From assembly GCF_022846255.1 (NCBI RefSeq), contig NZ_AP025682.1: 64,000 bases of DNA; one strand, written 5' to 3'. This DNA comes from Escherichia coli (GTDB lineage: Bacteria > Pseudomonadota > Gammaproteobacteria > Enterobacterales > Enterobacteriaceae). The translations under genes were made by a program, and so were the position numbers. How positions within the stretch are numbered: position 1 is the stretch's first letter; each line of letters starts with the position of its first letter. The notes under the pieces are model-generated. The model saw nothing but the letters and a program-made list of their open reading frames with translations. It was not told the origin of the DNA and made no database searches. Shown here piece after piece: positions 1 to 64,000 of the stretch.

Positions 1-587
1 TTTCTGTCCAGTTCTATTTCATTCCAGTTAGATAAAACAAATTTTTCGTCAAATAACGTAAAAGGTAATACTGCTGTCCAGCCAACAACATAACCATTCC
101 AACCATTCGTTTGACCATATTTAGCTGAGACGTAGTCACCAGATTGATTATGTAATCCAATATACGGTTTAAAAAAGCCCCACTCGCCGTTCCAGCCGAG
201 GTAACCGAATCCATAAAACATATCAAGATCGTCACCCCATGAGTTATCCCATTGGCCATAAATTTTGCCAAAGAATGTCATATCAGAGTCAAAGAGTCTG
301 ACATGCGTCATTGCTGAAACCGTATGATTTCTCCCTGCTACAGCATGATTGAGTACATTACTTTCATAAAATGAGTAAAATTCTGCTTCTTTAAAATTTA
401 CCCCAAAATCCGCAGTCACTTTCCATACTTCACCACGGTGAGTGTTTACAAATCCACTATTCCAGTCTGCATAACCCGCATTTATTGAACCAAAGGTTCC
501 TTTATATTCTAATGAAGAATATGCAGGAAAATGATAGATAGCTGTTATCAGGGTACACGCAATAAGAAGTCGTCTTTTGGCAGACAT
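1..587 (-). CDS. Partial CDS (N-terminal ~195 aa; 3' end lies beyond window start): putative outer-membrane beta-barrel channel, Tsx/OmpK-like
   Basis: Minus-strand ATG at 585-587 opens a frame that runs uninterrupted to position 1. N-terminus MSAKRRLLIACTLITAIYHFPAYS resembles a Sec signal peptide. Mature part is W/Y/G/N/D/F-rich with motifs EAEFYSFYES and GFGYLGWNGEWGFF, reminiscent of Tsx-family porins. AT-rich. Family assignment by eye only. Confidence 0.55.
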   Translation of the reverse strand, partial: MSAKRRLLIACTLITAIYHFPAYSSLEYKGTFGSINAGYADWNSGFVNTHRGEVWKVTADFGVNFKEAEFYSFYESNVLNHAVAGRNHTVSAMTHVRLFDSDMTFFGKIYGQWDNSWGDDLDMFYGFGYLGWNGEWGFFKPYIGLHNQSGDYVSAKYGQTNGWNGYVVGWTAVLPFTLFDEKFVLSNWNEIELDR

Positions 588-1098
588 ATAATATGTTCTC
601 CATTCATTGTTTTTATGATTCCATAGGAATTAATACACCAGACAATTCATTTTTATTAAGAATGACCAGGCCAGTATATTTAAAGATGACTATCGAAGCG
701 TGATGAAGATCGCAGATTACTTTTGCGAACGGGCGGAGAGATATCGTGTTTCAGAAAATGTGTCTGTTTTAAATATCACCCTTTGATTTATAGGCATTTT
801 TCATGATGAACTTAGCATTGACTGCTGAACGTATTTCTTTGTCTCTCTATAGTATTACACTAACCTTTAATAATTAATTTCCTTTAGCTATTCACTTTTG
901 ATAGAGGAAAACACCTTTTTTTGTGAATCCATGGATATTTTTAAGTTAAATAAATTGATGTATTGAAATATTATTCCGTAAAAATGCGAGGCGTCTTCAG
1001 AAAAAGAATTGATAAAACAGAAGTGAATTAAAAGCGCTGTATAATAGCGGCGGGTGCTTGAGGCTATCTGTCTCAGGCATTAGCTGAACGGCAGATAG

Positions 1099-1153
1099 AG
1101 AAAAGCCCCGAGTGATATTTTACCATCAACCCGAGGCCCCCTATATGCTGAAC
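1099..1153 (-). ncRNA. sokC: sokC-like antisense RNA of the hok/sok type I toxin-antitoxin locus (position inferred)
   Basis: Placed antisense to the mokC translation start by analogy with hok/mok/sok loci. Boundaries are not determined from the sequence itself. Confidence 0.4.
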
Positions 1154-1354
1154 ACATGTAGAGTGCCTCTTACTGACCGTAAGGTCAAGGAGAAGAGAGC
1201 AATGAAGCAGCATAAGGCGATGATTGTCGCCCTGATCGTCATCTGTATCACCGCCGTAGTGGCGGCGCTGGTAACGAGAAAAGACCTCTGTGAGGTTCAC
1301 ATCCGAACTGGCCAGACGGAGGTTGCTGTTTTCACGGCTTACGAATCCGAGTAA
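1145..1354 (+). CDS. mokC: MokC, overlapping leader/regulatory ORF of hokC
   Basis: ORF beginning MLNTCRVPLTDRKVKEKRA and reading through the hokC frame; same stop as hokC. Confidence 0.7.
   Translation: MLNTCRVPLTDRKVKEKRAMKQHKAMIVALIVICITAVVAALVTRKDLCEVHIRTGQTEVAVFTAYESE
1202..1354 (+). CDS. hokC: HokC (Gef) type I toxin, 50 aa small membrane peptide
   Basis: Translation MKQHKAMIVALIVICITAVVAALVTRKDLCEVHIRTGQTEVAVFTAYESE is recognised as the Hok/Gef family peptide. Confidence 0.9.
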   Translation: MKQHKAMIVALIVICITAVVAALVTRKDLCEVHIRTGQTEVAVFTAYESE

Positions 1355-1428
1355 GAGCAACGGCGGGGAGTGATCCCCGCCACTTTACAGGTGCTCGCAT
1401 ATCTTCAACGCACCCTGTTTTTTACCTG

Positions 1429-1450
1429 GCCTGCCCACGGGCAGGCTTTT
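1429..1450 (+). terminator. GC-rich hairpin followed by TTTT in the hokC-dnaJ intergenic region; candidate intrinsic terminator
   Basis: Inverted repeat gcctgccc acg ggcaggc followed by tttt. A second GC hairpin at 1362-1384 may serve the convergent dnaJ transcript. Confidence 0.4.
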
Positions 1451-1457
1451 GGGGAGG

Positions 1458-2588
1458 TTAGCGAGTCAGGTCGTCGAAAAACTTCTTCACACCATCAAAG
1501 AAGCTCTTTGAGCGCGGGCTGTTGTGCTCGCCGGTTGGGCCACCGAAGCTTTCTTGCAGCTCTTGCAGCAGCTGTTTCTGCTTCTCGTTCAGGCCTACCG
1601 GTGTTTCGACGACAACGCGGCACAGCAAATCACCCTGTGCGCCACCGCGGACAGACTTGACGCCTTTACCGCGCATACGGAACAGCTTACCGGTCTGGGT
1701 TTCGCCAGGCACTTTCAGTTTGACGCGACCATCAAGAGTCGGTACTTCGATTTCGCCACCCAGCGCCGCCATAGCGAAGTTGATCGGGACTTCGCAATAG
1801 AGGTTGTTGCCTTCACGCTCGAAAATCGGGTGCTGTTTAACCTGAACCTGAACGTACAGATCGCCTGCCGGTGCGCCATGCTCGCCCGCTTCACCTTCGC
1901 CCGCAAGACGGATGCGGTCTCCAGTGTCCACTCCTGCCGGGATTTTAACGGACAGCGTTTTGCTGCGCTCAACACGACCATGACCATGACATTTGTTGCA
2001 CGGATCTTTGATCAGCGTACCGCGGCCCTGACAGTGTGGACAGGTCTGCTGTACAGCGAAGAAGCCCTGACGCATCTGCACCTGACCAGAACCATGACAG
2101 GTCGGACAGGTCTGCGGCTGTGTACCTGGTTTTGCACCGCTACCGTGGCAAACGTCACACTCTTCCAGAGTCGGAATGCGGATCTCTTTGGTCACGCCAC
2201 GTACAGCTTCTTCGAGGGTGAGCTCCATGTTATAGCGTAAATCAGCACCGCGCGCCGCACGTTGACGACCACGTCCGCCGCCAAAAATATCGCCGAAAAC
2301 GTCACCAAAAATATCGCTGAAGTCTGCGCCGCCGCCAAAACCGCCGCCGCCCATGCCGCCTTGCTCAAACGCAGCATGACCATACTGATCGTATGCCGCA
2401 CGTTTTTGCGAGTCGGTCAGAACTTCATAAGCTTCCTTGATCTCTTTAAATTTCGCCTCGGCCTCTTTGTCACCCTGGTTACGGTCCGGGTGGTATTTCA
2501 TGGCCAGGCGTTTGTAGGCCTTTTTGATTTCACGCTCTTCCGCTGTTTTGGAAACGCCTAAAATCTCGTAATAATCTTGCTTAGCCAT
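1458..2588 (-). CDS. dnaJ: Chaperone DnaJ (Hsp40)
   Basis: 376 aa starting [12 protein letters not shown] with J-domain HPD motif, G/F-rich region and four CxxCxGxG zinc-finger repeats. The ORF-track start is an upstream alternative codon; I trimmed to the MAKQ start. Confidence 0.97.
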
Positions 2589-2676
2589 CTTTTTTGATTT
2601 GCCCCTAGATGAATGCACGGGCGGAGAGGAAATTCCCCTTCGCCCGTGTCAGTATAATTACCCGTTTATAGGGCGA

Positions 2677-4593
2677 TTATTTTTTGTCTTTGACTTCTTC
2701 AAATTCAGCGTCGACAACATCGTCATCTTTCGCGTTGTTTGCAGAAGCATCAGCACCGGCAGTCTGCTGCTGGGCATGTTGCTGCTGGGCGATTTCCATC
2801 AGTTTCTGGGAAACCTGTGCCAGTTCCTGCATTTTCGCTTCGATAGCGGCTTTGTCTTCACCTTTCAGAGCAGTTTCCAGTGCAGTCAGCGCAGACTCGA
2901 TAGCAGTTTTGTCGTCAGCCGGCAGTTTGTCGCCTGCTTCTTCAACCTGCTTACGGGTGCTGTGCAGCAGATGGTCGCCCTGGTTGCGAGTCTGTACCAG
3001 CTCTTCAAACTTACGGTCAGCTTCGGCGTTAGCTTCTGCGTCGCGTACCATTTTCTGGATTTCATCTTCGTTCAGACCAGAAGAAGCCTTGATAGTGATC
3101 TTCTGCTCTTTACCGCTGTTTTTGTCTTTCGCGGAAACGTGCAGGATACCGTCAGCATCGATATCGAAGGTAACTTCGATCTGCGGCATGCCGCGCGGTG
3201 CCGGGTTGATACCATCCAGGTTGAACTGACCCAGAGATTTGTTATCAGCCGCACGTTTACGTTCACCCTGCAGCACATGGATGGTTACCGCAGACTGGTT
3301 GTCTTCAGCGGTAGAGAACACCTGGCTGTGCTTGGTCGGGATAGTGGTGTTTTTCGCGATCAGCGTGGTCATCACACCGCCCATGGTTTCGATACCCAGA
3401 GACAGCGGGGTAACGTCCAGCAGCAGTACGTCTTTTACGTCACCAGTCAGAACACCACCCTGAACAGCAGCACCGATGGCTACAGCTTCGTCCGGGTTAA
3501 CATCTTTACGCGGCTCTTTACCAAAGAATTCAGCAACTTTCTTCTGAACCATTGGCATACGAGTCTGACCACCAACGAGGATAACGTCGTCGATATCAGA
3601 TACGGACAGGCCAGCGTCCTGCAGTGCAACTTTCAGCGGCTCAATGGAACGGTTTACCAGATCTTCAACCAGGCTTTCCAGTTTCGCACGAGTCACTTTG
3701 ATGTTCATGTGTTTCGGACCGGTCGCGTCTGCAGTGATGTACGGCAGGTTAACGTCGGTCTGCTGAGCGGAAGACAGTTCGATTTTCGCTTTTTCTGCCG
3801 CTTCTTTCAGGCGCTGCATTGCCAGCGGATCGTTGCGCAGGTCAATGCCCTGATCTTTCTTGAATTCTTCAACCAGATAGTTGATCAGACGACTGTCGAA
3901 GTCTTCACCACCCAGGTGGGTATCACCGTTGGTTGCCAGAACTTCGAAGGTTTTTTCGCCGTCAACTTCGTCGATTTCGATAATGGAAATATCGAAAGTA
4001 CCACCACCCAGGTCATAAACCGCGATAGTACGGTTGCCAGTACCTTTGTCCAGACCGTAAGCCAGCGCAGCTGCGGTCGGTTCGTTGATGATACGTTTTA
4101 CTTCCAGACCAGCGATACGGCCTGCGTCTTTGGTTGCCTGACGCTGAGCATCGTTAAAGTATGCCGGTACGGTAATAACAGCTTCAGTTACCGGTTCACC
4201 CAGGTAATCTTCAGCGGTTTTCTTCATTTTTTTCAGCACTTCAGCAGAGATCTGCGGCGGTGCCATTTTCTGGCCTTTAACTTCGACCCATGCGTCGCCG
4301 TTATCAGCAGCAATAATTTTGAACGGCATGATGGAAACATCACGCTGTACTTCTTCGTCCTGGAAGCGGCGGCCAATCAGGCGTTTAATCGCAAACAGGG
4401 TGTTTTGCGGGTTCGTCACTGCCTGACGTTTAGCCGGCTGACCAACCAGAGTTTCACCATCCTGGGTATAGGCAATGATAGAAGGCGTGGTGCGATCGCC
4501 TTCGGCGTTCTCCAGTACACGAGGAGTGGTGCCATCCATAATCGCTACACAAGAGTTGGTAGTACCCAGGTCGATACCAATTATTTTACCCAT
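2677..4593 (-). CDS. dnaK: Chaperone DnaK (Hsp70)
   Basis: 638 aa starting [17 protein letters not shown] with Hsp70 signatures; immediately upstream of dnaJ. Confidence 0.98.
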
Positions 4594-4639
4594 CTAAACG
4601 TCTCCACTATATATTCGGTCATCATGTGGTTGTGAGTCT

Positions 4640-4750
4640 GTAATAGGGGCGAAACGTCTGGTTTCAACTGCCCAATTTCATTTTTTTGCAGACTCACTCA
4701 CTGCGGTTGACTACTAAATGGGGTCGTAACCCACGTCATCAAGGGGGAGA
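4640..4750 (-). promoter_or_regulatory. dnaK heat-shock (sigma-32) promoter region, P1 and P2
   Basis: Minus strand carries CCCCCTTGATGA...CCCCATTTA and TTGAAA...CCCCTATTA elements upstream of dnaK, matching the sigma-32 consensus (CTTGAAA / CCCCATnT). Confidence 0.6.
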
Positions 4751-4964
4751 TGCAAAAATTTTTTGTGCTTTTGCGCAGAAATTTCGCGATATGGCAGGAC
4801 AAGACGTGAAACTGACGGCAATTTTATTCATATAAAGAATGAATCGCAGCCAAGGCATTCATCAAAAAATTGTAATAAAAAGAAAATATTACGTGCCTGA
4901 AACTTCTCTTTATCAGCAGTAAACTAGTTTCATCCCCCTACCCCTCCCCACCAAGAGAATCCTT

Positions 4965-5369
4965 ATGAAATCCGTTATTACGATTTCCGCCAGCCTGGCG
5001 ATTAGCCTGATGCTGTGCTGCACGGCGCAGGCAAACGACCATAAAATCCTCGGCGTCATTGCAATGCCGCGAAACGAAACCAACGATCTGGCGCTGAAAC
5101 TTCCTGTTTGTCGCATTGTTAAACGCATACAACTCTCAGCCGACCATGGCGATTTGCAGTTAAGCGGTGCATCGATTTATTTCAAAGCCACCCGAAGCGC
5201 CAGTCAGACCCTGAATATTCCTTCAGAAATAAAAGAAGGGCAAACCACTGACTGGATCAACATTAACAGCGATAACGACAACAAACGCTGCGTCTCAAAA
5301 ATCACCTTTTCCGGTCATACAGTGAACTCATCGGATATGACCACGCTGAAAATTATCGGCGACGACTAA
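4965..5369 (+). CDS. yaaI: Secreted DUF2541-family protein YaaI
   Basis: 134 aa with N-terminal signal peptide [23 protein letters not shown]; K-12 position between dnaK and yaaW. Confidence 0.85.
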
Positions 5370-5394
5370 CGCCAGAATATAGAAACCACAAAAA

Positions 5395-6108
5395 ATGAAT
5401 GTTAATTACCTGAATGATTCAGATCTGGATTTTCTCCAGCATTGTAGTGAGGAACAGTTGGCAAATTTCGCCCGGCTGCTCACCCATAATGAAAAAGGCA
5501 AAACTCGCCTCTCCAGCGTACTGATGCGCAACGAACTGTTTAAATCGATGGAAGGACATCCCGAGCGACACCGCCGCAACTGGCAGCTGATTGCCGGAGA
5601 ATTACAGCATTTTGGTGGCGATAGTATCGCCAACAAACTGCGCGGACACGGTAAATTGTATCGCGCCATTTTGCTCGATGTTTCAAAGCGATTGAAGCTG
5701 AAAGCCGACAAAGAGATGTCTACGTTTGAAATTGAGCAACAGTTACTGGAACAATTTCTGCGTAATACCTGGAAGAAAATGGACGAGGAACATAAGCAGG
5801 AGTTTCTGCACGCGGTCGATGCCAGGGTGAATGAGCTGGAAGAGCTGCTGCCGCTGCTGATGAAAGACAAATTATTGGCAAAAGGTGTGTCGCATTTGCT
5901 TTCCAGCCAATTGACCCGCATTTTACGCACCCACGCAGCAATGAGCGTGCTTGGGCATGGTTTGCTGCGCGGCGCGGGTCTGGGAGGCCCTGTGGGCGCA
6001 GCATTAAATGGGGTTAAAGCGGTCAGCGGCAGTGCCTATCGCGTGACAATTCCAGCCGTACTGCAAATCGCCTGCCTGCGCCGGATGGTTAGCGCCACTC
6101 AGGTCTGA
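5395..6108 (+). CDS. yaaW: UPF0174 family protein YaaW
   Basis: 237 aa ORF, syntenic with K-12 yaaW. Confidence 0.85.
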   Translation: MNVNYLNDSDLDFLQHCSEEQLANFARLLTHNEKGKTRLSSVLMRNELFKSMEGHPERHRRNWQLIAGELQHFGGDSIANKLRGHGKLYRAILLDVSKRLKLKADKEMSTFEIEQQLLEQFLRNTWKKMDEEHKQEFLHAVDARVNELEELLPLLMKDKLLAKGVSHLLSSQLTRILRTHAAMSVLGHGLLRGAGLGGPVGAALNGVKAVSGSAYRVTIPAVLQIACLRRMVSATQV

Positions 6109-6256
6109 TACCGGAAACCGGGGAAAATTTTCATTTTCCCCTCAAAAGATCGTAGACACTGCCCCACTGGCTGATTATTATGCCGCGCCCTGAAAACACT
6201 ACAGTTATTCAGGGAAATTATTTCACCATTCATTCGATGATGATTTTTGAGGAATT

Positions 6257-6823
6257 ATGGGCAACACTAAGTTGGCTAATCCGGCACCGCTGGGCCTGAT
6301 GGGCTTCGGCATGACCACCATTCTGCTTAACCTGCACAACGTGGGTTATTTTGCTCTGGACGGTATTATTCTTGCCATGGGCATTTTCTACGGCGGCATC
6401 GCGCAAATTTTTGCCGGTCTGCTGGAGTACAAAAAAGGCAACACTTTCGGTTTAACCGCATTCACCTCTTACGGTTCTTTCTGGCTGACGCTGGTTGCAA
6501 TTCTGCTGATGCCGAAACTGGGGCTGACCGATGCGCCAAATGCCCAGTTCCTTGGTGTCTACCTGGGTCTGTGGGGCGTATTTACGCTGTTTATGTTCTT
6601 CGGCACGCTGAAAGGCGCACGCGTTCTGCAATTCGTTTTCTTTAGCCTGACCGTGCTGTTTGCCCTGCTGGCGATCGGTAACATTGCCGGTAACGCCGCG
6701 ATCATCCACTTTGCCGGCTGGATTGGTCTTATCTGCGGTGCCAGTGCAATCTATCTGGCGATGGGTGAAGTGCTGAACGAGCAGTTTGGTCGCACCGTTC
6801 TGCCGATTGGTGAGTCTCACTAA
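6257..6823 (+). CDS. satP: Acetate/succinate:H+ symporter SatP (YaaH)
   Basis: 188 aa hydrophobic protein starting MGNTKLANPAPLGLMGFG, GPR1/FUN34/YaaH family. Confidence 0.9.
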   Translation: MGNTKLANPAPLGLMGFGMTTILLNLHNVGYFALDGIILAMGIFYGGIAQIFAGLLEYKKGNTFGLTAFTSYGSFWLTLVAILLMPKLGLTDAPNAQFLGVYLGLWGVFTLFMFFGTLKGARVLQFVFFSLTVLFALLAIGNIAGNAAIIHFAGWIGLICGASAIYLAMGEVLNEQFGRTVLPIGESH

Positions 6824-6830
6824 TTGTTTT

Positions 6831-6860
6831 GAGATCCCCCCGCTCGGGGGGATTTTTTTA
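6831..6860. terminator. Bidirectional intrinsic terminator between convergent satP and mog
   Basis: Perfect hairpin atccccccgctcggggggat followed by a T-run, flanked by A/T on both sides. Confidence 0.8.
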
Positions 6861-7445
6861 TTCGCTAACTTCGCGTCTTGCACTCTTCGGTCTGAATGCA
6901 GCAACCACTTCCGGTGCCGTTTCAACGTATGGCCCTTCCAGCAACTGAATGCAGTACGGTACGCTGGCAAAAATACCGTGCACCACAACGTTACCCTCAG
7001 CGTCCTTCACACCTTCCAGCGTCTCTTTAATAGACTTCGGTTGACCGGGTAAGTTAAGGATCAGCGCCTGTTTGCGAATCACCCCCACCTGACGCGAAAG
7101 GATCGCAGTTGGTACAAAATGCAGGCTGATCTGGCGCATCTGTTCACCAAAGCCTGGCATCTCGCGGTCCGCTACTGCCAGCGTCGCATCGGGCGTTACG
7201 TCACGACGCGCCGGGCCAGTTCCGCCCGTGGTGAGCACCAGATGGCAACTCATTTCATCCACCAGCTCACACAACGTTTGCTCGATGATCGCCTGCTCAT
7301 CGGGGATTAAGCGGGTTTCCAGTTCAAACGGCGTGGTTAGCGCCGATGTCAGCCATTCTTCCAGCGCAGGGATGCCTTTATCCTGATAAACGCCGCTGGA
7401 TGCGCGATCAGAGATGGAAACTAAGCCAATACGTAAAGTATTCAT
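6858..7445 (-). CDS. mog: Molybdopterin adenylyltransferase Mog
   Basis: 195 aa starting MNTLRIGLVSISDRAS; ORF-track start trimmed by one codon. Confidence 0.9.
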   Translation of the reverse strand: MNTLRIGLVSISDRASSGVYQDKGIPALEEWLTSALTTPFELETRLIPDEQAIIEQTLCELVDEMSCHLVLTTGGTGPARRDVTPDATLAVADREMPGFGEQMRQISLHFVPTAILSRQVGVIRKQALILNLPGQPKSIKETLEGVKDAEGNVVVHGIFASVPYCIQLLEGPYVETAPEVVAAFRPKSARREVSE

Positions 7446-7559
7446 CAAGATTTTTCCGTTTAAACAGTCTCGTTAAACAGAATGATACACTGCGAAGGGA
7501 GTGACAGACAGGTTTCAGAAGAGGTAGCGTGACCGACTTCCCGGTCACGCTAAGAATGA

Positions 7560-8513
7560 TTACAGCAGATCGCCGATCATTTTTTCCAGTTTTTCCTGGT
7601 CAACAGCAAACTTACGGATACCTTCCGCCAGTTTATCTACTGCCATTGGATCCTGGTTGTGCTGCCACAGGAACTCGGACTCAGTGATACGCGCCGGACG
7701 CGCTTTCACTTCACCAGTGTAAGACAGTTTACGTTCGATAGCCCCTTCGCTCTCCGCCAGCTCTTTCAGCAGTGCCGGTGCGATGGTCAGACGGTCGCAG
7801 CCTGCCAGTTCCAGAATTTCGCCGATGTTACGGAAGCTTGCGCCCATAACCACGGTTTCATAACCATGCTCTTTGTAGTACTGGTAGATTTCAGATACAG
7901 AAACCACGCCCGGATCTTCTGCCGGAGCGTACTCTTTCTTATCGGTATTCGCTTTGTACCAGTCAAGAATACGGCCAACAAACGGCGAGATCAGGAACAC
8001 GCCCGCTTCCGCACAAGCACGAGCCTGAGCGAAGGAGAACAGCAGGGTCAGGTTACAGTTGATGCCTTCTTTTTCCAGCTGTTCCGCAGCACGGATACCC
8101 TGCCAGGTAGAAGCCAGTTTGATCAGAATACGATCGTTGCTAATACCTGCATCGTTGTAGAGTTTGATCAGGCGTTTTGCTTTCGCAATTGACGCTTCGG
8201 TGTCATAGGAAAGACGCGCATCAACTTCAGTTGAGATACGGCCCGGAACCAGTTTCAGGATTTCCAGACCAATATTTACGGCCAGTTTGTCGGTCGCGTC
8301 CACGATCTGCTGCGCGCGATCGTTGCTCTGCTGTTTCGCCCAGGCGACAGCATCATCAATCAACTTACGGTATTCCGGAATCTGCGCTGCGTTAAGAATG
8401 AGAGAAGGGTTGGTTGTGGCATCCTGCGGTTGATACAGCTTCATTGCCGCGATGTCCCCAGTGTCGGCCACTACGGTGGTGTACTGACGAAGGGAGGTCA
8501 ATTTGTCCGTCAT
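7560..8513 (-). CDS. talB: Transaldolase B
   Basis: 317 aa starting [20 protein letters not shown]; ORF-track start trimmed to the internal Met. Confidence 0.95.
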
Positions 8514-8791
8514 GATAGTATTTCTCTTTAAACAGCTTGTTAGGGGGATGTAACCGGTCTGCCCTGATGATATCACGACGCAACGTCAGCGCAACCGCCG
8601 ACAAGACGGTTATCGCCAGGCGAGACTGTTTCGGATTTCTGACACTGCGTTGATATCGCCCGCCATTTTTATACAAAACCTCATGTATGCTACGCAGAAG
8701 TTATCAAGTACCTCGTAGCGTATATACTTCTTAAACAATTGGTAACGTTTACACAGGAAAGTCATCGCGACCGGCAATAAGAGGGATATGC

Positions 8792-10222
8792 ATGCCAGAT
8801 TTTTTCTCCTTTATTAACAGCGTCCTTTGGGGATCGGTAATGATTTACCTGCTCTTCGGCGCAGGTTGTTGGTTCACTTTTCGCACCGGATTTGTGCAGT
8901 TTCGCTACATCCGCCAGTTTGGCAAAAGTCTTAAAAATAGCATTCATCCACAGCCAGGCGGTTTAACCTCATTTCAGTCATTGTGTACCAGTCTTGCAGC
9001 GCGCGTGGGTAGCGGCAACCTGGCCGGCGTTGCGCTGGCAATTACCGCCGGTGGACCTGGAGCCGTCTTCTGGATGTGGGTTGCCGCATTTATCGGCATG
9101 GCGACCTCGTTTGCCGAATGTTCCCTCGCACAGCTTTATAAAGAACGTGATGCCAATGGGCAGTTTCGTGGCGGACCGGCATGGTATATGGCGCGCGGGC
9201 TGGGGATGCGCTGGATGGGCGTTCTGTTCGCCGTCTTTTTGCTCATCGCCTACGCCATAATTTTCAGCGGAGTTCAGGCGAACGCCGTTGCGCGAGCTCT
9301 GAGTTTTTCTTTTGATTTTCCCCCGCTGGTAACAGGTATTATTCTCGCTGTCTTTGCTCTGCTGGCGATCACTCGCGGTCTTCATGGCGTCGCCCGGCTC
9401 ATGCAGGGGTTTGTCCCGTTGATGGCGATAATCTGGGTACTGACCTGCCTGGTGATTTGCGTAATGAATATCGGGCAACTTCCCCACGTCATTTGGTCTA
9501 TTTTTGAGAGTGCTTTTGGCTGGCAGGAAGCTGCAGGCGGCGCGGCGGGATATACCTTAAGCCAGGCGATTACTAACGGTTTTCAGCGCAGTATGTTTTC
9601 CAATGAGGCGGGAATGGGGTCGACGCCAAACGCGGCAGCGGCAGCTGCGTCCTGGCCTCCGCATCCGGCAGCGCAAGGAATTGTCCAGATGATTGGCATT
9701 TTTATCGACACCCTGGTCATCTGCACGGCAAGCGCCATGCTGATATTACTGGCGGGTAACGGCACAACCTACATGCCGCTGGAAGGTATTCAGCTTATCC
9801 AGAAGGCGATGCGGGTGCTAATGGGTTCCTGGGGTGCGGAGTTTGTTACCCTCGTGGTTATTCTGTTTGCCTTCAGCTCCATCGTTGCCAACTACATTTA
9901 TGCCGAAAACAATCTCTTCTTTTTACGCCTGAACAACCCTAAAGCGATCTGGTGTCTGCGGATCTGCACCTTCGCAACGGTCATCGGCGGCACCTTGCTA
10001 AGTTTTCCGCTGATGTGGCAACTGGCAGATATCATTATGGCCTGCATGGCTATTACCAATTTGACCGCCATATTACTGCTCTCGCCTGTGGTTCATACCA
10101 TTGCCAGTGATTATCTACGCCAGCGTAAACTCGGCGTGCGCCCGGTGTTTGATCCGTTGCGTTATCCGGAGATCGGTCGCCAGCTTTCTCCAGACGCGTG
10201 GGATGATGTTTCGCAGGAGTAA
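8792..10222 (+). CDS. yaaJ: Sodium:alanine symporter family transporter YaaJ
   Basis: 476 aa polytopic membrane protein, syntenic with K-12. Confidence 0.9.
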   Translation: MPDFFSFINSVLWGSVMIYLLFGAGCWFTFRTGFVQFRYIRQFGKSLKNSIHPQPGGLTSFQSLCTSLAARVGSGNLAGVALAITAGGPGAVFWMWVAAFIGMATSFAECSLAQLYKERDANGQFRGGPAWYMARGLGMRWMGVLFAVFLLIAYAIIFSGVQANAVARALSFSFDFPPLVTGIILAVFALLAITRGLHGVARLMQGFVPLMAIIWVLTCLVICVMNIGQLPHVIWSIFESAFGWQEAAGGAAGYTLSQAITNGFQRSMFSNEAGMGSTPNAAAAAASWPPHPAAQGIVQMIGIFIDTLVICTASAMLILLAGNGTTYMPLEGIQLIQKAMRVLMGSWGAEFVTLVVILFAFSSIVANYIYAENNLFFLRLNNPKAIWCLRICTFATVIGGTLLSFPLMWQLADIIMACMAITNLTAILLLSPVVHTIASDYLRQRKLGVRPVFDPLRYPEIGRQLSPDAWDDVSQE

Positions 10223-10291
10223 TCACAACTATCGATCAACTCATTCTCTTTTTTTGCTAAAGTCGGCATAAATTTCCTGCAAGGACTGGAT

Positions 10292-11068
10292 ATGCTGATT
10301 CTTATTTCACCTGCGAAAACGCTTGATTACCAAAGCCCGTTGACCACCACGCGCTATACGCTGCCGGAGCTGTTAGACAACTCCCAGCAGCTGATCCATG
10401 AAGCGCGGAAACTGACGCCCCCGCAGATTAGCTCCCTGATGCGCATCAGCGACAAACTGGCGGGTATCAACGCCGCTCGCTTTCATGACTGGCAGCCAGA
10501 TTTCACACCGGAGAATGCCCGCCAGGCAATTCTGGCGTTTAAAGGTGATGTCTACACTGGCTTGCAGGCCGAAACCTTCAGCGAAGACGATTTCGATTTT
10601 GCCCAACAGCATTTGCGAATGCTTTCCGGCTTGTATGGCGTACTGCGCCCGCTCGATTTAATGCAGCCTTATCGTCTGGAAATGGGGATACGTCTTGAGA
10701 ATGCCCGAGGGAAAGATCTGTATCAATTCTGGGGAGATATCATCAACAACAAGCTGAACGAGGCGCTCGCAGCACAAGGCGATAATGTAGTGATAAATCT
10801 GGCGTCAGATGAGTATTTTAAATCGGTGAAGCCGAAGAAATTGAATGCCGAGATTATCAAACCAGTGTTCCTCGATGAGAAGAACGGCAAATTTAAGATA
10901 ATCAGCTTCTACGCTAAGAAAGCACGCGGTCTGATGAGTCGTTTCATTATTGAAAATCGGCTGACCAAACCAGAGCAACTGACTGGTTTTAATAGCGAAG
11001 GTTACTTCTTTGATGAAGCTTCCTCCAGCAATGGCGAACTGGTGTTTAAACGCTACGAGCAGCGTTAA
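10292..11068 (+). CDS. yaaA: Peroxide stress resistance protein YaaA (UPF0246)
   Basis: 258 aa starting [17 protein letters not shown]. Confidence 0.9.
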
Positions 11069-11107
11069 GTTTGTAGTCAATGCCGGATGGTAATCCGGCA
11101 TTGATAT

Positions 11108-11404
11108 TTAGCGATGATGTTTGTCCGGCTCCGGACGATGATCGCCACGATGATCATTGTGCTTGTTATGGCGCGGCGATGGCGGCGGTCCATATGGGTG
11201 CCAGCGATTGCCTCGCCATTCATAATGTTGTTTCCACCAGCCGTGGTCGCGCCAGTGACCGCCATCCCAGTAATAGCCACGATTATCACGATCGCCTATC
11301 TGTAATTTTACTGACGGGACTAGCGTAATTTCCGCAGCCTGCGCTGCCATGGGAGCGACCAGAACCAGGGAAAGTGCGAGTACGATAGATTGCATCTTTT
11401 TCAC
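11108..11404 (-). CDS. yaaX: DUF2502 family secreted protein YaaX
   Basis: 98 aa with signal peptide and a His/Arg/Trp-rich C-terminal half; between yaaA and thrC as in K-12. Confidence 0.8.
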
Positions 11405-11617
11405 AGGTTACTCCTTTTATCATTGCCCGTTATGGGTCGATATCCGGAGATTACGCGATGAGAACGGCAGTTGTTATTCTCCGCAATCCTAATCTCTAAG
11501 TTACCGCATTTATTGAGAATTTCTCCTTTTTCCCTGTCGTTTTTCTCCATATTTTCTTCATAAAAAAGCCGGGCTGCATAAAAGCAAACCCGGCCTGATT
11601 GAGATAATGAATAGACG

Positions 11618-12904
11618 TTACTGATGATTCATCATCAATTTACGCAACGCAGCAAAATCGGCGGGCAGGTTATGCGAAAGCAAGGGTAAATCAGCACGTT
11701 CTGCCAGCTCTTTTGGCAGATCCAACGTTTCACCGAGAATCGCTTCCACGCTCTCTTTAAATTTCGCCGGATGCGCGGTGCCGAGGAACAAGCCATATTC
11801 GCCTGGATTCAACTGGTCACGCAGCGCACGATAAGCTACGGCAGCGTGCGGCTCCGAGGTATAGCCCAGTTCTTTTAACTCACGCATTGTCTGTTGCGTG
11901 GTTTCATCATCCACGGCTGCATACCCCAGCTCTTTCAGTTGCCAGATTTTGCGGCGGAACAACTCTTCCACACGCGGCCAGTTGTTTGGCTGGCTAACAT
12001 CCATCGCATTGGATAACGTCGCCTGAGTCGCTTTGGGTGACCACTGACCGTCGTGCAGGAAACGTGGTACGGTATCGTTCACGTTGGTCGCAGCAATAAA
12101 ACGTTTTACCGGCAGACCGAGTGACTTCGCCAGCAGACCTGCCGTTAAATCACCGAAGTTTCCACTCGGTACCGAGACAACCAACTGGTTACGTGCTTCT
12201 TGCGGCAACTGTGCGACAGCCTCAAAGTAATAACAAATCTGCGCCAGCAAGCGACTGATGTTGATGGAGTTAGCAGAATTCAGCCCCAGCGCCACTTTCA
12301 GTTCTTCATCATCAAACGCCTGCTTCACCAGCGCCTGACAGGCATCGAAATCGCCGTCGATGGCAACAGTTTCGATATTGCCGCCCAATGTACAGAACAG
12401 TTTTTCTTGCAGTGGACTGATTTTGCCTCGTGGATAGAGGATAACCACTTTCACATTCGGTAAACCGTAGAAAGCATGAGCCACTGCCGCTCCAGTATCA
12501 CCAGATGTCGCGGTCAGAATGGTCACTGGCTTATCGCCCGCAATATGGGTCAGCATTTGTGCCATAAAGCGACCGCCGAAATCTTTAAATGCCAGCGTTG
12601 GCCCGTGAAACAACTCCAGACAACCGACATCGCTTTCAACATTGGCGACCGGAGCCGGGAAGGCAAACGCCGCGCGTACGCGCTCTTCCAGGATTTCCTG
12701 CGGGATTTCATCACCAATAAACGCCGAGAGGATCTTCGCACTGCGGGTGACAAAATCCAGCTTCAGCATCTCATCAATTTCAGTCAGGCTGAATTCCGGC
12801 AGGTCGTGCGGGAAAAACAGCCCCTGATTTTTGCCCAACCCCTGGGTTACGGCTTGCGCAAAGCTGACCTGCTCATTGTGATCTTTCAGATTGTAGAGTT
12901 TCAT
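11618..12904 (-). CDS. thrC: Threonine synthase
   Basis: 428 aa starting MKLYNLKDHNEQVSFAQAV; last gene of the thrLABC operon. Confidence 0.97.
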   Translation of the reverse strand: MKLYNLKDHNEQVSFAQAVTQGLGKNQGLFFPHDLPEFSLTEIDEMLKLDFVTRSAKILSAFIGDEIPQEILEERVRAAFAFPAPVANVESDVGCLELFHGPTLAFKDFGGRFMAQMLTHIAGDKPVTILTATSGDTGAAVAHAFYGLPNVKVVILYPRGKISPLQEKLFCTLGGNIETVAIDGDFDACQALVKQAFDDEELKVALGLNSANSINISRLLAQICYYFEAVAQLPQEARNQLVVSVPSGNFGDLTAGLLAKSLGLPVKRFIAATNVNDTVPRFLHDGQWSPKATQATLSNAMDVSQPNNWPRVEELFRRKIWQLKELGYAAVDDETTQQTMRELKELGYTSEPHAAVAYRALRDQLNPGEYGLFLGTAHPAKFKESVEAILGETLDLPKELAERADLPLLSHNLPADFAALRKLMMNHQ

Positions 12905-13837
12905 TTAGTTTTCCAGTACTCGTGCGCCCGCCGTATCCAGCCGGCAAATATGAACAAAACCTTCCTGATTTTGCAGGTAGTTCTTACCCAACCAGTCGGC
13001 AACGCGCTGGGCGGTATCCGGCTTGTCACACAGAGCGAACAAAGTCGGGCCGGAGCCGGAGATACCGCTCGCTACCGCGCCGATTTCCGCAACCGCCTGC
13101 CGCGCCTGCCGGAAGCCTGGCAGTAACCGTTCACGGTAGGGTTCAGCGATAACATCTTTCATCAGCTTCGCGGCAAGCTCAGGCTGACGGGAATAGCAGG
13201 CGTGAATGAAGCCTGCCAGATGTCGCCCGTGCGCAATGCAATCCTGGCGGCGATACTGCGCCGGTAAAATAGCCCTGGCTTCTGCCGTCGAGACTTTAAT
13301 CCCCGGATACGCCAGCACCCACAGCCACTCATCAAACCCTGGCACTTGCTGACTGATGATGTCGTTTTCTTCAATCATCAACTGCATACCACCAAGAAAA
13401 CACGGTGCCACGTTGTCGTAATGAATGCTGCCGGAGATACGCCCTTCCAACTCGCCCATCAAAGCCAGCAAACGAGTGTCATTAAGCGGCTTGCCGCAGT
13501 GTTCATTCATCGCCATCAGCGCCGCGACCACTGAACAGGCGCTGGAGCCTAAGCCCGAACCGATCGGCATATTCTTTTCCAGAGTCATCGCCACTGGAAT
13601 TTGCTTGCCAAGCTCCTGGCAAAAACGCTCCCAGCACTGATAAACGATATTTTCCCGTGGCTCTGACGGCAGCTTATCGGCAAAGCGTCCGAGGTTGTTG
13701 AGACTGAATGTCTCTGCCGCCTCAACCGTGACTACATCTCCGAGCAATGCACCATCAACAGGTGTCACCGCCGCCCCGAGCACATCAAACCCGACGCTCA
13801 TATTGGCACTGGAAGCCGGGGCATAAACTTTAACCAT
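12905..13837 (-). CDS. thrB: Homoserine kinase
   Basis: 310 aa starting [21 protein letters not shown] (GHMP kinase). Confidence 0.97.
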
Positions 13838-13838
13838 G

Positions 13839-16301
13839 TCAGACTCCTAACTTCCATGAGAGGGTACGTAGCAGATCAGCAAAGACACCGGCAGCTGTAA
13901 CGTCATTGCCCGCACCATATCCGCGCAGTACCAACGGCAGCGGCTGATAATAGTGGCTATAGAAGGCCAGGGCGTTTTCGCCATTTTTCACTTTGAACAG
14001 CGGATCATTACCATCCACTTCGGCAATCTTCACGCGGCAGACGCCATCTTCATCAATATTGCCAACATAGCGCAAAACTTTTCCTTCATCACGGGCCTTC
14101 GCCACACGCGCGGCAAAGAGATCGTCGAGCTGTGACAGATTCGCCATAAAAGCGGCGACATCACCCTCGGCGTTAAACTCTGCGGGCAGCACAGGTTCAA
14201 TTTCAATATCCGCCAGCTCCAGTTCACGTCCCGTTTCACGAGCGAGAATCAATAGCTTACGCGCCACATCCATACCAGAAAGATCATCTCGCGGGTCCGG
14301 TTCGGTATAACCCATTTCCCGCGCCAGTGTGGTCGCCTCGGAGAAACTCATGCCTTCGTCTAACTTGCCGAAGATATAAGAAAGCGAACCTGAAAGAATG
14401 CCGGAGAACTTCACCAATTCATCACCTGCATTTAACAGATTTTGCAGGTTCTCAATAACCGGTAATCCAGCCCCAACGTTGGTGTCATAGAGGAATTTAC
14501 GCCGCGATTTTTCCGCCGCATGACGCAACAGATGGTAGTAATCCATCGACGAGGTGTTAGCCTTTTTGTTCGGCGTGACGACGTGGAAACCTTCGCGCAG
14601 GAAGTCAGCATACTGATCCGCCACTGCCTGGCTGGAAGTGCAGTCAACAATGACCGGGTTCAGCAGATGATATTCTTTCACGAGGCGAATTAAGCGCCCG
14701 AGATTAAACGGCTCTTTGGCTTGCGCCAGTTCTTCCTGCCAGTTTTCCAGATTAAGGCCATGTACATTGGTGAGCAGAGCCTTCGAGTTGGCAACACCGC
14801 AGACACGTAAGTCGATATGTTTATTCTTCAGCCAGCTTTGCTGACGCTTCAGTTGCTCCAGCAGCGCACCGCCAACGCCACCGACGCCAATCACAAACAC
14901 TTCGATAACCTGATCGGTATTGAACAGCATCTGATGAGTAACGCGCACGCCAGTGGTCGCATCATCGTTATTTACCACGACAGAGATTGAGCGTTCAGAA
15001 GATCCCTGAGCAATGGCGACAATGTTGATATTGGCGCGGGCCAGTGCGGCAAAGAATTTCGCCGAGATCCCACGCAAGGTGCGCATACCATCACCTACCA
15101 CCGAGATAATGGCCAGCCGTTCCGTCACTGCCAGCGGCTCCAGTAAGCCTTCTTTCAGTTCCAGGTAGAACTCTTCCTGCATTGCCCGTTCAGCTCGCAC
15201 ACAGTCGCTTTGTGGAACGCAGAAACTGATGCTGTATTCGGAAGATGATTGCGTAATCAGCACCACGGAAATACGGGCGCGTGACATCGCTGCAAAGACG
15301 CGCGCCGCCATGCCAACCATCCCTTTCATCCCCGGGCCGGAAACGCTGAACATTGCCATGTTATTCAGATTGGAAATGCCCTTGACCGGTAATTCGTCTT
15401 CATCACGGCTGGCACCAATGAGCGTACCTGGTGCTTGAGGATTTCCGGTATTTTTAATCAGGCAAGGGATCTGGAACTGGGCGATGGGGGTAATGGTGCG
15501 GGGGTGAAGAACTTTAGCGCCGAAATAGGAAAGCTCCATCGCTTCCTGGTAGGACATCGACTTCAACAACCTCGCATCGGGCACCTGACGCGGGTCGCAG
15601 GTATAGACCCCGTCAACGTCCGTCCAAATCTCGCAACAATCGGCGCGTAAACAGGCAGCCAGCACCGCCGCGGAGTAGTCGGAACCGTTGCGTCCAAGCA
15701 CCACCAGTTCGCCTTTTTCATTACCGGCGGTGAAACCTGCCATCAGCACCATGTGATCAGCCGGAATACGACTTGCCGCGATACGGCGAGTGGACTCAGC
15801 AATATCGACGGTAGATTCGAGGTAATGCCCCACTGCCAGCAGTTTTTCGACCGGATCGATAACGGTAACGTTGTGACCACGCGCTTCTAACACGCCGGCC
15901 ATAATGGCGATCGACATTTTCTCGCCACGGCAAATCAGCGCAGCGTTGATGCTATCCGGGCACTGCCCCAACAAACTGATGCCATGCAGGACATGTTTTA
16001 TTTGGGCAAATTCCTGGTCGACGAAAGTTTTCAATTGTGCCAGCGGAAATCCCGGCTGGGCGGCGGCGAGTCCCGTCAGAAGTTCGGCAAAAATACGTTC
16101 GGCATCGCTGATATTGGGTAAAGCATCCTGGCCGCTAATGGTTTTTTCAATCATCGCTACCAGATGGTTGGTGATTTTGGCGGGGGCAGAGAGGACGGTG
16201 GCCACCTGCCCCTGCCTGGCATTGCTTTCCAGAATATCGGCAACCCGCAGAAAACGTTCTGCATTTGCCACTGATGTACCGCCGAACTTCAACACTCGCA
16301 T
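13839..16301 (-). CDS. thrA: Bifunctional aspartokinase I / homoserine dehydrogenase I
   Basis: 820 aa starting [20 protein letters not shown]; ORF-track start trimmed to this Met. Confidence 0.97.
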
Positions 16302-16327
16302 GGTTGTTACCTCGTTACCTTTGGTCG

Positions 16328-16363
16328 AAAAAAAAGCCCGCACTGTCAGGTGCGGGCTTTTTT
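16328..16363 (-). terminator. thr operon attenuator (rho-independent terminator between thrL and thrA)
   Basis: Minus strand reads AAAAAAGCCCGCACCTGACAGTGCGGGC followed by a U-tract, immediately downstream of the thrL stop. Confidence 0.85.
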
Positions 16364-16381
16364 CTGTGTTTCCTGTACGCG

Positions 16382-16450
<69 letters not shown>

Positions 16451-16660
16451 TGTTGTGTACTCTGTAATTTTTATCTGTCTGTGCGCTATGCCTATATTGG
16501 TTAAAGTATTTAGTGACCTAAGTCAATAAAATTTTAATTTACTCACGGCAGGTAACCAGTTCAGAAGCTGCTATCAGACACTCTTTTTTTAATCCACACA
16601 GAGACATATTGCCCGTTGCAGTCAGAATGAAAAGCTGAAAATCACTTACTAAGGCGTTTT

Positions 16661-17347
16661 TTATTTGGTGATATTTTTTTCAATATCATGCAGCAAACGG
16701 TGCAACATTGCCGTGTCTCGTTGCTCTAAAAGCCCCAGGCGTTGTTGTAACCAGTCGACCAGTTTTATGTCATCTGCCACTGCCAGAGTCGTCAGCAATG
16801 TCATGGCTCGTTCGCGTAAAGCTTGCAGTTGATGTTGGTCTGCCGTTGTGTCACTTTTCGCCGGTTGTTGTATTAATGTTGCTAATTGATAGCAATAGAC
16901 CATCACTGCCTGCCCCAGATTGAGCGAAGGATAATCCGCCACCATCGGCACACCAGTAAGAACGTCAGCCAACGCTAACTCTTCGTTAGTCAGCCCGGAA
17001 TCTTCGCGACCAAACACCAGAGCGGCATGGCTCATCCATGAAGATTTTTCCTCTAACAGCGGCACCAGTTCTACTGGCGTAGCGTAGTAATGATATTTCG
17101 CCCGACTGCGCGCAGTGGTGGCAACAGTGAAATCGACATCGTGTAACGATTCAGCTAGTGTCTTGAAAACTTTAATATTATCAATAATATCACCAGATCC
17201 ATGTGCGACCCAGCGGGTGGCTGGCTCCAGGTGTGCCTGACTATCAACAATCCGCAGTTCGCTAAAACCCATCGTTTTCATTGCCCGCGCCGCTGCCCCA
17301 ATATTTTCTGCTCTGGCGGGTGCAACCAGAATAATCGTTATACGCAT
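16661..17347 (-). CDS. lasT: SpoU-family tRNA/rRNA methyltransferase LasT (YjtD)
   Basis: 228 aa starting MRITIILVAPARAENIGAAARA; ORF-track start trimmed. Confidence 0.85.
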   Translation of the reverse strand: MRITIILVAPARAENIGAAARAMKTMGFSELRIVDSQAHLEPATRWVAHGSGDIIDNIKVFKTLAESLHDVDFTVATTARSRAKYHYYATPVELVPLLEEKSSWMSHAALVFGREDSGLTNEELALADVLTGVPMVADYPSLNLGQAVMVYCYQLATLIQQPAKSDTTADQHQLQALRERAMTLLTTLAVADDIKLVDWLQQRLGLLEQRDTAMLHRLLHDIEKNITK

Positions 17348-17746
17348 ATTGCCACTCTTCTTGACCAAATAACCGCGAACAGGGTGATCATTGTCAACTT
17401 ATTACGCGTTGCGAATTTACAAATTCTTAACGTAAGTCGCAGGAAAAGCCCTTTGCTTAGCTTAAAAAAAGCTAAACTATTTCCTGACTGTACTAACGAT
17501 TGAATTGTTAAAAAATGCTACATATCCTTCTGTTTACTTAGGATAATTTTATAAAAAATAAATCTCGATAATTGGATTCACCACGTTTATTAGTTGTATG
17601 AAGCAACTAGTTGGATTATTAAAATAATGTGACGAAAGCTAGCATTTAGATACGATCATTTCATCAAACTGTTAACGTGCTACAATTGAACTTGATATAT
17701 GTCAACGAAGCGTAGTTTTATTGGGTGTCCTGCCCCTCTTAGCCTG

Positions 17747-17887
17747 TTATATTGCTGTTAAAATGGTTAGGATGACAGCCGTTTTTGACACTGTCGGGTC
17801 CTGAGGGAAAGTACCCACGACCAAGCTAATGATGTTGTTGACGTTGATGGAAAGTGCATCAAGAACGCAATTACGTACTTTAGTCAT
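17747..17887 (-). CDS. yjjY: Small protein YjjY (46 aa)
   Basis: Minus-strand ORF MTKVRNCVLDALSINVNNIISLVVGTFPQDPTVSKTAVILTILTAI in the arcA upstream region; below the ORF-track cutoff and translated by hand. Confidence 0.6.
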   Translation of the reverse strand: MTKVRNCVLDALSINVNNIISLVVGTFPQDPTVSKTAVILTILTAI

Positions 17888-17982
17888 GTTACGCCGATCA
17901 TGTTAATTTGCAGCATGCATCAGGCAGGTCAGGGACTTTTGTACTTCCTGTTTCGATTTAGTTGGCAATTTAGGTAGCAAAC

Positions 17983-18699
17983 ATGCAGACCCCGCACATT
18001 CTTATCGTTGAAGACGAGTTGGTAACACGCAACACGTTGAAAAGTATTTTCGAAGCGGAAGGCTATGATGTTTTCGAAGCGACAGATGGCGCGGAAATGC
18101 ATCAGATCCTCTCTGAATATGACATCAACCTGGTGATCATGGATATCAATCTGCCGGGTAAAAACGGTCTTCTGTTAGCGCGTGAACTGCGCGAGCAGGC
18201 GAATGTTGCGTTGATGTTCCTGACTGGCCGTGACAACGAAGTCGATAAAATTCTCGGCCTCGAAATCGGTGCAGATGACTACATCACCAAACCGTTCAAC
18301 CCGCGTGAACTGACTATTCGTGCACGCAACCTGCTGTCCCGTACCATGAATCTGGGTACTGTCAGCGAAGAACGTCGTAGCGTTGAAAGCTACAAGTTCA
18401 ATGGTTGGGAACTGGACATCAACAGCCGTTCTTTGATCGGCCCTGATGGCGAGCAGTACAAGCTGCCGCGCAGTGAGTTCCGCGCCATGCTTCACTTCTG
18501 TGAAAACCCAGGCAAAATTCAGTCCCGTGCTGAACTGCTGAAGAAAATGACCGGCCGTGAGCTGAAACCGCACGACCGTACTGTAGACGTGACGATCCGC
18601 CGTATTCGTAAACATTTCGAATCTACGCCGGATACGCCGGAAATCATCGCCACCATTCACGGTGAAGGTTATCGCTTCTGCGGTGATCTGGAAGATTAA
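17983..18699 (+). CDS. arcA: Aerobic respiration control response regulator ArcA
   Basis: 238 aa starting [21 protein letters not shown]; OmpR-family receiver plus winged-helix domain. Confidence 0.97.
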
Positions 18700-18716
18700 T
18701 CGGCTTTACCACCGTC

Positions 18717-18752
18717 AAAAAAACGGCGCTTTTTAGCGCCGTTTTTATTTTT
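18717..18752. terminator. Bidirectional intrinsic terminator between convergent arcA and creD
   Basis: aaaaacggcgctttttagcgccgtttttatttttc: GC stem with A-run upstream and T-run downstream. Confidence 0.85.
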
Positions 18753-18757
18753 CAACC

Positions 18758-20110
18758 TTATTTCCAGATACGTAATTCATCGTCCGTTGTAACTTCTTTA
18801 CTGGCTTTCATTTTCGGCAGTGAAAACGCATACCAGTCGATATTACGGGTCACAAACATCATGCCGGCCAGCGCCACCACCAGCACACTGGTTCCCAACA
18901 ACAGCGCGCTATCGGCAGAGTTGAGCAGTCCCCACATCACACCATCCAGCAACAACAGCGCGAGGGTAAACAACATGCTATTACGCCAGCCTTTCAATAC
19001 CGCCTGCAAATAAATACCGTTCATTAACGCCCCAATCAGACTGGCGATTATCCATGCCACAGTAAAACCGGTATGTTCAGAAAGCGCCAGCAAGAGCAAA
19101 TAAAACATCACCAATGACAGCCCCACCAGCAAATATTGCATTGGGTGTAAACGTTGCGCGGTGAGCGTTTCAAAAACAAAGAATGCCATAAAAGTCAGCG
19201 CAATCAGCAGAATGGCGTACTTAGTCGCCCGGTCCGTTAATTGGTATTGATCGGCTGGCGTCGTCACTGCGACGCTAAACGCGGGGAAGTTTTCCCAGCC
19301 GGTATCATTGCCTGAAGCAAAACGCTCACCGAGATTATTAGCAAACCAGCTACTTTGCCATTGCGCCTGAAAACCTGACTCGCTAACTTCCCGTTTGGCT
19401 GGTAGAAAATCACCTAAAAAACTGGGATGCGGCCAGTTGCTGGTTAAGGTCATTTCGCTATAACGCCCGCCAGGCACCACAGAAAGATCGCCGGTACCGC
19501 TTAAATTCAGCGCCACATTCAGCTTCAGGTTCTGCTTGCGCCAGTCCCCTTCGGGTAAAGGGATATGCACGCCCTGCCCGCCTTGCTCTAACCCGGTGCC
19601 GGGTTCAATGGTCAGCGCCGTACCGTTAACTTCAGGCGCTTTCACCACACCAATACCACGCGCATCCCCGACGCTAATCACAATAAATGGCTTGCCTAAG
19701 GTGATATTTGGCGCGTCGAGTTCGCTAAGACGCGAAACATCGAAATCGGCTTTTAGCGTTAAATCACTGTGCCAGACCTGACCGGTATAGATGCCTATCT
19801 TGCGTTCTTCCACGTTCTGATTGCCATCAACCATCAATGACTCAGGTAACCAAAAATGAATAAAACTTCTTTTCCGCTCCACGGTTTTATCGTCTTCCTG
19901 CACCGTATAAAGCTCGGTCACAGGAATAGCGATGAGCGGCCCAACGAGTTTTTGCGGCCCGCTGGTACTTTGGCGAATCACATCTTCCACATCGCTACGG
20001 TAATCGGCACGTTCGACAATCACCTGCCGAATCAGCATTATCGGAATCAACAACAGCAATACTGCACCAAACAAGGTGGTCATTTTCCAGAACAGGGGGG
20101 ATTTCAACAT
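18758..20110 (-). CDS. creD: Inner membrane protein CreD
   Basis: 450 aa membrane protein downstream of creC. Confidence 0.9.
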   Translation of the reverse strand: MLKSPLFWKMTTLFGAVLLLLIPIMLIRQVIVERADYRSDVEDVIRQSTSGPQKLVGPLIAIPVTELYTVQEDDKTVERKRSFIHFWLPESLMVDGNQNVEERKIGIYTGQVWHSDLTLKADFDVSRLSELDAPNITLGKPFIVISVGDARGIGVVKAPEVNGTALTIEPGTGLEQGGQGVHIPLPEGDWRKQNLKLNVALNLSGTGDLSVVPGGRYSEMTLTSNWPHPSFLGDFLPAKREVSESGFQAQWQSSWFANNLGERFASGNDTGWENFPAFSVAVTTPADQYQLTDRATKYAILLIALTFMAFFVFETLTAQRLHPMQYLLVGLSLVMFYLLLLALSEHTGFTVAWIIASLIGALMNGIYLQAVLKGWRNSMLFTLALLLLDGVMWGLLNSADSALLLGTSVLVVALAGMMFVTRNIDWYAFSLPKMKASKEVTTDDELRIWK

Positions 20111-20167
20111 AGTCTTCTCCTTTGCAATGACAGCAGGATACGAAGGCTATGTGGGAAGAATTTGAAG

Positions 20168-21592
20168 CTATGTGAAGTGACGGTGAAGTCGAAGCGAGGC
20201 CAGCACGCCACCTTCCTGCACGTTGCGCAGCGTGACTTCGCCGTTAAACAAACGGGCGACCTCACTGACAAACGCCAACCCCAAACCGCTGCTTTTTTGC
20301 CCATTTGCACGCGGCAAAGAGTAAAAGCGTTCAAAAATACGTGACAGCGCGTAGTCAGGAATCCCACTACCGGTATCCAGCACCTTAAGGGTGACGTATT
20401 CCTGATCCACTTCGGCGCTTAGCGTTATGCAACCGCTCTCGGGAGTAAAATCGATGGCGTTATCCAGTAAATTCCCCAGCGCCTGCTCCAGTAACGCCGG
20501 TTCAGAAGCAACGTTAACCTCAGTAGGCATAACATGCAAAGTGATGTTTTTTTCTGCCAACTGCACGGTGCGCGCTTCGCTGACGCGGCGAAATAATGCC
20601 GCCACATCAACAGCAGTCAGAACGACTTCCTGACGATTCTCCAGTCTTGCCTGGCGTAGTAACGTTTCCACCAGTGCCTGCATTCGCGCATTTTGCGTCA
20701 GAATGTTGTCGGTAAAACGAGCCACCACTTCCGGCGGCGGACCTTCGCGTAAAATTTCCGCCGCGCCACGAATCGCCGCCAGTGGGCTTTTTAGCTCATG
20801 AGTTAATGCGTAAACATACTGCTCAATATAGTTTTTCCCTTCCAGCTTCACGCGCATACTTTCCAGCGCCTGCGCAAGCTTACGCAGCTCGCTACTACCG
20901 AGATCGGGGAGAGGAACGGGCTTATTGTCAGTGACGGAATCAGCATAGCGAGTGAGCCGGGCAATGGAGCGGTTGATCCACCAAACCATGCCTGCGCCAA
21001 TCACCAGTGCAATCCCCAACAAAATGGCGCTGGCCCATAAAATTCGCCGCTCGCTGCGCTTAATGACCGGAGCCATCGCCGCGTTCGGTTTGCCTACGCT
21101 CAAAACGCCAATAAGCCGCGAGCCGTCCATAATCGGCGCAGCAACATACATCACAGAACTTTCGGGATCGGCAGGATTTTGCAACGTGCTGCGCGCACCA
21201 TACTGACCACGCAACGTTAGCCAGACGTCATTCCAGCGCGAATAATCCTGTCCAACGGCTTTATTTGCCGAATCGAACAATACTTTGCCCTGCGCATCGG
21301 TCATATAGACATGATATTCATTGCGCACTTTGTTAATGCCACCGATATTGGCGCGAAACGGGCGATGTTGTAGCTGATTAAACGCCTGCGCCAGTTGCCC
21401 ATGCGTTGGGTCCCCAGAGAGCAAATCGGGACGCGCCAGCTCCGCCAGCAACGTTGCGGTGTCGATCAACGTCCCCTCCGTTGCTCTTCGCACGCCCGGT
21501 TTAACTTCTTTGACAAAAATGGCCAGTACGAACCAGGCTGCCACCGCCACCAGTAAAAAATAGCCCAGCAACAACCGCATGCCGATACGCAT
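20168..21592 (-). CDS. creC: Sensor histidine kinase CreC
   Basis: 474 aa with two TM segments and an HisKA/HATPase region (HELKSPLAAIRGAAE). Confidence 0.95.
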   Translation of the reverse strand: MRIGMRLLLGYFLLVAVAAWFVLAIFVKEVKPGVRRATEGTLIDTATLLAELARPDLLSGDPTHGQLAQAFNQLQHRPFRANIGGINKVRNEYHVYMTDAQGKVLFDSANKAVGQDYSRWNDVWLTLRGQYGARSTLQNPADPESSVMYVAAPIMDGSRLIGVLSVGKPNAAMAPVIKRSERRILWASAILLGIALVIGAGMVWWINRSIARLTRYADSVTDNKPVPLPDLGSSELRKLAQALESMRVKLEGKNYIEQYVYALTHELKSPLAAIRGAAEILREGPPPEVVARFTDNILTQNARMQALVETLLRQARLENRQEVVLTAVDVAALFRRVSEARTVQLAEKNITLHVMPTEVNVASEPALLEQALGNLLDNAIDFTPESGCITLSAEVDQEYVTLKVLDTGSGIPDYALSRIFERFYSLPRANGQKSSGLGLAFVSEVARLFNGEVTLRNVQEGGVLASLRLHRHFT

Positions 21593-22281
21593 TACAGGCC
21601 CCTCAGGCTATATCCCATGCCGCGATGAGTATTAATCGGTGAAAGATCGGGGTTGATGGCGCGCAGCTTGGCACGCAGCGTTTTAATGTGGGTATCGACG
21701 GTGCGATCGTAGGTGTCCTGCGCATCTTCCCATACGCTATCCATCAGTTGCTGGCGGGACCAGACGCGGCCCGGTGACTTGAGTAACGTCTTCAACAATA
21801 AAAACTCATACCGCGTCAGCGCTAATGGCGTGTCAAACCAGCTGATCTGCGCCGCGGGTTCATTCAATTCAAAATGTCCAATACGGATGACGGGAGACGG
21901 CGTCGAGAACTTCTTCACCCGACGCAGTAAGGTGCGCACTCTGGCGCACACTTCGCGAGGTGAAAACGGTTTAGCCACGTAGTCGTCAGCGCCAATTTCC
22001 AGCCCAAGCAGGCGATCGACCTCTTCACTTCGGGCCGTCAGGAACAGTACAGGTAACGCCGGATGGAGCGCCAGTAACTGGCGGCACAATTCAAAGCCGC
22101 TGATATCAGGCAAACCAACATCGAGAATCATGACATCGGGAACCTGCTGGCGAGCTTTATCCAGCACTGGCAAGCCTCGCTCAAAGACCTCGACGTCAAA
22201 ACCTTCCTGTTGCAACATGTAGACCAGCGTATCGGCTATCCCTTGCTCGTCTTCGACTAACCAGACCGTTTCCCGTTGCAT
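21592..22281 (-). CDS. creB: Response regulator CreB
   Basis: 229 aa OmpR-family regulator; its stop overlaps the creC start by 1 nt. Confidence 0.95.
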   Translation of the reverse strand: MQRETVWLVEDEQGIADTLVYMLQQEGFDVEVFERGLPVLDKARQQVPDVMILDVGLPDISGFELCRQLLALHPALPVLFLTARSEEVDRLLGLEIGADDYVAKPFSPREVCARVRTLLRRVKKFSTPSPVIRIGHFELNEPAAQISWFDTPLALTRYEFLLLKTLLKSPGRVWSRQQLMDSVWEDAQDTYDRTVDTHIKTLRAKLRAINPDLSPINTHRGMGYSLRGL

Positions 22282-22293
22282 AAATCGCCTCTG

Positions 22294-22767
22294 TTATTGC
22301 CGCCACGGCATGACAGGAACCGCGCTAATCGCGTTTTTCGGCGAACCTTCTACAACTTTGTCGGAGTAAGCCAGATAAGCGAGCGCGTTGCGTTTAGCGT
22401 CATAAAAGCGCACGACCTGTAACGACTTAAAGACCAGGGACGTGCGTTTTTTGAATACTACCTCGCCCTGAGCTTTGCCGTTTTTAATACGATCCGACAG
22501 TTCAATCGGCCCGACTTGTTGACAAGAAATGGCCGCATCGGAGGTATCTTCTGCCAGGCCCAATCCCCCTTTAATACCACCGGTTTTCGCCCGGCTCACA
22601 TAACAGGTGACATTTTTCACATCGGGATCGTCAAAGGCTTCAACAACAATTTTGTGATCCGGGCCGATCATTTTAAATACGGTGTCGACCGAACCAATCT
22701 CTTCTGCATGAGCCAATGGCCCCAGCATTATCAGGCTTAAAGACAGGATTAAATGCTTGTATTTCAT
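22294..22767 (-). CDS. creA: Periplasmic protein CreA
   Basis: 157 aa with signal peptide; first gene of creABCD. Confidence 0.9.
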
Positions 22768-22977
22768 ATCGTTACCATTTTTATCTATTACACGAGCAAT
22801 TAGTTCGTCACGGTAAATAACATATTGATTAAGAACAAAATCTCAATACTTTTATTTCCGTCAAGACCTAAAACATACTCGACTAAGAAAAAAACACTGA
22901 ATGCTAAAACAGCAAAAAATGCTATTATCCAATTACCTGATGTCAGGTGCTCGTTGTTGAAAGGATGAGGATATTTT

Positions 22978-23847
22978 ATGGATCAGGCCGGCATTATTCG
23001 CGACCTTTTAATCTGGCTGGAAGGTCATCTGGATCATCCCCTGTCGCTCGACAATGTAGCGGCGAAAGCAGGTTATTCCAAGTGGCACTTACAGAGAATG
23101 TTTAAAGATGTCACTGGCCATGCTATTGGCGCGTATATTCGTGCTCGTCGTTTGTCGAAATCGGCGGTCGCACTACGCCTGACTGCGCGTCCGATTCTGG
23201 ACATCGCGCTGCAATACCGCTTCGACTCTCAACAGACATTTACCCGCGCTTTCAAGAAGCAGTTTGCCCAGACTCCTGCACTTTACCGCCGTTCTCCTGA
23301 ATGGAGCGCCTTTGGTATTCGCCCGCCGCTACGTCTGGGTGAATTCACTATGCCAGAGCACAAATTTGTCACTCTGGAAGATACGCCGCTGATTGGTGTT
23401 ACCCAGAGCTACTCCTGTTCGCTGGAGCAAATCTCTGATTTCCGCCATGAAATGCGCTACCAGTTCTGGCACGATTTTCTCGGCAACTCGCCAACCATTC
23501 CACCAGTGCTTTACGGTTTGAACGAAACACGTCCGAGCCAGGATAAAGACGACGAACAAGAGGTGTTCTACACCACCGCGTTAGCTCAGGATCAGGCAGA
23601 TGGCTATGTACTGACTGGGCATCCGGTGATGTTGCAGGGCGGCGAATATGTGATGTTTACCTATGAAGGTCTGGGAACCGGCGTGCAGGAGTTTATCCTG
23701 ACGGTATACGGAACGTGCATGCCAATGCTTAACTTGACGCGCCGTAAAGGTCAGGATATTGAGCGATACTACCCGGCAGAAGATGCCAAAGCGGGAGATC
23801 GCCCAATTAATCTGCGCTGTGAACTGCTGATTCCGATCCGTCGTTAA
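22978..23847 (+). CDS. rob: AraC-family right origin-binding protein Rob
   Basis: 289 aa starting MDQAGIIRDLLIWLEGHLDHPLSLD. Confidence 0.95.
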   Translation: MDQAGIIRDLLIWLEGHLDHPLSLDNVAAKAGYSKWHLQRMFKDVTGHAIGAYIRARRLSKSAVALRLTARPILDIALQYRFDSQQTFTRAFKKQFAQTPALYRRSPEWSAFGIRPPLRLGEFTMPEHKFVTLEDTPLIGVTQSYSCSLEQISDFRHEMRYQFWHDFLGNSPTIPPVLYGLNETRPSQDKDDEQEVFYTTALAQDQADGYVLTGHPVMLQGGEYVMFTYEGLGTGVQEFILTVYGTCMPMLNLTRRKGQDIERYYPAEDAKAGDRPINLRCELLIPIRR

Positions 23848-24491
23848 CGCTGCAGCTCATCTAATGCAGGGGCGTCCAGATGCGAGATGTCCCCTGCGGT
23901 TTCAACCACCCAGCCAGACGCCAGCCACAAGCTTTCCTGATAATCCACGCGCGAAATAGAACAGTTACGCAGACGTAAGCGGCGCTCTGCCCATGCTGGT
24001 AATCCGAGAATCGTACTCACCAGGCATCCCAGTGCAATACCATGGCTCACCAGTAGCGGTCGGCTTCCCTGCGGTAAGTCCCGGCAAGATTCCAGTGCCG
24101 CATTAACGCGATCGCTGAGCTCCTGCATTGACTCACCTTCAGGAATACGCCCGTCAACGGTGCCATTGACCAGTTGCCGACGCCAGTTCTCTTCTTCTTC
24201 GGTGAGTGAATCGATATTTCTTGTTTCCAGTACACCCATATTTAATTCACGCAGGCGAGAATCAAAGATGATGTCACAACCGCAGGCCTGGGCGATGATT
24301 TCCGCCGTGCGCCGGGTGCGTCCTAAATCGCTACTGATGATATGCGTAATGCCAAGCTCTTTGGCACGGGTTGCCACCTGCATCGCCTGTTGCTCACCTT
24401 TGGCGGTCAGCGGGCTGTCAGACTGGCCCTGAATACGTCGCTCGGCGTTCCACTGCGTTTCACCGTGGCGGACTAGGTATACCTGTAACAT
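23844..24491 (-). CDS. gpmB: Probable phosphoglycerate mutase GpmB
   Basis: 215 aa starting MLQVYLVRHGETQWN (histidine phosphatase RHGE motif). Confidence 0.9.
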   Translation of the reverse strand: MLQVYLVRHGETQWNAERRIQGQSDSPLTAKGEQQAMQVATRAKELGITHIISSDLGRTRRTAEIIAQACGCDIIFDSRLRELNMGVLETRNIDSLTEEEENWRRQLVNGTVDGRIPEGESMQELSDRVNAALESCRDLPQGSRPLLVSHGIALGCLVSTILGLPAWAERRLRLRNCSISRVDYQESLWLASGWVVETAGDISHLDAPALDELQR

Positions 24492-24530
24492 GCTTTTTTT
24501 CCGTATACTGCTGTAACGTTAATTTTCTGA

Positions 24531-25070
<540 letters not shown>

Positions 25071-25142
25071 TTAGGCGTTCACGCCGCATCCGGCATTCGG
25101 TGCACGATGCCTGATGCGCCATGTCCTATCAGGCCTACAAAA

Positions 25143-25484
<342 letters not shown>

Positions 25485-25558
25485 TTAGCGGGGGAAGCAA
25501 AATGCCTCCCCCGGTTGTACTCGCTAAAGAGTACGATAGCATATCATAAACGTGTGGA

Positions 25559-27496
25559 TCAGTAACGACGTCCCCATTCCGTGGCGCTCATCAACGTCGG
25601 TTTATCCCCCATGAAATAGCGGTAGTAAGCGTCATAAGCCAGCACGTTTTTCACATAACCGCGCGTCTCGGAGAATGGAATACTCTCGACAAATGCCACT
25701 GCGTCGATACGCCCTGCGCTGTTGCCAAGCCAGGTCCGCACCCGCCCTGGTCCGGCGTTATAAGCTGCTGAGGAGAAAATACGGTTATTGCCAAACTGCT
25801 GATAAACATATTGCAGGTAACTGGTGCCAATGTTGATGTTCGTTTCCGGATCCAGCAATTGCCCAGGGCTGCTATAACCGGGAATAGAGAACATCTTCAC
25901 CGTATGGGTCGCGGTACCAGGCATAATCTGCATCAGGCCGCTGGCCCCTACCGGTGATTTCACTTTTGGATTCCAGGCACTCTCCTGACGGGCAATCGCC
26001 ATCGCATAGCTTTGCGGGATCTCCTTACCACTGGTGTAGCGTTTGAAAAGATCGTTGTAAGCCAGCGGGAATCGCTCTTCCAGATGATCCCACAGCTTCC
26101 CGGCGATCGTTGCCTGAACGCTAAGATCCCACCATTGGTTATTGAAAGCATACCGAGCCAGTTGAGCCTGCTCTGTTTTTGACTTGCTCTTCACCAGATT
26201 GGCCCACTCGCTACGCGCGGTGTTATCGAGATTCCAGTACATCAACTCGCGCACGCGCGCCATCTCCGGCCCCTGAGTCAGGGCGCTGTCAACATTCTGC
26301 GGCGCTTTATCAATCTTCAGCTCATACTCTTCGCCGATGCGTTGTGCAGCAACCATCGGGTAGAAACCACGCTGTTGCATGAGTTGATGCAAAATCTCTT
26401 TTGCTTCAGCTTCACGTCCGCGTTCCAGCAATAAATCCGCCTGCCAGTAACGCCATTCATCTTTCTCTTTCGCTTCCATAGGCAGACGCGCCAGCCAGGT
26501 ATTCAGGCCGCGACGATCGCCGGTGCCAAGCGCCATTCGCACACGGCGTTCAATAAGCGAAGTAGATTGCGAGCGCATAATCGCGTCATCGCGCCATTTC
26601 GCCTGCTCGTCGGTGACATCGTTGCCCATCAAACGCCAGGCGACAATATCGCGCAGCTCCTGAATCTGATCTTCATTAAGCTGCTGTGCCTGAGCAAGCG
26701 ACGGGATCATCAGCCGTGCATTTTCAGCATCCTGCCGCGCCACACTGGCAAACGCCACCGCCGCCATTTGACGGGTAAAATCGGTCGCGCCGGTTGTACG
26801 CGCGAAGGTCAGTACCGTATTAGGGTTGTTCGCCAGTGAAATGATTGCCGAAGCGATAGTCTGGTAATCGGCAGGCATCTGCCCTGCCAGCACTGTTACC
26901 AGGCCGGTGTTACCCGCTTTCATCGCCAGACGGATACGCTCTAAATACGCCAGCGGATCTTGTTTACCTGACGCACGCCAGACGCTAAATAACTTGTCAC
27001 AGGCGTTAGGCTGGCTCTTGCCGGTTAGCCACAGCTCTTTCGCCCCTTGCCAGGCTTCTTCACTCTGCCCGGTGTTCCATTTCGCATAGTAGTAATTACA
27101 TTGCGCTTCGGTAGTTCCGGGCTTTTCCGGGCTAAAGGCTAACAAGCCACGCCAGTCTTCACGCCGCGCCAGTTCATTGACGAAACGAGATTGCAGCGTG
27201 CGAGCGGGAGGAAGCGTGGGGTTAGCGCGAACAAAGTTAGTGACCGTCACCGCCGGTTGATTCATCAGGTCATCAGTGATCTGGCGGTATTCCAGGTAGG
27301 GATAAAGTGGGTAATCTTTCAGTCCAGGCATCATTTGTTCGACCACATCCATTTGTCGATTATCCCAGGCCTGCTTAATTTGCGCGTAACGGCTACGCTG
27401 CTCATCCAGTGAGTCGGCTCGCGCCACGCTGCTGACCGTCAGCAGACAGACACCGGCAGCCAACAGCCGCCAGGTAACGTGTTTGGCTTTTTCCAC
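25559..27496 (-). CDS. slt: Soluble lytic murein transglycosylase Slt70
   Basis: About 645 aa with signal peptide and C-terminal lysozyme-like domain (ESAWNPKVKSPVGASGLMQIMP). Start placed at the probable GTG giving (M)EKAKHVTWRLL. Confidence 0.95.
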   Translation of the reverse strand: MEKAKHVTWRLLAAGVCLLTVSSVARADSLDEQRSRYAQIKQAWDNRQMDVVEQMMPGLKDYPLYPYLEYRQITDDLMNQPAVTVTNFVRANPTLPPARTLQSRFVNELARREDWRGLLAFSPEKPGTTEAQCNYYYAKWNTGQSEEAWQGAKELWLTGKSQPNACDKLFSVWRASGKQDPLAYLERIRLAMKAGNTGLVTVLAGQMPADYQTIASAIISLANNPNTVLTFARTTGATDFTRQMAAVAFASVARQDAENARLMIPSLAQAQQLNEDQIQELRDIVAWRLMGNDVTDEQAKWRDDAIMRSQSTSLIERRVRMALGTGDRRGLNTWLARLPMEAKEKDEWRYWQADLLLERGREAEAKEILHQLMQQRGFYPMVAAQRIGEEYELKIDKAPQNVDSALTQGPEMARVRELMYWNLDNTARSEWANLVKSKSKTEQAQLARYAFNNQWWDLSVQATIAGKLWDHLEERFPLAYNDLFKRYTSGKEIPQSYAMAIARQESAWNPKVKSPVGASGLMQIMPGTATHTVKMFSIPGYSSPGQLLDPETNINIGTSYLQYVYQQFGNNRIFSSAAYNAGPGRVRTWLGNSAGRIDAVAFVESIPFSETRGYVKNVLAYDAYYRYFMGDKPTLMSATEWGRRY

Positions 27497-27706
27497 AAGC
27501 GCATCCTCTAAGTGTAAATACATCAATGCAGCGTCATGCCACGTAATAGATTTATGCTAACCAGTCATTGCCGTTTACGCCACGTTACGGACACTTTTTT
27601 ACTTTTACTGCGAGGGTGATCGACCGGCTGGGATTAGATAAGGAAACAGGCTACACTTCGCCTTTGAAAACTCATCATCACGATAAACATAGAGGCGAAG
27701 TCCAAC

Positions 27707-29374
27707 GTGGCTCAATTCGTTTATACCATGCATCGTGTCGGCAAAGTTGTTCCGCCGAAACGTCATATTTTGAAAAACATCTCTCTGAGTTTCTTCCCTG
27801 GGGCAAAAATTGGTGTCCTGGGTCTGAACGGCGCGGGTAAGTCCACCCTGCTGCGCATTATGGCGGGCATTGATAAAGACATCGAAGGCGAAGCGCGTCC
27901 GCAACCGGATATCAAGATTGGTTATCTGCCGCAGGAACCGCAGCTGAACCCGGAACACACCGTGCGTGAGTCCATTGAAGAAGCGGTTTCTGAAGTGGTT
28001 AACGCCCTGAAACGCCTGGATGAAGTGTATGCGCTGTACGCCGATCCGGATGCCGATTTTGACAAGCTGGCCGCTGAACAAGGCCGTCTGGAAGAGATCA
28101 TTCAGGCTCACGACGGTCACAACCTGAACGTTCAGCTGGAGCGTGCGGCGGATGCGCTGCGTCTGCCGGACTGGGACGCGAAAATCGCTAACCTCTCCGG
28201 TGGTGAGCGTCGTCGCGTGGCGTTGTGCCGCCTGCTGCTGGAAAAACCAGACATGCTGCTGCTCGACGAACCGACCAACCACCTGGATGCCGAATCCGTG
28301 GCCTGGCTGGAACGCTTCCTGCACGACTTCGAAGGCACCGTTGTGGCGATTACCCACGACCGTTACTTCCTTGATAACGTTGCAGGCTGGATCCTCGAAC
28401 TGGACCGCGGTGAAGGTATTCCGTGGGAAGGTAACTACTCCTCCTGGCTGGAGCAGAAAGATCAACGTCTGGCGCAGGAAGCTTCACAAGAAGCTGCGCG
28501 TCGTAAGTCGATTGAGAAAGAGCTGGAGTGGGTACGTCAGGGAACTAAAGGCCGCCAGTCGAAAGGTAAAGCACGTCTGGCGCGTTTTGAAGAGCTGAAC
28601 AGCACCGAATATCAGAAACGTAACGAAACCAACGAACTGTTTATTCCACCTGGACCGCGTCTTGGCGATAAAGTGCTGGAAGTCAGCAACCTGCGTAAAT
28701 CCTATGGTGATCGTCTGCTGATTGACTCCCTGAGCTTCTCGATCCCGAAAGGAGCGATCGTCGGGATCATCGGTCCGAACGGTGCGGGTAAATCGACACT
28801 GTTCCGTATGATCTCTGGTCAGGAACAGCCGGACAGCGGCACCATCACTTTGGGTGAAACGGTGAAACTGGCGTCGGTTGATCAGTTCCGTGACTCAATG
28901 GATAACAGCAAAACCGTTTGGGAAGAAGTTTCCGGCGGGCTGGATATCATGAAGATCGGCAACACCGAGATGCCAAGCCGCGCCTACGTTGGCCGCTTTA
29001 ACTTTAAAGGGGTTGATCAGGGTAAACGCGTTGGCGAACTCTCCGGCGGTGAGCGCGGTCGTCTGCATCTGGCGAAGCTGCTGCAGGTTGGCGGCAACAT
29101 GCTGCTGCTCGACGAACCAACCAACGACCTGGATATCGAAACCCTGCGCGCACTGGAAAACGCCCTGCTGGAGTTCCCGGGCTGCGCGATGGTTATCTCG
29201 CACGACCGTTGGTTCCTCGACCGTATCGCCACCCACATTCTGGATTACCAGGATGAAGGTAAAGTTGAGTTCTTCGAAGGTAACTTTACCGAGTACGAAG
29301 AGTACAAGAAACGCACGCTGGGCGCAGACGCGCTGGAGCCGAAGCGTATCAAGTACAAGCGTATTGCGAAGTAA
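27707..29374 (+). CDS. ettA: ABC-F energy-dependent translational throttle EttA (YjjK)
   Basis: 555 aa with two ABC ATPase cassettes (Walker A GLNGAGKST and GPNGAGKST; LSGGE signatures). Confidence 0.97.
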   Translation: MAQFVYTMHRVGKVVPPKRHILKNISLSFFPGAKIGVLGLNGAGKSTLLRIMAGIDKDIEGEARPQPDIKIGYLPQEPQLNPEHTVRESIEEAVSEVVNALKRLDEVYALYADPDADFDKLAAEQGRLEEIIQAHDGHNLNVQLERAADALRLPDWDAKIANLSGGERRRVALCRLLLEKPDMLLLDEPTNHLDAESVAWLERFLHDFEGTVVAITHDRYFLDNVAGWILELDRGEGIPWEGNYSSWLEQKDQRLAQEASQEAARRKSIEKELEWVRQGTKGRQSKGKARLARFEELNSTEYQKRNETNELFIPPGPRLGDKVLEVSNLRKSYGDRLLIDSLSFSIPKGAIVGIIGPNGAGKSTLFRMISGQEQPDSGTITLGETVKLASVDQFRDSMDNSKTVWEEVSGGLDIMKIGNTEMPSRAYVGRFNFKGVDQGKRVGELSGGERGRLHLAKLLQVGGNMLLLDEPTNDLDIETLRALENALLEFPGCAMVISHDRWFLDRIATHILDYQDEGKVEFFEGNFTEYEEYKKRTLGADALEPKRIKYKRIAK

Positions 29375-29384
29375 TGCGTAAAAT

Positions 29385-29416
29385 GCCGGATGCGGCGCAC
29401 CAGCATCGCATCCGGT
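29385..29416. repeat. REP-like palindromic hairpin downstream of ettA
   Basis: gccggatgcg...cgcatccggt: 9-bp inverted repeat with the GCCGGATGCGGCG signature of REP elements. Probable ettA terminator and left edge of the toxin-antitoxin cassette. Confidence 0.5.
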
Positions 29417-29429
29417 ATTAGTTAAATGA

Positions 29430-29714
29430 TTAATGGGAAGCAAGTTCCCGGAAAAAGGCAGGATTTTCTTTAATTGTGGCAAGTACTTTTGCAGCCAATC
29501 CCGTAGGATTTCTTCGCTTCGATTCCCAGCTTTTAATGGTATCCACACTGGTTCCCAGAGCTTTTGCCATCTCACTTTGAGAAACGTTGAGTTGCTCACG
29601 AATAGCTTTAACATCCGCAATTTCGTAGCGGGTCACCCGTGCAGGTTCTTTTAAACCTTGTTTAATCTCGACAGCCTCTTCCAGAGAGGTTTTCAACTCA
29701 TCAAAAAAACTCAT
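29430..29714 (-). CDS. HigA2-like antitoxin (XRE-family HTH, addiction-module antidote)
   Basis: 94 aa MSFFDELKTSLEEAVEI...LNVSQSEMAKALGTSVDTIKSWESKRRNPTGLAAKVLATIKENPAFF: C-terminal XRE helix-turn-helix; start 1 nt after the toxin stop. Confidence 0.8.
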   Translation of the reverse strand: MSFFDELKTSLEEAVEIKQGLKEPARVTRYEIADVKAIREQLNVSQSEMAKALGTSVDTIKSWESKRRNPTGLAAKVLATIKENPAFFRELASH

Positions 29715-29715
29715 T

Positions 29716-30048
29716 TTATATCTCGCCTTTGAGCAGTTTCGTCAACTTCTTTAGTTGAGCTTTTTCCGTATCTGTCAGACTATCTTTGGCATTTATCGGA
29801 TAGGCCATAATCAAATAAATAATCTCTTCCGTCGCCAGAAAGTAAATTATTCTGACACTGCCACTTTTTCCCTGTGAACCCGCAGCCATTCGGACTTTAC
29901 GCAATCCACCAGTCTGCTGAATGAGATCACCTTTATCGGGAGTTCCGATGAGTTCTTTTTGTAATTCCTTTAATTCATCATCGGTTGCAATCTGCTTGAT
30001 CTGACGCGTAAACATTGGCGTCTCTATAAATATTTTCGCCTTACCCAT
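29716..30048 (-). CDS. HigB2/Gp49-like toxin of the RelE superfamily (type II TA toxin)
   Basis: 110 aa with the motif QTGGLRKVRMAAGSQGKSGSVRIIYF, typical of HigB-2 / addiction-module killer proteins; strong RBS GGAGGGGG; toxin-first gene order. Confidence 0.8.
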   Translation of the reverse strand: MGKAKIFIETPMFTRQIKQIATDDELKELQKELIGTPDKGDLIQQTGGLRKVRMAAGSQGKSGSVRIIYFLATEEIIYLIMAYPINAKDSLTDTEKAQLKKLTKLLKGEI

Positions 30049-30063
30049 TCCCCCTCCCTGTCA

Positions 30064-30100
30064 GGTACATTGTACACCTAAATGGAGTACTAAGTACACT
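30064..30100 (-). promoter_or_regulatory. Putative promoter/operator of the toxin-antitoxin cassette
   Basis: Two near-palindromic GTACnnnGTAC elements (ggtacattgtacacc and agtactaagtacact) 20-50 bp upstream of the toxin start. Confidence 0.4.
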
Positions 30101-30139
30101 TTTAAATCAGTAATCCCACTCAACATCTTATAAAGATGA

Positions 30140-31372
30140 TTATCTTTGCTCCCCCATCATCTCCCGCACCAGCTCCACGCAGCGCAGGAAACGGCTGTCG
30201 TAATCGTCCTCTTCAACCCGCACGAATTCGATATTGTTCTCTTCCAGCATCTCCACCAGCAAGTTCTGGAACTCTTTGCGATCCACCGAACTGCCGAGGC
30301 TGCGTAAACCATCCGCCACCCACGGCGTGTTGTTCTCCAGCAGGATCACCAGATCGAAACGGTATTCATCAATCAACGCCTGCACGAACGGATGCTCACG
30401 CCCTTCGTACTTTTTGCAGAACGCCTGGGTAGTGACAAAATCGGTGTCGATAAACGCCACTTTATTGGCATATTTCACTGCAAAATCAATATATTGCGCG
30501 TGTCCCAGCGCGATTTTATCGTAGTCGGAATACTGCAACGCAATCTCATCACCGCCAAGGTGTGAAAAGACATAATCGCGACCATATTCCCATGCACTGG
30601 TAGTGTTGAAGATATTGGCAAGTTTGTTTACCAGGGTGGATTTACCGCTCGACTCGCCGCCAAGGATCGCCACGGTACGCACAAAGAACGGCTTAACTTC
30701 CGTAGGAATATATTCCCAGTAGCGGAACGGGTTTTCGCGGATCTGCGCACCGCTGATACTCATAAAGGTACGCTTCGGATCGACCAGCACCGTCTCGATC
30801 CCCAGATGTTCCATATACTGCGGCGCATCGGCTTCTTCCGAGGTGTAGATCAGGTCCGGCTGAATGCCTTTTTCGGCCATAAACTTTTTGATGCCGTTGC
30901 TCCACACATCCCAGCCATGTGGATACGGTTCCATGCCCTCTTCGTTAAAAGCATGAATGCGGATATTTTTTTGATACTTAAAGGTCTGCAATAACCAGCG
31001 CAGACGATCCGGCACGGTTGGCTGCTGCGACATGGCGCTGTCTTCGAACAATGCGCGGTCGCGGGTATCGTCAAAACCCATAATGATATGCAGCTCGTCA
31101 ACCTGGCTACAGGCGCGCTGGATAAGGTAGATATGTCCAGTATGCAGCGGGTAAAACTTACCGAATACGACACCGATCGTTTTCTTCTGCCGGGGAAATT
31201 CAAGTCCCAAATAACGGTGCAATGCCTCCAGCTTTTGTGCGCTGGGGCTTTTAATTTTGGCATTCAGTAACTGGCTTAAATACCCTTTGGTCATACCGCT
31301 GGCATCAGCTACCTGCTGTAGCGTGCAGCCCTGTTGCTTGATGGCAGTTTTCAGGTAATCAAATGACGACAT
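30140..31372 (-). CDS. nadR: Trifunctional NAD biosynthesis/regulator protein NadR
   Basis: 410 aa starting MSSFDYLKTAIKQQGCTLQQVA (HTH, NMN adenylyltransferase and ribosylnicotinamide kinase regions). Confidence 0.95.
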   Translation of the reverse strand: MSSFDYLKTAIKQQGCTLQQVADASGMTKGYLSQLLNAKIKSPSAQKLEALHRYLGLEFPRQKKTIGVVFGKFYPLHTGHIYLIQRACSQVDELHIIMGFDDTRDRALFEDSAMSQQPTVPDRLRWLLQTFKYQKNIRIHAFNEEGMEPYPHGWDVWSNGIKKFMAEKGIQPDLIYTSEEADAPQYMEHLGIETVLVDPKRTFMSISGAQIRENPFRYWEYIPTEVKPFFVRTVAILGGESSGKSTLVNKLANIFNTTSAWEYGRDYVFSHLGGDEIALQYSDYDKIALGHAQYIDFAVKYANKVAFIDTDFVTTQAFCKKYEGREHPFVQALIDEYRFDLVILLENNTPWVADGLRSLGSSVDRKEFQNLLVEMLEENNIEFVRVEEDDYDSRFLRCVELVREMMGEQR

Positions 31373-31392
31373 ATCTCCCTCCGTATCTCTCA

Positions 31393-32775
31393 TTATAAGT
31401 CGTCGAACACGCTAAGCGCGTCGGAGAGTTTTTTAACGCCAAAAATCTGCATCCCTTCCGGCGCTTTTTTCGGCACGTTAGCTGCCGGAACAATTGCCCG
31501 GCGAAAACCGTGTTTCGCCGCTTCTGAGATTCGTTCCTGGCCGCTAGGCACCGGGCGGATCTCCCCTGCCAGCCCGACTTCACCAAACACCACCAGATCC
31601 TGCGGTAGCGGTCTGTCACGCAGGCTGGAAACCATCGCCAGCAGTAACGCTAAATCGGCACTGGTTTCCGTCACCTTCACGCCACCGACCACGTTAACAA
31701 ACACATCCTGATCGGCCATTTGTAGACCACCGTGACGGTGAAGCACCGCCAGCAGGATTGCCAGACGGTTTTGCTCCAGCCCGACTGCCACGCGGCGTGG
31801 ATTCGCCATCATCGAGTGATCGACGAGCGCCTGAATCTCCACCAGCAGCGGACGCGTTCCTTCCCACACTACCATCACTGAGCTACCGGAGGTCACTTCA
31901 TCGCCGCGACTTAAGAAAATTGCCGAAGGGTTGCTGACTTCACGCAGCCCCTGCTCGGTCATTGCGAAGACACCCAGCTCATTCACCGCGCCGAAGCGGT
32001 TTTTATGGCTGCGTAAGGTGCGAAAACGTGAGTCGGCATCACCATCCAAAAGCACCGAACAGTCGATACAGTGTTCCAGCACTTTAGGGCCAGCCAGCGA
32101 GCCATCTTTGGTTACGTGCCCGACCATGACAATCGCCACACCGCGCGTTTTGGCGAAGCGCGTCAGATAAGCCGCCGTTTCACGCACCTGTGCCACGCTG
32201 CCAGGCGATGATTGTACATCCGCCATATGCATCACCTGGATGGAGTCAATTACCATCAGCTTCGGTTGCTCTTCTTCGGCAATCAGGCAGATCTGCTCGA
32301 TGCTGGTTTCCGACAGCATATTAAGATTGTCAGTCGGCAGGCCAAGGCGATGAGCGCGCATTGCCACCTGTTGCAGCGACTCTTCGCCGGTGACATACAG
32401 CGTTTTCATCTGCTGCGCCAGTTTGCACAGCGTTTGCAGCAACAGCGTGGATTTCCCCGCACCAGGGTTACCGCCAATCAGAATGGCGCTTCCCGGCACC
32501 ACGCCGCCGCCTAATACGCGGTCGAACTCTTTAAATCCGGTGGAAAAACGCGGCAGCTCTTCAAGGCTGATGTCGGAAAGTTTCTGGACTTTTGCCACTC
32601 CGGCGCTACCGGCATAGCCACTGAGACGCTCGTTACGCGCCACCGTTGGCGACGCTGCAAGACGCACCTCGGTGATGGTGTTCCAGGCATGACAGGCACT
32701 GCACTGCCCCTGCCAGCGCGGATAATCGGCCCCGCATTCATTACAAACAAAGGCGCGTTTTGGAGCTTTTGCCAC
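31393..32775 (-). CDS. radA: DNA repair protein RadA (Sms)
   Basis: 460 aa with N-terminal C4 zinc finger, Walker A GGNPGAGKST and Lon-like C-terminus; probable GTG start. Confidence 0.95.
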   Translation of the reverse strand: MAKAPKRAFVCNECGADYPRWQGQCSACHAWNTITEVRLAASPTVARNERLSGYAGSAGVAKVQKLSDISLEELPRFSTGFKEFDRVLGGGVVPGSAILIGGNPGAGKSTLLLQTLCKLAQQMKTLYVTGEESLQQVAMRAHRLGLPTDNLNMLSETSIEQICLIAEEEQPKLMVIDSIQVMHMADVQSSPGSVAQVRETAAYLTRFAKTRGVAIVMVGHVTKDGSLAGPKVLEHCIDCSVLLDGDADSRFRTLRSHKNRFGAVNELGVFAMTEQGLREVSNPSAIFLSRGDEVTSGSSVMVVWEGTRPLLVEIQALVDHSMMANPRRVAVGLEQNRLAILLAVLHRHGGLQMADQDVFVNVVGGVKVTETSADLALLLAMVSSLRDRPLPQDLVVFGEVGLAGEIRPVPSGQERISEAAKHGFRRAIVPAANVPKKAPEGMQIFGVKKLSDALSVFDDL

Positions 32776-32823
32776 GATGTACCTCGTTAATGCTGTGCCG
32801 CCCGCAGGATGACGGGCGGACAA

Positions 32824-33792
32824 TTACTTCTGATTCAGGCTGCCAGAGAGGATGCAGAATACCCCCATCAGGTCAGCGTGACGGATGGTGACTTCCGTCT
32901 TTTCATTCACTTTTGGCTTGGCATGGTAGGCAATCCCCAGCCCTGCCGCTTTGATCATCGGCAGGTCATTGGCTCCATCGCCAATCGCCACGGTCTGCGC
33001 CAGCGGGATTTCATACTCCTGCGCGAGGCGGGTCAGGGTTTTCGCTTTATATTGCGCGTCAACGATGTCGCCGATCACATTGCCGGTAAATTTACCGTCC
33101 ATGATCTCCAGTTCATTGGCTACCACGGTTGTCAGGCGTAGCTTGTCGCGCAGGTATTCAGCAAAGAAAGTAAAGCCGCCGGAGGCAATCGCCACTTTCC
33201 AGCCCAGCGTTTCCAGCTTGAGTACCAGCTGCGTTAAGCCTGGCATCAGCGGCAGATTTTCACGCACCTGTTGCAGAATATTGGCGTCAGCGCCTTTCAG
33301 CGTCGCCACGCGGCTGCGCAGGCTGGCGGTAAAATCGAGTTCGCCGCGCATCGCCCGTTCGGTTACCTCCGCCACCCTCTCGCCCGTTCCGGCCAGTTTG
33401 GCGATTTCATCAATACATTCAATCTGGATGGCGGTGGAATCCATGTCCATCACCAGCAACCCCGGCGTGCGCAGGTGTGGGATTTTCCCCAGCGGCGCGA
33501 CATCCAGTTGCGCTTCATGGGCCAGGCGCGTAGCCCGCGCAGTGAGTGAACCTGCCAGACGAATCACCTGATAATCTTCCACGCACCAGGCGGCAACAAT
33601 CACCATAGCCGCGCCCAGTTTGCTCTGGTATTGGGTCAGACGTTGTTTATCCAGCCCACGACCATACAGCAGCCAGCCGCTACGACCTGCGTGGTAATCC
33701 AGTGGCATCACTTCATCACCACTTAATGAAAGAGGCAGACCAGGCCATAAAGAGACATCTTCAGGCAGGTCGCACCAGGTAATGTTAGGCAT
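32824..33792 (-). CDS. serB: Phosphoserine phosphatase SerB
   Basis: 322 aa starting MPNITWCDLPEDVSLWPGL with HAD motif DMDST. Confidence 0.95.
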   Translation of the reverse strand: MPNITWCDLPEDVSLWPGLPLSLSGDEVMPLDYHAGRSGWLLYGRGLDKQRLTQYQSKLGAAMVIVAAWCVEDYQVIRLAGSLTARATRLAHEAQLDVAPLGKIPHLRTPGLLVMDMDSTAIQIECIDEIAKLAGTGERVAEVTERAMRGELDFTASLRSRVATLKGADANILQQVRENLPLMPGLTQLVLKLETLGWKVAIASGGFTFFAEYLRDKLRLTTVVANELEIMDGKFTGNVIGDIVDAQYKAKTLTRLAQEYEIPLAQTVAIGDGANDLPMIKAAGLGIAYHAKPKVNEKTEVTIRHADLMGVFCILSGSLNQK

Positions 33793-33897
33793 TAAGGCTC
33801 CTGTAAAATCGTTCGAAGCAGGGAAAATAACGCATGAGGCTACCTTGTATCCATTGCTTCTGGCAACATTAAGTCTCAAATTTTCAAAGGGTGGAAG

Positions 33898-34542
33898 ATG
33901 GCTCGCACAAAACTGAAATTCCGGCTGCATCGGGCAGTGATTGTCCTGTTCTGTCTTGCCTTGTTAGTGGCGCTGATGCAGGGGGCGTCATGGTTTAGTC
34001 AAAACCACCAGCGACAGCGTAATCCACAGCTGGAAGAACTGGCCCGCACCCTGGCGCGTCAGGTGACGCTGAACGTTGCACCGCTGATGCGTACCGACTC
34101 ACCGGATGAAAAACGCATTCAGGCGATCCTCGATCAGTTAACGGATGAAAGCCGTATCCTCGACGCGGGCGTGTATGACGAACAAGGCGATCTTATCGCC
34201 CGTTCTGGCGAAAGCGTCGAAGTGCGCGACCGGTTGGCGCTCGACGGCAAAAAAGCGGGCGGCTATTTTAACCAGCAGATTGTCGAACCTATTGCCGGGA
34301 AAAACGGACCGCTCGGCTATCTGCGCCTGACGCTCGACACCCATACGCTCGCCACCGAAGCCCAACAGGTGGATAACACCACTAACATTTTACGCCTGAT
34401 GTTGCTGCTCTCACTGGCAATCGGCGTAGTGCTGACCCGCACGCTGCTACAGGGTAAACGCACCCGCTGGCAGCAATCGCCCTTCCTGTTAACCGCCAGC
34501 AAACCGGTGCCGGAAGAGGAAGAAAGCGAGAAAAAAGAGTGA
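33898..34542 (+). CDS. ytjB: Membrane protein YtjB (Smp)
   Basis: 214 aa starting MARTKLKFRLHRAVIVLFCLALLVA. Confidence 0.85.
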   Translation: MARTKLKFRLHRAVIVLFCLALLVALMQGASWFSQNHQRQRNPQLEELARTLARQVTLNVAPLMRTDSPDEKRIQAILDQLTDESRILDAGVYDEQGDLIARSGESVEVRDRLALDGKKAGGYFNQQIVEPIAGKNGPLGYLRLTLDTHTLATEAQQVDNTTNILRLMLLLSLAIGVVLTRTLLQGKRTRWQQSPFLLTASKPVPEEEESEKKE

Positions 34543-34569
34543 CCCATTACTACAAGAAAGGAAATCGTT

Positions 34570-35586
34570 ATGTCCACATTACGCCTGCTCATCTCTGACT
34601 CTTACGACCCGTGGTTTAACCTGGCGGTGGAGGAGTGTATTTTTCGCCAGATGCCCGCCACGCAGCGCGTTCTGTTTCTCTGGCGCAATGCCGACACGGT
34701 AGTGATTGGTCGCGCACAGAACCCGTGGAAAGAGTGTAATACCCGGCGGATGGAAGAAGATAACGTCCGCCTGGCGCGGCGCAGCAGCGGTGGCGGCGCG
34801 GTGTTCCACGATCTCGGTAATACCTGCTTTACCTTTATGGCTGGCAAGCCGGAGTACGATAAAACCATCTCCACGTCGATTGTGCTCAATGCTCTGAACG
34901 CGCTCGGCGTCAGCGCCGAAGCGTCCGGACGTAACGATCTGGTGGTGAAAACCGCCGAAGGCGACCGCAAAGTCTCAGGCTCAGCCTATCGCGAAACCAA
35001 AGATCGCGGCTTCCACCACGGCACCTTGCTACTCAATGCTGACCTTAGCCGTCTGGCAAACTATCTCAACCCGGATAAAAAGAAACTGGCGGCGAAAGGC
35101 ATTACCTCGGTACGTTCCCGCGTGACCAACCTCACCGAATTGCTGCCGGGGATCACCCATGAGCAGGTTTGCGAGGCGATTCGAGAGGCCTTTTTCGCCC
35201 ATTATGGCGAGCGCGTGGAAGCGGAAATCATCTCCCCGGACAAAACGCCAGACCTGCCGAACTTCGCCGAAACCTTTGCCCGTCAGAGTAGCTGGGAATG
35301 GAACTTCGGTCAGGCTCCGGCGTTTTCGCATCTGCTGGATGAACGCTTTACCTGGGGCGGCGTAGAACTGCATTTCGACGTCGAAAAAGGCCATATCACC
35401 CGCGCCCAGGTGTTTACCGACAGCCTCAACCCCGCGCCGCTGGAAGCCCTCGCCGGGCGACTGCAAGGCTGCCTGTACCGCGCAGATATGCTGCAACAGG
35501 AGTGCGAAGCGCTGCTGGTTGACTTCCCGGAACAGGAAAAAGAGCTACGGGAGTTGTCAGCGTGGATGGCAGGGGCGGTAAGGTAA
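34570..35586 (+). CDS. lplA: Lipoate-protein ligase A
   Basis: 338 aa starting [22 protein letters not shown]. Confidence 0.95.
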
Positions 35587-35617
35587 CTCGCTGATTAAAA
35601 TATCCAGGGAAGGAAAT

Positions 35618-35881
35618 ATGATCGATCTGGAAAACCAGGAACGGGAGATTATCAATTTAATGTTCAGCCAGGGTATATCCTGGCTAACCGCCGTGCGTAT
35701 CAGGCATAAACTATCACTTGCTGAAGTAAGTAAAATGTTAGGTATCTCCATTAATTCTCTAAAACAGATCGAAAAGACGGAACGGCTTAGTTCAAACATC
35801 AAAAGCAAAATGGCAGGAATTTATGGTTGTCCACCAGAGTTGCTGATATGCCCTTCCTGGATGACTGCTGAACATAAATGA
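35618..35881 (+). CDS. Small XRE-family helix-turn-helix protein (87 aa), unknown function
   Basis: ORF with RBS GGAAGGA 4 nt upstream of the ATG; HTH-like segment KLSLAEVSKMLGISINSLKQIE; AT-rich; 31 bp downstream of lplA on the same strand. Confidence 0.55.
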   Translation: MIDLENQEREIINLMFSQGISWLTAVRIRHKLSLAEVSKMLGISINSLKQIEKTERLSSNIKSKMAGIYGCPPELLICPSWMTAEHK

Positions 35882-35979
35882 ATAGATTCGTGAATAGATA
35901 CTTGAATGGATTTTATTTTCTATCCATATGAAAAATAATAGTAAATCTATAAATCAGTTGCTATTGATGAATAAATACT

Positions 35980-36008
35980 AAAAAGCCGGAGCAGTCTCCC
36001 ACTCCGGC
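35980..36008 (-). terminator. Intrinsic terminator downstream of deoD
   Basis: Minus strand reads gccggagtgggagactgctccggc followed by ttttt, about 35 bp after the deoD stop. Confidence 0.8.
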
Positions 36009-36041
36009 TTCACACGACAATCGCCTTTCAGCAAAACACAA

Positions 36042-36761
36042 TTACTCTTTATCGCCCAGCAGAACGGATTCCAGCGCGATTTTGATCATGTCGTTGAAGG
36101 TGGTCTGACGCTCAGCGGCAGTGGTCTGCTCGTGAGTGCGGATGTGGTCAGACACGGTGCAGATGGTCAGGGCTTTCGCGCCAAATTCTGCAGCGACGCC
36201 GTAGATACCAGCCGCTTCCATTTCCACGCCGAGGATGCCGTATTTTTCCATCACGTCGAACATTTCGCCGTCCGGAGAGTAGAACAGGTCAGCGGAGAAC
36301 AGGTTACCAACGCGAGCATCAACGCCCAGTGCTTTTGCCGCGTCTACCGCGTTACGCACCATGTCGAAGTCAGCGATAGCGGCAAAGTCATGGTCTTTAA
36401 AACGGATGCGGTTAACTTTGGAATCGGTGCAGGCACCCATACCGATAACGACGTCGCGCAGTTTTACGTGCGGCAGAACAGCGCCACAGGAACCAACGCG
36501 GATAATTTTCTTCACGCCGAAATCAGTGATCAGTTCTTTGGTGTAGATGGAGCAGGACGGGATACCCATACCGTGGCCCATTACGGAAATTTTGCGGCCT
36601 TTGTAAGTACCAGTGAAGCCCAGCATACCGCGAACGTTGTTCACTTCACGGGCATCTTCAAGGAAAGTTTCAGCAATATACTTCGCACGCAGCGGGTCGC
36701 CTGGCATCAAAACTACGTCAGCAAAATCGCCCATTTCTGCATTAATGTGTGGAGTAGCCAT
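36042..36761 (-). CDS. deoD: Purine nucleoside phosphorylase DeoD
   Basis: 239 aa starting [26 protein letters not shown]. Confidence 0.97.
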
Positions 36762-36817
36762 CGTTTTATCCTTTTTGTGACATATTAAAGGCGGAGTCAC
36801 TGCTCCGCCCAAATCCA

Positions 36818-38062
<1,245 letters not shown>

Positions 38063-38092
38063 TCAAATTTAAATGATCAGATCAGTATACCG

Positions 38093-39415
38093 TTATTCGC
38101 TGATACGGCGATAGACAGTTGGTGTGCTTTCCGGTGCTTTATCGGCAAGTTTAATTGCCGCTTTCACCGCTTTCGCCGCTTCCTGCCAGCTGTTTTCGTC
38201 TTTCGCGTGGATAACTGCCAGCGGACGCTGACCGTCTACCTGGTCGCCCAGACGCGCCATATCAGTAAAGCCGACGCTGTAATCGATGGTGTCAGATGCC
38301 TGACGGCGTCCGCCGCCCATTGCAACCACTGCCATCCCCAGCGCGCGGGTATCCATTTCACTGACAAACCCTTCGGTATCAGCATAGACTGCTTTCGTCA
38401 GCATCGCTGTCGGCAGATACTTCGCGTAGTTCTCAACGAAGTCGGTCGGACCTTTTTGTGCCGCTACCATACGACCAAAGACTTCTGCTGCTTTACCGTT
38501 GTCCAGCACCGCCTGTAATTTCGCGCGCGCTTCGGCGTCATTTTTCGCCAGTTTGCCGGAGATCAGCATCTCCACGCACAGTGCCATCGTGACATCAAAC
38601 AGACGCGGGTTACGATATTCACCCGTCAGGAACTGCACCGCTTCACGAACTTCAACCGCGTTACCTGCACTGGAGGCCAGTACCTGATTCATATCGGTGA
38701 GCAGCGCGGTGGTGCGCACGCCAGCGCCGTTAGCCACGCCAACAATCGCTTCGGCAAGGGCTTCAGAGAGTTCGTAGGTCGGCATAAACGCGCCGCTACC
38801 CACTTTCACGTCCATCACCAGCGCGTCCAGACCTTCCGCCAGTTTCTTCGCCAGAATAGAGGCGGTGATCAGCGGGATTGAATCCACGGTTGCGGTAATA
38901 TCGCGGGTCGCGTAGAAACGTTTATCCGCCGGAGCCAATGAGCTGGTCTGGCCGATAATCGCCACGCCGACGTCTTTAATAATTTCGCGGAAACGGTTGT
39001 CATCCGGGAAAATGTCGAAGCCAGGGATGGATTCCAGTTTGTCGAGCGTACCGCCAGTATGACCGAGGCCGCGACCGGAGATCATCGGAATATAGCCGCC
39101 ACAGGCAGCGACCATCGGCCCCAACATCAGCGAAGTCACATCGCCGACACCGCCGGTCGAGTGTTTATCAACAATCGGGCCATTCAGATGCAGGCTTTTC
39201 CAGTCGAGAACGGTTCCTGAATCTCGCATCGCCATGGTCAGCGAGACACGCTCAGGCATTGTCATATCGTGGAAGAAAATGGTCATCGCGAGGGCGGCAA
39301 TCTGCCCTTCGGAGATAGTGTTGTCGCGAATGCCGTTGATAAAGAAACGAATTTCTTCATCACTCAGCGCATGACCATCACGTTTTTTACGAATAATTTC
39401 TTGTGCGAGAAACAA
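38093..39415 (-). CDS. deoA: Thymidine phosphorylase DeoA
   Basis: 440 aa beginning (M)[21 protein letters not shown]; start is a probable TTG, so the exact start codon is uncertain. Confidence 0.93.
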
Positions 39416-39492
39416 GGTAACCTCCCGTGGAAAAGAGACGAGGTAATCGGGGAACCGGATGAGCATCGCTGCATCATCCGGCAAATCAAGCC

Positions 39493-40272
39493 TTAGTAGC
39501 TGCTGGCGCTCTTACCGTCGCCGTGGCCCAGAGCTTTCAGCAGGCTTGCCAGCAAGCTGGAAGCACCAAAGCGGTAGTGACGCGCATCAGCCCAGTCAGC
39601 ACCGAACAGTTCATCTGCAATGGCGAGATATTTCTGCGCATCTTCCGCAGTACGCACGCCGCCCGCCGGTTTGAAACCAACGGTTTTTTCTACGCCCATA
39701 TCGCGGATCACTTCCATCATGATGCGCGCGCTTTCCGGCGTCGCATTCACAGCCACTTTACCGGTAGAGGTTTTGATGAAGTCAGCACCCGCTTTGATGG
39801 AGATTTCAGACGCTTTACGGATCAGCGCTTCGTCTTTCAGTTCGCCGGTTTCAATAATCACTTTCAGCAGTACGTTCGCCGCAGCGCAAGCCTCTTTACA
39901 GGCTTTCACCAGGTCAAAACCAACCTGCTCGTTACCCGCCATCAGCGCGCGGTACGGGAACACCACGTCAACTTCATCGGCACCGTAGGCGATTGCCGCA
40001 CGGGTTTCTGCCAGCGCAATGTCGATGTCGTCGTTACCGTGTGGGAAGTTAGTTACCGTAGCGATACGGATTTCCGGGGTGCCCTGCTCTTTCAGAGTTT
40101 TGCGAGCAATCGGGATAAAGCGAGGATAGATACAGATAGCGGCGGTATTGCCGACCGGAGTTTTGGCCTGATGACACAGGGCGATCACTTTCTCATCGGT
40201 GTCGTCGTCATTCAGGGTGGTCAGGTCCATCAATTTCAGTGCACGCAGGCTGCTTGCTTTCAGATCAGTCAT
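39493..40272 (-). CDS. deoC: Deoxyribose-phosphate aldolase DeoC
   Basis: 259 aa starting [24 protein letters not shown]. Confidence 0.95.
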
Positions 40273-40529
40273 TTCATTCTCCTGGCTTGTCGCCAATAAA
40301 ATTCACCTTGCGAGTTTGTTAGTATTCTAACATCTACTCCGCAACACACTTCGATGTACATCACAATTAAGGAAATCTACTTACAAGTTTGCATCACTGT
40401 AATGCGATCTGGTTCAAATAATTCACTTTCAAATGAATGCGTCAGTGGTGGCAAACGTATCAGGATCAAAGTGAACATCACGAAACTTCTTACAATGGCG
40501 CATCACCTTCGGCATAAAAGGAAAAGAAG

Positions 40530-42080
40530 ATGCCCACTTCTCATGAAAATGCACTGCAACAACGTTGCCAGCAAATTGTCACCAGCCCGGTACTTAGCCC
40601 GGAGCAGAAGCGCCATTTTCTGGCACTGGAAGCAGAAAATAATCTGCCTTACCCACAGCTGCCTGCCGAAGCCCGCCGCGCGCTGGATGAGGGGGTAATC
40701 TGCGATATGTTTGAAGGTCATGCGCCGTACAAACCGCGCTATGTCTTACCCGATTACGCCCGTTTTCTGGCGCACGGTTCCGAATGGCTGGAGCTGGAAG
40801 GCGCGAAAGACCTTGATGACGCACTCTCTCTGCTGACCATTCTTTACCACCATGTACCGTCGGTCACATCGATGCCGGTCTACCTGGGGCAACTGGATGC
40901 GTTGTTGCAACCGTATGTTAGAATTATAACACAAGACGAGATCGATATTCGAATAAAACGTTTCTGGCGTTACCTCGACAGAACCCTGCCAGACGCCTTT
41001 ATGCATGCCAATATCGGCCCGTCTGATTCGCCCATTACCCGTGCGATATTACGTGCAGACGCAGAGCTGAAGCAGGTTTCACCGAACCTGACCTTTATCT
41101 ACGATCCTGATATCACCCCTGATGACCTGCTGCTGGAAGTGGCGAAAAACATCTGTGAATGTAGCAAACCGCACATCGCCAACGGTCCGGTGCATGATAA
41201 AATTTTCACAAAGGGGGGCTACGGGATTGTGAGCTGTTACAACTCACTGCCGCTGGCGGGTGGTGGCAGCACGCTGGTACGCCTAAACCTGAAAGCCATT
41301 GCCGAGCGCAGTGAATCGCTGGAGGACTTCTTTACGCGCACTCTACCGCACTACTGCCAACAGCAGATCGCCATCATCGATGCGCGGTGTGAATTCCTCT
41401 ATCAACAATCACACTTCTTTGAGAATAGCTTCCTGGTGAAAGAAGGGCTGATTAACCCTGAACGTTTTGTGCCGATGTTTGGCATGTATGGGCTGGCGGA
41501 AGCGGTTAACTTGCTGTGTGAAAAAGAAGGGATTGCCGCACGCTACGGTAAAGAGGCCGCCGCAAATGAAGTGGGTTATCGCATTAGCGCGCAACTGGCG
41601 GAGTTTGTCGCCAATACCCCCGTGAAATATGGCTGGCAAAAACGCGCCATGTTACACGCACAGTCGGGGATAAGTTCCGATATCGGCACCACGCCGGGCG
41701 CGCGTTTGCCGTATGGTGATGAGCCAGATCCGATTACCCATCTGCAAACTGTCGCCCCGCATCATGCTTATTATTATTCCGGCATCAGCGACATTCTGAC
41801 GCTCGACGAAACCATCAAACGTAATCCGCAGGCGCTGGTACAGCTTTGCCTCGGTGCCTTTAAAGCCGGAATGCGTGAATTTACCGCCAATGTCAGCGGT
41901 AACGATCTGGTTCGCGTTACCGGTTATATGGTGCGTTTGTCGGATTTAGAAAAATATCGCGCCGAAGGTTCACGCACCAACACTACCTGGCTGGGAGAAG
42001 AAGCCGCACGCAACACTCGTATTCTGGAACGCCAGCCGCGCGTGATAAGCCATGAACAGCAGATGCGCTTTAGTCAGTAA
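40530..42080 (+). CDS. yjjI: Glycine-radical-enzyme-like protein YjjI (DUF3029), unknown substrate
   Basis: 516 aa ORF, syntenic with K-12 yjjI; followed by an overlapping radical-SAM activase gene. Confidence 0.9.
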
Positions 42081-42915
42081 GATTATCCCCTTCTCTTGCG
42101 TTGACGGGCCAGGCAGTCGTCTGGCTCTGTTTTTGCAGGGCTGCAATCTGCGCTGCAAAAACTGTCACAATCCGTGGACGATGGGGCGCTGTAATGATTG
42201 CGGAGAGTGCGTGCCGCAGTGTCCGCATCAGGCGTTGCAGATTGTCGACGGCAAAGTGGCGTGGAGCGCGGCTGTCTGCGAGCAATGTGATACCTGCCTG
42301 AAGATGTGTCCGCAACATGCTACGCCAATGGCGCAATCCATGAGCGTGGACGAGGTGCTTAACCATGTCCGCAAAGCGGTTCTGTTTATTGAAGGGATAA
42401 CGGTAAGCGGCGGCGAAGCCACGACCCAGTTGCCGTTTGTGGTGGCGCTGTTTACTGCCATCAAAAACGATCCGCAACTGTGCCATCTCACCTGCCTCGT
42501 GGACAGTAACGGCATGTTGAGCGAAACCGGCTGGGAAAAATTGCTCCCGGTGTGTGACGGCGCAATGCTCGATCTCAAAGCGTGGGGGAGCGAATGTCAT
42601 CAGCAATTAACCGGACGCGATAATCAGCAGATCAAGCGCAGCATCTGTTTGCTGGCAGAGCGCGGTAAGCTGGCGGAACTGCGTTTGCTGGTAATCCCTG
42701 GCCAGGTGGATTATTTGCAACACATCGAAGAACTGGCGGCGTTAATCAAGGGACTTGGCGATGTTCCGGTACGCCTGAACGCGTTTCATGCCCACGGCGT
42801 GTATGGCGAGGCGCAAAGCTGGCCGAGTGCCACGCCGGAGGATGTGGAACAACTGGCTGATGCGTTATGGGAGCGCGGGGTGAGCCGGTTAATATTTCCG
42901 GCGCTATATTTGTGA
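42052..42915 (+). CDS. yjjW: Glycyl-radical enzyme activating protein YjjW (radical SAM)
   Basis: 287 aa with cysteine clusters CxxxCxxC and CxxCxxCxxxC; overlaps the yjjI 3' end by 29 nt. Confidence 0.9.
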
Positions 42916-43907
<992 letters not shown>

Positions 43908-43911
<4 letters not shown>

Positions 43912-44981
43912 GCCAGATCCTCATTGTTAAATGTCGGGTCGTTCGCCTGCGGAGCGTCGCTCACTTCGGCAACCAGCGTATCGTTGGCGACTGGCGCAGG
44001 CGGAATAACGATCGACTCCGGCGTCACCACCGGCACCAGATGGCGGCTCAGCGGCGCTTTTTCAGTCAATAATTTACCGACCGTTGCCAGAAAATAACGC
44101 CCGCATAAACGTCCAAGTTTATAGTCTTCACGCAGCGCCGGAATCCGACTGCCGAGCGCGATACTATGCAATGGCTTCGGCGGATAAATTTCGAATATCC
44201 GCAGCTGGCCCGGTGGTTTCTCAATAAATTGCTGAATCTCACGATAGCTTGTTTCATGATGCTGCACCAGATTGACCAGCGGCTGCAGGCTACTGTCACC
44301 CAGCCAGCGTTCCATGCGTTTGAACCACTGCGGCGTGTAGTACATTTGTGACGGCACAGTGCGGATGACGACCAACGTTTTTGCTCCCTGCCTTGCCGCC
44401 TCTTTAACCGGGATCGCATCACTGATCCCACCATCCAGGTAGTTAATACCTTCCAGCGACACTCCGCTACGATAAAAGCCAGGTATCGCACTGGAGGCGC
44501 GAATCACATCCAGCCAGTTTTGTTTAGTTGGCAAAAAGTAATTCGGCGCATAGTCATCCTGACGACAGGCGCACATATAAAACGATTTGCCGCTGTCAAA
44601 TAACCGCGCTGCGGTATCCATTTGCAACGGCATCTGGCTTGCGGTGGCCTCCACCAGCCAATCGAGATCGATAAGATTTCCTCCACGGACAAAGCGCAAT
44701 GGATCGAAAAATTCGCGTTTTGTGGTGTAACGCATGATGACTTTGCGCGCGTAACCGGGCTGATTGCAGATATACGCCGAGAGGTTCTGCGCCCCGGCAG
44801 ATGTGCCGAGATAAAGATCGAAAGGATTAAACTGCGCGCGCATAAACTCATCCAGCACGCCAGCCGTGAAAATTCCACGTTGTCCGCCGCCTTCGCACAC
44901 CAGAGCAATCCGTCCAGGCTGGAACGGCCTTAGCGACAACGGCGCAATATTACCAAGCGTTACAGGTATTCGCTGCCCCAC
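43908..44981 (-). CDS. yjjU: Patatin-like phospholipase YjjU
   Basis: 357 aa with the GGGxRG and GTSAG patatin motifs; probable GTG start. Confidence 0.85.
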
Positions 44982-45102
44982 CTCTGCCTTCCTGTTTTTG
45001 TTGTGAAAGAATGACAAAGTAACGCAATTTATTATTCGCTAAAACCGCAAAAGCCAGTCCGCTGGACTGGCTTTGGATAAAATTTTCTTAATGGTCTGAA
45101 AT

Positions 45103-45264
45103 CTAGGGTCGTTTTCGGCCCATGAACAAACTCACCAGGAACAGAATAATCCCGACGACAAAGACAATTTTAGCTGCGCCTGCAGCAGTACCGGCCAGAC
45201 CACCAAACCCAAGTGCGGCGGCGATTAACGCGATAACCAGAAATATGATGCCCCAACGAAACAT
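45103..45264 (-). CDS. ytjA: Small inner-membrane protein YtjA (53 aa)
   Basis: [53 protein letters not shown]; ORF-track start trimmed. Confidence 0.7.
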
Positions 45265-45390
45265 AAGCGTCTCCTTTACCATAGTTAATGTCACCGCTTG
45301 ATATGAGCGTGAAAATCACTCAATGCGATATTTTTAGTGTGGTGCACATCGCGCCTCCCGACAAAGTTCGGGAGGTCGAATTACGACGAA

Positions 45391-45996
45391 TTACTTAGTT
45401 TTCAGATCATTTTTAACGCTTTTCACACCATCTACCGCTTTGGCGATACTTTCAGCACGGTCGCTCTGTGCCTGAGAATCTACGGTACCGGAGAGCTGGA
45501 CCACGCCATCGGTGGTTTCAACTTTCACATGACGGGAAGGGACGATATCGTCCGCCAGCAGTTTGGCTTTGATTTCACTGGTGGTGGCGGTGTCACCCGC
45601 GTAGCCCTTCACAGAGCCTTCTTTAGCGTCGCGAACGTGCAGTTTGTCGCTGACAGAGGTCACGCCCTCAACACCTTTCGCCACTTTCACCGCCTCTTCG
45701 GCCTGAGCCTGGCTTTCAACGAAACCGCTCAGGGTCACGACTTTTTGATCGGTTTTGACAGAGATATCGGTGCTCTTGATGTTGTCATGGTCCACCAGGG
45801 CTGCCTTCACTTTCGCGGTGATGGCACTGTCATCCATGAAATTACCGACTTTATTCATAGAGCTATCGACTTTTTGCCCTGCGCTTTCATTGGTAGTCTG
45901 CGCGTTGTTTTCTGCGTAGGCAGAGCCGGTCGCGACGGCAGAGGTCAACATTACAGCCAGCAGAGTTTTCGAAATCTTCAGTCTTGTCATAGTCAT
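45391..45996 (-). CDS. osmY: Osmotically inducible periplasmic protein OsmY
   Basis: 201 aa starting [28 protein letters not shown] with two BON domains. Confidence 0.95.
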
Positions 45997-46388
45997 CGAT
46001 TTATTCCTGTATGTTTGCTCGTAATTTGAGCCTGGCAACACGAGGTTGCATTGCTGAATAGGGAGAGACTTCACCCTCTACAGAAGTCAATGGTCGCCAT
46101 CACAAAAGCGATGGGTGATGAATAACGACCATTACAGCCTCTGAATCAGTTATTAATATCGGTAGAATGACAATCAACGGCTTTAGATACTGATATCTAC
46201 GCATTGAACGGTATTTAACGCCGTCATAAATGTCATTACTTTGTTAAATATAGATCACAATTTTGAAACCGCTCGGGATATCAGCTAAAACATAAGCAAA
46301 AGTGAATGTTTTAAGAACATTCCGTAAGCGGCTAATAAGGAAGGGAAATTGACAGGGCGCAGCGGCTACCGCGCCCTGGAGGCTAGAA

Positions 46389-47978
46389 TTAATGCTCGCG
46401 GGTCTGGTGGAACTGAACGTCCGGATAACGTTCCTGCGCCAGGCGCAGATTGACCATGCTGGTAGCGATGTAAGCGAGGTTATCGCCGCCATCAAGCGCC
46501 AGTTGGCTTTCGTTCTTACGCTTGAACTCTTCGAATTTCTTCGCGTCCGCACATTCTACCCAGCGGGCGGTGGCAACGTTGACTGACTCATACACTGCTT
46601 CAACGTTGTATTCGCTCTTCAGGCGCGCTACCACCACATCAAACTGCAGCACACCAACCGCGCCAACGATCAGATCGTTGTTGGAGATCGGACGGAACAC
46701 CTGCACCGCCCCCTCTTCGGAAAGCTGTACCAGCCCTTTGAGCAGCTGTTTTTGCTTCAGCGGATCTTTCAGGCGGATACGACGGAACAGTTCTGGCGCG
46801 AAGTTCGGAATACCGGTGAACTTCATCATCTCACCCTGGGTAAAGGTATCGCCGATCTGAATGGTGCCGTGATTGTGCAGGCCGAGGATATCGCCCGGAT
46901 ACGCTTCTTCAACGTGCGAACGGTCGCCTGCCATAAAGGTCAGCGCGTCGGAGATCACTACATCTTTCGCGGTGCGCACCTGGCGCAGCTTCATGCCTTT
47001 TTCATATTTACCGGATACCACGCGCATAAACGCCACGCGGTCGCGATGTTTCGGGTCCATGTTGGCCTGAATTTTAAATACGAAGCCGGTAAATTTATCT
47101 TCGCTCGCTTCTACGGTACGGGTATCGGTCTGACGCGGCATCGGCGCAGGCGCCCACTCCACCAGGCCATCCAGCATATGATCGACGCCGAAGTTACCCA
47201 GCGCAGTACCAAAGAATACCGGGGTGATTTCGCCCGCAAGGAACAGCTCTTTGTCGAACTCATTAGACGCGCCTTTCACCAGCTCCAGTTCGTCACGCAG
47301 CTGCTGTGCCAGATCTTCACCAACCGCAGCGTCGAGATCCGGGTTATTCAGCCCTTTAACAATGCGGACTTCCTGAATGGTGTGGCCTTTACCGCTCTGA
47401 TAGAGATAGGTTTCATCTTTATAAAGGTGGTAAACGCCTTTAAACAGCTTGCCGCAGCCAATCGGCCAGGTGATCGGTGCGCAGCCGATTTTCAGCTCGT
47501 TCTCAACTTCATCGAGCAGTTCCATCGGGTCGCGGATATCACGGTCAAGTTTGTTCATAAAGGTGAGGATCGGCGTATCGCGCAGACGGGTAACTTCCAT
47601 CAGCTTACGGGTACGATCTTCTACACCTTTTGCGGCGTCGATAACCATCAGGCAGCAGTCCACCGCCGTCAGGGTACGATAGGTATCTTCCGAGAAGTCT
47701 TCGTGCCCCGGGGTATCGAGCAAGTTAACCAGGCAGTCGTGATACGGAAACTGCATCACAGACGTAGTGATGGAGATCCCACGCTGCTTTTCCATCTCCA
47801 TCCAGTCCGACTTAGCGTGCTGGTTAGAGCCACGGCCTTTTACTGTACCGGCGGTCTGAATGGCCTGTCCGAACAGCAGCACCTTCTCGGTGATGGTAGT
47901 CTTACCGGCGTCCGGGTGAGAAATAATGGCAAAAGTGCGGCGCTTCGCCACCTCTTGCAAATAAGGAGACAACGTCAT
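46389..47978 (-). CDS. prfC: Peptide chain release factor 3
   Basis: 529 aa starting [28 protein letters not shown] (translational GTPase). Confidence 0.95.
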
Positions 47979-48068
47979 AATTCTTTCTTCTTGAGTAAGC
48001 GGCATCGCGCCGCGCTTGTTGAAAACGAAAAATTGCGGCTATTTTACCCATCAACGGGGGGGAGGCAA

Positions 48069-48746
48069 TCAGTGTTTACACAGGAGCTGCTCCAGTTCGT
48101 GCAACGAAGAAACGGTCCAGGTGGGCGCGATGCCTTCTGGTTGCTCGCGATTGTGCGCATTCAGCCAGCAGGTCGCAAGCCCGGCGTTGATGCCACCGAG
48201 AATATCGGACTCAGCAGTGTCGCCAACCATCAGCACGCGTGAACGGTCAGGATTGCCCGCCTGTTCCAGCGCATAATCGAAAATTTTCTTATTCGGTTTG
48301 GCAACGCCAACTTCTTCGGAAATCACCAGCAAATCGAAGTAATCACGCAGGCCCGTGCGTTCCAGACGTACCTGTTGCAAGGCGCTAAAGCCGTTGGTGA
48401 TGATGCCGATTTTGGCGTTGCCACGAATGGCGTTAAGCAGGGAAACCGCCCCCGGCAACGGCGTACAGATTTCCGCCATCGCATTAATAAAGGCCTCGTT
48501 GAGTTTACCCGGTTCGACGTTCAGCCGTTCGGCCCAGCTCTCAAACCGCCCGTGCTGAAGCTGTAATGAAGTGATCGCGCCGTTTTGATAATCCACCCAC
48601 AGTGGCTTGTTAACGGCCTGATAGTCCTGAAAATCTTCAGCGGTAAAGGTGACGCTGTAATCAAGAAACATCCGCTGCAGGCCGGTGAATGAGTCAAAGG
48701 TAAACAGCGTTTCATCGGCATCAAAGAAAATCCAGTCCCACTTCAT
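48069..48746 (-). CDS. yjjG: Pyrimidine 5'-nucleotidase YjjG (HAD family)
   Basis: 225 aa starting [15 protein letters not shown] (HAD DxD motif). Confidence 0.9.
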
Positions 48747-48760
48747 TATTCCACCTTGTC

Positions 48761-49207
48761 TTACATACTGATTGGTAACGCCATGATGATGGCGTCTTCG
48801 CGACCGTCCGTGGTGGGGTAGTAATTGCGGCGAATCGTCGCCTCGTTAAAGCCTAAACTTTCGTACAGGGCAATGGCGGCAGCATTTGAGGCACGGACTT
48901 CCAGCCATAGCGTCGCCACGCCGCGTTTTTCCAGTTCGTCGATCAGATGTTCCAGCAGCGCCCTTCCCAATCCCTGACGCTGATAGTCAGGATCGACCGC
49001 AATATTGAACAATGTAGCTTCATCCAGCACCACTTGCGTAATCGCAAACGCCGCCATTTTGCCGTTTTGCGTTAACTGAAAGTTGAGATAGCGCTCGCCC
49101 TGGTTGCTGGCAAAGGTTTTTTCACTCCACGGAAAGGTGTGGGCGCGTTGTTCAATGTGGAAAGCAGCTGGTAAATCAGTCGTTTCGAGGGAAGAAATCG
49201 TGTTCAT
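48761..49207 (-). CDS. rimI: Ribosomal protein S18 alanine N-acetyltransferase RimI
   Basis: 148 aa GNAT-family protein. Confidence 0.9.
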
Positions 49208-49589
49208 ATGTGCAAATTTGTTGCCATAACGCGGCGCGTGCCGTTGGGTTTGCCCGTAATTCGGTGAGCGCCGGTGATGCCACCTGAGCGCCTTCCAGTG
49301 ATAGCGGTTCGTCAGTACCCAACCGCCAGCTGTTGCAGCGGCTGCCTTGCGGCAGCATCGCGATTTTTTCTGGCGTCAGTTGCAGCACTTGATCGGGGCT
49401 GACGGTTAACGCGCGCAGAACATCGCTCACTATAGGATCGGTCAGGGCGGGAAGATCGTTTGCCACCATCACCAGACGGACGTGTGCCGGGATCGCAATG
49501 GCAATCTCCCCCTGCAACGCGCCAGGGCGACGCAGCGACCACTGGGTAATGCCCAGTTGCTGTAACTGCCAGTCTCGTCGGGATGTCAT
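49176..49589 (-). CDS. holD: DNA polymerase III psi subunit HolD
   Basis: 137 aa starting MTSRRDWQLQQLGITQWSLRRP; 3' end overlaps the rimI start. Confidence 0.9.
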   Translation of the reverse strand: MTSRRDWQLQQLGITQWSLRRPGALQGEIAIAIPAHVRLVMVANDLPALTDPIVSDVLRALTVSPDQVLQLTPEKIAMLPQGSRCNSWRLGTDEPLSLEGAQVASPALTELRANPTARAALWQQICTYEHDFFPRND

Positions 49590-49691
49590 AGCGAATCGCT
49601 CCTGTTGTCAGGGGCGCAAATATAGCAAATTCGTCGATACCGCGCCAACATATGGCTATAATCGCCGCCAGTATTAATTGAGGAGCATTCC

Positions 49692-50723
49692 ATGTCTGCA
49701 TTTACCCCGGCAAGTGAAGTCTTGCTGCGTCACAGTGATGATTTCGAACAAAGCCGTATTCTTTTTGCCGGAGACTTACAGGATGACCTGCCCGCGCGTT
49801 TAGATACCGCGGCCAGCCGTGCTCATACCCAGCAATTCCACCACTGGCAGGTGTTAAGCCGCCAGATGGGGGATAACGCCCGTTTTAGTCTGGTCGCCAC
49901 GGCGGATGATGTCGCAGATTGCGATACGCTGATTTACTACTGGCCGAAGAACAAACCGGAAGCCCAGTTCCAGTTGATGAATTTACTTTCTCTGCTGCCA
50001 GTGGGCACGGATATTTTTGTCGTTGGCGAGAACCGCAGCGGCGTGCGCAGCGCCGAGCAGATGCTGTCAGATTATGCGCCGTTGAATAAAATGGACAGCG
50101 CTCGTCGCTGTGGCCTCTATTTTGGTCGTCTGGAAAAACAGCCAGTATTTGATGCCGATAAATTCTGGGGCGAATACAGCGTCGATGGCCTGACGGTCAA
50201 AACGCTGCCTGGCGTGTTTAGCCGCGACGGTCTGGATGTCGGTAGCCAGTTGCTGCTCTCGACGTTAACCCCGCACACGAAAGGTAAAGTGCTGGATGTC
50301 GGCTGTGGCGCGGGCGTACTTTCGGTTGCCTTTGCGCGCCATTCGCCGAAAATTCGTCTCACTCTGTGCGATGTCTCTGCACCTGCGGTAGAAGCCAGCC
50401 GCGCAACACTTGCGGCCAACGGTGTTGAAGGTGAAGTCTTTGCCAGTAACGTCTTTTCCGAGGTGAAAGGTCGCTTTGATATGATAATCTCCAACCCGCC
50501 GTTCCACGATGGGATGCAAACCAGCCTGGATGCCGCGCAAACGCTGATTCGCGGCGCGGTGCGTCATCTGAACAGCGGCGGCGAGTTGCGAATTGTAGCG
50601 AACGCCTTCCTGCCTTACCCGGACGTGCTGGATGAGACATTTGGTTTCCACGAAGTGATTGCGCAAACCGGGCGCTTCAAGGTGTATCGCGCCATTATGA
50701 CCCGCCAGGCGAAGAAAGGTTGA
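49692..50723 (+). CDS. rsmC: 16S rRNA (guanine1207-N2)-methyltransferase RsmC
   Basis: 343 aa with SAM-binding motif [12 protein letters not shown] and NPPFH. Confidence 0.95.
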
Positions 50724-50739
50724 GTATCTGATATATATC

Positions 50740-50780
50740 GCCGCATACCGTGTCGGATGCGGCGTACACGCCTTATCTGA
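50740..50780. repeat. REP element downstream of rsmC
   Basis: gccgcataccgtgtcggatgcggcgtacacgccttatctgacc carries the GGATGCGGCGT...ACGCCTTATC REP signature. Confidence 0.6.
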
Positions 50781-50922
50781 CCGACAAACGAATTATCCAC
50801 AATCCGCTGATGGACATTTTTCCAGCAATTACACTGCTGTCGATAATTAACTATTGACGAAAAGCTGAAAACCACTAGAATGCGCCTCCGTGGTAGCAAT
50901 TCTTTTTAAGAATTGATGGTAT

Positions 50923-51009
50923 GCGAAGGTGGCGGAATTGGTAGACGCGCTAGCTTCAGGTGTTAGTGTCCTTACGGACGTGGGGGTTCAAGTCCCCCCC
51001 CTCGCACCA
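50923..51009 (+). tRNA. leuQ: tRNA-Leu (anticodon CAG), copy 1
   Basis: 87-nt sequence GCGAAGGTGGCGGAATTGGTAGACGCGCTAGCTTCAGGTGTTAGTGTCCTTACGGACGTGGGGGTTCAAGTCCCCCCCCTCGCACCA with long variable arm and encoded CCA. Confidence 0.95.
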
Positions 51010-51037
51010 AAAACCACGTTGATATTGCTCGCACTGG

Positions 51038-51124
51038 GCGAAGGTGGCGGAATTGGTAGACGCGCTAGCTTCAGGTGTTAGTGTTCTTACGGACGTGGGG
51101 GTTCAAGTCCCCCCCCTCGCACCA
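51038..51124 (+). tRNA. leuP: tRNA-Leu (anticodon CAG), copy 2, with one substitution in the variable arm
   Basis: Identical to copies 1 and 3 except T instead of C at window position 51085 (GTGTTCTTAC versus GTGTCCTTAC). Confidence 0.95.
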
Positions 51125-51158
51125 AACGAGGCGATATCAAAAAAAGTAAGATGACTGT

Positions 51159-51245
51159 GCGAAGGTGGCGGAATTGGTAGACGCGCTAGCTTCAGGTGTT
51201 AGTGTCCTTACGGACGTGGGGGTTCAAGTCCCCCCCCTCGCACCA
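51159..51245 (+). tRNA. leuV: tRNA-Leu (anticodon CAG), copy 3
   Basis: 87 nt, identical to copy 1. Confidence 0.95.
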
Positions 51246-51283
51246 ATTATCTTTACTTCTTTTCTTGTCTCTTCACTGTTTTA

Positions 51284-51520
51284 TCACCCCTGATTCAAAT
51301 TCATTATCATCAGCATGATGCCAGCAATAAGCGCCAGGCACGATGGTAGCAAAACGTAATGCCGTAAATGTTTGTGATACAACATCACCGGCGTCAATAC
51401 CAATCCCATCAGAATGACAATCCGCCATTGATCCGGCGATAAATCCGCATACATCAGCCCTGCAATCAGCAATCCCGGCAGCAACACTCCCCAGCCACTG
51501 CCCAGCGTACGTTGCAACAT
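51284..51520 (-). CDS. yjjZ: Small membrane protein YjjZ (78 aa)
   Basis: MLQRTLGSGWGVLLPGLLIAGLMYADLSPDQWRIVILMGLVLTPVMLYHKHLRHYVLLPSCLALIAGIMLMIMNLNQG; ORF-track start trimmed to the internal Met. Confidence 0.7.
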   Translation of the reverse strand: MLQRTLGSGWGVLLPGLLIAGLMYADLSPDQWRIVILMGLVLTPVMLYHKHLRHYVLLPSCLALIAGIMLMIMNLNQG

Positions 51521-51535
51521 GGTTTCATCTCTTTC

Positions 51536-51581
51536 ATTGATAATGATAACTAATATCATATGATAATTTTTATCATTTGCA
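51536..51581. promoter_or_regulatory. Fur-box region in the divergent yjjZ/fhuF promoter
   Basis: attgataatgataactaatatcatatgataatttttatcatttgc contains overlapping GATAATGATAAC-like hexamer repeats matching the Fur consensus GATAATGATAATCATTATC. Confidence 0.6.
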
Positions 51582-51660
51582 AGCCAGAGAAATCCCTTGC
51601 TATCGGGTAAACCTATCGATAGGATTAGCAATAATTATCATTTAGATTACTATCACGATT

Positions 51661-52449
51661 ATGGCCTATCGTTCCGCACCGCTCTATGAAGATGTTATCT
51701 GGCGAACGCATCTCCAGCCGCAGGATGCTGGGCTTGCACAAGCCGTGCGGGCGACGATCGCCGAACATCGTGAACATTTGCTGGAGTTTATCCGCCTGGA
51801 TGAACCCGCCCCACTTAACGCCATGACGCTGGCGCAATGGTCATCAACTAATGCGCTAAGTTCTCTACTCGCAGTCTATTCCGATCATATCTACCGCAAC
51901 CAACCTTTGATGATCCGCGAAAACAAACCGCTGATCTCACTGTGGGCGCAATGGTATATCGGCCTGATGGTACCACCATTAATGCTGGCGCTGCTGACTC
52001 AGGAAAAAGCATTAGATGTGTCGCCGGAACATGTCCACGTTGAGTTTCACGAAACCGGACGCGCCGCCTGTTTCTGGGTCGATGTGTGTGAAGATAAAAA
52101 CGCAACACTACATTCGCCGCAGCAGCGAATGGAAACGTTAATCAGCCAGGCGCTGGTTCCGGTTGTGCAGGCACTAGAAGCAACGGGAGAGATTAACGGC
52201 AAACTTATCTGGAGCAATACCGGTTATTTGATCAACTGGTATCTGACTGAGATGAAACAGCTGCTCGGCGAGGCGACGGTTGAATCGCTGCGCTATGCCC
52301 TCTTTTTTGAGAAAACGCTTACTACCGGTGAAGATAATCCACTCTGGCGTACCGTGGTGCTACGCGACGGCCTGCTGGTGCGCCGCACTTGCTGCCAGCG
52401 TTATCGCTTACCGGATGTGCAGCAATGTGGCGATTGTACGCTGAAATGA
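51661..52449 (+). CDS. fhuF: Ferric-siderophore reductase FhuF (2Fe-2S)
   Basis: 262 aa ending with the cysteine cluster CCQRYRLPDVQQCGDC. Confidence 0.9.
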   Translation: MAYRSAPLYEDVIWRTHLQPQDAGLAQAVRATIAEHREHLLEFIRLDEPAPLNAMTLAQWSSTNALSSLLAVYSDHIYRNQPLMIRENKPLISLWAQWYIGLMVPPLMLALLTQEKALDVSPEHVHVEFHETGRAACFWVDVCEDKNATLHSPQQRMETLISQALVPVVQALEATGEINGKLIWSNTGYLINWYLTEMKQLLGEATVESLRYALFFEKTLTTGEDNPLWRTVVLRDGLLVRRTCCQRYRLPDVQQCGDCTLK

Positions 52450-52486
52450 AAGCACTGCCGGGGAAGTAAACCCGGCATCATGCGGA

Positions 52487-53164
52487 TTAATAAGGATGCA
52501 ACACATTACTTGTTTCGCAATGCCGCATACATAACAGAATATCTGCGGCCTCCAACAACCCTGCATCAGAACTGACGCCCAGTTTCGACATCACATTAAA
52601 TTTATGTGCACGGATCGTTTTGATATTGCGTTTAAGCTGCTCGGCAATTTGTGTCATTGAGTAGCCACGCGACATAAAGCGCAATATTTCTCTCTCCGTC
52701 GGGCTTAACGTCCGGCTTTGGTTAATGTACCACTGATTGTTCAGTCGATCGGTCGCCTGACGTACACCATTTAATGACAAAAAGAGTTCCTGATGAAAAA
52801 TCTCCAGCGTTGACGCTTTACTTAATACACCGTCCAGCGGTGATGGCGATAATGAACCAATCAGCCGAGCTTCAATATCATCATCCGCAATAACTAAACG
52901 CCGGGTACGCGGAAACTTAATCGCCAGTTCAGTCAGGCAGGATAATCCCTCTCTGCGCGCACTTCTCATGGCAGAAAAAGAAAAAATGACCGCTGCAAAC
53001 GAGATCCGCGACATGGCATCCTGAAATGACTCCTGACTGGTATAGGTATGGAGCTTATAAGGGTTACCCGCAAACTTTCTGAATAAACTCTCAATACCGA
53101 TACTACTCATGACGCATTTTTCTATGAGTGCGACATTTCTCTTCTTAATTCGGCTGTGTTCCAT
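52487..53164 (-). CDS. bglJ: LuxR-family transcriptional activator BglJ
   Basis: 225 aa with C-terminal LuxR-type HTH; overlaps the yjjQ 3' end. Confidence 0.9.
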
Positions 53165-53847
53165 TCTGCGGCATCTCCATAAACAGAAGGCAAGTTAAGT
53201 TCTCTTGCACCCTGCGCGCTATTTATCCATGCATACATTTCAGCGTTGCTGTGAATTGCCAGTCGACGCATCGCACTGTTTTTTTGGGCGCTGATAGTTT
53301 TATTACTTTTCTTAAGCAATGAAGCTATCTGGTTGATGCCCCATCCTTTACCTAATAGCCGCAGTACCTTGCGCTCTGAAAGAGTGAGAATGACGGAGCG
53401 ATAGCTAAAATCATGAGTTTCAGTCATTGCCGGAGAGGTCAGCATGGCGCTGATACGCTCTGAGTGCGTATTGCCGGAACGTACGGTCTTGACCAGATTC
53501 TCAATGGGTTCAACATCAGACAATAACGTCGCCGTAGGGCACATGAGCAATTCTACTGCCTGGGAATACCAGGAGCGTGACACCATGAAAACCCAGTGAA
53601 TTTCCCGATATTGTGAGATTAAAGAGTAATAATGCTCACAAACGGAACGTGGATCTTCACTTTCACCGGCCAAATCAGCAATGACTAATCCGGAACGACG
53701 TAATTGTAATAAGGTAAGGTCCTCCGCAGAGGCGCTGGATATTATTTCATATTCAGGGAAGTGAGTCCTCATGACCTCTTTTAACCCTGCTTGCATAACA
53801 GGTATTTTACTGATAACAATTCCATTTTTGCAGCATCCTGGCAACAT
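53122..53847 (-). CDS. yjjQ: LuxR-family transcriptional regulator YjjQ
   Basis: 241 aa with C-terminal LuxR-type HTH ([34 protein letters not shown]). Confidence 0.9.
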
Positions 53848-54466
53848 ATTTCCTCCACATCCACTGTCTAAAAATCATGATGGTTTATTCAAGGTATTCA
53901 TTCCTTAAATATTTCCAGCAAATTAATAGATTAAGCGAATAAATTATCCTTAGCATTCACTTTCATATCAGCATACTCCTGCTGCACAACAACTCCACTG
54001 CATGTGTCAGAAGGTTAGCATCAAATGATAACCTGGTGAAATAGCCTGGAGACATTTAAAATATCTACATTAAGTTGTTAGAAATACTTAATGAAAAACA
54101 GAAATCTCATTCATTTAATTTATAATTAAATGATATCTCTTCCCGCAGAGTGCGGGAATCACACAATCAATATTTATTCAATAAAATCTGATGGTTTTAA
54201 CTTGTTAACATTAAAAAACGCGCCCAGCTATCTATTATCCTGACTCGTAAAGGCCAAATAACAAATTCATTATAGTGATAATATTCATGCGATAGTTTGT
54301 TTACGGCGAGAGATAATTCGCTTTTTATCACCGAGCATCTCCCGATAACCAGGATTAATCAGCGCAATTTTGATCTTAACCTACCGCAAAACAACCGTGC
54401 TTCATGATACAAATGGATTCTCATTATCTGAACAATACGCAGCACGTCTATGACAAAGGGCGAGTT

Positions 54467-55701
<1,235 letters not shown>

Positions 55702-55808
55702 AATTGCCTCGCTTAAAGCACACGGATGAGAGACAGCCTCCTTTCCTCCGTGTGTTACTATAAAAGTTATCTCCCTTCTCGTTCATCGTTCCATATTTGA
55801 GAAACAGT

Positions 55809-56348
55809 ATGTCTTCCAGAGTTTTGACCCCGGACGTCGTTGGTATTGACGCCCTGGTACACGATCACCAAACCGTTCTGGCAAAAGCTGAAGGCGGTGT
55901 GGTTGCCGTATTTGCTAACAATGCCCCGGCGTTTTATGCCGTCACGCCTGCACGCCTGGCTGAACTGCTGGCGCTGGAAGAAAAGCTGGCGCGTCCGGGA
56001 AGCGATGTCGCTCTGGACGATCAACTCTATCAGGAACCGCAAGCCGCTCCCGTTGCTGTACCCATGGGGAAATTCGCCATGTATCCGGACTGGCAACCCG
56101 ATGCCGACTTTATCCGCCTGGCGGCGCTATGGGGCGTGGCGCTAAGAGAGCCGGTGACCACCGAAGAACTGGCCTCATTCATTGCCTACTGGCAGGCGGA
56201 AGGTAAAGTCTTTCACCATGTGCAGTGGCAACAAAAACTGGCGCGCAGCCTGCAAATCGGCCGTGCCAGCAACGGCGGACTGCCGAAACGAGATGTGAAT
56301 ACGGTCAGTGAACCTGACAGCCAAATTCCACCAGGATTCAGAGGGTAA
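55809..56348 (+). CDS. dnaT: Primosomal protein DnaT
   Basis: 179 aa starting [21 protein letters not shown]. Confidence 0.9.
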
Positions 56349-56350
56349 CG

Positions 56351-57088
56351 ATGAAAAACGTTGGCGACCTGATGCAACGCCTGCAAAAAATGATGCCTGC
56401 CCATATCAAACCTGCGTTCAAAACGGGTGAAGAACTACTGGCCTGGCAGAAAGAACAAGGAGCGATCCGCTCCGCCGCTCTCGAACGTGAAAATCGGGCG
56501 ATGAAAATGCAGCGCACCTTTAACCGCTCCGGTATTCGTCCACTGCATCAGAACTGCTCCTTTGAGAACTATCGCGTTGAGTGTGAAGGGCAGATGAATG
56601 CGTTAAGCAAAGCGCGCCAGTATGTCGAAGAGTTTGACGGCAACATCGCCAGCTTCATCTTTTCTGGCAAGCCCGGAACCGGCAAAAACCATCTGGCGGC
56701 GGCAATCTGCAACGAGCTGCTGCTACGCGGTAAATCCGTATTGATCATCACCGTGGCCGATATTATGTCGGCGATGAAAGATACCTTCAGGAATAGCGGT
56801 ACCAGCGAAGAACAACTGCTTAACGATCTGAGCAACGTTGATCTGCTGGTGATCGATGAGATCGGCGTGCAGACCGAATCGAAATACGAAAAAGTGATCA
56901 TCAACCAGATCGTCGATCGCCGCTCTTCTTCCAAACGCCCAACCGGGATGCTGACCAACAGTAATATGGAAGAGATGACCAAGTTGCTGGGCGAACGCGT
57001 GATGGACCGTATGCGCCTGGGTAACAGTTTGTGGGTGATCTTCAACTGGGATAGCTACCGTAGCCGGGTAACGGGTAAAGAGTATTAA
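56351..57088 (+). CDS. dnaC: DNA replication helicase loader DnaC
   Basis: 245 aa with Walker A GKPGTGKNHLA; begins 3 nt after dnaT. Confidence 0.95.
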   Translation: MKNVGDLMQRLQKMMPAHIKPAFKTGEELLAWQKEQGAIRSAALERENRAMKMQRTFNRSGIRPLHQNCSFENYRVECEGQMNALSKARQYVEEFDGNIASFIFSGKPGTGKNHLAAAICNELLLRGKSVLIITVADIMSAMKDTFRNSGTSEEQLLNDLSNVDLLVIDEIGVQTESKYEKVIINQIVDRRSSSKRPTGMLTNSNMEEMTKLLGERVMDRMRLGNSLWVIFNWDSYRSRVTGKEY

Positions 57089-57136
57089 TCCCCGTTTCTG
57101 GCGGTATACTGCGACACAATTCCACCTTGAGTAATG

Positions 57137-57631
57137 ATGATGAAAACTGTTAAACATCTTCTGTGCTGTGCCATTGCCGCCAGCGCATTAATTTCCACCG
57201 GGGTGCATGCTGCGTCCTGGAAAGATGCGCTCTCCAGCGCCGCCAGCGAACTTGGCAACCAAAACAGCACGACACAGGAAGGCGGTTGGTCGCTCGCTTC
57301 ATTAACTAGCTTGCTTAGCAGCGGGAACCAGGCCTTAAGCGCAGATAACATGAACAATGCCGCAGGCATACTGCAATACTGCGCGAAGCAGAAGTTGGCT
57401 TCGGTAACCGATGCCGAAAACATCAAGAATCAGGTACTGGAAAAACTGGGCCTGAACAGTGAAGAGCAAAAAGAAGACACCAACTATCTGGATGGCATTC
57501 AGGGTTTGCTGAAAACCAAAGATGGTCAGCAACTCAATCTGGATAATATTGGAACGACTCCGCTGGCAGAAAAGGTGAAAACCAAAGCCTGCGATCTGGT
57601 GTTAAAGCAGGGGCTGAACTTCATTTCCTGA
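57137..57631 (+). CDS. yjjA: Secreted protein YjjA (unknown function)
   Basis: About 164 aa with signal peptide MMKTVKHLLCCAIAASALISTGVHA; three tandem ATG codons make the exact start ambiguous. Confidence 0.8.
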   Translation: MMKTVKHLLCCAIAASALISTGVHAASWKDALSSAASELGNQNSTTQEGGWSLASLTSLLSSGNQALSADNMNNAAGILQYCAKQKLASVTDAENIKNQVLEKLGLNSEEQKEDTNYLDGIQGLLKTKDGQQLNLDNIGTTPLAEKVKTKACDLVLKQGLNFIS

Positions 57632-57884
57632 ACCGCGAAACGCCGCGTTTTAGCTGTTACCCGGCTGACGCGGCTCTCTCCTGCCCTTTTCCCTGCTCCT
57701 GGACGGTTTTACCCCTGTTACACGGGAAGCGACCGTAATCAAAAAAGTCTGTTTATAAACTAATTCCTAACAACATCGCATTTTTTTGACACTAGAATTG
57801 CAGCAATATGGCGACGCCATTACATTGTGCTTTTCAAAAAGCTTAAACGTTGGCTAAACGGCCCGGTTTAGTGAGGATCGCCCG

Positions 57885-64000: not shown

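Follow-up and report, generated by a model that had tools for sequence, protein, structure and literature searches.

The stretch of DNA analysed here, which is called the window below and is 64,000 nucleotides long, comes from Escherichia coli; the 651 bases round the feature under study match 5424 of 5426 complete E. coli genomes, with the closest match (99.5%) to strains such as 536. The genes in this part of the window are ordered as in the RefSeq annotation of K-12 and strain 536: rsmC, three tRNA-Leu(CAG), yjjZ, fhuF, bglJ and yjjQ, and the three tRNAs are located by ARAGORN at 50923-51245. yjjZ (51284..51520, minus strand) is an ORF annotated by RefSeq in K-12 and 536, and encodes a polypeptide of 78 aa assigned to DUF1435 in Pfam (E = 1.4e-36). 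Its hydropathy profile has three hydrophobic stretches, consistent with a small membrane protein. fhuF (51661..52449, plus strand) is supported by its ORF, RefSeq annotation and Pfam, and encodes a ferric-siderophore reductase of 262 aa that consists of the FhuF domain and the FhuF_C 2Fe-2S domain. An earlier reading of the window from its letters alone, the first-pass annotation, had placed Fur operator repeats between a divergent siderophore reductase gene and a small membrane protein gene, and ORFs, RefSeq and Pfam agree with it on both the arrangement and the gene identities.

The divergent spacer between the two start codons extends over 51521-51660 (140 bp, 30% GC) and is found at no less than 90% identity in 5421 of 5426 complete E. 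coli genomes. A few E. coli genomes have up to three copies of the yjjZ-fhuF region, and three of the copies in the genome collection are on records labelled plasmids. An Rfam scan of 50700-52000 gave no match in the spacer, and an RNA element there was rejected on this ground; elsewhere in the scanned region it returned the three tRNA-Leu and a sub-threshold naRNA4/REP-like match. This match (50743-50782, minus strand) lies between rsmC and the first tRNA-Leu, scores 29.8 bits against a gathering score of 59.5, and is likely to be a REP-type repeat.

Fur motifs in the yjjZ-fhuF spacer

The hexamer repeats that had been read as Fur sites are present: exact GATAAT occurs at 51539 and 51562, ATTATC at 51634, and GATAAC can be read directly off the sequence at 51545. 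With the 19-bp Fur consensus GATAATGATAATCATTATC, a 9-1-9 inverted repeat, the two top matches of the entire 64 kb are 51539-51557 (16/19) and 51562-51580 (15/19), both in the spacer, and the resemblance to the Fur consensus claimed for these repeats therefore holds. For quantitative scoring, a position weight matrix (PWM) was built from 19 published K-12 Fur sites with fhuF excluded, and was symmetrised (20.7 bits of information). The sites were obtained by converting the strongest-site centres in Table 4 of Chen et al. (2007; PMC2189734) to current K-12 coordinates and extracting the K-12 DNA. Recovery of the fhuF site and the resemblance of all 19 extracted sites to the palindromic aaTGATAATnATTATCAtt validate this conversion. 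The training sites themselves score 18.8-29.3 bits.

A PWM scan had been suggested along with the first-pass annotation, and its scores are high: the top four of the entire 64 kb all lie within the spacer, and the best elsewhere is 14.1 bits. Five sites form two clusters. On the yjjZ side are 51559-51577 (22.2 bits), 51542-51560 (21.9 bits) and 51536-51554 (14.3 bits), and on the fhuF side are 51624-51642 (15.0 bits) and 51630-51648 (9.3 bits). The two strongest sites are inside the training range. The fhuF-proximal site of 15.0 bits is under this range, yet it equals a footprinted site published at 14.6 bits. Overlapping sites start 6 bp apart in both clusters (51536/51542 and 51624/51630), in keeping with the 6-bp or 3-bp steps between such sites where E. 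coli Fur regions have been footprinted (PMC2189734).

Since the spacer is so poor in GC and weaker Fur-like matches occur elsewhere in the window (14.1 bits at 866-884, 13.0 bits at 51293-51311), these motifs might be chance products of AT-rich DNA with no regulatory role. As a null model, 20,000 dinucleotide-preserving shuffles of the 140-bp spacer were scored with the same matrix. A maximum of at least 21.9 bits was reached with a probability of 0.0008, and none of the 20,000 shuffles reproduced the observed pattern, whether taken as at least four sites of at least 14 bits or as at least two of at least 20 bits. These statistics indicate a motif signal beyond AT-richness. The spacer also has 10 NATWAT-type hexamers, the maximum among all 140-bp stretches of the window. 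Furthermore, about 80 species have the sites in nearly invariant form, unlike the spacer DNA on either side, and the sites are covered by DNase I footprints and fur-deletion data from the literature. A chance origin is thus given practically no credence.

The match at 866-884 (TTTAATAATTAATTTCCTT), which outscores every other match beyond the spacer, lies in AT-rich DNA that precedes a hokC-like ORF (1112-1354) near dnaJ (1458-2618), and is probably a composition effect. The one at 51293-51311, a 19-mer in the 3′ end of the yjjZ CDS, is the sixth best in the window and is identical in K-12. No site of 10 bits or more was present at this place in any of 77 other loci, another E. coli included, and it was therefore rejected as a probable chance match in coding DNA.

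Two promoters and two Fur-bound clusters

Fur binding at this locus has been analyzed in K-12. Chen et al. (2007; Nucleic Acids Res 35:6762, PMC2189734) predicted clusters at the fhuF promoter with site strengths of 16.1, 20.8 and 22.3 bits and of 14.6 and 9.3 bits, and demonstrated binding of Fur to the K-12 allele by DNase I footprinting and gel shift. Their high-affinity footprint, fhuF1 (4603763-4603815; Table 3), corresponds to 51532-51584 of the window, and their low-affinity footprint, fhuF2 (4603680-4603733), to 51614-51667; the two are separate regions and the DNA between them is unprotected (PMC2189734). The start codons given in the same paper, 4603827 for yjjZ and 4603686 for fhuF, fall at 51520 and 51661, which are exactly the ORF starts, so that this coordinate conversion is validated as well. 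Our PWM gives 16.9, 21.7 and 22.2 bits and 14.8 and 5.8 bits for the K-12 allele, close to the published values.

Regulatory data are likewise available for both genes. ChIP-exo and fur deletion in nine E. coli strains place yjjZ and fhuF in the core Fur regulon (PMC10164565), the B2 uropathogen CFT073 has yjjZ among the members of its Fur regulon (PMC7157518), Salmonella yjjZ is iron-repressed (PMC8432900), and the Fur titration assay uses fhuF::lacZ as its standard reporter (PMC3145626, PMC1874648). The transcription start site (TSS) of yjjZ, at K-12 position 4,605,777 and thus at 51547 on the minus strand of the window, is undetectable in the wild type, is seen in a fur deletion mutant, and is used strongly in vitro by sigma-70 holoenzyme (PMC10301672). 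Accordingly, the Fur sites, both TSSs and the Fur dependence of the two genes are already published and known in detail. The footprints, the fur-deletion TSS and the membership of the core regulon also bear out the iron-repressed expression through Fur that had been proposed from the letters (PMC2189734, PMC10301672, PMC10164565).

The strong Fur cluster (51536..51577) comprises three 19-bp sites over 42 bp and corresponds to the published footprint fhuF1. It overlaps the yjjZ sigma-70 promoter (51547..51582, minus strand), which consists of a -35 element TTGCAA (51582-51577), a 16-bp spacer, a -10 element TATGAT (51560-51555) and the TSS at 51547. The weaker cluster (51624..51648) comprises two 19-bp sites offset by 6 bp and corresponds to the published footprint fhuF2. 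It overlaps the fhuF sigma-70 promoter (51597..51631, plus strand), whose -35 element TTGCTA (51597-51602) and -10 element TAGGAT (51620-51625) are separated by 17 bp. The fhuF TSSs, mapped in K-12 at 4603717/16 (PMC2189734, Fig. 5 legend), fall at 51630/51631. The fhuF-proximal region was only weakly protected in vitro at 50 nM Fur (PMC2189734). A comparison with mapped promoters had also been suggested at first pass, and the TSSs of both fhuF and yjjZ are found inside Fur sites.

With the K-12 TSSs converted, the strong cluster covers -30 to +12 of the yjjZ promoter, and the weak cluster covers -7 to +19 of the fhuF promoter. Relative to the fhuF TSS, the strong cluster lies at about -94 to -53, beyond the fhuF -35 element. 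A repressor does not normally act from such a place upstream of a -35 element, and the simplest reading of this unusual position is hence one operator per promoter. Judging from its position and from the comparative data described below, the strong cluster would belong to the yjjZ promoter, as an operator of yjjZ, although Chen et al. call both clusters fhuF promoter sites.

We therefore consider it highly probable that two sigma-70 promoters stand back to back in the spacer and that each has an operator of its own for iron-loaded Fur. The strong operator would lie across the yjjZ promoter, from the -35/-10 spacer through the -10 element and the TSS to +12; since it overlies the core promoter, Fur dimers bound to it would exclude RNA polymerase from there. 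The weaker operator would cover the end of the -10 element of fhuF, the TSS and the first 19 transcribed bases, and would block fhuF initiation. When iron is scarce, Fur without Fe2+ would come off the DNA, and yjjZ and fhuF would be transcribed divergently. The first-pass annotation had treated 51536-51660 as one control region. Its Fur repeats stand, but a single shared array does not: there are two operators of unequal strength, one per promoter. That interval starts at the first base of the leftmost site and ends at the last base before the fhuF ATG, and it consequently lumps together the two clusters (51536-51577 and 51624-48) and the roughly 45 bp of promoter DNA without Fur sites that separates them.

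The fhuF core promoter is also spanned by a candidate OxyR site (51602..51638), found by a scan with the consensus ATAGnTnnnAnCTAT-n7-ATAGnTnnnAnCTAT; it agrees with this consensus at 14 of 20 specified positions, a joint-best match that is weak alone, as two unrelated sites in the 64 kb tie with it. An OxyR footprint and fhuF primer extension were reportedly obtained by Zheng et al. in 2001. OxyR is reported to repress fhuF (reviewed in PMC8115020), and the candidate site is consistent with this repression. As for the 30-nt fhuF leader, no recognisable Shine-Dalgarno sequence precedes the ATG (…TTTAGATTACTATCACGATTATG; 51640-51660), and the matching stretch in other genera varies in length and likewise lacks one.

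The window carries the same locus and the same sites as K-12 fhuF1/fhuF2 (PMC2189734), with three plus two overlapping sites of nearly equal predicted strengths, but not the identical allele. The spacers are identical at 133 of 140 positions and differ by seven SNPs (51522, 51551, 51589, 51619, 51622, 51633 and 51655), among which T/C (window/K-12) at 51551 is in the strong cluster, A/C at 51633 is in the weak cluster, and G/T at 51622 is in the fhuF -10 element. The three strongest sites score 21.9, 22.2 and 15.0 bits in the window vs. 21.7, 22.2 and 14.8 bits in K-12. The two weakest sites score 14.3 vs. 16.9 and 9.3 vs. 5.8 bits, shifts of 2.6 and 3.5 bits in opposite directions. The SNPs are thus predicted to cause no material change in Fur affinity. 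The fhuF -10 element is TAGGAT in the window, the common form across genera, and TATGAT, nearer to consensus, in K-12, where the TSS was mapped. For a 55-bp fhuF-promoter segment, 325 of the 5426 complete E. coli genomes carry exactly the allele of the window and 414 exactly that of K-12, and most other matched genomes are one or two bases off the K-12 allele; a 55-bp yjjZ-operator segment of the window recurs unchanged in 676 genomes. We infer that the footprints and TSS mapping in K-12 apply to the allele of this strain.

Comparative genomics and loss of a cyclase gene

FhuF was searched for in one genome per species, which yielded 80 loci from Escherichia, Citrobacter, Salmonella, Enterobacter, Lelliottia, Leclercia, Kluyvera, Raoultella, Kosakonia and others. 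According to tblastn, yjjZ adjoins fhuF (140-166 bp) only in Escherichia (four loci and the window) and in Leclercia/Silvania (six loci), and in 65 of 80 other Enterobacteriaceae species the gap between yjjZ and fhuF is about 1.4 kb. This longer gap holds a gene that is oriented like fhuF and encodes a GGDEF protein of 354 aa (Pfam GGDEF, E = 4e-47); the gene is nearly complete in 64 of the 65 loci. The GGEEF motif of the protein has its third residue at position 267, and the Salmonella diguanylate cyclase STM4551 has GGE267EF (PMC3229569). The gene is identified as the orthologue of STM4551. In the locus of Salmonella enterica subsp. arizonae (L034), the cyclase gene occupies 816-1880; it is at the equivalent position in 64 other loci and absent from the window, where its place corresponds to 51583-51587. 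Intestinirhabdus alba (L051) has a gap of 553 bp that holds only a 38-residue C-terminal remnant of the cyclase.

Both Fur clusters are conserved irrespective of this gene, and each keeps a fixed distance to the start codon of its own gene. The yjjZ cluster is present in 77 of 77 loci in which yjjZ was found, with centres at about -48, -31 and -25 from the yjjZ ATG and a median of 21.7 bits for the best site. All 81 loci examined for it have the fhuF-proximal site, which scores a median of 17.3 bits and lies -26 to -37 from the fhuF ATG, and almost no further Fur site is found upstream of fhuF across the loci. Alignments of 80 species contain near-invariant blocks over the yjjZ-side sites and promoter hexamers (GATAATGATAAC.AATATCATATGA), and the yjjZ promoter is kept across genera as CTGACA-17-TATGAT. 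On the fhuF side, the near-invariant blocks are CTTGC, TAGGAT and GCAAT.ATTATCATTTAGATT (81 loci), and the block GCAATnATTATCATTTAGATT at the fhuF-proximal Fur site is nearly invariant. The DNA flanking the conserved blocks is not alignable between genera.

In the window, the yjjZ-side homology ends at about 51583 and the fhuF-side homology starts at about 51587, which places an approximate deletion junction at 51583..51587. As the end of one homology meets the start of the other, the Escherichia spacer is read as the scar of a deletion of about 1.28 kb. It is thus well supported by these alignments that Escherichia lost an STM4551-like cyclase gene through this deletion, which brought both operators side by side. 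The junction in Leclercia/Silvania differs, implying an independent loss of the cyclase gene there. This comparison supports the notion that the operators are modular and became neighbours only in some lineages, and their juxtaposition by the deletion explains why the strong fhuF1 site stands upstream of the fhuF -35 element. We infer from comparative genomics that in E. coli each operator may serve mainly its own promoter.

In the yjjZ-cyclase spacer, Salmonella and Enterobacter have in common a plus-strand ATGACA-17-TAAATT with a TG-extended -10 element (L034:670-698 and L081:690-718). It is likely to be the promoter of the cyclase gene, which the Escherichia deletion would have removed.

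A second plus-strand promoter has to be considered on the yjjZ side of the spacer. TTGATA-16-TATGAT at 51537-51564 shares the palindromic -10 element ATCATATGAT with the yjjZ promoter, and the strong cluster might also control this promoter, from which a longer fhuF transcript would start at about 51571. The match scores 10/12 in the promoter scan, above both mapped promoters, and its counterpart TCGATA-16-TATGAT (9/12) is seen in Salmonella and Enterobacter. Against it, fhuF starts are reported only at 51630/31 (PMC2189734), and such matches are to be expected because Fur boxes resemble -35/-10 hexamers in composition. In the long arrangement, ATGACA-17-TAAATT is nearer to the cyclase gene and the likelier cyclase promoter; with this better-placed candidate conserved downstream in both genera, TTGATA-16-TATGAT was also downgraded as a former cyclase promoter. 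The match probably arises only from the likeness of Fur boxes to promoter hexamers, and control of a second fhuF promoter by the strong cluster seems very unlikely.

Independence of the operators and comparison with other Fur-regulated loci

In place of one operator per promoter, the two clusters might constitute one shared cooperative operator, in which Fur bound at the strong yjjZ-side cluster reaches the weak one by spreading or looping, so that repression of fhuF in Escherichia needs both. Several observations are in line with this. First, no more than about 46 bp (51577 to 51624) separate the clusters. Second, Fur footprints extend at higher concentration, which was described as 'secondary footprinting' (PMC2189734), and Chen et al. 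took both clusters as sites of the fhuF promoter. Third, the fhuF-proximal site of E. coli is weak, 14.8-15.0 bits vs. the median of 17.3 across species, and a strong cluster 46-98 bp upstream of the fhuF TSS could add to the repression of fhuF.

However, 65 of 80 species have the proximal site alone at fhuF and the strong cluster about 1.4 kb off, which means that the proximal site is able to stand alone. In Citrobacter species with the long arrangement, the proximal sites are just as weak (14.8 bits), so that the weakness did not follow the juxtaposition. Centre spacings of the clusters are 65 and 82 bp in Escherichia vs. 95 bp in Leclercia/Silvania, and this difference between lineages speaks for no conserved helical phasing; a helical-phase or looping constraint between the clusters is unsupported, with the spacing unequal in the two short-arrangement lineages. 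The published footprints also form two regions with unprotected DNA between them. The comparative data thus do not call for a shared cooperative operator, which is regarded as unlikely in E. coli, and the reading with one operator per promoter is preferred.

A coupling restricted to Escherichia can also be envisaged, in which the deletion made the high-affinity yjjZ operator a loading site for Fur that tightens the repression of fhuF or shifts its iron threshold. This is a tentative and rather doubtful proposal. The divergent region is, in any case, a lineage-specific fusion of two operators, and as such it offers a natural test of the mutual influence between neighbouring Fur operators.

The fhuF promoter is among the best-known Fur targets, and its recognition here carries little weight as a discovery. 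What is added is that the strong cluster is explicitly assigned to the yjjZ promoter and that the divergent region is traced to the loss of an STM4551-like cyclase gene. There is also some value for calibration, in that the right coordinates and the right regulator were picked from the sequence alone.

In its layout, the locus resembles fepA-fes, fepD-entS and fepB-entC, where short AT-rich divergent spacers separate iron-regulated genes. At fepA-fes and fepD-entS, a single Fur-protected stretch is common to, or closely interleaved between, the two divergent promoters; unlike these, the operators of yjjZ and fhuF are parted by unprotected DNA and lie 1.4 kb apart in most relatives. Overlapping 19-bp sites with 6-bp offsets, positioned over core promoters, are a further feature in common with the three fep regions (PMC2189734, Tables 3-4). 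The repeated GATAAT-like hexamers also recall the aerobactin iucA operator, in which they let several Fur dimers bind side by side. Compared with the iucA region, where 13 sites are predicted over about 100 bp (PMC2189734, Table 3), the clusters between yjjZ and fhuF are far shorter and discrete.

Follow-up and report, generated by a model that had tools for sequence, protein, structure and literature searches.

A shared AT-rich regulatory spacer between the divergent yjjQ-bglJ and yjjPB genes of Escherichia coli, probably controlled by H-NS and LeuO

The gap between the outward-reading genes yjjQ and yjjP of E. coli is, at a probability that we put at roughly 90%, the shared H-NS/LeuO-controlled control region of the divergent yjjQ-bglJ and yjjPB units. 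It lies in a stretch of 64,000 nucleotides (hereafter the window) that is 100% identical to positions 406311-470310 of the E. coli AR_0013 chromosome (NZ_CP032204.1), from which the RefSeq annotation was taken. The spacer is bounded by the yjjQ start codon on the left and by the RefSeq yjjP start at 54467 on the right. Its anatomy within the window is as follows:

53848..54466, no strand: yjjQ/yjjP divergent intergenic regulatory region, 619 bp, GC 34.6%
53122..53847, minus strand: yjjQ (LuxR-type regulator), first gene of the yjjQ-bglJ operon, from RefSeq; GC 45%, below the window mean
52487-53164, minus strand: bglJ (LuxR-type regulator), overlapping the yjjQ 3' end; GC-poor (45%)
54467..55701, plus strand: yjjP-yjjB, ThrE-family putative succinate exporter pair, the right-hand genes controlled; from the RefSeq annotation
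53990..54350, no strand: AT-rich centre with fast sequence turnover, the putative zone of H-NS nucleation and spreading; GC 33.5%

The original prediction of an AT-rich divergent intergenic region of about 620 bp, flanked by yjjQ-bglJ and yjjPB, agrees with RefSeq in the identities of yjjQ, bglJ, yjjP and yjjB and in the outward direction of yjjQ (minus strand) and yjjP (plus strand). The yjjP and yjjB genes have a GC content that is average for the window and overlap by 10 nt, which, together with their annotation as an exporter pair, fits a single operon. Their description as a putative succinate exporter is credited to Fukui et al. 2017 where that work is cited in PMC12332998. In K-12 MG1655 the genes are arranged identically around a gap of 618 bp (NC_000913 4602859-4603476) that carries no annotated feature, and none was annotated under the spacer in 20 sampled E. 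coli records. Over its 619 bp the spacer differs from that of K-12 at 25 positions (96% identity). Of 5426 complete E. coli genomes, 5423 contain it, and most of these copies are 95-99% identical.

Both parts of the description 'unusually long, very AT-rich' were borne out when length and AT content were compared across the window. The spacer is the longest of 58 intergenic regions (median 89.5 bp), and its GC content of 34.6% compares with 51.2% for the window as a whole. Only 0.6% of 619-bp windows are equally AT-rich, and these are located either in the spacer or in an ompK-like gene at 305-1066. Within the spacer, the core has a GC content of 30-33%, and the lowest value over 300 bp (30.3%) begins at 53919. 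TpA steps occur at twice the frequency of the window. The density of A-tracts is 4.5 per 100 bp, compared with 1.9 for the window, and their number (28) is close to the composition-matched expectation of 25.5 +/- 4.3. H-NS has a high-affinity nucleation consensus, TCGATAAATT, and matches resembling it with at most two mismatches numbered 2 in the spacer versus 2.0 +/- 1.4 in composition-matched simulations. Such high-affinity motifs are not obligatory for H-NS binding. The 10-11 bp periodicity of AA/TT is marginal, with 6% of shuffles reaching the power seen at the 11-bp period. Since H-NS motifs, A-tracts and AA/TT periodicity all stay near what composition predicts, AT-richness is the one property by which the spacer stands out in sequence.

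One other stretch of the window is as AT-rich as the spacer, namely 1-1299 (GC 0.32). It holds the ompK-like outer-membrane gene (305-1066) beside a sulfatase gene, is followed by a 611-bp gap of normal GC content before mokC, and looks like a strain-variable insertion.

The conservation pattern was obtained from 80 loci encoding close YjjP relatives, with one genome per species. The divergent pair of yjjQ-bglJ and yjjPB is conserved across Enterobacteriaceae and, where the two units are adjacent (about 75 species), the spacer measures 347-709 bp and has a GC content of 0.30-0.44, compared with 0.48-0.56 for the locus. Between genera, sequence conservation is limited to the gene-proximal parts of the spacer, and no similarity to the core (about 53870 to 54350) was detected beyond Escherichia in any of the roughly 75 species. 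Among Escherichia species the core is 75-78% identical while the flanking proteins are 91-97% identical, and invariance is lowest (28%) at 54128-54167 and 54288-54327. Maintenance of length and AT-richness without maintenance of sequence is what would be expected if a physical property, such as the ability to bind H-NS, is under selection.

The elements that stand out at either edge and in the centre of the spacer are these:

53852..53856, minus strand: GGAGG, the Shine-Dalgarno sequence of yjjQ, 4 nt upstream of the ATG; without variation in 16 species from at least 7 genera
53943..53971, minus strand: predicted sigma-70 promoter for yjjQ from a consensus scan, with -35 CTGATA (53971-53966), a 17-nt spacer and -10 GATAAT (53948-53943)
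54050..54075, minus strand: upstream AT-rich block, reading ACTTAATGTAGATATTTTAAATGTCT on the minus strand; 88% invariant among Escherichia species
54140..54158, no strand: perfect 8-bp palindrome TTCCCGCA-GAG-TGCGGGAA, about -12 kcal/mol, strain-polymorphic
54370..54375, plus strand: TTGATC, invariant in 18 species of at least 8 genera and containing the only GATC (Dam site) of the spacer
54399..54413, plus strand: conserved block gCTTCrTGwTAmAA, extended -10-like for yjjP, with TG at 54405-54406 and TACAAA at 54408-54413; contains ATG 54404
54456..54469, plus strand: yjjP ribosome-binding site (AAGGGCGAG, purine-rich) and the true start codon, ATG 54467

Divergent promoters are indicated by the outward orientation of the flanking genes and by conserved blocks on either side, AAGGATAA and GGAGG for yjjQ and TTGATC...TGnTAnAA for yjjP. 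On the yjjQ side, alignment showed that Escherichia, Citrobacter and Salmonella share the -10 block AAGGATAA. The exact promoter hexamers, like the extent of the H-NS-bound zone, are predictions; for yjjQ, the RpoD table of a SELEX study gives the same CTGATA-17-GATAAT hexamers as our consensus scan (PMC3946193). The block at 54050-54075 lies about 110 bp upstream of the -10 block, is partly kept in Citrobacter and Salmonella, and may be a site for H-NS or LeuO or an upstream promoter element.

On the yjjP side, the gCTTCrTGwTAmAA block is a putative promoter element for yjjP. TTGATC is found at a near-constant distance of 32 nt upstream of the conserved TGnTAnAA -10-like element, which is too far for it to be the -35 of that element, and it therefore looks like a regulator site; we regard it as a candidate of this kind. 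The same block bears on the start codon of yjjP. ATG 54404 would yield a protein of 277 aa, but was rejected as a start: it sits inside the conserved promoter-like block and reads AGG in Klebsiella, and the extension from 54404 to 54467 has indels whose lengths are not divisible by 3 and is frameshifted in Escherichia sp. E1V33. In contrast, MQTEQQ from YjjP residue 1 is conserved in the 80 loci. As ATG 54404 is not conserved as part of a coding extension, the start of the 256-aa YjjP is right and 619 bp is the correct measure of the spacer. The intergenic region is reportedly given as 555 bp in the abstract of the 2008 study of Stratmann, Madhusudan and Schnetz; the older yjjP start at ATG 54404 accounts for the discrepancy with the present 618-619 bp, as it results in a gap of 556 bp here and 555 bp in K-12.

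In the centre, the palindrome at 54140-54158 distinguishes the present strain from K-12, in which the same locus, with the same flanking genes and orientation, is free of the cluster of changes that creates it; K-12 has TGC-AAAA at the palindrome arm, and other Escherichia species have no hairpin. A 65-nt megablast query centred on the palindrome matched 2074 of 5426 E. coli genomes, and the perfect arm was present in the three of three matches that were read. We considered the hairpin as a terminator or protein-binding site and rejected it, on the grounds that it is GC-rich, has no T-run, is absent from K-12 and other Escherichia, and falls in the least conserved 40-bp bin. The palindrome is probably not functional, and the clustered AA-to-GGG change that completes it looks like the outcome of quasi-palindrome (template-switch) correction.

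In K-12, yjjQ-bglJ is known as an operon repressed by H-NS and activated by LeuO (Stratmann, Madhusudan & Schnetz 2008, as summarised in PMC5025477, PMC3950696 and PMC4264507). Repression by H-NS is dominant and keeps yjjQ-bglJ off in the laboratory, conditions under which LeuO-driven activation of the native operon is too weak to matter (PMC5025477). The yjjP<>yjjQ spacer is flagged for H-NS in a genomic SELEX table and binds RNA polymerase holoenzyme (PMC3946193). The proposal of an H-NS-silenced region controlling genes on both sides thus matches the published H-NS/LeuO regulation of a K-12 orthologue with 96% identity, to which the sequence itself adds AT-richness. H-NS repression, antagonism by LeuO and the effects of IS elements on expression are drawn from the K-12 literature, and by analogy would apply to the present strain. 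The 2008 study (J Bacteriol 190:926, PMID 18055596) reportedly states in its title that the divergent yjjP is regulated likewise by H-NS and LeuO. Its abstract is said to place H-NS binding in the middle of the AT-rich stretch, away from both promoters, and LeuO sites in the centre and over the yjjP promoter.

We postulate the following arrangement. Each promoter would be situated near its own gene at the edge of the spacer, firing leftward for yjjQ-bglJ and rightward for yjjPB, and the AT-rich centre of about 350 bp would be coated by H-NS, leaving both promoters nearly silent in laboratory conditions. LeuO would bind inside the spacer, including over the yjjP promoter, and could restructure the H-NS complex such that yjjQ-bglJ is derepressed. 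Where a promoter is cut off from the AT-rich centre, for instance by an IS insertion, expression would be expected to rise.

Insertions of this kind have been recorded. When E. coli evolved in mouse intestines, IS1, IS2 and IS5 entered the spacer repeatedly, with such events in 57% of the populations from wild-type mice (PMC4674774), and one IS clone showed yjjP expression that was 2-fold higher under aerobic conditions (PMC5094792). When transferred to the window, the gut-selected insertion points at -111, -185 and -256 from the yjjP start correspond to approximately 54356, 54282 and 54211, and so fall in the interval that separates the AT-rich centre from the conserved block next to yjjP. 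Such a placement is what relief of silencing would predict. A natural counterpart of these gut-evolution events is E. coli strain 203740 from human stool (NZ_CP025913.1; locus L085, 5030-6045), where an IS1B element has taken the place of almost the entire spacer, of which 45 bp remain next to yjjP, and has removed the 5' two-thirds of yjjQ. Extra match places numbered 19 among the 5423 E. coli genomes with the spacer, which is an upper bound for naturally IS-split spacers.

Three other explanations for the length and composition of the spacer were weighed. In one, an unannotated small protein or sRNA gene fills it. The original prediction had named such a gene, if conserved, as the finding that would speak against it, and had stated that the spacer contains no ORF over 60 aa. 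The latter statement holds, as no ORF above 45 aa lies wholly inside the spacer and the two of at least 60 aa merely touch its right edge:

ATG 54404, plus strand: N-terminally extended yjjP frame, 277 aa
54448-54645: antisense ORF inside yjjP

We aligned six Escherichia sequences (the present strain, K-12 and four other Escherichia species), across which each of nine ORF candidates of at least 20 aa is disrupted by a stop, the loss of its start or a frameshift in one sequence or more. The best of them is a 30-aa ORF on the minus strand (54055..53963), whose ATG is kept in all six sequences and whose frame is kept in five. However, it is frameshifted in Escherichia sp. E1V33, has no Shine-Dalgarno sequence ahead of it, and shows a pN/pS of 0.74-0.81, whereas yjjQ and yjjP, compared in the same way, give 0.10 and 0.06, respectively. 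For an RNA gene, the conserved block at 54008-54087 could be transcribed and a weak terminator-like hairpin is found at 54305-54322, although the hairpin is not conserved. An Rfam scan at E values up to 10 returned only two chance matches (21 bits, where the gathering scores are 54 and 65), and RNAalifold on the six sequences gave a weak fold of -45 kcal/mol over 673 columns, made up mostly of implausible long-range pairs. With neither K-12 nor any of the 20 E. coli genomes sampled having an ncRNA or small CDS annotated here, and a core that has no similarity beyond the genus, a hidden gene is a highly unlikely explanation; the small-ORF and sRNA checks that had been suggested found no conserved small protein or sRNA in the spacer.

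The spacer could instead be the decayed remnant of genes that once stood between yjjQ and yjjP, for which pobR (AraC-type regulator) and pobA (4-hydroxybenzoate 3-monooxygenase) are the candidates. This pair occupies the yjjQ/yjjP gap in 22 of the loci examined, including those of Klebsiella, Raoultella, Kluyvera, Intestinirhabdus, Citrobacter amalonaticus and C. sedlakii, with two examples given here:

Locus L056, 1641-3723: pobR-pobA of Klebsiella pneumoniae
Locus L010, 1638-3752: pobR-pobA of Citrobacter amalonaticus

It is flanked there by two AT-rich half-spacers of about 220-310 bp and 280-295 bp, the sum of which is close to the Escherichia spacer of about 620 bp. These sizes fit clean insertion into, or excision from, the middle of a spacer that was long beforehand, without any coding sequence staying behind, and tblastn of PobR and PobA against the E. 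coli spacer returned chance matches (best E 0.58) that were no better than those of the YjjQ and YjjP negative controls. Moreover, long AT-rich spacers are also found in genera that lack pobRA, which is absent, without leaving a remnant, in Escherichia, Salmonella, Enterobacter and the C. freundii group. We consider decay of pobRA very unlikely. Alternatively, the spacer might be neutral filler or a mobile-element remnant, AT-rich through mutational bias and flanked by two ordinary promoters, with no further regulatory role. The fast turnover of the core relative to the flanking proteins would suit such a view, as would motif and A-tract counts that composition accounts for. Against it, about 75 species have kept the spacer long and AT-rich in spite of this turnover. 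The core has no relatives in a phage collection, and its matches in a plasmid collection are limited to large, chromosomal-looking E. coli records of 0.37-4.9 Mb. Regulation of the region by H-NS and LeuO is moreover published, and IS insertions in it are repeatedly selected and alter expression, all of which makes neutral filler extremely improbable.

A further idea goes beyond shared H-NS/LeuO control. TTGATC and TGnTAnAA may bind a conserved regulator of yjjPB or act as a Dam-methylation-sensitive switch and, separately, the AT-rich centre may be a recurrent landing pad for IS elements and pobRA; we hold this to be improbable, if worth stating. Were the landing-pad reading true, the length and composition of the spacer would be selected as an evolvable module for silencing and activation, beyond the role of a passive spacer.

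The closest parallel for H-NS/LeuO control of the spacer is the regulatory region of the bgl operon. Both have AT-rich silenced promoters at which LeuO antagonises H-NS, and in both cases IS1, IS2 or IS5 upstream of the promoter raises expression (PMC9678765, PMC2753651). The bgl operon is activated by IS insertion, by LeuO and by BglJ-RcsB. The two differ in layout, as bgl has upstream and downstream H-NS sites that loop around a single promoter, whereas the spacer would have a central H-NS zone between divergent promoters, and they differ in the published IS effect, which is modest at the spacer (2-fold for yjjP). The leuO promoter is part of the same circuit, being repressed by H-NS/StpA and activated by BglJ-RcsB; leuO and yjjQ-bglJ activate each other, and both are held by H-NS (PMC5025477). 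It lies elsewhere in the genome and is unrelated to the spacer in sequence. This feedback was found not to operate in laboratory conditions (PMC5025477).

As the regulation of the locus is already published and of a textbook type, the observation is real but ordinary. Together with RcsB, BglJ activates leuO, bgl and other loci. The spacer gates BglJ, the repressor YjjQ and a succinate exporter, and is of modest importance. Our analysis adds that length and AT-richness are kept without conservation of sequence, places the conserved promoter-proximal blocks, supports the yjjP start at 54467, and documents pobRA in mid-spacer in some genera and a hairpin polymorphism in the centre. This comparative detail refines the annotation and leaves the overall picture unchanged.

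Elsewhere in the window, two genes are RefSeq pseudogenes in this strain: yjjI (glycine radical enzyme, 40528-42080) is annotated as frameshifted, and lgoD (L-galactonate oxidoreductase, 60316-61338) has an internal stop. The fhuF gene (51661-52449) is 94.0% identical to K-12, compared with about 99% for bglJ, yjjQ, dnaT and dnaC, and its divergence suggests a local recombination patch or relaxed constraint.
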